In this document: positions 1 to 64,000 of the stretch, piece after piece | Layout of the letters: each line of letters starts with the position of its first letter | How positions within the stretch are numbered: position 1 is the stretch's first letter | Assembly: GCF_003704095.1 (NCBI RefSeq) | Contig: NW_020845316.1 | Span: 248,001 to 312,000, forward strand | From: Pocillopora damicornis | Taxonomy: Eukaryota | DNA length: 64,000 bases | Direction of reading: 5' to 3' | Made by a program: the position numbers and the translations under genes | Notes under the pieces: model-generated | The model's database searches: none | What the model saw: the letters and a program-made list of their open reading frames with translations, nothing else | Told to the model about the DNA's origin: nothing

Positions 1-219
1 CTTTATCCCTTGGCGGCCATGTTTGCCTAAGCAACCTGGCTTTTCCATTGAAACCGAGTACACTTTGGGCCAGCCAGGCTGCGCAAAGCCTCGCTTTAGT
101 GTTGCCTCGTTACGGGCCAATGCAAGTCCAATAGGGTCAGTTAATGTGCAAAAAGCTTCTCTGTAGTTTACTGAACTAAACACTTGGGCATGATTATTTT
201 TAAAACAAAGTTTAGCCAT
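1..219 (-). other. Open frame running off the window edge (MAKLCFKNNHAQVFSS...GRQGIK), possibly part of an unidentified gene or pseudogene
   Basis: ATG at 219 is followed by 73 stop-free codons to position 1. No recognisable homology, and upstream frames contain stops. Confidence 0.2.
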
Positions 220-919
220 TGTTCAACAAAACCACGTCCTAAAAAGTCCTCAATTTAGCTGAATCTTGCATCTGAACATTCATCTTTGTGACAGCGTCAA
301 GAGGGCTTGTGTTTGAATCCATGTTATTAATGAGAGATGGGTATATCACTCCAGTCGAAGTGAGAGTCGACGCGGAGCAACGAAGGGTTTTTAGTGATAT
401 TTTCCCCAACGGCGCCAAAACGAGGTGTAACCAGGAAGAAAAAGAAAACAAAGCTCATGGCGACGCGGGCCAAATACCTACAGCCTGGATAGTTGGATAA
501 GATAACTTGACCATCTATGATGACTTTAAAATATGAGAAAATGCAATGTCTAAAGACAATTTATTACATGCTTTTCCATAGCTCACAAAAAAAAAAGAAA
601 CCCCAACTCTCCTTTTCTCCACCCCCCCCCCCCAAAAAAAGAGAGCAAACTCAGAAGTTGTAAACTCTACTTAAATTGAGGCGAAGGCTTTAAAAAATCC
701 TTCTAACTCGTTCCTCATCGAATATATATCGATTGATGAACTGCCTACGGAAGCTAATCTAGCTGTGGGGCTGGCTGGATTAATAACTTGTTTTAATTGT
801 TCTCCATACATTTCCTAGGGTGCAGACAAAAATAATTTGTTGGTGATCGTTTCCTATATTCTCATGACTTCAATGCTTGATTCAAGAGTGATGTTGTTGG
901 GGGAAATGAGATTCTTAAC

Positions 920-1080
920 CAGGGACCACGCAGCAAGTTTTTGAGTGGGGAGGGAGGGGGGGGCTATTTTTGGCTCCGTTATTTTTGTTAAATTACTTTT
1001 TGTTAACTTTATTTTTATTTTTGCAAAACAGTGGGGGAGGGGGCCAAAGCCCCCCAGCCCCTCCCTCTGCGCGGTCCCTG
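920..1080. mobile_element. Short non-autonomous DNA-transposon-like element (CAGGG...CCCTG ends)
   Basis: Imperfect 14-bp terminal inverted repeats CAGGGACCACGCAG / CTGCGCGGTCCCTG with G/C-run subterminal sequence. No clear TSD. Confidence 0.4.
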
Positions 1081-1189
1081 TTAACACTCTTAAAGGTCAA
1101 AGAGTGGGGAGTATAGTTTCAGAGAAACTTGACAAAATGTAAAGGTGATTCTGTAGTCTGATCGTCGACTTACAACAACTATATACTTG

Positions 1190-1320
1190 AATCTGATTAT
1201 GATTTCCGCTCAGGTTGTTGAAATGTCATTAACCTCTACCGACTGCAGTCCTTCTCAAGAATACACTCACCCAGACTGGATCAGAAAACACTTAATGTTA
1301 CCCCCGGGTTCAAACCATTT
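1190..1320 (+). mobile_element. Degenerate Penelope-like element end with decayed hammerhead motif
   Basis: CTGATTATGATTTCCGCTCAGGTTGTTGAAATGTCA resembles the CTGAnGA-stem-GAAACGTC pattern of cnidarian PLE repeats, but the core is mutated. Confidence 0.4.
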
Positions 1321-1704
1321 ATTGTAAAATGATGAGGGTAACCCAAAACAGAGCTCTATTCGTCCACGGAGGAATAGTGTTACAGAGCACATAAAAATTA
1401 TAAATTGAGTGGCAAAAGTGATCTAGGATTGGTTTATTTTTACTTTACTTTACTCTGTGATTGGTTTTTATAAATATGCACCGCCATCTCAACCAATCAG
1501 ATGCAAAACTAAAACTAATCACGACTTCATCATTGTAAAACTATAGGTTTCAAAATAGACCGATCAGGACGATCCTTTGAGATTTCCTTCATCAAACAGA
1601 ACTCAGTTATTTGTTGCTGACTTCAACTTTATAACTTCCAACTCGTCCTAACTTGAGGAACTCCACAGTTTTTGTTTTAGAATTTGGAAAAGGGTAAAGA
1701 ACAA

Positions 1705-3313
1705 TTAATTAACAATTAAAGTAAACCTTTTTAACTTTTTCCCGTCATGTTTGCCCCTTTCTATTGCAAACAGGTACTCTGTGAAATACAGAACTACCAT
1801 TATCGTGCAAACTACGTTGGAAATGACGTGGTATCGCCACTGTTTNNNNNNNNNNNNNNNNNNNNNNNNNNNNNNNNNNNNNNNNNNNNNNNNNNNNNNN
1901 NNNNNNNNNNNNNNNNNNNNNNNNNNNNNNNNNNNNNNNNNNNNNACTACCATTATCGTGCAAACTACGTTGGAAATGACGTGGTATCGCCACTGTTTAC
2001 TCCTCCACACTTTCAACACGGCAACATTTAGGTACATCGCTTGCAGCCACAACGATACAGTGTTAAAAAATACATCTATTGCTAGACCAGTAACGCAACG
2101 AGCCAAGAATTGCCAGATGAGACTCTCAAAGTAACCATCAGGCGTTTGGAAGTCATCTAAGTACATGCAATTGTACAACCGACTGAATCCTACTGCTGAC
2201 ACTAGGGCGTTGGCTTCGGTTAGGACAAGTTGAATGCTAACGTCTGCAACAAAACGCATACTTCGAGGGGTGCGGGTTATGCCTGCTGGAAAATCTCTTG
2301 GGCGTGATCTGCAGCAGCGAGAGAGTAGTTTGTAGGCGTATTCCCAGATGTAATCCCTCATGGAAACTGTTAAGCGCTCTATGAGGTCAACCACAGCATG
2401 ACCAGCGCCCAAAGCGACAAATAACCAAAAGCTTACCAACTCTGCCTGCATAACACGGAAGACAAGAGCTGCTGCAGTATATAAAGTACCTATCAAGAGG
2501 TGCAAAACTCCAGGGTGAACTAGGTTGAACTTTGTTACGGCTGTGCGAAGAATCACTTTCGGGATCGATAGAAATAACGGGCTTAAACCTGCGATGAACA
2601 CTTTCTCAATCTCCGATTTTTCGTTATACCATGGGAAGATCTTGTAGACGAGTAAGAAACAAATAGGTATACCAAATATAAACTGCAAGGCTAGAAGACC
2701 TGTAATCTTAGATAGGGTCTTCTTGGAGTACAGATGCTCGGGTATAATATGCTTAGCTATGATCACGCTATTCGTCATCACCATTGATGCAAACAAAACA
2801 TTTAGGGGAAAACTCATCCACGAGTGTTTGTAGATACCAAATATTTGTAGATACAGGCGATAGCAACAGTCGGTAAAAGCAGCAAGGAGATTAACCGTGA
2901 AAAGGTTAAGCTCTTTCATAAATGAAAAACCAAATATACATAACATTNNNNNNNNNNNNNNNNNNNNNNNNNNNNNNNNNNNNNNNNNNNNNNNNNNNNN
3001 NNNNNNNNNNNNNNNNNNNNNNNNNNNNNNNNNNNNNNNNNNNNNNNCCGTGAAAAGGTTAAGCTCTTTCATAAATGAAAAACCAAATATACATAACATT
3101 ACGGAAAAATGCCAAAGCTGAATGAGGAACCCTTCTATCGACTGGCTAGTGACACGGATGCTCTGAATCACTCGTGGCATGCTGTACCATTGAGCTGTCC
3201 TCTCAGCAAAGCAAAGATCTGCGGTGTTGAAATCTAACACTGCGATGGCAATCGCCAGAAAACCGATGGAAGAGCCAAACACAAACTGCATTTTAAAGAC
3301 CGTCTTAAAACAA
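1705..3313 (-). CDS. Uncharacterised intronless multi-pass membrane protein (start lies in or beyond the gap at 3314-3616)
   Basis: Long ORF with about 10 hydrophobic segments. The two 100-N gaps are flanked by duplicated 53-bp sequences, so the true frame is probably contiguous. Confidence 0.75.
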
Positions 3314-3919
3314 NNNNNNNNNNNNNNNNNNNNNNNNNNNNNNNNNNNNNNNNNNNNNNNNNNNNNNNNNNNNNNNNNNNNNNNNNNNNNNNNNNNNNNN
3401 NNNNNNNNNNNNNNNNNNNNNNNNNNNNNNNNNNNNNNNNNNNNNNNNNNNNNNNNNNNNNNNNNNNNNNNNNNNNNNNNNNNNNNNNNNNNNNNNNNNN
3501 NNNNNNNNNNNNNNNNNNNNNNNNNNNNNNNNNNNNNNNNNNNNNNNNNNNNNNNNNNNNNNNNNNNNNNNNNNNNNNNNNNNNNNNNNNNNNNNNNNNN
3601 NNNNNNNNNNNNNNNNTTCAGTTTCTGCACAGTCGGTTTGGTAGTGCCAAATTCTGCACATTACTAATCCGTTGTGATTGTTTTCCAGTTAAACAATCCG
3701 AAATTGAATTGAATCCGTTTCCGGGAATTCGGGGAACGTAATGTGATACACGAGTAACGACATGAAAGTGAAAACGAAGGGATTCTAACGGATTTAAGCT
3801 AAGAAAACATCAAACCCTCTCTCTTATTTGAAGGATGAAACTATAGGTTTATTAAGGGGGTAAATTACATGGCGTTGAGAAATCAAATTCTTGTTATACA
3901 GGTAACGTTAAGACTGCAC

Positions 3920-4140
3920 TCGAGCCAGTGCCTAGCCAGTTGCCTTAGAGTAGAGCGACTTGGAGTATTACTACTTCCCCCTGCATAGAATGCTTGTCCA
4001 TCGCAAGGTTACCGCACAGCATTTCATCAGGCTTCCCTGTAAATTCCCGGTACCTATTTATACTCCTGGGTAGAGGGAGGGAGGTACAATGAGGGTAAAG
4101 TGTTTGGCCAAAGAATACATCACTTTGACCCGGCTAGGTC
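3920..4140 (-). mobile_element. SINE-like interspersed repeat (Nin/Deu-core type, antisense)
   Basis: GGTACCTATTTATACTCCTGGGTAGAG...GTAAAGTGTTTGGCCAAAGAATAC matches a core I recognise from abundant cnidarian SINEs. Confidence 0.45.
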
Positions 4141-4237
4141 TCGAGATTCTTGTTTTATATTTGATTCATACGATTTTCCATTAGTTTTTAACTAAACTGG
4201 TAGAATAGAAAGTAAACGAGGGTTTATCCACAGATCA

Positions 4238-4460
4238 GGGTAATTTAGCATTATCAACTGACTTGATAGCGTAAATTTAACACCGTAAAGAGTTTCAAAG
4301 CTGACGTTTCGAGCGTTAGCCCTTCGCTCTAAACGTCAGCTTTGAAACTTTGTGGCCAATTTGAGTTATTAACTCAGTTGATAATACTAAATTACCCTGT
4401 TATAATCTTCCACCGAAGCAGCACCGCAGTTATTTTAGAAACTTATCCCCTTTATTCATT
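4238..4460. mobile_element. Penelope-like palindromic remnant (hammerhead-bearing family)
   Basis: Inverted arms GGGTAATTTAG...CTAAATTACCC, central GCTGACGTTTCGAGCGTTAGCCCTTCG and a CCACCGAAGCAGCACC...TAGAAACTTA tail. Same family as 6076-6330. Confidence 0.7.
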
Positions 4461-5253
4461 TATCTATAGTTCCCTGGTTTGTGAATCATTACAAGAGAAG
4501 AGTTTTTTATATATATAGATATTTCGTCAATCACTGTCAATATTACGAACTATAAATACCTCCAATATTACAATAAAGTTCATTGTGCTTAAAACAATCA
4601 TGTTGCAGACCAGGTCAAAAAGGATACCAAGAAAACCACCAACTAATCAACGCTGCTGCTCAAAGACCAGTTTTCTTTCCTATCTATTTTCATTTCCAGA
4701 ATTATTTATGGTTTTCACAGTTTTTCAAAATCTGACAGAAACCAATACTAATATTTTTTTCCTGTTGTATACTGTAAAAATAATTTGGATGACAATTAAA
4801 AGCAAAGCAACAGAGAAGATTTTCCTTACAAAATGACATTACTTTCAGAATAAAAATACATTTTAAATTAAACATTCAAAAATAAATTTACTATGCTTAA
4901 TTTCTGCCAATTTAAAGTGCTGCTGGAGTCAACACTTAATAGCCTACTGGCTAAGCATAATTTATTATGTGGTTAGTAAATCCCTTTGATCCCTAGGGGT
5001 AACTAGCATCTAATGTCTAATTACAATATCTTGCTTGAATCACACATCGAGGTCACAAAAATAAAGGAAATGATCACCAACAAAAGAAGCTTGTTTGTTA
5101 AACAAATTCTCCTTGTCAGCATCACAACAAGAAGAAAGTGCTGCTAAAAATGAACACTGTTTTGCACATGTTATCATTTCAAGTCTGTTTGAAAACTAAT
5201 TTTCAGATCACAAGCACAACTTCAACCAACATTCTGGCTTTGACAATTATGTT

Positions 5254-8200
5254 TTAAGACTGCTCACAGCAGCATCTCTGTATTCTGAACCACCAGAAGG
5301 TCCACAGTTTGCGGGACTGCTTGTTAAATGCCAAGAAACACACAGTCGTCAGTGCAAAGAATGCAGTACTTAGGGATGATACCACAAATGCGTCAGAGAA
5401 AGTGTACTTTTCATATTCTGTTGGGAACAAAATTTGTAGATCAATGTCAGTCAACTGATAACAAGTTAGGAGTAATTAAATTTTGGACTAAGGGAAGGGT
5501 AGGAATGCAGTTGCTCAGTTAATGACATTCATCAAATTTACTTTCATCAATAACCTTACCCAAAGAATTTCATTTATGTTTTTAGTGTGTAGATCCAGTA
5601 TGCAGGTGAAAAAAAAAATAAATGTGAGTCTGTCTTATTGTTCACTTTTGATAGACTGGATAAAATTATAGAGCTCATAGTGTAGTTGTTACATACATGT
5701 ATTACTGAACAAATACCAAGTAAATGATACTCAAAGCACTTGATACTAACTTTTATGACACTTCTCTGGTGGGTAAAACATCAAGCAACGAAAGTACCGA
5801 TTTATATGGTGTTCCAGAAGGGCTGCATGTTGTTGTAAAAGGCAGATGGGAATATAAGTGAGAGTTACAATGGCTGCATATGCAAACATAAGAAACACCA
5901 GGCGCTGAACCAGTTTGTCCATTTTCTTTTTTCTTGATTTAGCTTGCTCACCAGCAACAGGGGAGATGTTGCGTAGCTGAAATGACCAAGAAGAAGGAGG
6001 TCACGATTAGCTAGCAGACATTTACTATCCATTTCCCAGCTGTGTGACAATTGAAATCTAATTTTATCAGATACAGGTAATTTAGTGTTAACAACTGGGT
6101 TGAAAACGTAAATTAGCCACCGTGAAGAGAAAAAAAGCTGACTTTTCGAGCGTTAGCCCTTCGTCAAAAAGATAGCTCTGACGAAGGGCTAACGCTCGAA
6201 ACGTCAGCTTTTTTACTCTTCATGGTGGCTAATTTACGTTTTCAACCCAGTCGTTAACACTAAATTACCTGCNNNNNNNNNNCACCGACGCAGCATCACA
6301 GTTTCTTTAGAAACTTACCCCTTTATTCATTTATCAGAAACAGATTTCTACCAGGACTAGACTTCCATTTACAATTAATTCTCTTGTGTTGTGTAAGGTG
6401 TTCACCAGGCCGTGGATGTAGAAGAATTCTACAATTATTAAGCAGAATTCCTCCACTAAATTTCAATGCCAAGAAACACACAGTCGTGGACTTTGGAGTA
6501 ACTTTAAGTTAAAAATGTAATGATTTACAATGTAAACCTCGTTAAAAATTATCTTCTAGCTGTGTAAATGGGCCTTCTAATAATGGCATTGAATAAAAAA
6601 CAACCATTAATTGCTCACCTACTAAAAACATTTGAACTGTTAGTTAAAAGTAAATAATTATTACCATGAAAAGTTTATAGACCACAAAAAACAAGCAGGT
6701 AACACCAACACCCAGTGCCAGCTCTGTGATAAATGTAGTTGTAAAATATCCAGTGTCTGTTGATCCAGGGAAGCAGAATTGCATATTTACAACAATATAA
6801 GGTGGTGATTCAGAGCCAAGTACAATGCCAACAGGAATGAAAGGAAGAAGCCAGCAAATTAAGGAATACACAATATGCTGTACTCTGTAATGATTTCCCT
6901 GGAGGTTTACCAGACTGTCAGAATAGATCATCTGAAAGAAAGTAGTAATATATTAACTCTTTGAATTCTAGAGGTGATGTGTGTAAGATGATGCCCATGG
7001 TGGTGTGTCTTTGTGTAGAGGTGCAGATATTATGGATGGATCCCTGAGAGGAGGGTGTTCTATGGCTGTAAGATTGTATATATAACCCTTGACAGAGGAC
7101 AGAGACTTCAATTTGTCTTGCAATTCCTGCTGCAGAAGCCATAACAAACCGGTTTAGGGACAGAGATACACCTAACCAGAGACAACTACAATGATCAAAT
7201 GAACAAAATGAAGTGATCAAATGCCAACTAAATGTCAGTCAACAGCTAGCCAGGAGCAGTATGTAGGCCTGAGGCTAATTAATTTATTCCCCTTGCTGCC
7301 CTTGGAATATGAACAATATGATATTGCTATAGTGTAACTACCTCAATCTCAACATCCCAACAGTTGGTTTCTTCCACCAACACAGATAAGTTGCCTTTCA
7401 GGGTCCAGTTGTTCAAAGGACAGATACTGCTATCTGTCCTTTAAATTGCTAAGTGTAAGCAAAAGATACTATGCTATCCACCAATAGAGATTTATCCAAT
7501 CCACCCTTCAAACAACCCAGGCCAGTATCATAGACATATTAATCCTTTCCCGCTTGAGATTGCCACATGGCACAAGATGCCATTGCATGCTCAATATTCA
7601 TTCATTTTTTCTGAAACTTTCAAAACCAAAAGGTCATTGAAAGATCTGCACATTGAAGGCATAAAATCATGGCTCCCTCTAATACAAGACTTGGTTTACC
7701 ACCCCTGCAACTTTTGGAACTTTTTGTCTTAGTACTGTTTTGGTTCAGGTGATATCTCACCACAATCAATGCTCTGAGAGCTGCAATTTAAACCATAGCT
7801 AAGTGGTATACCCTATATGTACGAGGCAAACAAACAATTTCAAGGTTTTTTATTTTTCACTTTGGACACTTCTCAGTCTTTTCAGTTACCTCCTCCAAAC
7901 CTGTTGGTGTCCTTTATAGCATACCCCCAAAAAATACCTATAAAATTATATATTATGCATGGTCTAGTGCTTCATTGGTCTCATTTCAAAAAAAATTTGG
8001 CATTTCCCTCAGGCAGGAAAGGGATAGACTGAAGAATGTTCACATTTGTAATCACTCTCAATAGTGATAAACAAACATATTTACAGATCATAACATTACA
8101 TGAAGATAGTGAATAAATCCCAGATAAAAACAGGATAAAAATTTGATTTGATAAAGATTTTAAGATTTTGAGACCTTAGTGCTGCTTCAATCACTAGAAG

Positions 8201-11200
8201 AATGAAAGATTTCAGAACATTGGTGACACTTCTTGTGAATTGACCAGTTGAAAGCTCTTGCTTTATCTGACATTAGTAGACAAATAAATAAGCTTTTAGG
8301 CTTGGCTTTTACAGTGGTTTCAAATGATCTTATACAACACTTACTTCAGTGCACACAAAATTTTGGATATTTTCCAAAATTGTCAAAAATAGTGGTTGTG
8401 AGCTAGCCATTATTCTTGCATTACTACATTAGAATCATCAATCAAAAACACATCACTTGATGAATCAAGAATAACTCCTGTAAAAGCTAATTTAGAAACA
8501 CTTTAATAAAACATCTAAGGTAAAATACTAACCTGGATAGAAAAAAATGTGCTGTGCATATCACATAAGCATCAACAAAATGTCTTGCATCTCACTCACC
8601 TTAAGTAAATTGACGCTATAAACCACAAACCACAGTGCCAAAGCTACACAAAAGTAGTGTATCAGGACCCCTTGAGCAGTACAAAATGTAGTGGGATTTT
8701 TTGAAGATTCTGCTAAAAACTTGCTGCTACAGAAAGCCTTCTCTTCTCCTATTCCATTGGCTACCACAATAAGAACAGCTTAAAATAAACAAAAACATTA
8801 TTCATTACAATACTGTTTTTGACCGAATAAGTACCTTGTCTTGAATAACAACCTCCTTCCTGCTAACCTTACCTTTAAACCAAGCCCCTTTCAATAAATG
8901 ACCACTGCTACTGGTTCCTTGATATGTTTATTACTAGTAACACATCCCCATTTAAATATGTACTTCACCATTTTGATGTGTACATATACAAATATTTTTA
9001 AATTAAGGTTTGCCTGTTTTATTTNNNNNNNNNNCAAATAAAACAGACAACAATAGATGGGAAATTTCTGCTTTAAGAGCAGCAATGTTTCACCATAAAT
9101 TGGATGCTATCTGTTGTAATTTTGCAGCAAAAATATCAGTTGCATGCAATGTATTTCATCTTAAAAATATATTGAATACTCTGTGGTTAACACAGCAATG
9201 GAAACGTACCCAATTGCTTACAATTCTACAGAAATCGCTGACAGAAATCATTGACTGAAATTGCCACACCGTTTTCACTCTTTATCAGTGCCCGAAAGTG
9301 ATCAAATGACCATTATCTTTTGTAAAGACTGTCAATTCATCTCTGGTGAACGTGCAAATAATCATGTCCATGTGATGAAAAAGTAAAAAAATTTCGCAAC
9401 CTTTTTATGCTCGTAAATGTTCTGATGACATTATAGTAGTTGTGACACCGTAACGCTTATTAGAAGGCAAGTAAGGACTTGACCAGTGGACGCATGAGAA
9501 ACTTATCACCTTCCTTTTCCTTTTCCATTTTGTTACAGGCAATGATTGCGTCACAATTTTGAGTTTTGCACAAGATGTATGCTAACTTGAAGCAAATCAT
9601 GCTACTGAAACCCAACTAATTACTTCTGTATTTACGGGGAGAATTTATCAAATTTTAGGATAATTTGTTTAATTCTGTGAGTACAGAATATGTTAAGTTA
9701 CCAGTTCATCTGCCAGTCAGAGATTGAAATTTAGAAAGAAATGAAAGTAAGTTTTTTCCTTGAAATTCTGAGTTCAGAAACTCACTTAGCGAATGTGTCA
9801 GTGTAAAGTTGAATGTGCACTTGACAAATACACGCTAACAATTTATCCATGCTTTGAGAAAAAGCACCAACAAAGTTACAGGAAGGGAGAGAATACAGTC
9901 ATTATTGGTGGCTCTCTTATCATTACAGAACACTTAAATTATTGAGTTAAACAAAAGGAAACAGTAAACAATAAACAAAAAGGCTATGATGTACTGGTAA
10001 CTAACCAGTTATGATTAAAGTTGTTTCACAGAGTTATAAACATATTGTTAACATGTTTGAGTGTTAAACGGTTAAGAATATATGAAAGTCACATATTTGA
10101 ACTGCAGATAAAGATGTGAATGAAAGTGATCCTTGCAGTGATGTGCACTACTTGGGCAGTAGTGAAAATAAGGCCTAAAAAAATTCAGGCCTGTACGGGA
10201 TTTGATGTTGGTTCCAAATAAACCCAAGAAGTGATGAATAAACGGTTAAGAATATAAGAAAGTCATATATTTGAACTGCGGATAAAGACGTGAATGAAAG
10301 NNNNNNNNNNAGTGATGTGCACTACTTAGGCAGTAGTGAAAATAAGGCCTGAACCCATGACCAGCTCCCAGTTGGCTTGTTAGCTCAGTTGGTAGAGCGC
10401 TGNNNNNNNNNNGCAGAGGTCATGGGTTCAAATCCTGTACAGACCTGAATTTTTTTCAGGCCTTATTTTCACTACTTCCCAAGTAGTGCACATCACTGTG
10501 AGGATCACTTTCATTCATGTTTGAGTGTTCTTATTTATTGGTAAATAGATTATTGCTGTTTGTTCTTTTTAACCCTTTCAATGTCAAGGTCTCATTGAAA
10601 ATTCTCCTTGCTGTCTGTCAGACAATTCGTATGCTATTACTATTGATAATTTTTATTCTCATCACTCGTCTGAGTGTTTTACATTGTACAGATATTGTAA
10701 TGAGAAATTCTGCCTCAGTCACTTACAGGAGTTTAAGGTTAGTCAATTGAAATAAAATGAAAGTACTTAAGGTTGATCAAAATAAACTTACCAATGGCTG
10801 ATGATAGGCCTTGAATGTAAAGAGGAATTATATGCGGAAAACATCTCCTGACAATATAGCAAAGAAAACAGTTCTGTCAAACATGGCATTTCTCAATAAT
10901 TGTACTCCTGTGAATACAGTATTGTGAACAGCAAGAGGTAATAGTTTGTTGGTATTGCAAGTATCCAGAGCTAGTCTTGTATTTTCATTCATTTGTTTAT
11001 TTTCATCAAACCTTTCTAATGAATTTTTGGGTGTTATTTATTACATTTATATCTCTGAATCCAAAAGAATATTGTTCAATTAAAATGTAATTTAAGAATT
11101 ACAGAGAGTTATGACCAATAGGTCACTATAAAGGAAAAAAACATTGCAGAGAAAGAAAATTACAATTAAAGTTATACTATTAAATAAACATGATACAATT

Positions 11201-13176
11201 CTGCACAAAAAAAAGGAGAGGGCAACAGCATTGACATTAAACTCACAGTTTCTTAATCCGCATCCAAGTTGACAATATTATGACAAAACCCAACAAATTA
11301 ACAGCAATAGAAAAGCTTTCAACGACTAGCAAGGCAAATTTTTCTGCTTTTGTCAGCATCACCCATGGGCATGGTGGTTCACACAAATGTGTTTTCTGGT
11401 TCAAAATGAGTGGATGACTGCAAGGGTACAGAGGCTGAGTTTGATTACTACAGGAAAGAAAAAAGTGACAAGGTTATCTCAGTGATATGAAAATGTGCAC
11501 CTACCTTACCTCAAATCTAAATCTGTTTTTACAAACTTTGTGAATGGTTGATTGATCTAAAATTGAATTGTTTTCCTGTATACTAGCTATGAAATCCTCT
11601 AGCAGAGAAAGCACCCTGATGACAGCTTTCACTTTCCTATGTTGGAGCTTGGTCACAATTCCTTGACCAAGTATCACATGCAGGCTGAGTTTGATGTTTC
11701 ATTCTTGTCACCCTGTCAACTCTTTACACCCTAACATCAGTATGTACATTTTACATTCTTTCTCTAAACATTTCTTAAGGTGCTGACGAGGAAAATTTGT
11801 TTAACAATCAAGAACTTATTGCATTGATGACCATTTTTCATTATTCTCATAACTTTTATGTATGAATTAGAGGTGATAATGTAAGGAGAAATTATATGCT
11901 TTCACACTTAAGGGTCAAAGTTTAAATCCTCCCTCCACAAAAACAAAGTCAGTAATACAGACACTTTCCAAGGAAACAGTGGATTTACTTACCAGTATCT
12001 TGTGGATGTGCTAGTGCTAAATTCAAACTTTTTTAATTTATGACTATCATTTCATAATTCACCTCTTTATTGTATGATGGATATTCATGATCATGGTGTT
12101 CCCCTTTAAGGTAGCCTTGTGAACATATGTTCATTTAGGGGACTACACAGCAATTAACCCAAAAGAAAACCATGAATGTATGAGCTAAGCTACCAGCAAG
12201 CTAGATTAACACTTGGTAAGATTTCTACAAAGCCCCATTCTTCAATGTGTACACAGTTCTTGCATAAAAAAAAATCATAGTAAAAATAATAGGTTGCCTT
12301 AATTGCTTCTTTGTTTTAGGGTAGTATGGAGCTGAGAGGAAATCCTATATAACACTCAGTTAACTTGCTCAGTAGAGCTTTCATCAAATTCCCTATCATC
12401 TTCATTCATCAGTCAGTTGACTGATTTCAAATTATTTGACTTGATTGAAATGAAAAATTTTTTATTTCTAGTTAACCCTTTAACTCCTAGAAGTGATTAA
12501 CATAAAACTTCTCCCTACGGTATATTCTTCAGCAAACAGGTAATGAGAAGATTCAAACTTATCAGGTAGAAGCTGCTATCTTGATCTGGCACCAAGTTCT
12601 CATANNNNNNNNNNNNNNNNNNNTGTAGCAGCTAGAGGGGAGAATTAACAATCAGATCTTGGGAGTTACAGGGTTAAGTTATAAGATTGACTGACTGCAT
12701 CAAAATCCTTAAAGAGTATTTCTTTATATACTAAAAAATCCATCCTATTCTAAAACAAAGCTGTATTCCCAAAGGTATCCTACTGTTTTGTCACTGTCAT
12801 CCTATACTGAATGCATGCATTATGAATAATTGGGCTGCGCGGAAATCTCCATAAATGCTATACCACTCAGAAAATTTGGAGTCAAAAATCAAAATCAAAT
12901 CTCTATCAGTTCCCACATTAGACATAAGACCAGAAAATTATCAGCAAAATCTCACCTGATGTTCGGTGAAGGTGGATCCGTAGGAACTGGGAGTTTGTTT
13001 GCGTAGAATACGGTGGGAAGCAATGAAACGCCCCATATCAAAAGCAAACAAGGGATTACAACCAAAACCACACGAAAACAACTTCTCTCTTTGAGCACAA
13101 GAGGTTTCTGATCACCAGAGGATGAAAGCGATGTATCTGTCATGTCCTGTTCGTGGACATTTACTAGGCTAGACAT
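5254..13176 (-). CDS. Frizzled/Smoothened-like (class F) 7TM receptor without CRD, with an extra N-terminal TM helix; 437 aa (445 aa with the optional microexon)
   Basis: Exons 13176-12956, [12016-11993], 11447-11247, 10847-10792, 8778-8600, 6931-6665, 5976-5751, 5417-5254, all GT-AG and phase-consistent. Class F motifs: CSHPL..CEPPCPW linker, RCFPHIIPLY, FCTAQG..YFCVALALWFVV, HIVYSLICWLLP, QFCFPG, KMDKLVQRL, YFRC..EKC, NKQSRKLWTFWW. Confidence 0.85.
6076..6330. mobile_element. Penelope-like palindromic remnant carrying a minimal hammerhead ribozyme (intronic)
   Basis: About 90-bp inverted arms around paired hammerhead motifs, followed by the CACCGACGCAGCATCACAGTTTCTTTAGAAACTTACCCC tail. Confidence 0.75.
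6174..6209 (+). ncRNA. Minimal type I hammerhead ribozyme motif
   Basis: AGCU (stem I) - CUGACGA - A - GGGC/UAAC/GCUC (stem II) - GAAA - CG - UC - AGCU (stem I). Palindromic ACGU stem III; predicted cleavage after C6205. Confidence 0.65.
10066..10518. mobile_element. tRNA-derived repeat with long inverted arms and an internal tandem duplication
   Basis: A/B-box-like core TAGCTCAGTTGGTAGAGC...GGGTTCAAATCC (10381-10435). Arm 10114-10205 is the reverse complement of 10428-10518. Confidence 0.7.
12472..12677. mobile_element. TTAA-flanked MITE (piggyBac-like ends)
   Basis: TTAA-CCCTTTAACTCC...GGGAGTTACAGGG-TTAA. Homologous to 22640-22838, with more decayed relatives near 4980, 10570, 11720, 29080, 29505 and 58190. 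Confidence 0.7.
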
Positions 13177-13977
13177 TCTGCCTGCACAAAGTCGAAAACA
13201 ATTCCAAAGCGATCTATTCTTGAATGAAATGTAATCTGTCGATAATAAAATAAGATGAAAACTGAAACACCTTATATCTTTTGAATATATTCGATCAAAG
13301 CGAGCTTACAAGGGAGAAGCTTGAGCTTCACAGAGAAGCCAGGTGGACTTTAACTCCTGTAATTTGCATCAATTGAGAAGCACAAAGACCACTTTGTACG
13401 CCTTCTCGATGAGTGTTTTCTTGGTAATGTAACATGATCTACCAGGCCTTTTGACCTTTCCAAATGAAGAATCCCCCAAACATTAATACCACAGAAAATC
13501 TGGCATATCACAGAAAACTTAATTTCAGTTTCACATACCTCTGATTAGTCTTGGTAAAATTTCCGCACAGCCCCATATTTCATTATGCATTCAATTCTTG
13601 AATAGAGAAAACAAGGACTAAANNNNNNNNNNGCCATTGGGAAAACAGATTTGTTTTACACTAGTATGGGGCTGTGCGGAAATTTTACCTTAGTCTCAAG
13701 TACGTCCTAAATCGAAGGATAAACTTAAAGAAGTTACTTAGATTTCTGAGAATTCTGCACCAGTGTGCACCATAACCACTTGGTCAACTTCCGTTGATAA
13801 GCGGGAAACTGGAAAGCAAGAATTGGTGATATTTCGTTCAACATAAATGAAGAGAATTTCAAAAAGTTCTTTGGCGCATTATTTGAACGAAGCGAAGTCA
13901 GAAGCAAACACGCTCCAGGAAACGAAAGATATTACTGAGATTTTGAGTTTTCCAGTGGCACCACAAGTCTCAGAAAT
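13177..13977. promoter_or_regulatory. Divergent (bidirectional) promoter region between the class F receptor gene and MRNIP
   Basis: Head-to-head start codons about 800 bp apart. Confidence 0.55.
13553..13689. mobile_element. Merlin-like MITE
   Basis: Perfect 25-bp TIRs GGTAAAATTTCCGCACAGCCCCATA / TATGGGGCTGTGCGGAAATTTTACC, flanked by a near-identical 8-bp TSD (TTAGTCTT / TTAGTCTC). GGNRM terminus. Confidence 0.65.
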
Positions 13978-16222
13978 ATGGTGCAAGAGTTTATGATACT
14001 GAAGTGTTTTTCCTGTGCAACCTTTCAGGTTCACCAAGTAAGCAGATGTGACTTTTAGAGTCTTAGTTTTTTTCACTCCTTCAGTCCACAAGCTAGTAGT
14101 TACATTAGACTATCTTTTTTTTTTTTTTTTTTTTGGCTGTGATTGTTATTCTGAAGGAAAGCAGAAAAAGTAGACACATTTCTAAATCCAAAGGTTGGGT
14201 AAAACTTTTGCAGTGCATTTGGTTCGACTGTACGAATCTATATTTTACTGAAAATTTGTCAGTAGTACAAGGGAAGACTTAATACCCTAGTCTTCAGTGC
14301 ACCGGAATCCAGCCCTTTTTCGGGGTCATAAGGGGGTGTTCTTGGAGAGAAACTCACAGTAACTCTCAGATTTCCTCTCTTGACACAGCTGTATACAATA
14401 AAAAGGGTTGTGACAAGTTGTCAGGGAGTAGGCTGCAATCAATGAACAAGTATTCAGTGTAGGGGAACTGGGAATACTCCTTGTCACTTCACAATGTTAC
14501 AGTCTAAGCATTTTCAGAGGTCTGGTATGAGTTGTGCAAGTCTTTTTTTTTTGTAACCATCAACAGGTTAAGAAAAGCAACAAGTGGGTTTGCAAAGTAT
14601 GTGGAGAAAAGCAATCAATTAAAAAAGTTTATGCTCAAGGGACTGGTCTTGACTGCCGTAAGCATGTGCAGAAATTAAATTTGAAACAAGGAGAAGCACA
14701 GGAGGCAAGAGATTTGATATCCTGCAATGATGAAAATCCTAGTTCTTGTGACTTCGTTGAAAATACCCCATTGGCTGGCAATGTTAAGATAAACCAAGGT
14801 ACAAATTGCAACAGCCAGGAAGGTTTTTCCAAAGGAGTAAGCAAATGGGAGAAGTTCTTAGAGATCAGTTCTACTGACCATGATGGTAATTAATGGTTTA
14901 TTTGATCATGCAGTCTGATTGTACAGGTGAAGGTAGCCCTGAAATGGATTGTTAAGCCTAAGGCTGTCACTTTCACCCATAAACATTCAATTTCAGGACT
15001 TTCTCTTCATGGATGATCAGACCACAAGAACTACTGTTTTAAGTACTTCTAGGTTTAAACCTTATACTGGAAGATTTATCCATTGAACCTCATTTAAATG
15101 CTTCATTAGTGGTGAGACTTCAACCAAGGTCACCCAAAATTTATTCACTATTCACATGATAGGTTCAAACAACAAATTGAACTTTATGTCATTTTCTGTC
15201 TGGTTGCAGGTATGAAAGTTTGAAAGAGATTTTTTGACATTAAAAAAATCCTTAAAATTTACATTTTGACACATTCTCTAATTGCTTTTTCAGGGGGTGA
15301 TTTGGTCACTGGTAGAAGAACATATAATATAAAAACAAATAAGCCATTAGTTGTAGAATGTATTTGTGTTTTATTTAAATTGTCAAGGAGATGGTGATTA
15401 ATTCAGATATTTAATGTGTGATGCTCCGAGTGGAGACTATAGAAATTGTGAAATCCACGTTGTTGTTGTTATTGTTATTGGTTTGTGGAATGCCAACCAA
15501 TGCTTTGTTGTGCTAAACATACTTTTTTTGAATTTTTTTTTTATACATAAGATTTAGAGGAATTGGACAGTGATGATATAACAACAGAAAGGGATTTGTT
15601 TGATAAAGCATATTCAAGAAGAAAGAGAAAGTCATCATGGCAACATTGCAAATCAGGAACTGGCTTCCATGGAAAAAGATCCAAAATAAGTGCAAATGAA
15701 GATAGTGTCAGTACATGCTCAGGGTTCAAAACCTCTTTTCCAAATACTCCTTTACATAACTTGACATCAAACCAAGTTGATGAATTTCAGTCCTATGGCA
15801 AACAAGCACAAGCCAATGAGGATTTGGAGTCAAATATCAAAAATAACCCATACAAATGTAACATTTATTTTGCAAAGGCTACCAGAAATCCCTCCCCAAC
15901 AATGAAAAGGATGAACTCAAGTGCTTTGGTTGACCAGAAACGGAAAGCAATACATTCATCAACGTGGAATAGGTTCATGTCTAGTTCCTCATCACAAACT
16001 GACATGCATGAAACATGCTCAGAAAATAACTCTCTTTCCTTTGAGCCACACAGAAATAATTGTCAAATTGATAGTGAAAGCTATCATAACCAAGGTAATA
16101 ATTTTATGAAATCTACTGCAGCTATGAATGCAGCAGATAATCAGTCATCGTCTTCTCAGTTTGTTGAAGATTTCTTTAAGGTGGATGATGAATTAGATGA
16201 TAACTGGTGGAACTCACTGTAA
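13978..16222 (+). CDS. MRNIP: MRN complex-interacting protein (C5orf45 homolog), about 349 aa
   Basis: Exons 13978-14037, 14567-14885, 15552-16222. The N-terminal Zn-ribbon [58 protein letters not shown] matches the MRNIP signature; SKWEKFL motif also present. Confidence 0.9.
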
Positions 16223-16904
16223 CTTAAAGGAAGAAATTTAGATGTTTTAACCTTGCTGTGCTACATATTTATTCGTAAGTCTTCAATGTCAGAATGGTAT
16301 ACTTAATGTAATCATTAAATGATTAAGGAAGAAATTCATCTCTCCTATGAGTACATTTCACATAACCTAAATTCAAATGACCCAAATAATCAGTATTAGA
16401 TATAGGAGAAGGATCTAGGGGGGTTCACAAACCCCCTGACCCAGACATTAAAACCTTTTGCAACCACAAGATCACACGTTTCTCCTTGTTATAAAGTATA
16501 CTAAATTTACTTGCCTCCCAATATTGTTTAGCTTGTGTGTGTTTTCTGGATCAAAGTTTGGACCCTCCCCCCATCCTAGATTCCTGCCCCTGCCCCTGCC
16601 CTTAAAATTTGTGCAAGCATAATGGTTTCCCAAACACGAAGATAAGCCTTGTCTCCTTCACAGCAAGTTGTCTGGTCTCGTCACACAACATGCCCGGGAG
16701 AGAGCGTGTTGCGTAACAAGAGTTTTCTCCTATCGCGTAAACTGACTTTCACATTCATATGCAATATTCTCAAATTGTTCAATCCAACAAGGCCAGTCAC
16801 AAATAATTGCTAAGTCATGTTAAGCTGTGAGCCCTGTTTTCTAACGGTATAAGTGGAAACAAAGGAAGAAACAGCTTTCAGAATTAAATGACGTACAAAG
16901 CACA

Positions 16905-16920
16905 TGAATAAAGGGGTATT

Positions 16921-16956
<36 letters not shown>

Positions 16957-17108
16957 CTGATAGCAGGTAATTTAGTGTTAACAACTGNNNNNNNNNNGTA
17001 AATAAGCCACCGTAAAGGGTAAAAAAACTGACGTTTCGAGCGTTAGCTTTTTTACCCTTTACGATGGCTAANNNNNNNNNNCAACCCAGTTGTTAACACT
17101 AAATTACC
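16905..17108. mobile_element. Penelope-like palindromic remnant (reverse orientation) upstream of ATP5PO
   Basis: TCTAAAGAAACTGTGGTGCTGCGTCGGTGGGAG tail plus GGTAATTTAGTGTTAACAAC...GTTGTTAACACTAAATTACC arms. The hammerhead core is truncated. Confidence 0.7.
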
Positions 17109-17222
17109 TACAAAGTACATGATCGTGTACGTCGCCCTCTTTGTATGTAAGTTGGAGTTAACTTTGCGCGAGTTCACTGGGCACTAGAAATTCATCCGGG
17201 AGATTTACTCTAATCAACCAAC

Positions 17223-20200
17223 ATGGCGGCTATGTTGAGAGGCTGTCGCATGTTAGAAAGTGTGCCATTCTTGGTGAGTAAAGTGGACAACGAACCGTCA
17301 AAATTGTTGTTCGTCATATGAATCTCATATTGTTTTCTTTTTTGACAAAATTATTTCGTCCTTGGTCTATGACAGGCTCGAAGTCTGAGTGTCTCGTCTG
17401 CCCGATGTGCTGAGCTAGCCGCTAAGGTAAATTTACTAGCACTACATGTTCATATATGTTTACAAGCTTCTGTTGGTTCTGAATAGTGAATTTCTTGACA
17501 AAAAACTGAGTATTACTAATTTGAAATGAACACAGCCCCCGTAAAACGATGATCTGTTTACATAATTTGTGGTTGAATCGTTATTTACGATAGTATATTA
17601 CGTGCTTCTTTTTACTTGACTTCGTAGATATTCTTAAGATTTAGACTGATTTAGATGACGAAGTATCGTGAAGCTTTTTCATGGTTTGCATTTTGTGTTG
17701 TTTTAAATCTTTGATATAAGACTAAAAGTAATGGGTAAAATTAGTGATGTGCATGGGATTCGTGTTTTCTTAAGATAAACAAATACAGTAATTTGGCTCT
17801 GTGAGAAAGGTCAATTTGTATTACTTTGTGACTGATCAAACTTAAAAATGATAATAGTGCAGGGGGAAAGAAATAACCAGTCATTCAGAAAAGTCATAAC
17901 AGTGTAGCAGTAGATGTTAAATTTACTTGCTTGTTGAAACTCTAGCAATCTGTACTAATGAAAAACTTTATGAGATTTGAAGTGTCACCATTATCACCAA
18001 TGATCATTTGAGACTGAGGTCAAGAGTGACATGATAGCACCCAAACCCTGAAATTGCCAGGCATCCAAACTAATATGTAGAATATTTTGACTTAAAGAAC
18101 TGATTGTGAAATGAGGGACTCAATCTGGATAGGTAATCCTTAATGAATAATATGCCTGAATTTTAACACAATGATGTCTTGGAAATTAACTTGCATCTTT
18201 TCTCTGTTCCCCTCTCAAACCAGTAGAAATGTAGGGTAATGTAAGATTTAGAAATATAATAGTATTGTTGTCCTGTGTAAATTTTGATCATTGTAAAATA
18301 CAATTTGTTTCTCTTACAGCCTCCTATACAAGTGTTTGGTGTAGAAGGCCGCTATGCACATGCTTTGTACTCTGCTGCAGCTAAACAAAAGCATTTGGAG
18401 AAGGTTGAGAGTGAATTACTGAATGTTGATGAGCTTATAAGTACAAATGAAAAACTCTCTGAATATCTTGCAAATCCAACTTTGGACAAGTACAAGAAAC
18501 AATGTAAGGGTTGACATGCTAATCTGTATCAATGGTATCAGTTTATACAGTCCAGTCTTAACTAAAAGTAAACACTATTTGGTCTTGTTAGCAAAGAGTC
18601 ATATCAATTTAAAAAGGGTAGATTTCTTCCTAAAATTTGCTTTTCAACCTATGTGTGATATCAGGGAGTTTAACTCTGAGCTATGAACTGTTTAATGATG
18701 TGACAAGAATACAGGACATTTTGCACAAAAGNNNNNNNNNNCAAGTCTTTTAGCACAAGTTTTGGAACGTTCACACAATTCTTAGTGGTCNNNNNNNNNN
18801 ACAATTATAAGTGAGAAACATCAATATAAAAGGTATACTAATTGATAAGATCCAATGGCGAGAACGTAGACATTTATTTACGTANNNNNNNNNNCTAGAT
18901 CGAAACGCTTGTGAACACGATCTTCCTTTTGAAGAAAGGAACAAATCTTTCTCTCTATGAAAATGTAAAGAACTCCCTATTCNNNNNNNNNNNNNNNNNN
19001 NNNNNNNNNNNNNNNNNNNNNNNNNNNNNNNNNNNNNNNNNNNNNNNNNNNNNNNNNNNNNNNNNNNNNNNNNNNNNNNNNNNNNNNNNNNNNNNNNNNN
19101 NNNNNNNNNNNNNNNNNNNNNNNNNNNNNNNNNNNNNNNNNNNNNNNNNNNNNNNNNNNNNNNNNNNNNNNNNNNNNNNNNNNNNNNNNNNNNNNNNNNN
19201 NNNNNNNNNNNNNNNNNNNNNNNNNNNNNNNNNNNNNNNNNNNNNNNNNNNNNNNNNNNNNNNNNNNNNNNNNNNNNNNNNNNNNNNNNNNNNNNNNNNN
19301 NNNNNNNNNNNNNNNNNNNNNNNNNNNNNNNNNNNNNNNNNNNNNNNNNNNNNNNNNNNNNNNNNNNNNNNNNNNNNNNNNNNNNNNNNNNNNNNNNNNN
19401 NNNNNNNNNNNNNNNNNNNNNNNNNNNNNNNNNNNNNNNNNNNNNNNNNNNNNNNNNNNNNNNNNNNNNNNNNNNNNNNNNNNNNNNNNNNNNNNNNNNN
19501 NNNNNNNNNNNNNNNNNNNNNNNNNNNNNNNNNNNNNNNNNNNNNNNNNNNNNNNNNNNNNNNNNNNNNNNNNNNNNNNNNNNNNNNNNNNNNNNNNNNN
19601 NNNNNNNNNNNNNNNNNNNNNNNNNNNNNNNNNNNNNNNNNNNNNNNNNNNNNNNNNNNNNNNNNNNNNNNNNNNNNNNNNNNNNNNNNNNNNNNNNNNN
19701 NNNNNNNNNNNNNNNNNNNNNNATTTTGAATTCTTGAAACTTTCGTGAAATCATTTGTTTACATCACGGTCGCTATAATGCTTATCGATCGATACTGAAC
19801 TCTCCATCGCTTAGGTAATTCTTATTAGAATAATTTGAAAGGTTACAACTTAATAGATGTATTAAACTTCTTGATNNNNNNNNNNATTACAGATCGAACT
19901 TGTCTTTCTTCAAGATCACTAGTTACTACTTACACTGACACATTCAAGTTGTCAAATCACNNNNNNNNNNCGTGCCGACATTTGATGTGAATCACTCTCT
20001 AAATATCGAGTTATCACTGTTGAACTGTTTTTGCTGTACGTATTACCAGTATGCCTAATTTTCATTATATANNNNNNNNNNNNNNNNNNNNNNNNNNNNN
20101 NNNNNNNNNNNNNNNNNNNNNNNNNNNNNNNNNNNNNNNNNNNNNNNNNNNNNNNNNNNNNNNNNNNNNNNGCAATCAAACAAGGAGGGAAGACTGGTGA

Positions 20201-23200
20201 CAATTACTTTCGAAATCAACATGGTATCCTTAGCGTGGGTCGTCGTGTTTGCATTTTAACTTTATAGTGGATGATACTGTCAAAACTAAAAGGTTTTTTG
20301 TTTGAAAAAGAAAACGTTATGGAAGTAGTCGTTCGAATAGGGAGTTCTTTACATTTTCATGGAGAGAGAGATTTGTACCTTTCCTTTCTTCAAGAAAGAA
20401 TAGTGATCGTGTTCACGAGCATTTTGATCTAGTTGAAGTTATTACATAAATAAATGTCTACGTTCTCGCCGTTGGATCATGTGAAGGTGAAATGTCTTAT
20501 CAGTATCAATCAGTATACCTTTTATATTGATGTTTCTCACTTATGATTATTGTGCGAAATGACCACTAAGAATTGTGCGAATGGTCCTAAACTTGTGCTA
20601 AAAGACTTGTGCGAAAAGTCTTTTGTGCGACATGACCGGTTACCGGTGAAAAGGTCATTTGGCCTCTTTTCATTATTGTTTCCTGTTTTGCAATGTAGTT
20701 AGACAAGTTCATACTGGTACCCACTTTTACACTTGCCTATTTGTTGCTTGACAAAAAGAAAGAACATGTAATCTGAATTCATTATTGTTAAAACCTTGAT
20801 TGGCGAGTTTGACAACCAGTACAATTTTTTTAAGTTTTGATGTTTTAGAATTTTTTTATTAGTTTAAAGAAGCTAAAGAAGATTGTCATTTCTGATATAC
20901 AATGGTTAGTCTTAATTTGATTTTGACTCTGACTTTCTTCCTTTAGCACTTCTTACTGATGTGTTGAAATCACAAAAATATACTGATATTACAGTGAACC
21001 TTTTTGGTGAGTTTTCTTGTTTTTAAATTTCCTATTCCTTCATGTTATCCTCTTAAGTGAAATTGCATTAATTGTTGCTTTTAGATCTCCCATGTTTACT
21101 TCTAGCTTGAGGGTTAGAATACATGTATTATGTTTTTTTCTTTTTAATTTTTTATTTTGCAAAATTACAAGATTACAATACTACATGACTAAAATGCTAG
21201 TATACTACATAACTAAAATGCTACGATACTACAAGAAATTACACAAAAAATTACTTAATTACAATACCAGCATAAAGACCACACCCCAAATAAAAAAAAT
21301 TACAGTATTAATTCCCCTAATTGTACAAAATTACAGCATAGCTGTAAAAATGCTAGTAATATTGAGACATACGTGTAAGCAAGTGTTTGTGAAGCAAGTA
21401 TTTGCATTAGTAAATCCAATAACACTCTTATTTTGGATTTTTTTTTACAGCAATATTGGCAGAAAACAACCGCCTTGGTTTAGTCCATAATGTAGTTTCT
21501 GCATTTGGCAAACTTATGAGTGCAGCCAGAGGTGAAGTGTTGTGTTCCATAACAACTGCCAAGGTTTGTTTTAGTTCTTCAGAAGTATATTTGATTACCT
21601 GCTATATTATTATTACAAAGCAATATTATGACATGTAATCCCCTACAAGTGTATTTGTTTTTAATGCAGAGTTACTACAAAGGGAGTTCCTACTAAGTAC
21701 CAGTATGGTGTTGCTTTGTACTTTTACAGTCTTTCTCTCCATATCCTAAAGCCCATTATCTTTCAATTAGGGAAGTGTGAAACCTTCAACTTTTTTTTTA
21801 CAATTTCAGTGCTTGATTGATATTGTGTACAGAGTTGAGGGAAGATAAACTTGATGATTTATACCAAATGAGTTCCTGCTCCTGATCAGTTTCTCATGTT
21901 CCATTATCATGACAAGATAAATTTGATGTGTAGTTTGTGTGTAAGGTTTTACTCAGAACCCATTCATGGGTCTGATTTATAGTTTATCACTGCAATGGTT
22001 ATTTCATATCTTGAAATTAATTTTTGATTACACACAAATTTACACATGTATTACATCTTTGTAACTATTACATCTGTGGTCAGTTAAGTCTCCCCTGTTT
22101 TTTGTATGAATTGCAGCTATAATGAATATTGGGAAGTGTGTTCAGTATAGTGTTGAGCATTTGTACATGTGAGTGTTACAGAAGTAACACTCATGAAGTT
22201 GAATTTGAGTAATGACTTCATCTTTTCAGTTCCAAGAGCTGTACATTACTTGAATGTACATTTTATTCTAGTGAAGGAATTACGGAATGTCTTTCTTTTT
22301 TTGGTTTTCTTCCAACTTAAATTAATACTGTTTTTTGGATCGCAGCAGTAAAAACATAAATAAGAGTCAAGTTAACTAATTAAGATAAACAAACTAGAAA
22401 CAAAAAATGAAGCCAAAGGAAAAAAATACATTGTCCTTACACTGATAAGGCTCAATATATAATTGTAAAAAATCGACTTTTAATAACAGAATTATACCAA
22501 GCAAGACTTTAAGTAAACTGACTTGAAAAGGGATTATGTTTAAAACAAACTGGCTTTTAATACAAGAGGACTGCGAAATAACTTAGGGTATGATAAACAT
22601 GCAAAAAAGTGTAACTGACGAAGACAAATACTAACAAACTTAACCCTTTAACCCCCAAAAGTGATTATCATGGAACTTCTCCCTATAATATCTGTTCACT
22701 ATTCATCCAATACCCAAACTTATCTGATCGGAGTTGCTATCTTAATCTAACACCAAATTCTTGTAACTTATTTACAAAGAAATGTGTAGCAGCTAAAGGG
22801 GAGAACTAACAATTGGATCTTGGGAGTTAAAGGGTTAACAGAAACACTAACAAGGAGGTATGAAAAGAAAAGAATGTAATAAATAAATACAAATTACATG
22901 AAAAATAACTATCAAGCACTTAGATCTTACAAGTAATGTGTACATGTGATTACTGCTTTGCTTTCTCAGGAATTGGATTCTTCTCAATTGAAAGAGTTGC
23001 AAGCAGCATTGAAAGGTTTTGTACAAAAGAATGAAACTCTTAAGATTGAAACTAAGGTGAGTAAACCACCACTGGCTTTCTTTTCATCCTAGTTGAGTGG
23101 TCTTTTATACTACATTTCTAGTGCGCACTTGCTGTAATCTCTCCATTTAGCACTTTTTTGGCTTACTTTCCTCCAGACACTCTTAAGAGTTACTTGAGCT

Positions 23201-23626
23201 TGTAAGAGAGAGAGAGGGTTGGGGGGNNNNNNNNNNAAGCTTGAGAGGATATATAAAGTTAGTCAATATTGTTTTTTGAGGTAGCATTATAACCAACAAC
23301 ATTTAATATTTGCCCTTCTGGGTCACTACAAACATAACCTAATTTGAAGTGGACTTTTTGACCAAAGAGATGTCTTCAGGCATCCTGTTTTTCATTTAAG
23401 AGCATGACTTTAAGCTTATGGACTCAGGCTAAAATTGCCACATGGATAAGATCACTGTAACATTTAGAGCTTGCTCAGGGGTCTGCTAATGTTAACTTGT
23501 TACCTCCTATAGATCGACCCTTCAGTGATTGGAGGAATGGTTGTGGAAATCGGTGACAAACGCATAGACATGTCCATGGCCACAAAGATAAAGAACATCA
23601 CAAATTCACTGCGAGAAAGTGTCTAA
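17223..23626 (+). CDS. ATP5PO: Mitochondrial ATP synthase subunit O (OSCP), 219 aa
   Basis: Exons 17223-17273, 17376-17426, 18320-18503, 20947-21006, 21451-21563, 22970-23056, 23513-23626. Motifs PPIQVFGVEGRYAHALYSAA, LAENNRL, RGEVLCSITTA, IDPSVIGGMVVEIGDKRIDMS. Arg/Ser-rich transit peptide; AATAAA at 23668. Confidence 0.97.
18705..20645. mobile_element. Foldback / non-autonomous DNA transposon with long TIRs in ATP5PO intron 3
   Basis: About 18710-18982 is the reverse complement of about 20335-20640, with TGTGCGAA subterminal repeats. The interior is largely gap. Confidence 0.7.
22640..22838. mobile_element. TTAA-flanked MITE (piggyBac-like ends) in ATP5PO intron 5
   Basis: TTAA-CCCTTTAACCCCC...GGGAGTTAAAGGG-TTAA. 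Confidence 0.7.
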
Positions 23627-25228
23627 TATTTTTGGAGTTGTAAGTTCTGAGATTTCCCAAGTTGTTCAATAAAGGTTCGATTGTTTGATGACTAAAAATT
23701 AATTTGATTGTAATAATTTAATAAGTTGTGGAATATCTGCTCTTTGGATGTAATGTAGTTGAATATATATGAATGTTGAGAATCTTTTTAACTCTCAAGA
23801 TTGCATTTACCCCCAAGTGTGATTTTCCTCATTGGGAAATAAATGGATGAGAAATTCTTCTGTTGATTAATTATAAGAATTTACTTTGGGATCAAATTGT
23901 CTAATTTCAGTGCTCAAGCGTGGTTTTTTTTAAAGAATTGGTTGCAATATCAGTAAGATTATGCATGGGGGTGGGAGAGGGAGGGGGTTTGATTCAGTAA
24001 CTAGGATGTCCTGATAAAATGCATACAATAAAGTTTCTTTTACATTATCTTTTTTATATTTGAAAATGTTGTGCAGTTGTATTTTTTCACACCTGATTAA
24101 AACCTGATGTTAATGTGCACCTTCCTTAACTTAACAGTAAATAGCGACTACTCACTTGCTGAAGCCGTCACCAAGAGTCTGGCAAATTCTATATTCATCA
24201 GTTAAAAAGGTTTAACTATCCACCATATATTCTCTATGAAAATTATATCTCACTCCCCACATAAACATTTTAATATTTTGTGACTGTTAAGGGCCATGTA
24301 TCGGTAGGGGATTTTGTCCTCTATTTATCAAATGCATACCACTTTTCCATGTGTTTTGTCAGTTTTAAGGCACACATGTTATTAAGAACTGATAAGAATG
24401 AGCAACTACTAAGAACATTGTTTGTTTATTGTTTAAAATTACACAATAAAAATACAATGTAATTCAAATGCCAAGCACTATGTATTGCTTTGTAAAATTG
24501 TATTTAACATTCTATTTTTAAAATATCTGAAATGATTTAAAACTTGTGACAGATAGTTGCCACACACAATTAAGGATGCATATGCTCCATTTCACAAATG
24601 TGGTCTACTTCTGTCTTGCAAAGACAAACTTTTCTTTCATTTGATTATTTACAAGTTATAAAATTCTCTTTTATATCACAAAAGGGTTAAAATTTAAACT
24701 CCATTGCATTTCTCTAAGTTGCAGTTCTCTTACTGTTTAGACCGTAGTTGCATTGTTAAGTTACAATGAACTCAAAATGGGAGAAGAAAGTTTTTTAAAA
24801 CTTTTACAACTAGGAAACCTTCTCTTGCTGTTTGAGAATGTGGAGTCCAACTAAGGAAATGGAGCTAGTTTAGAGCACTGCATTCTTGCAGCATCTAATT
24901 AAGATTTTTGCTCTCATTATTTCCTTCTATTTTTGTTTTCTTAAAAGGTAACATTTTCATCAAATTTGATTGGTCCAGATCCACAACCAGCATAAAAATA
25001 AAGGGGTACCAGGAATTTTTTTTCAATTGCATTGAATTAATTGGGTTGAAGGAAGATGATTGGTTAAAATTGTTGACCAAATTATATTTTATTGGTTAAA
25101 AACATACTGTAACTATCAGTTGAAAGAATTAAAGCAGACATTTATGAGGAAATCCCCTTTAAAAGTGAACTAAAACACTGTCCATGTACCATACCAAAGT
25201 ATGATCAGACTCAATCTGTAATGATCAA

Positions 25229-28200
25229 CTAAATTTCCTTAGCACAACAAGCAGATATAGCTCTTTTAGTTATGAACTCATCTTCCATCAACCAGAGGTG
25301 AAAACGAACCTGTTGCAAGAAATTTCTAAAGCTGCTGTGCTTAGCAAGGGGAAAGTCTCTCTCCATTCGTACATCATCATGAAAAGCTTCCTTGTTTTCT
25401 TTGCCTGATCGAAATGGGCCATATGCATGCACTTGTAGCTCATATTTTGCAACATAGTGCCTCAACACGATGTAGTGTTTTAGCCAGTCATCAGCACAGT
25501 AACGGATTGTGCGGGGGTCAGTTAGTATTTTGCGTTGTCTGTCAGTAAGCGTGGACTCCATCTCTTGTAAGGTTTTCTTTAGTTTTCCTGTTACAAGAAT
25601 TAAACAAGTACAAATTTATTGATACTTTCATTTCTATTACATTGTATTTCATTGTAAGAGCACAGTAAAGGATCAGTTTCTTAAAATTTATGACAAAAAG
25701 AAATCTTGTAGTTTGTTGAAAATTGACTAGCAGTAGCATTCTCATATTTAAAAACTAGAGAAAGTGTAAATTGTATGGTAAAAAAATTTTTTCCCAGTTA
25801 TATTTACCATAGTACATTTAGTGCTTACACAAGTTGGTATGAAGAATTGTAAGGGTTTTTTTTATGCTAGACTGCTATTGCCAGGGTAAGAGTTTGTACT
25901 GTTTAGTGAGGAAGGTGGCTAACCAAATGATGGAGTTTTTTTCAGCCCTTATTTACCTTCAGACATTGTCTCTGTCTCAATTTCAAACTCGCAGTTAAAT
26001 TACTATAGGGATAAAGCCTTCCAGTGCATGATTTTCCAGCAAATATACTACACTTCTTGATTGTTAAATGAACTTCAACAGTTTTGTTCTTATTCTAATG
26101 ATTTACTATAAATAACTCATTCTTACTTATGTTGTAACCAATGTTATAATTGTTCTCCAGAGCTTTACCACTTGTACCAGTTGTAGATAGTGAGACTTCT
26201 GCAAAAAGTTAAAGAAAAAACAAGTGATTTAGGGGAAAAAGCAAAATACATTATGCAACACATATTCTATTAGTGGAGACCAGATAGAGAACTTGTCTTA
26301 TTAAAATTTTGAGAAGAAATGTACATGTAAACCATATAACTTTACTCTAATTAAACTGTAAAGTACATCTTTGATGTATTTTAATTCCTATTAAGGAATT
26401 CTCTATAGATAGGAAAAGGTGAAGAACCATTCATGCTAACCTCTGGCAAGAGGACCTACGAGAAACTTTCTTGTAGTTGTGGAGTGATTATGAATGTAAA
26501 AGTTTGTCTTTATCTCAGCTAATTTAAAAGTCACTGTGTTTAATAGTTAAGGGTACCCATTTTGTCATTTGGTGTTGCCAAAGAAGTAGAATTTCTTGTA
26601 GTTACTTGTAAGTTTTCAAAGAAATTGTCTTGTGCTGTTTTGGCAGACCAGTGAAACATGTAGTTGACCATCAACTTGAGTTACTTTAGTTGCTCAAAAG
26701 CCTAGTTATCCAAAATTCACAAAGGCAGTTTGTTAACCTTTATCAGTTATGCATTTAACTTTTTCATTTTTGTGGAGCTCTGTAAACGTGAGAGTGCATG
26801 TATGGTCAGGGAAAGAGAGACTTGATGTCTTCAAGGGTGTGAAGCTGACTGGATTGTCTGTTGGTATTTTGTAAGATAAAGGAAATGTTATTTTTGAGAA
26901 GTACTCTGTACATCACCTCTTAGATTTTAAGAAAAAGCTTTGGTTGTTACTGTAGCATTTTCCAAAAATAGTTATTTTCCAGTTTAGATTATGTTTCTCT
27001 TTGTCATTATTCTCACCATGTTTCAGTTTGACATTTCATTGATGTCAAAAGGCAACATTTGAGTAAGTAGAAAACTTTTCAGCTGTTTTTGTTGTCACAC
27101 ATATATTGTATACCTACCAGGTATCACTGAATCTTTGGGAAGATAATCAGCCCCACCTGTGCCAATGTAATCCAATGCTGGGTCCCCTGTTGAGGTCAGA
27201 ATAACCTATCATTTATATTTATTAGTCACATTGGTCACATTGATCACATGATCAATTTTGAGTCAAGATGAGATTTATGGGTTGGGATAAATCAATGAAT
27301 TTTGACCTCTCCCCCTCCCTCCTTGCCCATGGGTTCACAGTTCGTTGAGAATTAATATTTGATCTTGTCAGTTTGAGAATTTTTGTTTCAGGAAGGCATG
27401 ATGGGAGGGGAATCCAAATCTCCTGGCTGAACCCCTTCCTCTCAATCTGCCACTGAGCATAAATGAGGGTAGCCAAATTAAGACTCAAAGTTTGAAAGTT
27501 TTCAAATAAACTGTTGAGTCTCTTTACTACAGCACTTACTTTCCATACTCGATAACAAACGCTTACCATATTGTAATGATTTTTTAACCAATATCTTCAA
27601 TACTTTCCATTCCTTTGGACTATATCCAAGAGTGAAACAAACTCGTAGGATCAATAGGGGAAGAAGCCTTGGTGATGCCAGAAGCTGTTAGAAAAGTACA
27701 CCCGGTTAAAAAGAGAAATTAGAGTGAGAAATAAAGGCTTAATGACTCTGAGTGCACTTAAATGTGGGATGTAAGGTTGGGTTTCAATTCAGTTGGCTGG
27801 GTCACTGTGTCAAGTTACTACCACCTTACTAGCCTGCAGAACAGGTGAAATTTGTTTACAATTTTCAGGCGAATGGAGACAAACAGGGTTTAATTTTTTT
27901 TTTTTGCACTCCTCTTAAACCTGACTCACTTTATGCTCAGCTAGCGTTTGCCTCTGTTGGCCTGAGAATTGTCAAAAGTAATTACATTTTTTTGCTGGGT
28001 ATCACCTCACCAAACAAATTGCAACAACATAATCCAAGTGTGATTACCTCATCAATGGTTCCGAAGATAGCTTGTGCCATGAAAATCAATAATGTCTTGG
28101 GAAAACCATAAGTCTTACATATTATATCACAACTCATCCAGTGGTTGGTCTGATTAACACGTGGTGGAATCTTGGCTGTAAGGAGTTGATTTTAAACTTT

Positions 28201-31200
28201 TAAAAATTGACTAGTTATCAGTGGGAATAATACTTCATTATTGAAGCTTTCCAAATGTGATAAGTTTGCTACCCAATTTATGACTGTTTCAGGTTGCTCT
28301 CATTCACCCTCTCATATTTCTTTGTGAGAGGGTACAGAGGTTTCAAGCACTTTCTCAATTTCAAACTGACAGCTTGTTTGTTTTAATTATTTCAAGAATA
28401 GTTTGAATGAAATAGTGAAGTCTACCAAATTAGGCCTACCACACAACAAATTACAGCTAGTGAGCAAGCTCTAACTGGTGCTGTGGCATGACTGGGGCAG
28501 CAATAAGTGATGTAAAAGCTGACAAGAGAAGGAGGGCTGGGATTAAAATGTTTTTGCTACTCAACATGCTATGAGCACTGATGGTGGCCTATTCTCTGGC
28601 TACCTAAGTAATTATGCCACTTACGTTCAAAGCTATGACTGATTGCTTGACAGAGGCACAAAACAAATGTCCACAAGACAGGATTGAAGTACCAGTGCAT
28701 CAGATTGAATGCATTATAGTATTTCACATGGTTTGACAGGTGATTTGTATGATTCCAACAAGTTTCACAGTTCAAGCTCTGCAGTGCAGAATTCTTCACA
28801 GCCATTTGAAAAGTGATGTTTGCAAGAATGTACATGACAGCCAAAGGCACAATCATGAAAAACTAAAAGAGCAAATTAAAGGAAAATTATTATTTTGGTA
28901 GGGGAAATTAAGAGGGATTTAGACAATGGTATAAATGTGGTTAAAAAATTAATGCAACACATACAATGACAGAAGTTTTGTGATTCCTGATGGATTTTAA
29001 AAATGATCTTGCCCCTGAGATTTATGATTATAAACTAAATGAGGCATGATGCTTCCAGTCACAGGGCCAGTTGGGCTAACCTTTAACACTAACATTGGTA
29101 TTCATGTTCTCCATACTGTACTCTGTACATTAACTAAGGTGCTGAAAAGGAGAATTTGTCTAAGAATCAAGAGTTTCTTTAGTTAATTTCCTCTCTTCTC
29201 ATCACATTAATGTGTGATTCAGTGGTTATATTGTAAGGAGAAATTAGATGCTAGTCACTCTTAATGGTTTAGGGTTAACACTCGAGAACCAGAAGCTGTA
29301 TGGTGTCCACGCTCTTCCTATTGGGGAGGAACAAAGGAGCAAAGACCTGACATGTGAGGGCTGCAAAATCAAGCCTAGTTTAAGAACTCCAAAAAAAGGT
29401 CAACACTTTGGCATCTTTAGATTAATGAATAACCCCAACATTAAATTTCATTTACATCGAAGTCCACTGAAGAGAATATCAATTGTTGATATTCTCTTGT
29501 GAAGGTTTAATTCTATCACTTCAAGGATCTCATCAGGTATTCTTTTTACAGTCTGCCATATGATTTTTATGATGTTAGTTTGGAGAATTTGATATTGGAT
29601 TGACTCTTAATCCCTTAATTGATATTTTTCTTTATTCTCATCACTTGTTGGTTTGACACTTTTAATATTGTAAGCAAAAATTATATCTTGGTGAGTCATG
29701 GGAGTTAAAGGGTTAATGAATTTTATGAAGACTACATACCCCCATACAAGGTGTTCTTTGGATAAGACCCCACAAACAATACCAGAAGAGAAGAAACAAA
29801 GCAAAGACAGCAGCTCCATTCCAAACAAGCACTTCAGTGTTGGCTAATGTGTAGCAGTCACGATCAAATCTCCACTGGGCGAAGAAACATAGCATCATCA
29901 TAACAATCAGTGGCTAGGAGAAAAAAGGTATGAACAGAAATGTCACTCTTTTTAAATGGGCTCATTGAAAGTTATACACAACTTAAAACCTGAAAACCTT
30001 GCCAAAACAATGTTAACTCCCTTCAAGACCTCTTGGATAGGTGACGCTTAGTAACCTAACACCAGGAACTTAGAAAAAAAATACAAGAAGTTCAGTTCAA
30101 TGGATCCCACTGGGAAAATGCTTAATTTCCTTTGCTGCCTTTGTGATCATACAGTTTCTGTTGTTTGCAAAGTGACACATATGGTCTATTGATTAAATGA
30201 TAACCATGTAGCCATAAAAATTGGGTGAGTAGCAACCATGCGCCCATGATTTGGGCATGTAAAGACCTAATCTTGATTTTTCCACAAGCTTGTGGAAAAT
30301 AATACTGGCCTTGACTTCTTGGAAAAAACAACAAAAACAGAGGTGCTCAATTCATACTGGCCAATACTGGGTCTTAAATTACACAGAATTATTTACACCA
30401 GAATTTTGGTAATGTGATTACCATGTATTCATAATTAGAGTGTATGTGATAACCATAATTACAGCTACAATTAAACCAAACCTAGAATTACAATCAAAGT
30501 AAGCTAGAGCCATTCCACAGTTACCAGTTAATGAAAAGAGGAAGGGCACTACATATTGTTGGAGTCTGTAGGACAAGTCCATATTAATCTAATGCAAGAC
30601 ACTATACTTTTTTCAAACCTACCATGAATAAATAGTGTCCAAGCTTTGTTTTAAATCTTAGGTGAAATATTTCAACAAGGTACAGTTGATAGTACAGACT
30701 TAAACCAGTTACATTGGTCAATGGTGCCACAAAGAACATAGCCAAAAATCTTGTGAACCAGTTTTCTGAACGCAGGATTGGATCACAGCAAGGCCGCCAA
30801 CAAGACATCTCCCAGGAATCTGGCCAGTAACGTTTGGCACGTGGTGGTTGCTATGAAAACGAAGGAGATCTGTAAGTAAGTTTAAAGATATACTGTTTTT
30901 ATACTGACTTGATCTTAAATTGATCTGTAACTCTCTTATTGATATGACATTTTCAATCATGAAATATGGTTGAGGTATATGAACTAGACAAAAGAGAAAG
31001 AGAAAGAAGATGATGACTTAATCAATTCAGTAAGTTTTCTTTTCTGCAGGATCACTGATGTAAAATTAAGAGCAAGATGTTTTGGTCACTTAAATGTCAA
31101 AAGAATCTGCAAGACTTATTGTCAGGTAAATATCTAAAGAAAACATTTGTGAGGCACAATGCAAAAAATAGAATAGGAGAGACCAATTTTCCTATTCTAT

Positions 31201-33133
31201 TTACAAACATGACGCTATTGACATTGCTGATCCTAGCAGTATGCAGGATGCATGTCATATGAACTTTGTGATAGACCTCACTCACTGAAGAGTCTCTGTG
31301 GCTCAGTGGTAAAGTATTGGAGCACGGAATCTGAAGGTCTGAGGTTCAATTCTTTATGGGAACTCAGAATTTTTTCTTTCTCCCTCCCTCGTGACAAGAC
31401 AACAAACATCTTTCTCCACATACAGAGAAGTTCTGATATTTACCCCTAGCAGAGGGTCCAGTTCATGTGTTGCACTTAAATGCTCTGAACTACCACTTGT
31501 TTCAGCTCCAGCATCTTCTTGATCCATTGGTCCCTCTATAACTGCAGATTCTCTGGCTCTACGTCGTGCCATGGAACCATATGTCCCTTCAACCAGTCTT
31601 GTTGATGTACGACACTGAATATCATCTCTTATTTCCCCGTTATGTACTATTAATTCATCCCATATTGGATCTGAAAATTTCATAATTTACAGTTTTTTGT
31701 ATGTTCTACCCATTAATTGCAAAAGTAGTTGCCATGTGCTACACAAATAGTAGCTGTGATGGCTGAAATCTACACTTCTTCTTTCATCTTTCGAGGTCAA
31801 AGTAGCTGGATAGTAATAGGAACAAGGAGAATTACATTCATTGTCAATTTCAGAAAACAAATTCCTCCACACCTCATCACTATACTTGTAATAACAGCCA
31901 AAGTTTTTTGATAGCTGATGGGTACTTACGATTGTAGACTCTGTGACTGGCATCATATTCATGATCTTGTTCAGTAACTACGCCCAAATACTGACCCTCA
32001 CTGTCACAGTATGGTATAGTAAATTTCACCAACCCACCAGGCTCTCTTAGAATGTCATCTGTCATTAAAAGTTTTACTTCTGAGCGGTAACTTGTACAAT
32101 TTTCCTCTTTTGGTTTTATCCTTTTCAAGAAAGCTTGGAGTCCTGCAAACTTTATCTGCAACAAAAATTTTAAGAATCACTTTACCAGTGAGCAGGGGAA
32201 GCTACAAATTCTAAAATAACAAAGTTATCATGGTTATAATATTGCTGATGATAATAATGATACATGAAGGTGGGGTGCCTAAGATAAAACAGGCTAGCTC
32301 ATCCTAAGTGGGTTAATGTGGAGGAATTAAGCCTAGACCATTTTTTCACAAATCAGATTAAATATGTCAATGGATAGTGATTTAAGTGTGTAGTCTACCA
32401 CTGAGTTAATGTAAAATAATATGATAAAAACATAAACCTGCCTTCTTGTTAGGTTTTGAATGAGTAGTAGATTTAAACTAAAAATAGAAAATAATTATTT
32501 TCTCTTGATTTCCATGCATGACAGCTGACTCGTGTCTTGCTTTTATTAACCAACACCCAATAGAAATCTTCAGCTTTTAATCATAAAAAAAGAAATGAAA
32601 TCACTTTTCAACCTTAAATGTTGCACTCATGTCATAGAAAGTAATGGTTTATGGTAGAAAAGGTATCATAGTCTATGGGGTCATAAAATACCATTTGGAT
32701 GTCATCCTATTAAAGAAGCTGTTGGACGATTACTGCCTGTTGGTTGGGTGTTTTAGGTTTTCTCCTTGTGGGTATATTAATGACTAGAATTTTATTGGAA
32801 GACCACCTTCAACATGTAGTAAAATTTTTGTTAACTCTAGAACACCAAGTTTGACAAAAACTTCTTAAGTCTCACCTCATATTGTGTATTCTCCTCACCA
32901 TGGTGACGCTGATCAGGCCACTGCAATCCTGCAGTAGCCCCACCTAAAGAATGAACCTGATTTCTGCGAGGGAGTGGCTTAAAATTGTTGCCAAAATCAA
33001 CAAAAAGGACAATTTTATCTCCAATATCAGCAAAGTTGGGAAAGTGATTTCCTGATGAACACATTCGTACCAGTGGCTTGTTCCGATGTTCAGGAGGTTG
33101 GTGGTGTGGTGCAGTGCAGCAGCAACTTCCCAT
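25229..33133 (-). CDS. Uncharacterised protein of about 684 aa: N-terminal acylation motif, unknown soluble domain, Mpo1/DUF962-like membrane domain
   Basis: Exons 33133-32876, 32155-31930, 31670-31444, 30850-30623, 29913-29740, 28862-28625, 28175-28048, 27684-27567, 27186-27118, 26198-26169, 25587-25229, all GT-AG and in phase. Motifs MGSCCC, YYQLYLVEIFHLRFKTKLGHYLFMPLI, QAISHSFEPKIPP, LLASPRLLPLLILRVCFTLGYSP, GDPALDYIGTGG. Confidence 0.8.
31198..31420 (+). mobile_element. tRNA-derived SINE-like repeat (intronic)
   Basis: GTGGCTCAGTGGTAAAG...GAGGTTCAATTC A/B boxes. A reverse-complement copy lies at 48560-48840. Confidence 0.7.
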
Positions 33134-35037
33134 TGTCACACCTCTTTCTTGAAGACACTATCTGTTGATGACACACTTCACTTTATCTCTACTGATAACT
33201 AAGGATGGTACCAGTTACATTGTACAGAGGAGGATGGAGTAATATATGTATTTTTTACTATGCAGAGGGGAAATATAGGAGGCCTTGTTGACTGTATGAT
33301 TAATTTAGTTCGTTAATTTTGAACAACACTAGAGCTCATCGCTCCTCATGTTAAATGTGCAATTTGTTGTACTTTGCAACTTGTGGAAGACTAGTCACAA
33401 TCGCTTCCAACTTTTAAAGGACGATTTGAGTATGAATAAGTAATTTAATAGGAAAATGTTATTTTTTTTCCGGTTTGGAGGTAAAGAGATAAAATGTGAC
33501 GGAGAAAAATTGATTAGGAAGAAAAAAAATAAATATCGCAATGATCTCTTTCCACTATTTCCACTATCATGTTCGATAACCGGTCGCTTTTGGAAAATGG
33601 GTCCATAACGAACTCGACAAACGTGTCTGCGGCATAATTGTGGAAAGCGGAAGCAAATAACTGCGCATTCTTCTATCCATATCGGTCAGCTTCAAAATTT
33701 TGCTTACTTAGTCAACTTCGGATATCGGTTTAAACACGTTGCCTTCGATTTCTTAGGTGATGAACAAAACACAGACCCTAAGTCCATGGACTACCCCGAT
33801 GGACTACTAGATTTGGACTAGCCCCGCAATGACAATGTATTATGGAAATGCTACTGAACTAGTCGTTTTAGTGCAACAGAGGAGAAACCGTCTGCTTTGC
33901 GAATTTCTCTTAAAATAAAGATTGACCCTTTTTCATCGTAGGAAACTGAAACTTATGGTAAATGGACAATAGCATGTGTTTGATGGCCGAGGCCAAGCAT
34001 CGAAAATTGCATCATAATTAATAATCAAGGGGTCCACTTAAAAATTCACCACGGATTATTTGGATGTGCTTTCCATTTTAACAAACCTTTGACTGGACTT
34101 TTAAACAAAGATTTTACTTTAGAAGAAGGGCTGTGGGATAGTTTGTGGAGAAAAGATGTCAATAGAGCACGCAATTCTACAGAACGAAAATGTTGCACAA
34201 ATCTTGATCCCGTTAAATCAAAATTCGTCTGCACAGTATTCTCACCTTAAAAGTTGACCCGCTGGAAAATCTTGCTTAGCGCACTGCGCTGAGTAGTTTT
34301 CCCTCTTGATTCGATACACACGATTGATGAAGTATTGTCTAATGTAATGGAACTTTATACCACGCGGTAATACTATTATTATGATTTTTCATGGTAAGGC
34401 AGGAAGATGTATCGCATTACGAGATTACTACGCCATTCACAAGGAGTCATATGATCTCTCATGTGACGGAATTTATTCCGGTTCCTGTTTCTGGGAAGAT
34501 CCCGGAATTAAGAAGAACAACAAGTAATGTTCTCGCCTAAATTAAAGATGCATTCCGTGGAAGTGAAAATTTAAATCCAGTCTTTTTTAATGATACGAAA
34601 CTTCGTGGAGGTTTACAATGACGAGAAAAATATCTTCTTTAGAGAAGTGCGTATCAATTTCCGCACAAACTTAACGCAGGGGATTCCCCAAGTTTTGTGT
34701 ATGGTTCCAAACTCATTACCACAAATCAGTTCGAGATGGAATCAGTCACTACTTTATCACGAGTTCATTATGAAACTGCAATTGATTTAAAAGCAGTTTT
34801 TATGCATTTAGGCATATATTTTTAGGAAAGTTGCCAAACGTGACCCGATGGGTTACCCAGTAGCAGTCACGCAAGAAGTAACTTTGTGCATGGAGAAAGA
34901 AACAGTAAAACGCATTTTTCTTTTTTTTTAAACGTAGTCTTTCAGGGTTTTCAAAAGCAACCTTCTCGTCACTCTTCGTTAACCTCTGCTGACTCATTTT
35001 CCTGAGCTGGAGGCTGGTCAAACATCACAGATAACAG

Positions 35038-35094
35038 TTATTGGCCTATGTACTTTAATGTTCTTCAAGAACATCAAAGTACATAAGCCAATAA
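35038..35094 (-). repeat. 57-bp near-perfect palindrome / hairpin
   Basis: 28-bp arms TTATTGGCCTATGTACTTTAATGTTCTT / AAGAACATCAAAGTACATAAGCCAATAA with two mismatches. Confidence 0.8.
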
Positions 35095-36029
35095 ACTCAA
35101 GTTTAATTTAGAACAGTAAAGCCTCTGCACTTTTATTCATTTCTTTTTTTCTTGTATTTGTTAACTCAAACAATGACATGCTCTAACAATTCACACCCTC
35201 CTTTCTTCACCTTTAGCCGGACCGTTGCGTGACTTAAGTTCTATTCAGTTAAAGTGACGCTGGGGATTCCCGAAGTTTGCTGATGCAAGACGCATTTTCC
35301 CCAAACAAATAGGAACTGAATTAATCATTGTTATATCACGAGTTCATGTTTAAAATAGTTCTGATTTGAAGATGAGGCTCTTACATCATTGTATACACGA
35401 AGGGAAAAAGACGTATGATGTGATTCCTGAGCGATATCGTGAAAATCGCGTCTTCTTCAGTTTGAGGAGGGTTTCGCATGCTGTTTTAAAAAAAGGATTT
35501 TATTTGGAGGTTCGTCTGTTCTATTATTCGCCATTCTTTTTTATCTTTTACTTTAACTTTGGCCCATGTGCAACTCTGGCAAAATCATCTTGTTCTGTCA
35601 AGTGCTTCTCATCGGAATTCACCGTTAGCCTAAAAACAGCAAACTAAAGTTTAGCCGTCAAGCGCAAAAAATGACAAATTTTAACTGTTATTCGTGAAAA
35701 AAGTTAGTCTTAAAATTCTTTCTTAAATACAATGTGTCATTTTGAAAGTGTCAAAACTTAGACTGTTATGTGTCTTAGTTTGTGAATTGTAGCCATTGTG
35801 GGAAACAGGAAATTATTCTATGTCAAGCTAATAGAAGCTCGATCTCCAATTACCCTTGTTGCTTCACTCTAATGGCAAAAAAAGCGAGAAGTAGATGTGT
35901 TTCAGAACAATTAAAAATTAATTTTTAACATTTCTGTTGACCGTAACAGAAAGAAATTAACCGTAAAATGGCCAAAATTTTAACAAAAATTCTCGCGCTC
36001 TTTAAGCATTGATCACGACATTGTGTTCA

Positions 36030-37430
36030 TTACTCAAGACATGAGCTGTCCCCTTCGCTATCAGTTTGATTTTCACTGCTTGAACACAAGTCGCTTCTAG
36101 ACCACTCCCCTTTTTCTAGCCTTAGCATATCAGACAAGCGGCTAATGCGCCTCTCGGCAGAATCAAGTTCCAGCTCAAACCCATGTCTCTGAATGAGCAC
36201 CTTCGCTTCTTCAGCCTTCTCGATAGCCATAGCATTGTTTTGTTCAAAACAGTACTGATCAGACCGCAAAAGCAGCAGTTTTATTCTTGTCCCTAACGCC
36301 ATTTTACCATCAGCAGTTCTAGATTCAGTTAAATCAAGGTGCCTTTTTGCTTTCATAACGTCTTCTTTGCAGATGTGGGTGTTGTTGTTCGCTGCCTTAG
36401 AGCAGGACTTTAGGAGCAGAGCCGCCATTTTGACGTTAATGTATTCTCGGTTGATTACAGCGTACTGACATGCCAGCTCATAAGATTTGTACGCTGTAGT
36501 TTTTCGGGTGTCCCGAGTTATATTCGCTGCAGGTAAAGAGTTAAGCAGTGCGCCATAACTTTGATAGAGTTCCGCTTTGTCTTCATGGGAATCCTGAAGT
36601 TCAAGAGCTTTTTGTGCCTCTTGCACGCATCTCATAGCGTTTCCAAATTTGCTCTGACGCTTGTACACCGCCGTCAAAAGATTCAAGGCTCGTCCGATCA
36701 GAATTCCCGGGTTTTTCAACTGCGGCTCCAGTTTCAGTACAAATTTTAGTATTCTTTTGGCATCTTTACCATTGTTCTGAAAAAAAAGGGCCATTGCGCG
36801 TTCAATCTTTAAACTCACTTCCATGTCAACATCTTCGGGCGACCTTCTTGCCAACTGTTCTCGTATTATTTGCTCATGTAGCTCAAACTCCCCTTTATCT
36901 TGTAGATAGTGTAGTTTTGTTATAAGTAAGATATAACCGGAAGTATTCATACATCCGCGCTTTGGAATGACTGGCATTGGAGAATGGACAGAGCTAGGTT
37001 TGCCTAATATTGAGTAGACTTGTGTTCCTTGTCTGTCTTCTTCTATCTCTTGAGTTTTTGTGACTGAATCGCTTTCTTCATCAGATGAAGTGGGCAGATT
37101 CTTGCTATCACATTTACAAGTCGGTACTTGACACGGTGTGCTGTTAGAACCATTCTGGATTATGGAAAAACCTGAAACCTTGATACGTAGAACTTTCTGG
37201 GATTGTCTTATCTCTTGATCCTGATCTGTTTCTATTGCTGCACCTTTCCTATGATGTGATTCACGTTTTCCATGAACGATTCCTCCCTCCAAGAGAGGGT
37301 GGATCTTCCTGTCATAAGAAAGAGAACAAACCGGATCTCCATTCTGAACTTCATGAGTGAAATCTTCAGGAATATCCTCGTCTAATTCTGTGAGAAAAAC
37401 TCCACAGGAAACGCTTTTCTGAGTGGTCAT
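36030..37430 (-). CDS. Uncharacterised helical-repeat (TPR-like) protein, copy 1, 466 aa
   Basis: Single-exon ORF with an acidic, disordered N-terminus, then TPR-like helices (GRALNLLTAVYKRQSKFGNAMRCVQEAQKAL; KAELYQSYGALL). In-frame stop upstream of the ATG and a 5'UTR acceptor at about 37560. Confidence 0.85.
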   Translation of the reverse strand: MTTQKSVSCGVFLTELDEDIPEDFTHEVQNGDPVCSLSYDRKIHPLLEGGIVHGKRESHHRKGAAIETDQDQEIRQSQKVLRIKVSGFSIIQNGSNSTPCQVPTCKCDSKNLPTSSDEESDSVTKTQEIEEDRQGTQVYSILGKPSSVHSPMPVIPKRGCMNTSGYILLITKLHYLQDKGEFELHEQIIREQLARRSPEDVDMEVSLKIERAMALFFQNNGKDAKRILKFVLKLEPQLKNPGILIGRALNLLTAVYKRQSKFGNAMRCVQEAQKALELQDSHEDKAELYQSYGALLNSLPAANITRDTRKTTAYKSYELACQYAVINREYINVKMAALLLKSCSKAANNNTHICKEDVMKAKRHLDLTESRTADGKMALGTRIKLLLLRSDQYCFEQNNAMAIEKAEEAKVLIQRHGFELELDSAERRISRLSDMLRLEKGEWSRSDLCSSSENQTDSEGDSSCLE

Positions 37431-49244: not shown

Positions 49245-51742
49245 ATAGCTTTCTTTCCGATCACTGCTCTATTTTGTGCTGTCTCAATGTTTCGAAAGTA
49301 CTGGCTACTGTTAAATAAACCAGTTTCAGGAAGCTCAAGTCCCTGGATTTAGTTGCTTTTAAAAACGATATTGCTAGTAGTGATTTGTACAACATCGCTT
49401 CAACTGATTGTAATGAAGTTGCGGAGCTGTATAACAACTGTATGCGCTCCATTTTGGATTGTCATGCACCGATGACATCAAAAAGAGTGTTCGCTCGTCC
49501 CAGCGCTCCTTGGATGAGCAGTAATATCTTAGAAGCTAAGCGTCAACGTCGAAAAGCAGAGAGATAATGGAGATCTTCCAAATGTCAGTCTGATCTAGCT
49601 GTTTTTAAGAGAAAAAGGAACCATGTGACTTTTCTTATGAATGAGGCTAGGCGGGTCTATTATAGTACTCTCATAGCAGAAAATAGCCGCGATCAAAAAC
49701 ATCTGTTTAAAGTAAGCAAGAAAGTTTTGAACATCACAGGTACCCCAGTTTTGCCACCGCATGAAGAGAAACAGAAATTAGCTAATGAGATGGGTATGTT
49801 TTTCATTAAGAAAATCGCCGATATTCGTTTAGACCTCGATAATCATGATAACAACAAGCTTCCACAGACCGCGTTTCTAATGACATCGAAATTGATTCTC
49901 TACTCTTCAAGTTTATTTCTCTGTCTCAAGAAGAAGTGCACGACCTGGTTCGAGCATCCAGTAAGAAGTCTTGTGGCTTAGATCCAATTCCCACGAAGCT
50001 ATTGTTGGACTGTTTAGATGTTTTCCTTCCAATCATCACTAAGATGATCAATTACTCCTCAGAAAACGGTGACTTTCCCTCTGCATAGAAAAATGCTTTG
50101 GTTCTGCCTTTGCTCAAGAAAGGTGGTTTGGAACCTATATTTAAAAATTATAGACCTGTCAGTAATTTACAGTTTGTGTCCCAACTTGCTGAAAGTGCAG
50201 TTGCTAAACAACTCCATCATCACATGGTAGCGAATGATTTATTTCCAGTGTTACAGTCTTCGTACAGAAAGTTTCACAGTACTGAAACCGCACTCTTGAA
50301 AGTGAAAAATAAAATTCTATTAAATATAAATAAACAGCATGTCACACTGCTTGTTTTGTTAGACTTGAGTGCGGCGTTTGACACCACTGACCTGGCATTG
50401 TATTTTACCGGAGAGACTTAAATTTGGGTTTGGGATTCGTGGTACAGCACTGTCATGGTTTGCATCTTATCTAAGTAACAGATCCCCGCAAATACTTATT
50501 GATAGTTCCCTTTCTATGAACTTTGAACTGACTTGTGGTGTTCCTCAGGGCTCATACCTTTGCCTATTATTGTTTGTATTGTATGCGAGCAAGATTTTTC
50601 AAATCGTGGACAAACATCTGCCTGGCATTCACTGTTATGCAGATGACAGCCAACTTTATTTGTCCTTCTGCCCCAATGCTAGTGTTAACCAAGAGGTTGC
50701 TTTGGCTAGAATGGAAAGCTGTATTTATGATATTCGTAATTGGATGTTGATGATAAATTGAAACTGAACGACGACAAGATTGAGTTCCTGATCATTGGTA
50801 CATCCCAGCAACTCGCTAAAGTAACTATTTCCAGTCTCCGTGTTGGCAACTCAGCAATTACTCCCGTGTCATCTGCGATGAACTTGGACTGATGGTTCGA
50901 AAAACTCACAATGGCAACTCACATAACAAGAACATGCAACTCTGCCTCTCACTACTTATACAATCTGAGGAGGATAAGAAAGTACCTGTCTAAAGAGAAC
51001 ACAAAAACTCTGGTCCATGCCTTTATCTCAAGCAGAATTGACTATTGCAATAGTTTATTGTAGAGTGCTCCGGAACATCAAATCAACAAATTGCAACGTG
51101 TTCAACACGTGTGCTAGGTAAAAATGCAATGAAAGTAAATATTGTCACACTACTCCTTTATTGATGGAGTTACACTGGTTACCTATTTAGTTAAGAATTG
51201 AATTTAAGATCGTATTGATTGTTTTCAAGATTTTTAAGGGCTTAGCATCGTCTTATCTAAGTTCTTTAATTACACGCAAGCCTGAGTCAAGATATAATTT
51301 AAGGAATTCCAGTGACCTTACTCAGTTATCCTAGTTTTAAGTCTAAGGCAACAATTGGTGACCGGGCATTTATATTTGCGGCACCTAAGCTATGGAATGA
51401 TTTACCAAGGGATATAAGAGAATCTAGTTCTATTAATAGTTTTTAATCGAAACTTGAGACGTTTCTTTTTAAGAAAGTATTTTATAATTGATAAAGTTTT
51501 TATAGTTATTTAAGTATTGATAAAGTTTTAAATAGAACATTTCAAGTAATAATTAGTTATATGTTATATATCTCATTTATCATGAATCGCATTTAATTGT
51601 TATATCATTATTATTATTATTTTTATTTTATCTTTCGTTTATTGTAATTATTATGTTACGCCGCGTTTGAATATATATACATAGAATTTGCGCCCTAGAA
51701 GTCAATAAATTATTATTATTAGTAGTAGTAGTAGTAGTAGTA
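49245..51742 (+). mobile_element. 5'-truncated, decayed L2/CR1-clade non-LTR retrotransposon
   Basis: ORF2 remnants APWM, VLPLLKKGGLEPIFKNYRPVSNL, QSSYRKFHSTETALLKV, LLDLSAAFDT, GVPQGS, YADD (50636-50647), SRIDYCNSLL, ELHWLP. Many stops and frameshifts; 3' AATAAA plus (TTA)n(TAG)n tail. Confidence 0.92.
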
Positions 51743-52766
51743 CGTTCACGCAAGTGAGGGAGATTTAATAGGCTATTTGTAAATAAAGCAATTAAATGGA
51801 CTTTTTTTCGGCCTCTCGGATGTCACGTGTACAGTCACGTCACATTACTTTGTATTGTTTGAGTATGACTGTGCCTTATATCATTAAAAGGTAATTATCG
51901 ATATCAGAAGTTTTTCTTCCTTAACAACCTATGATACAGCCATACACAATAGTTACCTTGTTGAGCCTCGCTTTCATGTTGACTAGTAAATGGAACAAAA
52001 ATGGTAACTATTTCGTTGTTTCAGGCTAAACAAGCTAGAATTTAGCTAGAACTGTGTAAAGTAAGCAAATAGCAGAATATCAATTGATAATCTTTAAATG
52101 TGTGACAGTTGAGACGCTTAAATCTGCTATTTCAGTTGTTAAAGGCCATTTTTGGTATCTCCTTGTCACGTTTTCGGTCACGTGACCTAATTTTGCATAC
52201 TCTGATTGGGATTCGTATTATAAAGATGTAACGTGCACTAATAAACGTTACATTTAGGCAGTATTAGTGGTTAAATGACTGAGCCTCGTTTCCGCGAATT
52301 TAGGGGGTTTCGCATGAAAACACCCCCTTAACACAGAACCTATACCACAATTCAACTCTACAAACTAAATGATATTAATCAGCAGGTCTTATTCTATAAA
52401 AATCCGCTATCAAACCTTTTCTGACCCGATCATTGTACAAAACCCTCATTTTGAGGTCTTGGCTTCCGGACTATTTTGAAAGTGTCAAAACTCAGACTGT
52501 TCTGTGTCTTGGCTTGTGAATTGTGGTCATTGTGGGATAACTGGAAATTATTCTATATCAACTCAACAGCAGTTCGATCTGGAATTACCCTTGTTCCTTC
52601 GCTCTAATGGTAAACACAAGCGAGTAAATGTGTTTTAGAACAATTAAAAATTAATTTTTAACATTTCTGTTGACCGTAACAGAAACCAAGATATTAACCG
52701 TAAAATGGCCAATATTTTAATCAAAATTCCCGCACTCTTTAAGTAGTGATCTCGACATTGTGTTCA

Positions 52767-54128
52767 TTACTCAAGAGATGAGCTGTCCCCTTCTCTATCA
52801 GTTTGATCTTCACTGCTTGAACACGATTCACTGCTGAGCCATTCCCCTTTTTCTAGCCCTTGCATATCAGACAAGCGCCTAATGCGCTTCTCGGCAGAAT
52901 CAAGTTCCAGCTCAAACCTATGTGCGAGGATGAGCCCCATCGCTTCTTCAGCCTTCTCGACAGCCATAGCAATGTTTTGTTCAAAGTAGTGCTGATCAGA
53001 TCGCAAAAGAAGATACTTTATTCTTGTCCCTAATCCCATGTTACCATCAGCCGTTCTAGATTCAGTTAAATCAAGGTGCCTTTTTGCTTTCATAACGTCC
53101 TCTTTGCAGATGTCGGTGTCGTTGTTCGCTACCTCGAAGCAGGGCTTTAGGAGCAGATCTGCCATTTTGGTGTTGATGTATCCATTGTTGTTTACAGAGT
53201 ACTGACATGCCCGCTGATAAGACTTGTACGCTTCAGTTTTTCGGGTGTCCCGAGCACTGTTCGGTGCAGGTAAAGAGTCAAGCAGTGCGCCACGAGTGTA
53301 ACACAGTTCTCCTTTATCGTCGTGAGAATCCTGAAGTTCAAGAGCTTTTTGTGCCTTTTCCACGCATCGCATAGCATTTCCAAATTTTCTCTGACGCTTG
53401 TACACCGCCGTCAAAAGATTCAAGGCTCGTCCCGTCAGAATTCCCGGGTTTTTCATCTCCAGTTCCCGTTTAAGTACAGATTTTAGTATTGTTTTGGTAC
53501 CTTTAAGATTATTCTGGAAATAAAAGGCCTTTGCGCGCTCAATCTCTAAAATTGCTTTCATGTCAACATCTTCAGGCGACCTTCTTGCCAACTCTTCTTG
53601 TATTATTCGTTCATGTGCCTCAAACGTCCCGTTATCTTGTAGATCGTGTAGCTTTGTCATGAGTGAGATATAACGGGAATTATTCATACATCCGCGCTTT
53701 GGAATGACTGGCATTGGAGAATGGACAGAGCTGAGTTGAACCAATATTAAGTCGACTTGGATGCCTTGACTGTCTTCTTCTATGTCCAGGGGTTTTATGA
53801 CTGAGTCGTTTTCTTCATCAGAAGAAGTGAGACAACTCTTGTTACGACATTTACAAGTCTGCACATGACACAGTGTGTTGTTAGAACCATTCTGGATTAT
53901 GGGAAAACCTGAAGCCTTAATAGATAGAACACTCTGGGATCGTCTCATCTCTTGATCCTGATCTGTTGCTTTTGCTGCATGTTTCCTATGATGTGACTTA
54001 AATTTCCCATGGACAATTCCTCCAGTAACTGGTTCTCGAGTCTGAACTTCATCGGTGTAAGCTTCAGGAACATCCTCGACTAATTCTACAAGAAAAACTT
54101 CACAGGAAAGACTATCCTGAGTAGTCAT
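52767..54128 (-). CDS. TPR-like protein copy 3, 453 aa
   Basis: Intact paralog of 36030-37430 with a 13-codon in-frame deletion near the N-terminus. Confidence 0.85.
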   Translation of the reverse strand: MTTQDSLSCEVFLVELVEDVPEAYTDEVQTREPVTGGIVHGKFKSHHRKHAAKATDQDQEMRRSQSVLSIKASGFPIIQNGSNNTLCHVQTCKCRNKSCLTSSDEENDSVIKPLDIEEDSQGIQVDLILVQLSSVHSPMPVIPKRGCMNNSRYISLMTKLHDLQDNGTFEAHERIIQEELARRSPEDVDMKAILEIERAKAFYFQNNLKGTKTILKSVLKRELEMKNPGILTGRALNLLTAVYKRQRKFGNAMRCVEKAQKALELQDSHDDKGELCYTRGALLDSLPAPNSARDTRKTEAYKSYQRACQYSVNNNGYINTKMADLLLKPCFEVANNDTDICKEDVMKAKRHLDLTESRTADGNMGLGTRIKYLLLRSDQHYFEQNIAMAVEKAEEAMGLILAHRFELELDSAEKRIRRLSDMQGLEKGEWLSSESCSSSEDQTDREGDSSSLE

Positions 54129-57100
54129 TGTTTAGGCGATTGAAAGTAAGTGAACCAGTAACTGAAACGTTCCTAATGTGGGCATGACTTGATGATTACC
54201 GTTATTCAAAGTAATAGAACGTTTGAAGACAATTTAGGTGCACCTGAAAATAAAACAAAAAGACAAAAACAGGATTTAAACAATGGATGGATTATAATAC
54301 GAAACCTAATGAAAAACATTCAATATGCTTGGGAAATCAAGAAACCCGCTCGGCATACTTACATAAGTCGCACCTAATGGACAGAAAAAACTGAGCATGA
54401 TAGAACGCGTTAAAATTTCATCGAGGGTCCATGTTATACCAAAGTCAAGTAACCACAACTGCCACCACACCAAGGAAAGGAAAAATATCTCAGCTGGAAT
54501 CTATAGGCGTACACAGGCACCCTGCGTGTTTTCTCGACCAATCATAGGGCGAATTAGAGCAAAACTGGTCCAAGCCGAATTACTTTCGACCCTCAAATTT
54601 CAGACGGATTTAAGGTTCGAAGCAATTGCGTTTCTGGGCTTTTTCATCATGATCCTTAAACAAGGGAAAGATTGAACCTTTGGAACGTAGCTAGGTTTTG
54701 AAACTTCTCAAAGAACTTTTAAAAATTAAACATTTTTCTCATAGGTCAAAGTGTCCGGAAATAGAATCAATAGAAGTTTGGTTATATTCCTGTACTAAGT
54801 CTCGTATATAACAATACTAAAAACTCTCAGTGTGACTACCTGAAAAAGAAAAATGTAAGGAAAGTGCAAAGTCTCGGGAAATTTTATTAAATTTTTCATG
54901 GTCCCAGGAAAAGCTCTAGTACGGAAGCACATTTTAAAAAGCCAATCATTGACTTAGGGTAGCTTCGTTGTTTATTAGCGATATTTATGCAGGCTGGCCC
55001 AGTTCAGCTTCAAGCTGGTTTAAATAGGGGCCTGCTTAGGACATACTGAGTAAAACAAAGTGTACATAGAAATATAAAATACAAAAGGAGCCGACAACAC
55101 AAATTACAATTTACACATAAGATAGACAATAATAAAATGTACAATGTTACATTAAAAAGTACATTACATCAATAACTGAAATGGAGTTTGAGAAGTTACG
55201 TAGAGAAGTTGTGTTTCGTAGTTTGCTAGTCAGAGCATTCCAAGCCTTTGCACCTTTGTAACGAAGGGAACCTTGATATTTAGATGGTTTTAGCCAGGGG
55301 GCAATCGTAAAAGGTCTCTATATCTGGTATTGTTAACCTCCCTTCAGAGCGAGAGTTACGAGAGGAAACCTAGTTACTTTTTCTCAAAGTTTTCCCTCAA
55401 GATATTTACTAGTTCGGCTGACGATATAATACGCCTTCTGCTATGGGTATCAAGTTTAAGACTTGAGTCGTCACCATGACAACATTACTTCGAATGACAG
55501 GCAGAGGTATTCCAATTTTTGGCCTAGATACCTCAATATCTTTACTTTCCCATGGTGCTATGTCTTCATTCTTTGTCATATTATACAACACTTTGACAGT
55601 TTTACAATATTCTCTAATTTGTCATTTTTCTTAATGTATTCGATTAGCTCTGGCAGATTTTAACAAAATAGGCTATTTGATAGGAACTGTATGTGGTTAT
55701 GACTGAGCAAATTTTTCAAAAAATTTACCGAAGGAAACGCGATAAACCTTATTAGAAAGCCTTTCTTTTTTTCTTATTCCCAAAACATTACGCCATAAAA
55801 TAACATTTCATTAAGATCGATATTTTGAATCTGTTGTCGATTCTGTTGCCATTTTGCAATCTTTCTCTCGGTGTTTCCTTTTTGTTTACCTCTTTTTCAG
55901 GCGTAGAGGGCCAATGAATATCGTGGGTATGGTTACTAGAAACTCTAGAGATCATTCGATAAAAGTTGTATTTTGTTATACTCTTTTAATACACGTTTTT
56001 AGATAATAATCGCGCGGTCGCATCGAGCTGCCATGTTAGTTCACAGCCAGCCCAAGCTCCAGCTGTGAGATAGTCAGAGAGTTATGGCGAAATTATAAGA
56101 GCTTGTATGGGAATAATTACGACTGCTCTTAGGAATAAAAAAATACAGTCAGATTCTCAATTTGAAATGAAAAATAAATGTTGGTCATCGGGGATTGAAG
56201 AAAATATGTTCCATTATATTCTCTGCGTATTCCACCAATTATGACAAAATTTTCATGTTTATTGCTTCCTTGTTGTCAAGAGTCGGTCATAAATAATTCA
56301 TCCCTTAATTAAAACACGAAACGAAGCCATATAGATTGAAGCGGTCTTTTCACGTCATGATGGAGATCGTTCCTATAAAACTTCATGATGCTATGATATC
56401 CAGAAATAAAGAAAATTCGTTTTTGCCTTTATCTGTTGCCTTTAAAGGTATACATAACGGAAGTTGTGGAAACCGAAAATCCGTCATGGTAATATTCTTC
56501 TCGTTAAGTGAAAGCATCAGTGGAAACGTCTCAGAACAATTTAAGGAAGGAATAAGGAATACTATGGCAAAATTATCTAAAGATGAAGATGACAGTTTTG
56601 TTTTCATGTCAAAAGTGATGCTCATACTAGAGCTCAGTAGTATGAAGGTTACCGTCGAGTAGTTGAATAAAAGCTGTCAACTGGACCTTAAAACTCCGAC
56701 AATGTGGACCAAAGAACTATAACCTGATGAACATGTAAAACATATCCTACCGTGGTTTGACAGGTACATGTAATGCCCGTTTAACTGAGGCCAAAACTGT
56801 AAAACATCCTTCTAGGTGAAACTAAAAGACTTTCTGCTTCGTCAAAACAAAGCTTACGCACAGCCTCGTTCTCAGGGAACTCACTTTCAGGAAAATCAAG
56901 AGACCTGGGCCTAAGAGAGCTTGAAGTTCGTCGTCAAGCACACAAAGCTCGACTTCAATGCATATGATGTGTGGCGCTTATTAGTTGTGGATGGTCCTTA
57001 TCTATAATTTCCACTATCAAAAGACAAACGGCATTGAGGATTGGCGATGCCATGAACATTGCGGTGTATACTGAAATGGGAGCTATTCATCATAAACTCC

Positions 57101-57265
57101 CAAACAAATAAGCAACAAAACGATGCAATAAAGTGTCATCATATCCTTCTTAAGAACGACTGCATGAAAACGAGTCAACAAGTCTATATCGGCCGAAACA
57201 AAGATGGAAAGGAAGAAGTGTCACGTAAAATAGAATTCTTTATTTCTAGACTCGAATTGTTATAT

Positions 57266-60200
57266 TTACAAGCTAACAACAATTTTGCCAACAGTGTGCT
57301 GAGGTAGTTGCCGCAGGGTTTCACAGGCATCTTCCAGAGACACAGTATGGTGAATGACCGGTCTAAAGAAGAAAACATTAATATAGATTGTCTAGTATGT
57401 TAAGTTATAAACGTCTGAGTCTAATCGTCGTTCAAATCACGATCTTAGAAGAACTTCCACTATGAACAAAAGAGCTGCAGAACTTTGGTCTTTGCGCACT
57501 CTTCCCCAACCGACCCCTACTCAAATGTAACACGTCCTCTGTGGCACTGTTCACGTACCAGAAGTTTACATCGCGCTGAGCGCATTTCGACATCAAAAGA
57601 GAGAACCAGATCTCTGAGACCGATCTTGGAGTCATTACAGCCATGTTATCTAGTTCCCGCATTTCACACCATTAATCTACCGTTGTATGCTAAAAAAAAG
57701 TCAGGCTCAAACGTTCATCTTCCCCGTCTCCATTTATCTCCTCAATAATTCTTTTCCTCTTTTTCCCCTTCCCTTAAACTTAGATTCGTGTAAAGTTTGT
57801 TTGATCTCTTGAAACTATTGAGGGAAGAAGTCTTCTGTTCTTACCTTATCACTGAGTTAGACAGTTTATCCATTATGTCTTGGAGGATGTCTTCACACAA
57901 GTTAAGAGAAAACGGGCAAATTTCGGTCAAAACGAGCAATAACGTCTCTCTGATACGTTGGACCAAAAAAAAAACACAAAAAAACAGAAGAGACACGAAA
58001 AAAATAAGGCGGCGACGAGAAAAAGAAGGTTAAACCGCAACATCACTCTTTGTAGGGAGACATAGGTCATATTTTCTTCACTTCATGATATCAGTCGAAG
58101 GTCAGATGTTAAGGATTGGAAAAAGGACAGTGAGAAAGTCAACGATTCTCAGAAGGCCCCTTGAGGGTTTCATCCTCTTCAACTTCTTCGAATGGCTAGT
58201 ATCTAATTTCTCCTTACAATATCACCCCTAAATAAAACACAAAGCACACGAGAATAAAGGAAACGATCACTAACTAAAGAAGTTCTTGATCGTTAAACAA
58301 ATTCTCCATGTTAGCACCTGATGAAATGTAAAGAGAACAGTTGAGAGAATATGCATACTGATGTTAGGGTGCAAAGGATACGTAGGTATCTTCCTTGTTG
58401 ACCTAAGGAAAGGACAGACTCAAAACGTAAATCAATGGCACCAGGGAACCTTTTTTCAGCAATCACTTAACCATTTCCCGATAGTGATTGTCAACTGATG
58501 AAAACAGGTTTGACTGAAATAAGGTGAACATCCACGCAATTTACTGTCCTCCATAAATCCCTACCTTTTGATAAAGTCCATGAATGTTCAAAGAGAAAAC
58601 TGATTGCAGCTCCTTTGAGGTAAAGCATCTGAGAATCAGGAGGGTCCAACTGGATGTAAGAGAAGGGTTAGTAGTATTTCACAATTAGTGATCACATGGA
58701 AAATAAAAATTAGATTACACTTTATCTTGTCTATTGTAGTAAGTATGCTAAGAAAGTTTGAGAATTTTGAAACTCTTGAATAAAGTGCACCTTTTGATTG
58801 CATATCATAAAATCAAAACCAAAGTAATCACAGCAGCTGATCACAGAAAAGAAAAATGTGCAACAAATGTAAAATTGTCCTTAGAGGATTCTTACCTGAA
58901 GATCTTGATGAGAAGTGATCCATCTTCCAGCCACTCCAAGACAGGAGATCACATCATGTTTGGATGGCACTGAATTTTGGCCAGGTAGACCAATGCCTGT
59001 TCCCTGAATTATAACATCATCATCTTGACGAAGAACTGTTCAATAGGAGATTTGATTGGTTCATTTTAAAAATTAAACAGTTCATTTAATTTTGTTTCAG
59101 ATCTGCTATAATTTTTTTTAAAACTGATATGAATGTACCAGTAGGGAATGACAATCAGAAGGAAGACATCATTTTAATTCAAACTCATTAAGTTCTAACA
59201 GAATGGTATCATATAAAAATAACCTGAAGTGTGTGCAGTGATCTACAATTTTGCTGGACAGCCAGAACAACAAATAAATCACAGCATCCCATTGCATCAA
59301 GGGTTAATATGAAGAGTGGCCACTCACAACCAAAACTAAACTCCTGCAAAGGGTTAAGGCTGACCCTCTCAACAAGAGTTTGTGTGATTTTCTCTTACCT
59401 CCATTATCAATCACACAATCCACACCAAGTCCACCAGTTTCATCCATACAAATATCTACTAATGACTTCTTTGTTTTCCTCAAGTCTATTACATTTGCTA
59501 CAAGAAGACATAGAGATTGTGTTAACCCTCCACAAGAATAGAAAGCCTCCTTACTGTTCTCTACATTTTTGCTACATAAAAAAATGCATCTGTCAGTTAT
59601 GGTTCTTAAGATATATGTCTCAGGACATATGATTTAAAAAAACATGACAGCTGAACACTAATTCTCTTTTACTTTCAGGATGGTGACCTGAAAAAGAAGG
59701 GAAGGAATGAAATGGTTCGAAATATCTTGTTATCCATGTATGACACAGGATGAAGCAGGGATATTGTTAGCCACGTATCAGGACTGTTAATTCACTTGAC
59801 ATGCCCACAACCTTGGGGACTTTCGTTCCATCAGATATCACTTTCCCTTTTATTACAAATGGTTAGCCCAATAGTGGAGTAATGCCCTTACCAAGTGGTG
59901 GTTGAAGACTCTGCAGGTAAATAACTTCTTCTTCTGATGATGCTGTTGCAAGAACCTGTCATTAATGTTGAGGAGAATACAACTATTATCATATGAATGT
60001 ATGGCCCACCAACACTCTAGCTGGAAAAACAAGACAAAATCCCTCTTGTAAGGGCTGCACCCAATAGCTGTACAAAAGGCCATTTCACCCTGAAAGATGT
60101 GAGAGGCAAGAAGAAAGGAAAAAAAAAGAAAGAGCAGGAGATATATGATAAATTACTTATTGACTGAGTGGAAGGGCTGGACCAGAAAATGTTTTGAACA

Positions 60201-63200
60201 CTCTTGATTATAATGCGTGGACATCACTGTGCTCAGTTTATACTTATGACCTCAAACTAAAAGTTTCCTGTCCAGCCCTCCCACTCAGTCAACAAGTGAA
60301 TATTACTTTTTGTTAAAAAGTGACGTTGTCAGCTCTCAGATTGCAAAAGGATTAAAAAGAACTCTGAATTGTCTTATGTCAACCATACCTTGGCCCCCCA
60401 AATATGGGCAAGTTGGATAGCCATAACACCACTGGCCTGAAATAAAGAAATTCATATCATGACCATCATACTGTGAGCCTGGTAATCAAACTGTATTTTT
60501 GATTTCGATTAATGTTGGATTAAAATGTATTTTTGTCATGCAAATCACTTGAAAACCTTGACTGTTCCTTTGGCAAATAATTGTCATATAAAATCTTTCT
60601 TAAACTGTGCCTGAATGTCAAGAATAATGGTAATAAAACCAAAACAGTGACTTTAAAAACAACTCCTTTGTATAAAATACTCACTGAGGCCCCGTTGAAT
60701 ATCAGTATTGTCTCTCCTCCACATACTCTGGCTTGGTAGTATAGTGCAGTGTAAGCTCTAACAACATCACCAATGCAACCTGCTGCATCTATGTGATCCA
60801 CTTTCTCTGGTTTTCGGGCTGAACATAAATTTCATGTGGCGTATAGACATTTTTTATTAGTTACAATCATTTCATTAATTTAAGCCAGAGAGAATGAAAG
60901 ATGGGAAAAATCAAGAATTTATACATGCCACTAGTACAAATACATTTTTGAATAGATCAACACAAAAATTTTGTAAGTTAACATTATAGGATTCACTGCC
61001 TCGCACTGTAATTTTGTCAAAACATGGCACTGACTTAAAAACTGAGATTATTTAACCAAATTATGCTTGATATCTAAATACTGATTCTCCAAGCAGTATT
61101 CATACATATCTTTAAATTAGTTTTAGCTTTGAGGGTTTGTGTTAAATGAAATCATATCTCCTAATTAATGTCTTTACTTCTCCTTGGCTTCTTTCTGCTT
61201 GAAAATATATTGAAATTCAAGGAGAAATTCCATTTTGGTCACTCCAGGTGGTGAAATTGTTGATGTGAGACTAAGGAAACTATAAAAATTTGGATTTGAT
61301 TCTACCAGATCAACTGTGTACTGTCCAATCACAGTAAAGTTCAGGGTCCAGTTGTTAGAGGGCCAATTAGCACTAGCTCAAGGTTAAATTGTAATCTGGG
61401 TCTCCTTATTCCTTTATTCAAAAGCCATTTTGGAATAGTTTTCTGTGTTCTTTTTAGAGCATCAAATAGTCATATTCCAGACAAAAAGAAATTTGACTGA
61501 ATTTTTTTTAAAGCTTTCAGATCCGAAATCATATTTCACACTAAGCCTGGATTAACTTAACCCAGCTTTGGACAACCTGGCCTGGGACATTGGAGTAAAC
61601 CTTAATACTACAAACTGCTTAATGTTGATGTTTGTGGTTTACTTTTCTCACTTCTTATTGGCTTCTCCTCAAGAACATAGTAACATTCCGTAAATATTTA
61701 TGGTGTTCATGATTTTTTTTAACTTTTACCGTAACTAACCAAGTTTTGCATAGAGCTCTGAGTTTGTATATTGCAGTATGCAATTATTTCCCAAATACTC
61801 ACCAACATCATACTGTGATAAGATGCAAAAGTTTGCACATCCTGCTGAAGCTGAATCTAATGGAAGCAGGCCTGGTAATGTGGAGTACATAATAGTAGTT
61901 TATTTATAATCAAAACCAACCCACTACTGCAGCTACTATAATCATCACTCAGTTACAGCATTCAATGCAAGGATCTGTACGAAGGAATGTGGTAGATGGA
62001 AAATTCTGTAAATTAACAGGAGAATAGTCTTCATTTCTGAGGAATTTTGTGTAGTTGCAAGACAATTCTATCATTACTGATGCATTGTGAACACTATACT
62101 ATAAGAAATACAATGTTAACACCCATTCTTATGCTGTAAGTCATCATAATATCCATGCTTTGTTGTACATTAAGCCCATGTGTGGAATAAGAAACAAGAC
62201 AAATAAATTTTGGATACTGTACACTGTTTTTGCACAGTGACACCAATTTTTTTTCTAAGAGATCACTTCTTATCTGATTCCTTCCACCTTTCTGAATTTC
62301 TGAATACCTGAAATTTTAGCTATTTTTGGACTCCCCTTAATAAGTGACATGATTATTAGAACAAAGAAAAACTCACCAGCCACTTCATCTCCAATGCTGA
62401 CTCTTGTGACTGCTGATCCAACTGAAAGCAAATAAATGATTAAACATGGACTCAAATATAACATTTAACATATTAAATGTTCAGAATGTTTATCCAATGT
62501 TTGATGAAACAACTGTGTCTTTGAGTCACTACCATCTTATGAATGATGGATTAATTGAAGTACCTCATAAAAGGAAAAATTGAGTCCAATATAGAATAAA
62601 TTTACTTTGACATAACCTCTTTCACGTGTGGCCCTTCTCTTAAACTGAATTTTGATAATTTAAATATCGTGCTTATTTTAAGTTTGGCAATGTATACCAT
62701 TTGTAACAACTCCTGATATTTCTCTTCCAAATGGCTGTTCCTTCTTGCTTATCAAGTTAAATTCCTCTAAAATCTGCAACAGAAAAAAACACACTCATGT
62801 CATCAGCCTTAACAATCGGAATATGAAGCACTCTTGTACAGAAGAAATTTATTAGCTATTTAGCAAGTGTTATTCAGAGTTTTGCACCTTGTTATGGTGT
62901 GGAGACAAGCCGCAAGCTTTGACCTTTACTGCAACGCTATTTTCATCTAGTGTTGGGCACTCAAACTAAAAAATAAATAAAACATATTTTTCAAAACAAA
63001 CAGACTCCAAGTTGGTGTGAAAAAAAGTGGCCTACAAGATCCAGCAGACTATGTTACTGATGTTCTGACTCATTTCAATTTGACGTATCCTCTGATCTAT
63101 TGCCGAACGTAGCACCATGGAATTTTTTTTTAGAATACAAAGGGAAATGCTGTGATGATGGTGACGTAATCTATGCTTCTGTTCTGCAGTAGATCATGGG

Positions 63201-63397
63201 TAAGAACCAATGAAAATGCACAAATCACTTCAGATCTTAGACATCCGAAGTTCTGATTCAGTCGAACAAGTCCGGTCTCTAAACATAACATATGAATAGC
63301 AATGTCAATTTTCTCCTGCAGATCTCACCGATTCACGTAGTTCATAAACCCTTTGACCATTTTCGTCCTTTCTCACCACGACAGCTCTTGTCTGCAT
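57266..63397 (-). CDS. CRYZL1: Quinone oxidoreductase-like protein 1 (crystallin zeta-like 1; FERRY subunit Fy-4), 356 aa
   Basis: Exons 63397-63329, 62965-62888, 62773-62698, 62421-62377, 61871-61803, 60818-60685, 60436-60389, 59955-59892, 59497-59399, 59035-58896, 58649-58565, 58402-58382, 57890-57845, 57362-57266, all in phase. Motifs VKVKACGLS, GREISGVV, GLLPLDS, AAGCIGDVVRAYTALYY, ETGGLGVD, PSKHDVISCLGVAGRWIT, LQLDPPDS, QQGRYLHILQDIMDKL, GKIVV. Confidence 0.93.
57891..58381 (-). other. U12-type (minor spliceosome) GT-AG intron in CRYZL1
   Basis: 5' splice site GTATCCTTT; branch site TTCTCTTAAC 10 nt upstream of the GAAG acceptor; no polypyrimidine tract. Confidence 0.85.
60150..60303. 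mobile_element. MITE in CRYZL1 intron
   Basis: Imperfect TIRs ACTTATTGACTGAGTGGAAGGGCTGGAC / GTCCAGCCCTCCCACTCAGTCAACAAGT. Confidence 0.6.
61345..61583. mobile_element. MITE in CRYZL1 intron (related ends at about 7400-7525)
   Basis: Inverted ends GGTCCAGTTGTT...GACAACCTGGCC. Confidence 0.5.
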
Positions 63398-63925
63398 CGT
63401 AAAAGGGATAATTCAACAGTACCAATCATATGGGAAGTAGTGTTCTGAATACCTTAGCCCTTTATTTGTGGTACCGCTGTACTGTTAACAAAGATAATGC
63501 TGGCGCTCTTAACCAGGCCAGGTAAACGGTCACGCACAGATTTTCTCATTGCGTGACGTGACAAACTGAAAGAAAAGCACAGTTATCTGTTTTCGATCTC
63601 ATATTTTTTTCGATCTCATATTTTTTTAAATTGAGAGGAAGTGCGAAAAGACGGAGTTTTATACATTGCTGAGTAAAATTTGTTTTTTTTTCATGGCTAA
63701 TTCTACATTGGGAAAACGTTTTTTCCACAGAAGGAGAATGAGAATGATTTGTAAGTTAATGAATAATTTAAAATATCTATCAGCAAAAATTTGTCAGTTA
63801 TCAAGTTTTTCAGTTTCAAAATAATTCATAGAAATGTGATGTAAAGTGGTCTTAATTCTTGTTGACGTCAAGACATGTTTATTTTCAAATTAGTAACCCT
63901 ATGAATGCTGGGTAATTTAAGCAAG
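63398..63925. promoter_or_regulatory. Bidirectional promoter region between CRYZL1 and the SFT2-like gene
   Basis: Divergent ATGs about 530 bp apart. Palindromic CRE TGACGTCA at 63863-63870, TGACGTG near 63554, CAAGATGGCG at the start codon. Confidence 0.5.
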
Positions 63926-64000
63926 ATGGCGCCCGCTACCTTACAGAAAATTCGGGATACAATCACGGGAAAAGAGACTCAAGACGATTCATTGATAACA
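63926..64000 (+). CDS. First coding exon (truncated by the window), probably a vesicle transport SFT2-like protein
   Basis: AAGATGGCG context. MAPATLQKIRDTITGKETQDDSLIT resembles SFT2D1/2 N-termini (MEKLRRVLSGQDDEEQGL). Only 25 codons are visible. Confidence 0.45.
   Translation, partial: MAPATLQKIRDTITGKETQDDSLIT

Follow-up and report, generated by a model that had tools for sequence, protein, structure and literature searches.

In the textbook view, animal class F receptors comprise the CRD-bearing Frizzleds (FZD) and Smoothened (SMO), and models of how Wnt and sterols are sensed give the CRD a central part. On the minus strand of the window, by which we mean the whole 64 kb stretch of Pocillopora damicornis DNA analysed here, lies a gene whose predicted product (437 aa, eight hydrophobic segments and 19 Cys) was initially annotated as a class F receptor lacking the CRD and having an extra N-terminal hydrophobic segment, here called TM0. 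The locus raises the question of whether an animal class F receptor can do without its CRD, and of what becomes of the additional segment. Our overall explanation, a divergent CRD-less class F receptor with the disulfides, ligand mode, TM0 arrangement and output proposed below, is given a probability of roughly 0.6 as a whole; the identity alone, an expressed CRD-less receptor of class F type, is highly probable.

A transcribed gene of seven coding exons

The coding sequence runs from 13176 to 5254 with an intact frame, and all seven coding exons have GT donors, AG acceptors and compatible phases (Table 1). The joints 12956/11447, 11247/10847 and 10792/8778 were present in RNA contigs from four runs belonging to four studies (polyA RNA), and a full-length transcript contig, L001, consisted of exon 0 (13420-13310) and exactly the seven coding exons, with 97.3-100% identity to the window. 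The phase-consistent exon chain of the initial annotation was thereby recovered from transcripts. The transcript-derived protein of the gene, P0023, differed at 8 of the 437 residues. The five N gaps in the window (6273-6282, 9025-9034, 10301-10310, 10403-10412 and 12605-12623) are all intronic and, given the RNA and L001 joints, no exon is therefore concealed in a gap in the transcripts seen.

Table 1. Features of the receptor gene, in positions of the window.
Feature	Position	Strand	Content	Support
Exon 0	13310..13420 (at least to 13420)	-	5' UTR	L001 positions 1-111 map at 100% identity
Exon 1	12956..13235 (acceptor at 13235; CDS from ATG 13176)	-	N-tail (aa 1-31), TM0, Pro-rich stalk with NIS/NQT sequons; phase 2 donor	Joint 12956/11447 in four RNA runs and L001
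TM0 coding segment	13003..13077	-	aa 34-58	Hydropathy peak 2.63
Exon 2	11247..11447	-	Linker domain (C83, C96, C100), TM1, ICL1	RNA joints and L001
Exon 3	10792..10847 (56 nt)	-	TM2 start	RNA joints and L001
Exon 4	8600..8778	-	Remaining TM2, ECL1 (C176), TM3 (C192), ICL2	Joints in RNA
Exon 5	6665..6931	-	TM4, ECL2 (C272), TM5	L001
Exon 6	5751..5976	-	ICL3 (basic cluster), long TM6, ECL3 (C372, C381)	L001
Exon 7	5063..5417 (CDS part 5417-5254)	-	TM7, helix 8 (K-Q-S-R-K-L-W), CCC cluster	L001
Stop codon	5254-5256	-	3' UTR reaches at least 5063	

The exon chain corrects the public Pocillopora damicornis gene model pdam_00007319 (P0032), in which exon 2 is skipped and false exons are added. A faulty model of this kind would suit an annotation artefact or a decaying pseudogene, a reading which retains next to no probability and was ruled out by the RNA joints, the orthologues and the mapping of L001: the frame is intact, spliced polyA RNA came from four studies, the exon structure is conserved and orthologues of 431-449 aa occur throughout Anthozoa. 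The gene is intact, transcribed and single-copy.

No match to the Fz CRD (PF01392) was detectable anywhere in the window, so no CRD is encoded there; elsewhere in the genome there were 73 matches. Exon 1 was joined directly to exon 2 in RNA from four studies, and the untranslated exon 0 carries, besides a 13-codon uORF (13370-13329), a TAA (L001 69-71) which is in frame with the ATG at L001 171, with no intervening ATG. The lack of a CRD, as first claimed, is borne out by this splice, by the in-frame stop in the untranslated 5' exon and by the search of the window. Additional CRD exons, which could have overturned that claim, did not occur in the transcripts seen, and no CRD was found in the orthologues of 431-449 aa. 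The receptor gene encodes no CRD.

Relationship to Frizzled and Smoothened

P0023 scored 37.0 bits against the Pfam Frizzled model (PF01534; cut-off 22.3, E 2.9e-9), the match covering profile positions 7-316 of 322; exon 4 was the sole single exon to match the model (16.8 bits, E 0.004). The model was matched by 8 of the 13 family members and was the only GPCR family matched within the family at E<=0.1. An unrelated 7tm_2/cAMP-receptor-like ORF of the same genome cross-matched PF01534 at 38.7 bits, which shows that the Pfam model is not fully specific, and class F membership therefore rests on the summed evidence and not on Pfam alone. Using hhalign, the family profile was aligned to the four FZDs of the same genome at 96.5% (E 9.8e-10) over 350 columns, which take in the linker, TM6, TM7 and helix 8. 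When solved structures were searched with the profile, 13 SMO chains were found near E 1e-5, and below E 0.05 there was no receptor other than SMO.

The confident AF2 model (pLDDT 81.3, pTM 0.79) was built from an alignment including FZDs, and Foldseek ranks 1-34 obtained with it were all SMO or FZD. VIA-align gave Z 27.1-24 for SMO (rmsd 3.0-3.3 Å over 320-348 residues including the linker) and Z 25-20 for FZD, with 304-350 residues aligned for SMO and FZD together, versus Z at most 20.7 and about 255 residues for other GPCRs. A model made from the family only was poor (pLDDT 55.7) and nonetheless ranked SMO first. In the ESM Atlas the nearest clusters were Frizzled (0.93), and some neighbour clusters below rank 2 had 7tm_2 or Dicty_CAR matches.

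Such neighbours, as well as the control ORF that scored 38.7 bits on PF01534 and 85.9% against the family profile, would fit a GPCR of a different family, either adhesion/secretin-like (7tm_2) or cAMP-receptor-like, that merely cross-matched the Frizzled model. This reading is very improbable, as no family member matched PF00002 (7tm_2) or PF05462 (Dicty_CAR) at E<=0.1, the match to FZDs spans 350 columns versus 148 for the control, SMO stood alone among the solved structures, adhesion receptors fell short of SMO and FZD by 4-6 Z units with about 70 fewer residues aligned, and the linker CxxxC and the cysteines of ECL1 and ECL3 are typical of class F. The placement in class B2 or the cAMP-receptor-like family, raised at the outset as the outcome that would count against class F, did not occur, and the class F 7TM core of the initial annotation was upheld by Pfam, by the genome's own FZDs and by the closest structures and folds.

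The motifs first noticed, CSHPL..CEPPC, AFC, TFC, QFC and FRC..EKC plus the exon-1 helix, are present, and the eight extracellular Cys (83, 96, 100, 176, 192, 272, 372 and 381) are invariant or nearly so in the 13 family members. Six of the eight align column for column with SMO, the first linker Cys being offset by about 6 residues in that alignment, and in the FZD alignment the same six are matched together with the ECL3 pair; the linker CxxxC is aligned to the linker CxxxC of both. The class F switch pairs a basic residue at the TM6 base with a Trp at the TM7 end. In the FZD alignment, at 17% identity, the TM6 base has an R aligned to the FZD R in most hexacoral members and Q or G in octocorals and the coral member P0027, and a Phe is aligned to the Trp that precedes helix 8.

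The family was uncovered by an exhaustive protein search with exon 5 as query. Members occur in Scleractinia, Actiniaria and Octocorallia; all named members are anthozoan and annotated as uncharacterized, the Nematostella orthologue has the same seven-exon structure, and a search of a literature library turned up no paper on the family. This CRD-less class F lineage has so far been found only in Anthozoa, where it has persisted, conserved and expressed, since the octocoral-hexacoral split. It shows that animals too, and not Dictyostelium alone, can keep the class F helix bundle and linker in the absence of a CRD, here over hundreds of millions of years. The dictyostelid Fsc proteins combine a 7TM region of class F type with a short N-terminus and lack a CRD (PMC10445921). 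Compared by description, they share the architecture type of the anthozoan receptor but are amoebozoan and derive from repeated CRD loss within dictyostelids, whereas the anthozoan receptors form a lineage of their own within animals. The receptor would provide a natural minimal class F receptor for studying sensing and coupling by the 7TM/linker module, and Nematostella, which is genetically tractable, has it.

The N-terminal hydrophobic segment

TM0 is proposed to insert N-in/C-out and would probably be kept as an eighth helix that packs against the bundle, with the Ser-rich N-tail in the cytosol. This 8-TM topology, which the initial annotation had put forward, is plausible but weakly supported, because the segment may instead be a cleaved signal peptide. 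In its favour, K/R residues are more numerous before the helix than after it, and conserved N-x-S sequons lie downstream. The C-terminal half of TM0, W-G-V-S-L-L-P-T-V-F-Y, is conserved across Anthozoa, TM0 conservation among hexacorals being 52%.

The alternative is that the receptor is the same CRD-less class F protein, but that its first segment is removed as a signal peptide, one whose n-region is unusually long in hexacorals, so that the mature protein is 7-TM and its ectodomain of about 50 residues starts at the conserved hydrophobic L-L-P-T-(I/V)-F-Y. We regard this as a serious though clearly less probable reading. All canonical class F receptors have cleaved signal peptides, and octocoral members begin with M-K-x followed by the helix, with just 3-4 residues ahead of it as in an ordinary signal peptide. 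A small-x-small motif in the middle of TM0 (GVS, GVA, AVA or VVC) is conserved and may be a signal-peptidase site, in which case the would-be -3/-1 positions are conserved as small residues and the best-conserved part of the segment comes after them. Retention, on the other hand, is favoured by the uncharged segment (25-26 residues, the hydrophobic run being put at 25-30), a length on the high side for signal peptides, and by the N-tail of 30-45 residues, whose motif D-x-S-L-S-S-S-G is shared by stony corals and sea anemones, which would be unexpected for a discarded n-region. The AF2 model likewise has TM0 as a single continuous helix of 30 residues (pLDDT 84-89), lying outside the part aligned to SMO/FZD. 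In a complex test of the N-terminal piece against the core, the score was 0.48 versus 0.01 for the best control, with runs agreeing in at least 75% of contacts and a partner pLDDT of at least 56, which gives weak support for packing on the core. Of 78 solved complexes 51 reached the mark of this test, as did 2 of 108 mismatched pairs; yet only 5 of the 78 solved complexes, and all 4 mismatches that passed, did so with a score of at most 0.60.

If cleavage did take place, an improbable further reading is that the conserved hydrophobic N-terminus L-L-P-T-I-F-Y acts as a tethered agonist, by analogy with adhesion GPCRs. For a retained segment the closest likeness is found in the CRF2(a) receptor, a GPCR of a different class with a pseudo signal peptide: its N-terminal hydrophobic segment is uncleaved and stays in the mature receptor, but is not known to form a packed eighth transmembrane helix.

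Proposed mode of action and comparison with known receptors

The eight Cys would form four class F disulfides (linker-linker, linker-ECL1, TM3-ECL2 and within ECL3), and the outer face is pictured as a compact glycosylated linker/loop cap above the helix bundle. Since there is no CRD, CRD-based capture of a Wnt lipid or sterol is excluded, and a ligand, if any, would have to act at the linker/loop cap or in the 7TM cavity, similar to small molecules and sterols at the 7TM site of SMO. Output would proceed via the short basic ICL3, helix 8 and the probably palmitoylated CCC tail to a heterotrimeric G protein or another, unspecified partner. The exact KTxxxW of Frizzled is not kept, the Lys of helix 8 being one residue too distant from the Trp, and a C-terminal PDZ ligand is absent, the protein ending in C-C-C-E-Q-S versus T-x-V or L-V in the four own FZDs; for these reasons the canonical Dishevelled/PDZ route is not proposed. 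A long tail of the SMO type is also absent, with about 25 residues following TM7.

With the CRD, KTxxxW, PDZ ligand and long SMO tail all missing, every known class F motif for ligand capture or effector binding is gone, and the contig also carries two canonical FZD genes, at distances of 27 and 50 kb. The protein might on these grounds be a modulator and not a ligand sensor, pairing with a canonical FZD or SMO as decoy or co-receptor and tuning Wnt or Hedgehog output. We find this unlikely: conservation in the intracellular loops, in helix 8 and in the basic ICL3 cluster equals that of the helices, which fits an effector-coupling surface. Even less probable is a split Frizzled, a third animal class F lineage in which TM0 and the linker cap dock a free-standing Fz-CRD protein in trans, so that ligand capture and transmembrane signalling would reside on separate polypeptides. 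Free-standing membrane-anchored Fz-CRD proteins are expanded in the genome, the 73 Fz matches being mostly outside FZD genes.

Homology of the receptor to the Frizzleds (FZD1-10 and the four cnidarian FZDs) extends through the linker, TM1-TM7 and helix 8, at about 17% identity. By alignment they have in common the P-I-I of TM2, where F-P-H-I-I-P-L-Y of exon 3 is aligned to FZD Y-P-E-R-P-I-I-F, the Cys and Trp of TM3, W..P in TM4, C-F-x-G in ECL2 and, in most hexacoral members, the basic residue at the TM6 base. The four FZDs of the same genome are intronless, unlike the coral receptor gene with its seven coding exons.

Smoothened was the best match to the anthozoan receptor both by sequence profile and by structure. 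The two share the linker domain with its CxxxC and the cysteines of ECL1, TM3, ECL2 and ECL3; in both, TM6 is long and the gene has several exons, and the Lys/Trp spacing in helix 8 of human SMO presumably resembles that of the coral receptor. They differ in that SMO has a CRD and a long phosphorylated C-tail with kinase-site clusters, both lacking in the coral receptor, and in that the coral receptor has the extra N-terminal helix. By inspection, the intron positions of the Smoothened gene in the same genome are not common to the coral receptor gene. The genome also has a canonical SMO-like locus, C173, which is distinct from the coral receptor gene and carries a CRD.

Exon chain, transcripts and absence of a CRD

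Three-frame translation and splice-site inspection identified seven coding exons on the minus strand, making up the sole gene of the region 5254-13176 (see the table). Every exon is bounded by a GT donor and by an AG acceptor that follows a pyrimidine tract; the phases are compatible (2, 2, 1, 0, 0, 1). The 437-aa product contains eight hydrophobic segments and 19 cysteines. All five assembly gaps (6273-6282, 9025-9034, 10301-10310, 10403-10412 and 12605-12623) are intronic, and the reading frame is thus uninterrupted by any gap.

Coding exons, conserved extracellular cysteines of the product, and further open frames in the window
Feature	Position	Strand	Length	Basis
Coding exon 1	13176-12956	-		splice sites, phase
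Coding exon 2	11447-11247	-		splice sites, phase
Coding exon 3	10847-10792	-		splice sites, phase
Coding exon 4	8778-8600	-		splice sites, phase
Coding exon 5	6931-6665	-		splice sites, phase
Coding exon 6	5976-5751	-		splice sites, phase
Coding exon 7	5417-5254	-		splice sites, phase
Linker cysteines	C83, C96, C100
ECL1 cysteine	C176
TM3 top cysteine	C192
ECL2 cysteine	C272
ECL3 cysteines	C372, C381
Open frame	1705-3630	-	641 aa
Open frame	36030-37430	-	466 aa
Open frame	42480-43397	-	305 aa
Open frame	52767-54128	-	453 aa

Four polyA/cDNA RNA runs, drawn from four studies, have Logan contigs that span the joints 12956/11447, 11247/10847 and 10792/8778, and at every joint the intron has GT..AG ends on the minus strand. 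These contigs lost their match to the window at 13235-13238, behind an AG acceptor, yet extended further, which revealed an upstream exon. A full-length transcript contig of the gene, L001, was reached via P0023, a transcript-derived protein in a public collection. On the window, L001 aligned as exon 0 (13420-13310) and then precisely the seven predicted exons, at 97.3-100% identity. The phase-consistent exon chain read in the initial annotation was accordingly reproduced by the splice phases, the RNA joints and L001. An in-frame TAA lies 34 codons upstream of the ATG in L001 with no ATG in between, which makes exon 0 untranslated and the ATG at 13176 the start codon. P0023 is longer by 27 residues because a bacterial-style gene caller picked a GTG start. 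Since only 8 of 437 residues differ between P0023 and the window product, P0023 probably represents an allele or a sister species. Comparing L001 with the window gave a dN/dS of 0.39, a value from only 14 differences that holds little information. A 13-codon upstream ORF is present in the 5′ UTR exon 0 (window 13329-13370, minus strand; ATG at L001 51-53) and ends ahead of the main ATG.

A candidate exon at about 8190-8272 (I-K-Q-E-L-S-T...) was rejected, as it breaks phase with the next exon and is missing from L001 and all RNA contigs. The same segment is one of the false exons, another lying around 7100-7440, of the Pocillopora damicornis public model pdam_00007319 (P0032, 396 aa). This model starts with exon 1 of the gene and includes exons 3-6, splices exon 1 straight to exon 3 so that the linker/TM1 exon 2 is skipped, and ends early; it is wrong for the minus strand of 5254-13176.

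No match to the Fz cysteine-rich domain (CRD, PF01392) was found within the 64 kb window; the transcripts seen thus neither code for a CRD nor have an exon concealed in a gap. With exon 0 untranslated and L001 adding no other exon, the lack of a CRD claimed in the initial annotation held. Elsewhere in the same coral genome (G000), at least 73 Fz-CRD matches were present, most of them as tandemly clustered short open frames (about 130-450 aa) that are not part of Frizzled genes (contigs C2698, C2139, C3447, C2762 and C2558).

Relationship to Smoothened and Frizzled

Full-length tests of family, fold and complex were run on P0023 and orthologues and the window exons were searched singly, while the joined 437-aa model was used only for translation, hydropathy and local comparison. 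Single exons were too short for Pfam and their scans were nearly blank, exon 4 alone touching the Frizzled model PF01534 (16.8 bits). A whole-genome six-frame PF01534 scan did not flag the locus at E ≤ 0.01. P0023 matched PF01534 above the cut-off with 37.0 bits (E 2.9e-9) over profile positions 7-316 of 322, and the family members P0007, P0020 and P0017 scored 33.4, 30.9 and 24.7. Among the 13 members aligned, here called the family, PF01534 was matched by eight and other GPCR families by none at E ≤ 0.1.

The family profile aligned by hhalign with the four intronless Frizzled genes (FZDs) of the same coral at 96.5% (E 9.8e-10), with 350 columns aligned, spanning linker to helix 8. Against all solved structures its only matches below E 0.05 were 13 Smoothened (SMO) sequences (E 1e-5 to 2e-4); SMO was reached by the family profile only, as a phmmer search of the solved structures with the orthologue P0007 gave no match. 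An AF2 model from the family-only alignment (13 sequences) was poor (pLDDT 55.7) and its Foldseek list only suggestive. Adding the four coral FZDs to the alignment gave a model with pLDDT 81.3 and pTM 0.79, for which Foldseek ranks 1-34 were all SMO or FZD, with SMO first (E 1e-9) and the first other GPCR at rank 35. By VIA-align, SMO structures reached Z 27.1-24 with rmsd 3.0-3.3 Å over 320-348 residues (model residues 96/105-458), FZDs Z 25-20, and adhesion and other GPCRs at most 20.7 with about 255 aligned residues. The ESM Atlas feature neighbours were Frizzled clusters (0.93).

PF01534 is incompletely specific and cross-matches other GPCR families. A 236-aa open frame in the same genome (L007 1551-2258, minus strand; G000:C203) matched 7tm_2 (56.6 bits), Dicty_CAR (44.1) and Frizzled (38.7) together, and this 7tm_2/cAMP-receptor-like frame also aligned with the family profile (85.9%, E 5e-6, 148 columns). 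The class F assignment therefore rests on several lines taken together: a long match, no 7tm_2 or Dicty_CAR matches, SMO alone among solved structures, the structural ranking, and linker and loop cysteines specific to class F. Taken with the alignment to the coral's own FZDs, these sequence and model comparisons support the class F seven-transmembrane core put forward in the initial annotation.

Eight extracellular cysteines (see the table) are invariant or nearly so in the 13 members. Those of the CxxxC motif, ECL1, TM3 and ECL2 align column for column with SMO and FZD; against SMO, the first linker cysteine is shifted by about six residues. The cysteine positions quoted earlier as equivalents of the SMO disulfides agree with this alignment and conservation, and we infer that the eight are disulfide-bonded. 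The TM2 P-I-I motif, TM3 Trp, TM4 W..P, ECL2 C-F-x-G and the Arg at the TM6 base all align with FZD. Unlike FZD, the coral protein has no CRD, no KTxxxW (its helix 8 reads K-Q-S-R-K-L-W) and no C-terminal PDZ ligand, ending instead in C-C-C-E-Q-S; unlike SMO, it lacks a long tail. The TM7 Trp before helix 8 is not kept, the aligned coral residue being Phe.

The first helix and alternative readings

The first hydrophobic segment, TM0, is an extra N-terminal helix encoded in exon 1. Hydropathy is highest over residues 34-58 (peak 2.63). Counted for its retention were the length of the uncharged stretch around it (26 residues), the excess of Lys/Arg before over after it, the conserved N-x-S sequons directly after it, which place that side in the lumen, and an acidic, Ser-rich N-tail motif common to stony corals and, more loosely, to sea anemones. 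Also counted were the AF2 helix, single and continuous over 30 residues (pLDDT 84-89) and outside the part superposable on SMO/FZD, and a complex test of P0023 residues 28-100 against the core 105-464. The latter scored 0.48 (best control 0.01), with contact agreement between runs of at least 75% and partner pLDDT of at least 56, and lent weak support; in the real protein the piece and the core form one chain, a further weakness of the test. Of 78 solved complexes, 51 attained the mark of this test, as did 2 of 108 mismatched pairs; scores of 0.60 or lower were found for only 5 of those 78 complexes and for all 4 mismatches that passed. We favour an eight-transmembrane protein that would retain TM0 with a cytosolic N-terminus (probability about 0.6).

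It is possible that the same CRD-less class F receptor instead has its first segment cleaved as a signal peptide. Counted on that side were the octocoral members, in which, as in classical signal peptides, only M-K-x stands ahead of the helix, a small-x-small motif conserved in mid-segment (GVS, GVA, AVA, VVC), and the position of the best-conserved part of TM0, L-L-P-T-I-F-Y, after this motif; on the other side stand the sequons, the charge bias and the N-tail motif. A non-signalling modulator of FZD or SMO is an unlikely reading; the missing KTxxxW and PDZ elements of FZD speak for it, and the conserved intracellular loops, helix 8 and basic ICL3 against it. Membership of another GPCR family is very improbable, the cross-matching of PF01534 being set against the structural ranking, and an artefact or pseudogene, for which the faulty public model might be cited, is hardly credible beside the spliced transcripts.

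The mechanism proposed with TM0 retained builds on an established core, a transcribed and conserved class F-type seven-transmembrane and linker protein without a CRD. Its outer face would be a disulfide-stapled, glycosylated linker/loop cap, and instead of at a CRD, a ligand would act at this cap or within the cavity of the helix bundle. The anchor helix, oriented N-in, would probably be kept, and output may pass via the basic ICL3, helix 8 and the CCC tail, which is probably palmitoylated, to a G protein or another partner, the canonical Dishevelled/PDZ route being unlikely.

Family, genomic setting and repeats

An exhaustive HMMER search with exon 5 gave 20 proteins, and word searches gave 15 with a full-length member and 17 with the family alignment. 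The named members are all anthozoan, 390-449 aa long and annotated as 'uncharacterized' or 'hypothetical', and come from Orbicella, Oculina, Desmophyllum (a fragment), Pocillopora, Nematostella, Actinia, Actinostola and the octocoral Paramuricea. Conservation among hexacorals was highest in TM2 and TM3 (71-75%), intermediate in TM0 (52%) and lowest in the N-tail (33%). In the literature searched, CRD-less Frizzled/Smoothened-like receptors are described only for Dictyostelia (PMC10445921), and recent GPCR surveys have Frizzled-family receptors carrying the Fz domain (PMC12716839). The same literature, of incomplete coverage and thus offering absence of evidence only, yielded no paper on a CRD-less class F receptor of anthozoans or other animals. 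We rate the gene as an undescribed anthozoan class F lineage.

The gene is single-copy in this genome, and a paralogue search found only a weak match to its linker/TM1 part (33% identity, E 5e-4) with one internal TAA, at G000:C1602:231021-231212 (L008 about 3022-3213). This could be a distant paralogue or a relic, and a Pfam scan of the adjoining open frames gave no hit. Besides the four intronless FZDs, the genome contains one multi-exon SMO-like locus with a CRD. The family HMM scored 24.6, 20.6, 6.7 and 6.3 bits against the FZDs and 17.1, 6.6 and 3.1 against three SMO exons, and by inspection the intron positions are not common to the gene and the SMO locus. Two of these FZDs, canonical and CRD-bearing, sit on the plus strand of the same contig at 27 and 50 kb from the gene (G000:C1951:202985-204592 and 225601-227070); no FZD was found within 10 kb of the Nematostella orthologue. 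That orthologue shares the seven-exon structure and occurs twice in tandem in its assembly (L009 10001-14428 and 17743-22166; OW051998.1), with copies near-identical at the protein level, reflecting either a recent duplication or an assembly duplication.

The further open frames of the window (see the table) had no Pfam match at E ≤ 0.001. RNA contigs over a repeat in intron 1 (12325-12718), adjoining the gap 12605-12623, sum to a depth of as much as about 78,800 and show numerous loose ends and irregular joints; the repeat is a very abundant family and no part of the gene. In intron 3 (10065-10517), a repeat around a tRNA-like core occurs in two direct copies (174 bp apart, 94-95% identical) and one inverted copy, interrupted by two N gaps. 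ARAGORN called no tRNA there, and from its RNA contig depth of hundreds to thousands the repeat is a transcribed SINE-like family. In intron 5 (6074-6271), a 93-nt inverted repeat, 96% complementary with 12 nt between the arms and adjoining the gap 6273-6282, looks like a MITE-type hairpin element.

What the first reader, a model, noticed from the sequence alone, without database searches (positions are those of the whole stretch)
27118..30850. Animal Mpo1/DUF962-like His-motif membrane enzyme fused to a lipid-anchored unknown domain
Seen: exons 4-9 encode QLYLVEIFH..KLGHYLFMPLI, several TM helices, QAISHSFEPKIPP and LLASP..FTLGYSP. These parallel yeast Mpo1 (QLGFYKFYHH..IHSIFVPTI, QFVGHGVFEKRRP, LVLAP..FKLGFMP), with all three His positions present, followed by a GDPALDYIGTGG extension. 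The protein begins MGSCCC (myristoylation/palmitoylation-like) and has about 240 aa of unrecognised N-terminal and about 130 aa of C-terminal sequence. Known: Mpo1 is a small Fe(II)-dependent 2-hydroxy fatty acid alpha-oxidation dioxygenase of fungi, plants, protists and bacteria, and is not found in mammals. Inference: an undescribed multidomain lipid-modifying enzyme in a cnidarian, from ancient retention or old horizontal transfer (the gene is fully intronised).
Basis: partly seen in the sequence, partly recalled or inferred. Interest (0 to 1): 0.7.

Follow-up and report, generated by a model that had tools for sequence, protein, structure and literature searches.

The report
Unnamed Mpo1-related membrane enzyme in corals
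This coral gene is real, spliced and single-copy, and belongs to an unnamed family of membrane proteins, also found in amoebae, bivalves and some bacteria, that keeps the three histidines of the yeast Mpo1 enzyme family and so likely uses iron to oxidise or trim membrane fatty acids, a chemistry untested in these animals.

Summary
An 11-exon minus-strand gene (33133-25229) encodes 698 aa, and all 10 introns appear as joints in 4 of 4 RNA runs. Its core (aa ~241-548) is not Pfam Mpo1-like by threshold. It belongs to an unnamed family (334 clusters at 50% identity) that is homologous to long-type Mpo1/DUF962 proteins by profile comparison (probability 97%, score 76 against at most 39 in 80 shuffles), with all three His aligned and near-invariant (140, 139, 140 of 140). 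The family adds its own invariant Gln, Glu, Trp, PPR motif and glycine-rich tail; its confident model matched no solved fold. Members occur in anthozoans, amoebozoans, bivalves (another subfamily) and scattered bacteria, where START lipid-binding domains are fused or adjacent. The coral copy groups with eukaryotic, not bacterial, proteins. The N-terminal domain is a generic Ig-like sandwich seen only in anthozoans; the C-terminal helical domain is shared with an amoeba; the MG-CC lipid-anchor motif is hexacoral-only. Best reading: an iron-dependent lipid oxygenase working like Mpo1; activity and substrate untested. The scan earlier noted canonical Mpo1 genes in other animals (unchecked here), but not this family.

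The parts
32876..33133 (-). Exon 1 (aa 1-86): start codon, MG-plus-Cys cluster (likely myristoylation/palmitoylation), first half of the Ig-like domain
   Evidence: the anchor is inferred from the motif
31930..32155 (-). Exon 2 (aa 87-161): second half of the Ig-like beta-sandwich domain
31444..31670 (-). Exon 3 (aa 162-237): helix, then a poorly conserved, low-confidence linker
30623..30850 (-). Exon 4 (aa 238-313): start of the core; conserved Pro280 and Gln292; His300 (30664-30662) and His309 (30637-30635)
29740..29913 (-). Exon 5 (aa 314-371): predicted transmembrane helices 1-2
28625..28862 (-). Exon 6 (aa 372-450): predicted TM3, a loop with two Cys and an N-glycosylation sequon (likely luminal), TM4 ending in His447 (28637-28635) and Glu450
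28048..28175 (-). Exon 7 (aa 451-493): family-specific PPR motif, Trp463, Glu493
27567..27684 (-). Exon 8 (aa 494-532): long helix ending in the LGY motif shared with long-type Mpo1-like proteins
27118..27186 (-). Exon 9 (aa 533-555): glycine-rich G-D/N-PA-x-D-Y/F-x-G-x-GG tail shared with bacterial members
26127..26198 (-). Exon 10 (aa 556-579): linker
25229..25587 (-). Exon 11 coding part (aa 580-698, stop): all-helical C-terminal domain, shared with a Balamuthia protein and P0014
24800..25228 (-). 3' untranslated region (extends at least to the edge of the stretch laid)
   Evidence: RNA contigs run unbroken from exon 11 to 24800

Best explanation
The gene encodes a multi-pass membrane protein of an unnamed sister family of Mpo1/DUF962, and it is likely an iron(II)- and oxygen-dependent enzyme that oxidises the carboxyl end of a fatty acyl substrate, most probably shortening 2-hydroxy fatty acids by one carbon as yeast Mpo1 does. 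Shown: gene structure, splicing, homology, His invariance, distribution. Inferred: His300 and His309 at the start of the first membrane helix and His447 at the end of the fourth meet on the cytosolic face and bind Fe(II); the conserved Glu450, Glu493 and Gln292 and the folded-back glycine-rich tail complete the pocket; the acyl chain enters from the bilayer; the substrate comes from turnover of hydroxy-acyl sphingolipids. The Ig-like domain, the lipid anchor and the C-terminal helical domain are read as accessory (targeting or partner binding), because most bacterial members lack them. History: an old eukaryotic gene of ultimately bacterial type, kept by anthozoans since before the hexacoral-octocoral split, or taken early from an amoeba-like eukaryote.
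For: Profile match to long-type PF06127 proteins: probability 97.0, all three His aligned. Controls: reversed alignment 17.6, best of 80 shuffles 39.0, His-masked still 58.5, real 76.0. Motif spacing is shared: H-x8-H-x4-P in 120 of 120 canonical proteins and H-x8-H-x4-[PTA] in 123 of 140 family cores; H-x2-E-x2-4-P in 136 of 140. PF06127 is the recurrent weak hit, 24 of 103 at E<=0.1. His conservation is 140, 139 and 140 of 140. Among the top 40 covarying pairs are 308-446 and 301-451, next to the His residues, and 289-540 and 305-537, which tie the tail to the His region (low power). Lipid context in bacteria: START or START-superfamily fusions in 2 of 103; START genes adjacent at L011, L028 and L070; L070 also has a fatty-acid cis/trans isomerase and a P450; FadL-type transporter near L069, fatty-acid hydroxylase at L029, MMPL/sterol-sensing at L004. 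Mpo1 is an Fe(II) dioxygenase that alpha-oxidises 2-OH fatty acids in one step (PMC10398889, PMC9624242; passages read). Coral host cells hold hydroxy-acyl sphingolipids (PMC11258240, passages). Confident helical models of the core.
Against: No activity data. The coral protein alone does not match a canonical Mpo1-like HMM (E 0.09) or Pfam. The Gln four residues before the third His, present in 119 of 120 canonical proteins, is kept in only 71-72 of 140 family members, though the coral has it. The family has extra invariant polar residues and about 100 more core residues, so its chemistry may differ. Two myxobacterial genomes hold both this family and short PF06127 proteins, which hints at different jobs. 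The coral genome has TPP-enzyme matches on 3 contigs (not verified as HACL1/2), so the usual animal route of alpha-oxidation is probably present. No gene neighbourhood is conserved across 27 bacterial loci, most neighbours are unrelated to lipids, and no chance control was computed for the START association. Metal-site geometry was not measured. That Mpo1's three His are catalytic is recalled from Mori 2020, which was not held.
Confidence: 0.45

Rival explanations
1. Same His-bound iron site, different lipid reaction: hydroxylation, desaturation, decarboxylation or oxidative cleavage of another lipid (for example a sphingoid, ether or branched chain), perhaps at a two-metal site built with the extra Glu residues.
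For: Family-specific near-invariant Gln292 (137 of 140), Glu493 (136), Trp463 (138), PPR motif and tail; coexistence with PF06127 proteins in 2 of 5 genomes checked; likely HACL-type genes in the coral; neighbours include a P450, an isomerase and START proteins.
Against: No desaturase- or hydroxylase-type His boxes are seen in the alignment; the canonical motif spacing is kept intact.
Confidence: 0.32
2. A Zn-dependent intramembrane lipid hydrolase, working like the three-His alkaline ceramidase/CREST enzymes (family features recalled).
For: Three invariant His, a Ser before the third His (119 of 140) and conserved acidic residues; lipid-related neighbours.
Against: The only homology found is to PF06127, whose one characterised member is an Fe dioxygenase; the predicted layout is four membrane helices plus a long helix, not a seven-helix bundle.
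Confidence: 0.12
3. Not an enzyme in corals: a metal- or lipid-sensing or scaffolding membrane protein that signals through the added Ig-like and helical domains.
For: Added cytosolic domains and a lipid-anchor motif in hexacorals.
Against: The coral core keeps every family-invariant residue and is the best conserved region (for example 137 of 307 identical to the octocoral, against 30 of 120 and 36 of 120 for the end domains); bacterial members work as the core alone.
Confidence: 0.11

Closest known systems
Yeast Mpo1 (YGL010W) and long-type Pfam PF06127 (Mpo1-like, DUF962) proteins
   Same: H-x8-H-x4-P and Q-x3-H-x2-E-x3-P motifs in the same order and spacing, hydrophobic helices between them, terminal LGY-like helix end; profile-level homology.
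   Different: Core of about 300 aa against 150-180; extra conserved N-terminal helices, PPR-x6-W, G-x2-D/N-E-x2-ASPRLLP and the glycine-rich tail; below the Pfam cut-off; the coral adds an Ig-like domain, a ~35-aa loop and a helical C-terminal domain; separate branch in trees. No yeast sequence was compared directly.
Uncharacterised anthozoan orthologues (Stylophora PFX33785.1, Oculina LOC144650355, Dendronephthya LOC114532723)
   Same: Same three-domain layout; 83%, 58% and 34% identity; one clade, support 100/99.
   Different: Named only 'hypothetical' or 'uncharacterized'. The Stylophora model lacks 21 residues holding the invariant Trp. Octocoral-type sequences lack the MG-CC start.
Amoebozoan members (Heterostelium PPL_00342, Balamuthia KAL6066369.1)
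   Same: Same core; nearest named non-animal relatives; the Balamuthia protein shares the C-terminal helical domain (E 1.8e-6 among 225 targets).
   Different: No Ig-like domain detected; 34-36% identity over the core.
HACL1/HACL2 alpha-oxidation route of mammals
   Same: Same net outcome as proposed: a 2-hydroxy fatty acid shortened by one carbon (PMC10398889, passages).
   Different: Three-step route through acyl-CoA and a lyase; unrelated protein family.

Membership tests
Pfam PF06127 Mpo1-like (DUF962) | Score at or above the curated cut-off of 24 bits | tested here: not met
   0 of 11 exons; 0 hits for P0006, P0007, P0003 and 18.1 bits for P0008; 1 of 103 family members at 24.1 bits. The joined coral protein scored E 0.09 against a home-built canonical HMM.
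Mpo1/DUF962 superfamily (homology) | Significant profile-profile match over the His-bearing domain | tested here: met
   Probability 97, score 76, 156 columns; controls at most 39, His-masked 58.
Mpo1/DUF962 superfamily (homology) | Three conserved His in H-x8-H and H-x2-E motifs | tested here: met
   His300, His309, His447 and Glu450; 140, 139, 140 and 136 of 140 cores; aligned with the invariant His of A4.
Mpo1/DUF962 superfamily (homology) | His residues cluster into one metal site | tested here: inconclusive
   No coordinates were available. Covariation ranks 308-446 at 18 and 301-451 at 21 of all pairs, with effective depth 125 for 261 columns; the predicted topology puts all three on one face (inference).
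Mpo1 (enzyme) | Fe(II)/O2-dependent alpha-oxidation of 2-hydroxy fatty acids | not testable with these tools
   Needs complementation or an in vitro assay.
Mpo1 (enzyme) | Small single-domain protein | tested here: not met
   698 aa, three domains; top canonical hits are 154-201 aa.
CREST/alkaline ceramidase-type Zn hydrolases | Seven-helix fold with SxxxH and HxxxH motifs (recalled) | tested here: inconclusive
   Motif spacing differs; the fold searches were uninformative on this point.
Immunoglobulin-like beta-sandwich (N-terminal domain) | Structural match over most of the domain | tested here: met
   Model residues 8-149 align to many Ig-like domains, best Z 6.5, rmsd 3.3, 90 residues; generic, no particular family.
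N-myristoylated and palmitoylated proteins | Gly2 followed by a Cys cluster, modified in vivo | tested here: inconclusive
   Motif present in the window protein, Stylophora, Oculina, Desmophyllum and Actinostola; absent in P0007, P0011 and P0013. The modification itself is not testable here.

The most novel reading that the evidence does not exclude
An undescribed family of membrane iron enzymes, with a fold that matched no solved structure, carries out a lipid oxidation not yet known in animals. Corals and anemones have kept it for over 500 million years, bivalves hold a second subfamily, and it would give these animals an amoeba-like, one-step route for remodelling hydroxylated sphingolipids, their own or their algal symbionts'.
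Probability: 0.3. Interest if true: 0.75.

Novelty: new variant of a known kind. Interest (0 to 1): 0.5.

Why it matters
It assigns a testable biochemical hypothesis to a conserved, single-copy, uncharacterised anthozoan gene and defines an unmodelled sister family of Mpo1 that spans bacteria, amoebae, corals and bivalves. Only one reaction is known for this superfamily and no solved structure matched, so the compact bacterial members are good targets for a new membrane metalloenzyme fold. If the coral enzyme trims hydroxy fatty acids, it adds a non-mammalian branch to sphingolipid turnover in reef builders, whose host and symbiont membranes both carry hydroxy-acyl sphingolipids (PMC11258240).

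Tried and rejected
Artefact or contamination: rejected; spliced in 4 of 4 runs, next to an MRNIP gene, tree follows anthozoan relationships. Recent transfer from the coral-associated bacterium Ca. Sororendozoicomonas, which carries a member (L012): rejected; it groups with Aureispira and myxobacteria (AU p 1e-89; the groups were named after seeing trees). One origin for coral and bivalve copies: rejected without P0139 (p 1.4e-7), not rejected with it (p 0.06). No information from: PDB sequence searches; Foldseek on the core model against PDB and BFVD (best E 1.9 and 0.47); VIA-align (best Z 3.4; no ceramidase, desaturase or other membrane oxygenase listed, which does not exclude them); ESM Atlas with two homologues; NCBIfam, 0 of 114. 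Paralogues: none found with P0007 (10 of 10 matches at this locus), P0113 or P0187; no PF06127 match over the cut-off in the genome; these are 'not found with these queries'. Conserved bacterial operon: none in 27 of the 31 loci examined. Literature: 0 papers for six accession or locus names; papers for DUF962/PF06127/YGL010W/Mpo1-like, none on this family by listing; none of the top 15 cnidarian-term papers mentioned Mpo1. Seki 2019 and Mori 2020 were not held; only their titles were seen in reference lists. Supplements were not searched and could list these genes. No complex prediction was run, as no binding is claimed.
Full report
Observation. Joining 11 GT-AG exons from 33133 to 25229 gives one frame of 698 aa, with an in-frame stop upstream of the ATG. 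All 10 introns show as joints in 4 of 4 RNA runs laid (4 of the 20 listed; 3 studies), and contigs continue into a 3' UTR. The gene is single-copy by the query used. The closest named protein is from Stylophora pistillata, 83% identical over the full length, so the window is probably from a related stony coral (inference).

Anatomy. An AlphaFold model of the 60%-identical proxy P0007 (mean pLDDT 77, core mostly above 90) shows three parts. Residues ~18-162 form an Ig-like beta-sandwich (best Z 6.5, generic). Residues ~241-548 form a helical membrane core. Residues ~576-698 form a helical domain. Reading the helices with a cytosolic N-terminus puts His300 and His309 before and in the first membrane helix and His447 at the end of the fourth, on the same face; the Cys- and sequon-bearing loops then lie on the other face (inference). 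The core is the best conserved part.

Family. A profile of 10 first hits found 334 clusters at E<=0.001 among 1.84 billion representatives; the best 150 were listed, most of them stand-alone proteins of 250-330 aa. Of 187 sequences examined, 140 covered the core. In these the three His are present in 140, 139 and 140, Glu450 and Glu493 in 136 each, Gln292 in 137 and Trp463 in 138. No NCBIfam model matches (0 of 114). Pfam PF06127 is the recurrent weak hit, in 24 of 103 scanned, with 1 above the cut-off (the 103 were picked from the 150 listed, mostly leaving out fragments).

Relation to Mpo1. I collected true PF06127 proteins from genomes and aligned 8 long-type ones. Family against long-type profile gives probability 97 and score 76, with all three His aligned. 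Reversal gives 17.6, 40 block shuffles at most 39.0, 40 column shuffles at most 21.7, and masking the His columns still 58.5. The homology is therefore real but distant: the coral protein alone scores only E 0.09 against a canonical HMM. With Mpo1-like proteins as outgroup the family is a separate branch, and three tail-less myxobacterial proteins lie near its base on long branches. A model of a compact member (pLDDT 96.6, pTM 0.92) matched nothing in PDB or BFVD, which does not prove a new fold.

Distribution and history. Named members: five anthozoans (Stylophora, Oculina, Desmophyllum, Actinostola, Dendronephthya), four amoebozoans (Stygamoeba, Heterostelium, Balamuthia, Amoeba proteus) and two bivalves in a subfamily with a different N-terminal region (Sinanodonta, Mytilus). 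In bacteria, one motif found 31 GTDB loci, mainly myxobacteria and actinomycetes, plus Aureispira, a spirochaete and Ca. Sororendozoicomonas; 9 of 201 genomes from the phylum of a myxobacterial genome have a match. Most eukaryote-type rows are unnamed. Anthozoans form a clade (100/99) that splits into hexacorals and octocorals, inside a eukaryote-type group (87/82) and apart from the bacterial clade (99/95) (54 of 140 rows). The exact sister is unresolved: FastTree joins them to the Balamuthia/Heterostelium group at 92, and IQ-TREE leaves it open. Holding anthozoans with bacteria is rejected (p 0.005). The C-terminal domain is shared with Balamuthia and P0014, while the Ig-like domain was found only in anthozoan-clade proteins among 225 targets. 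So ancient retention with wide loss, or an early transfer from an amoeba-like eukaryote, fits better than bacterial transfer; these two cannot be told apart here.

Function. Yeast Mpo1 alpha-oxidises 2-hydroxy fatty acids in one Fe(II)-dependent step, while mammals use HACL lyases (PMC10398889 and PMC9624242, passages). That its three His bind the iron is recalled from Mori 2020, which I could not read. Bacterial context points to lipids: START-type fusions in P0070 and P0085; START genes beside L011, L028 and L070, the last between a fatty-acid cis/trans isomerase and a P450; a FadL-type transporter, a fatty-acid hydroxylase and an MMPL protein beside others. Most neighbours are unrelated, no order is conserved, and no chance control was run. 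Covariation weakly ties the His segments to each other and to the tail. Coral host cells contain hydroxy-acyl CAEP and glucosylceramides (PMC11258240, passages), and the genome has fatty-acid-hydroxylase-family matches. Against the exact Mpo1 reaction: extra invariant residues, only half-conservation of the canonical Gln, coexistence with PF06127 proteins and likely HACL-type genes (unverified). I put 0.45 on Mpo1-like alpha-oxidation, 0.32 on another iron-dependent lipid reaction, 0.12 on a Zn hydrolase and 0.11 on a non-catalytic role.

Novelty. The genes are annotated only as hypothetical or uncharacterised, and my searches found no paper on them. Earlier scan notes hold no look-alike of this protein, but one reports canonical Mpo1 genes in springtails, fungus gnats and copepods (not checked here), which lessens the surprise of an Mpo1-like gene in an animal. 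Verdict: a real gene and a new variant of a known kind, an unnamed sister family of Mpo1; interest 0.5.

Noticed in passing
L012 (Ca. Sororendozoicomonas aggregata) 6986-7894: A coral-associated gammaproteobacterium carries a bacterial-type member of the same family, followed by short RING-finger ORFs; it is not the source of the coral gene.
   Followed up: partly
P0113 (Sinanodonta), P0127 (Mytilus), P0116, P0135, P0137, P0128, P0149: A second, bivalve-containing subfamily with a different unrecognised N-terminal region of about 140 aa and a degenerate tail motif.
   Followed up: partly
L070 2322-9971 (G150:C4): Same-strand run: fatty-acid cis/trans isomerase, divergent family member, double-START protein, cytochrome P450; a candidate lipid-modification operon.
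   Followed up: partly
window 29170-29720 (intron 5): High-copy repeat: RNA contig depth hundreds of times that of the exons, with two short direct repeats about 438 nt apart.
   Followed up: no
window 31200-31430 (intron 3): Second repeat with tRNA-like A- and B-box sequence, likely a SINE (inference, not called by ARAGORN).
   Followed up: no
window 36030-37457, 41997-43400, 52767-54131 (minus strand): Three copies of a ~450-475 aa intron-poor gene with no Pfam match, the middle one interrupted by a stop, with reverse-transcriptase fragments between copies.
   Followed up: no
window 14531-16222 (plus strand): MRN-interacting protein (MRNIP) gene upstream in window coordinates.
   Followed up: no
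L018 21-4526 (Actinoplanes): An ORF with a Tc toxin TcA domain lies two genes upstream of the family member; seen in this one locus.
   Followed up: no
P0159 (Stylophora PFX33785.1): The public model lacks 21 residues of the exon 7 region, including the invariant Trp; probably a gene-model error, as close relative P0020 has them.
   Followed up: no
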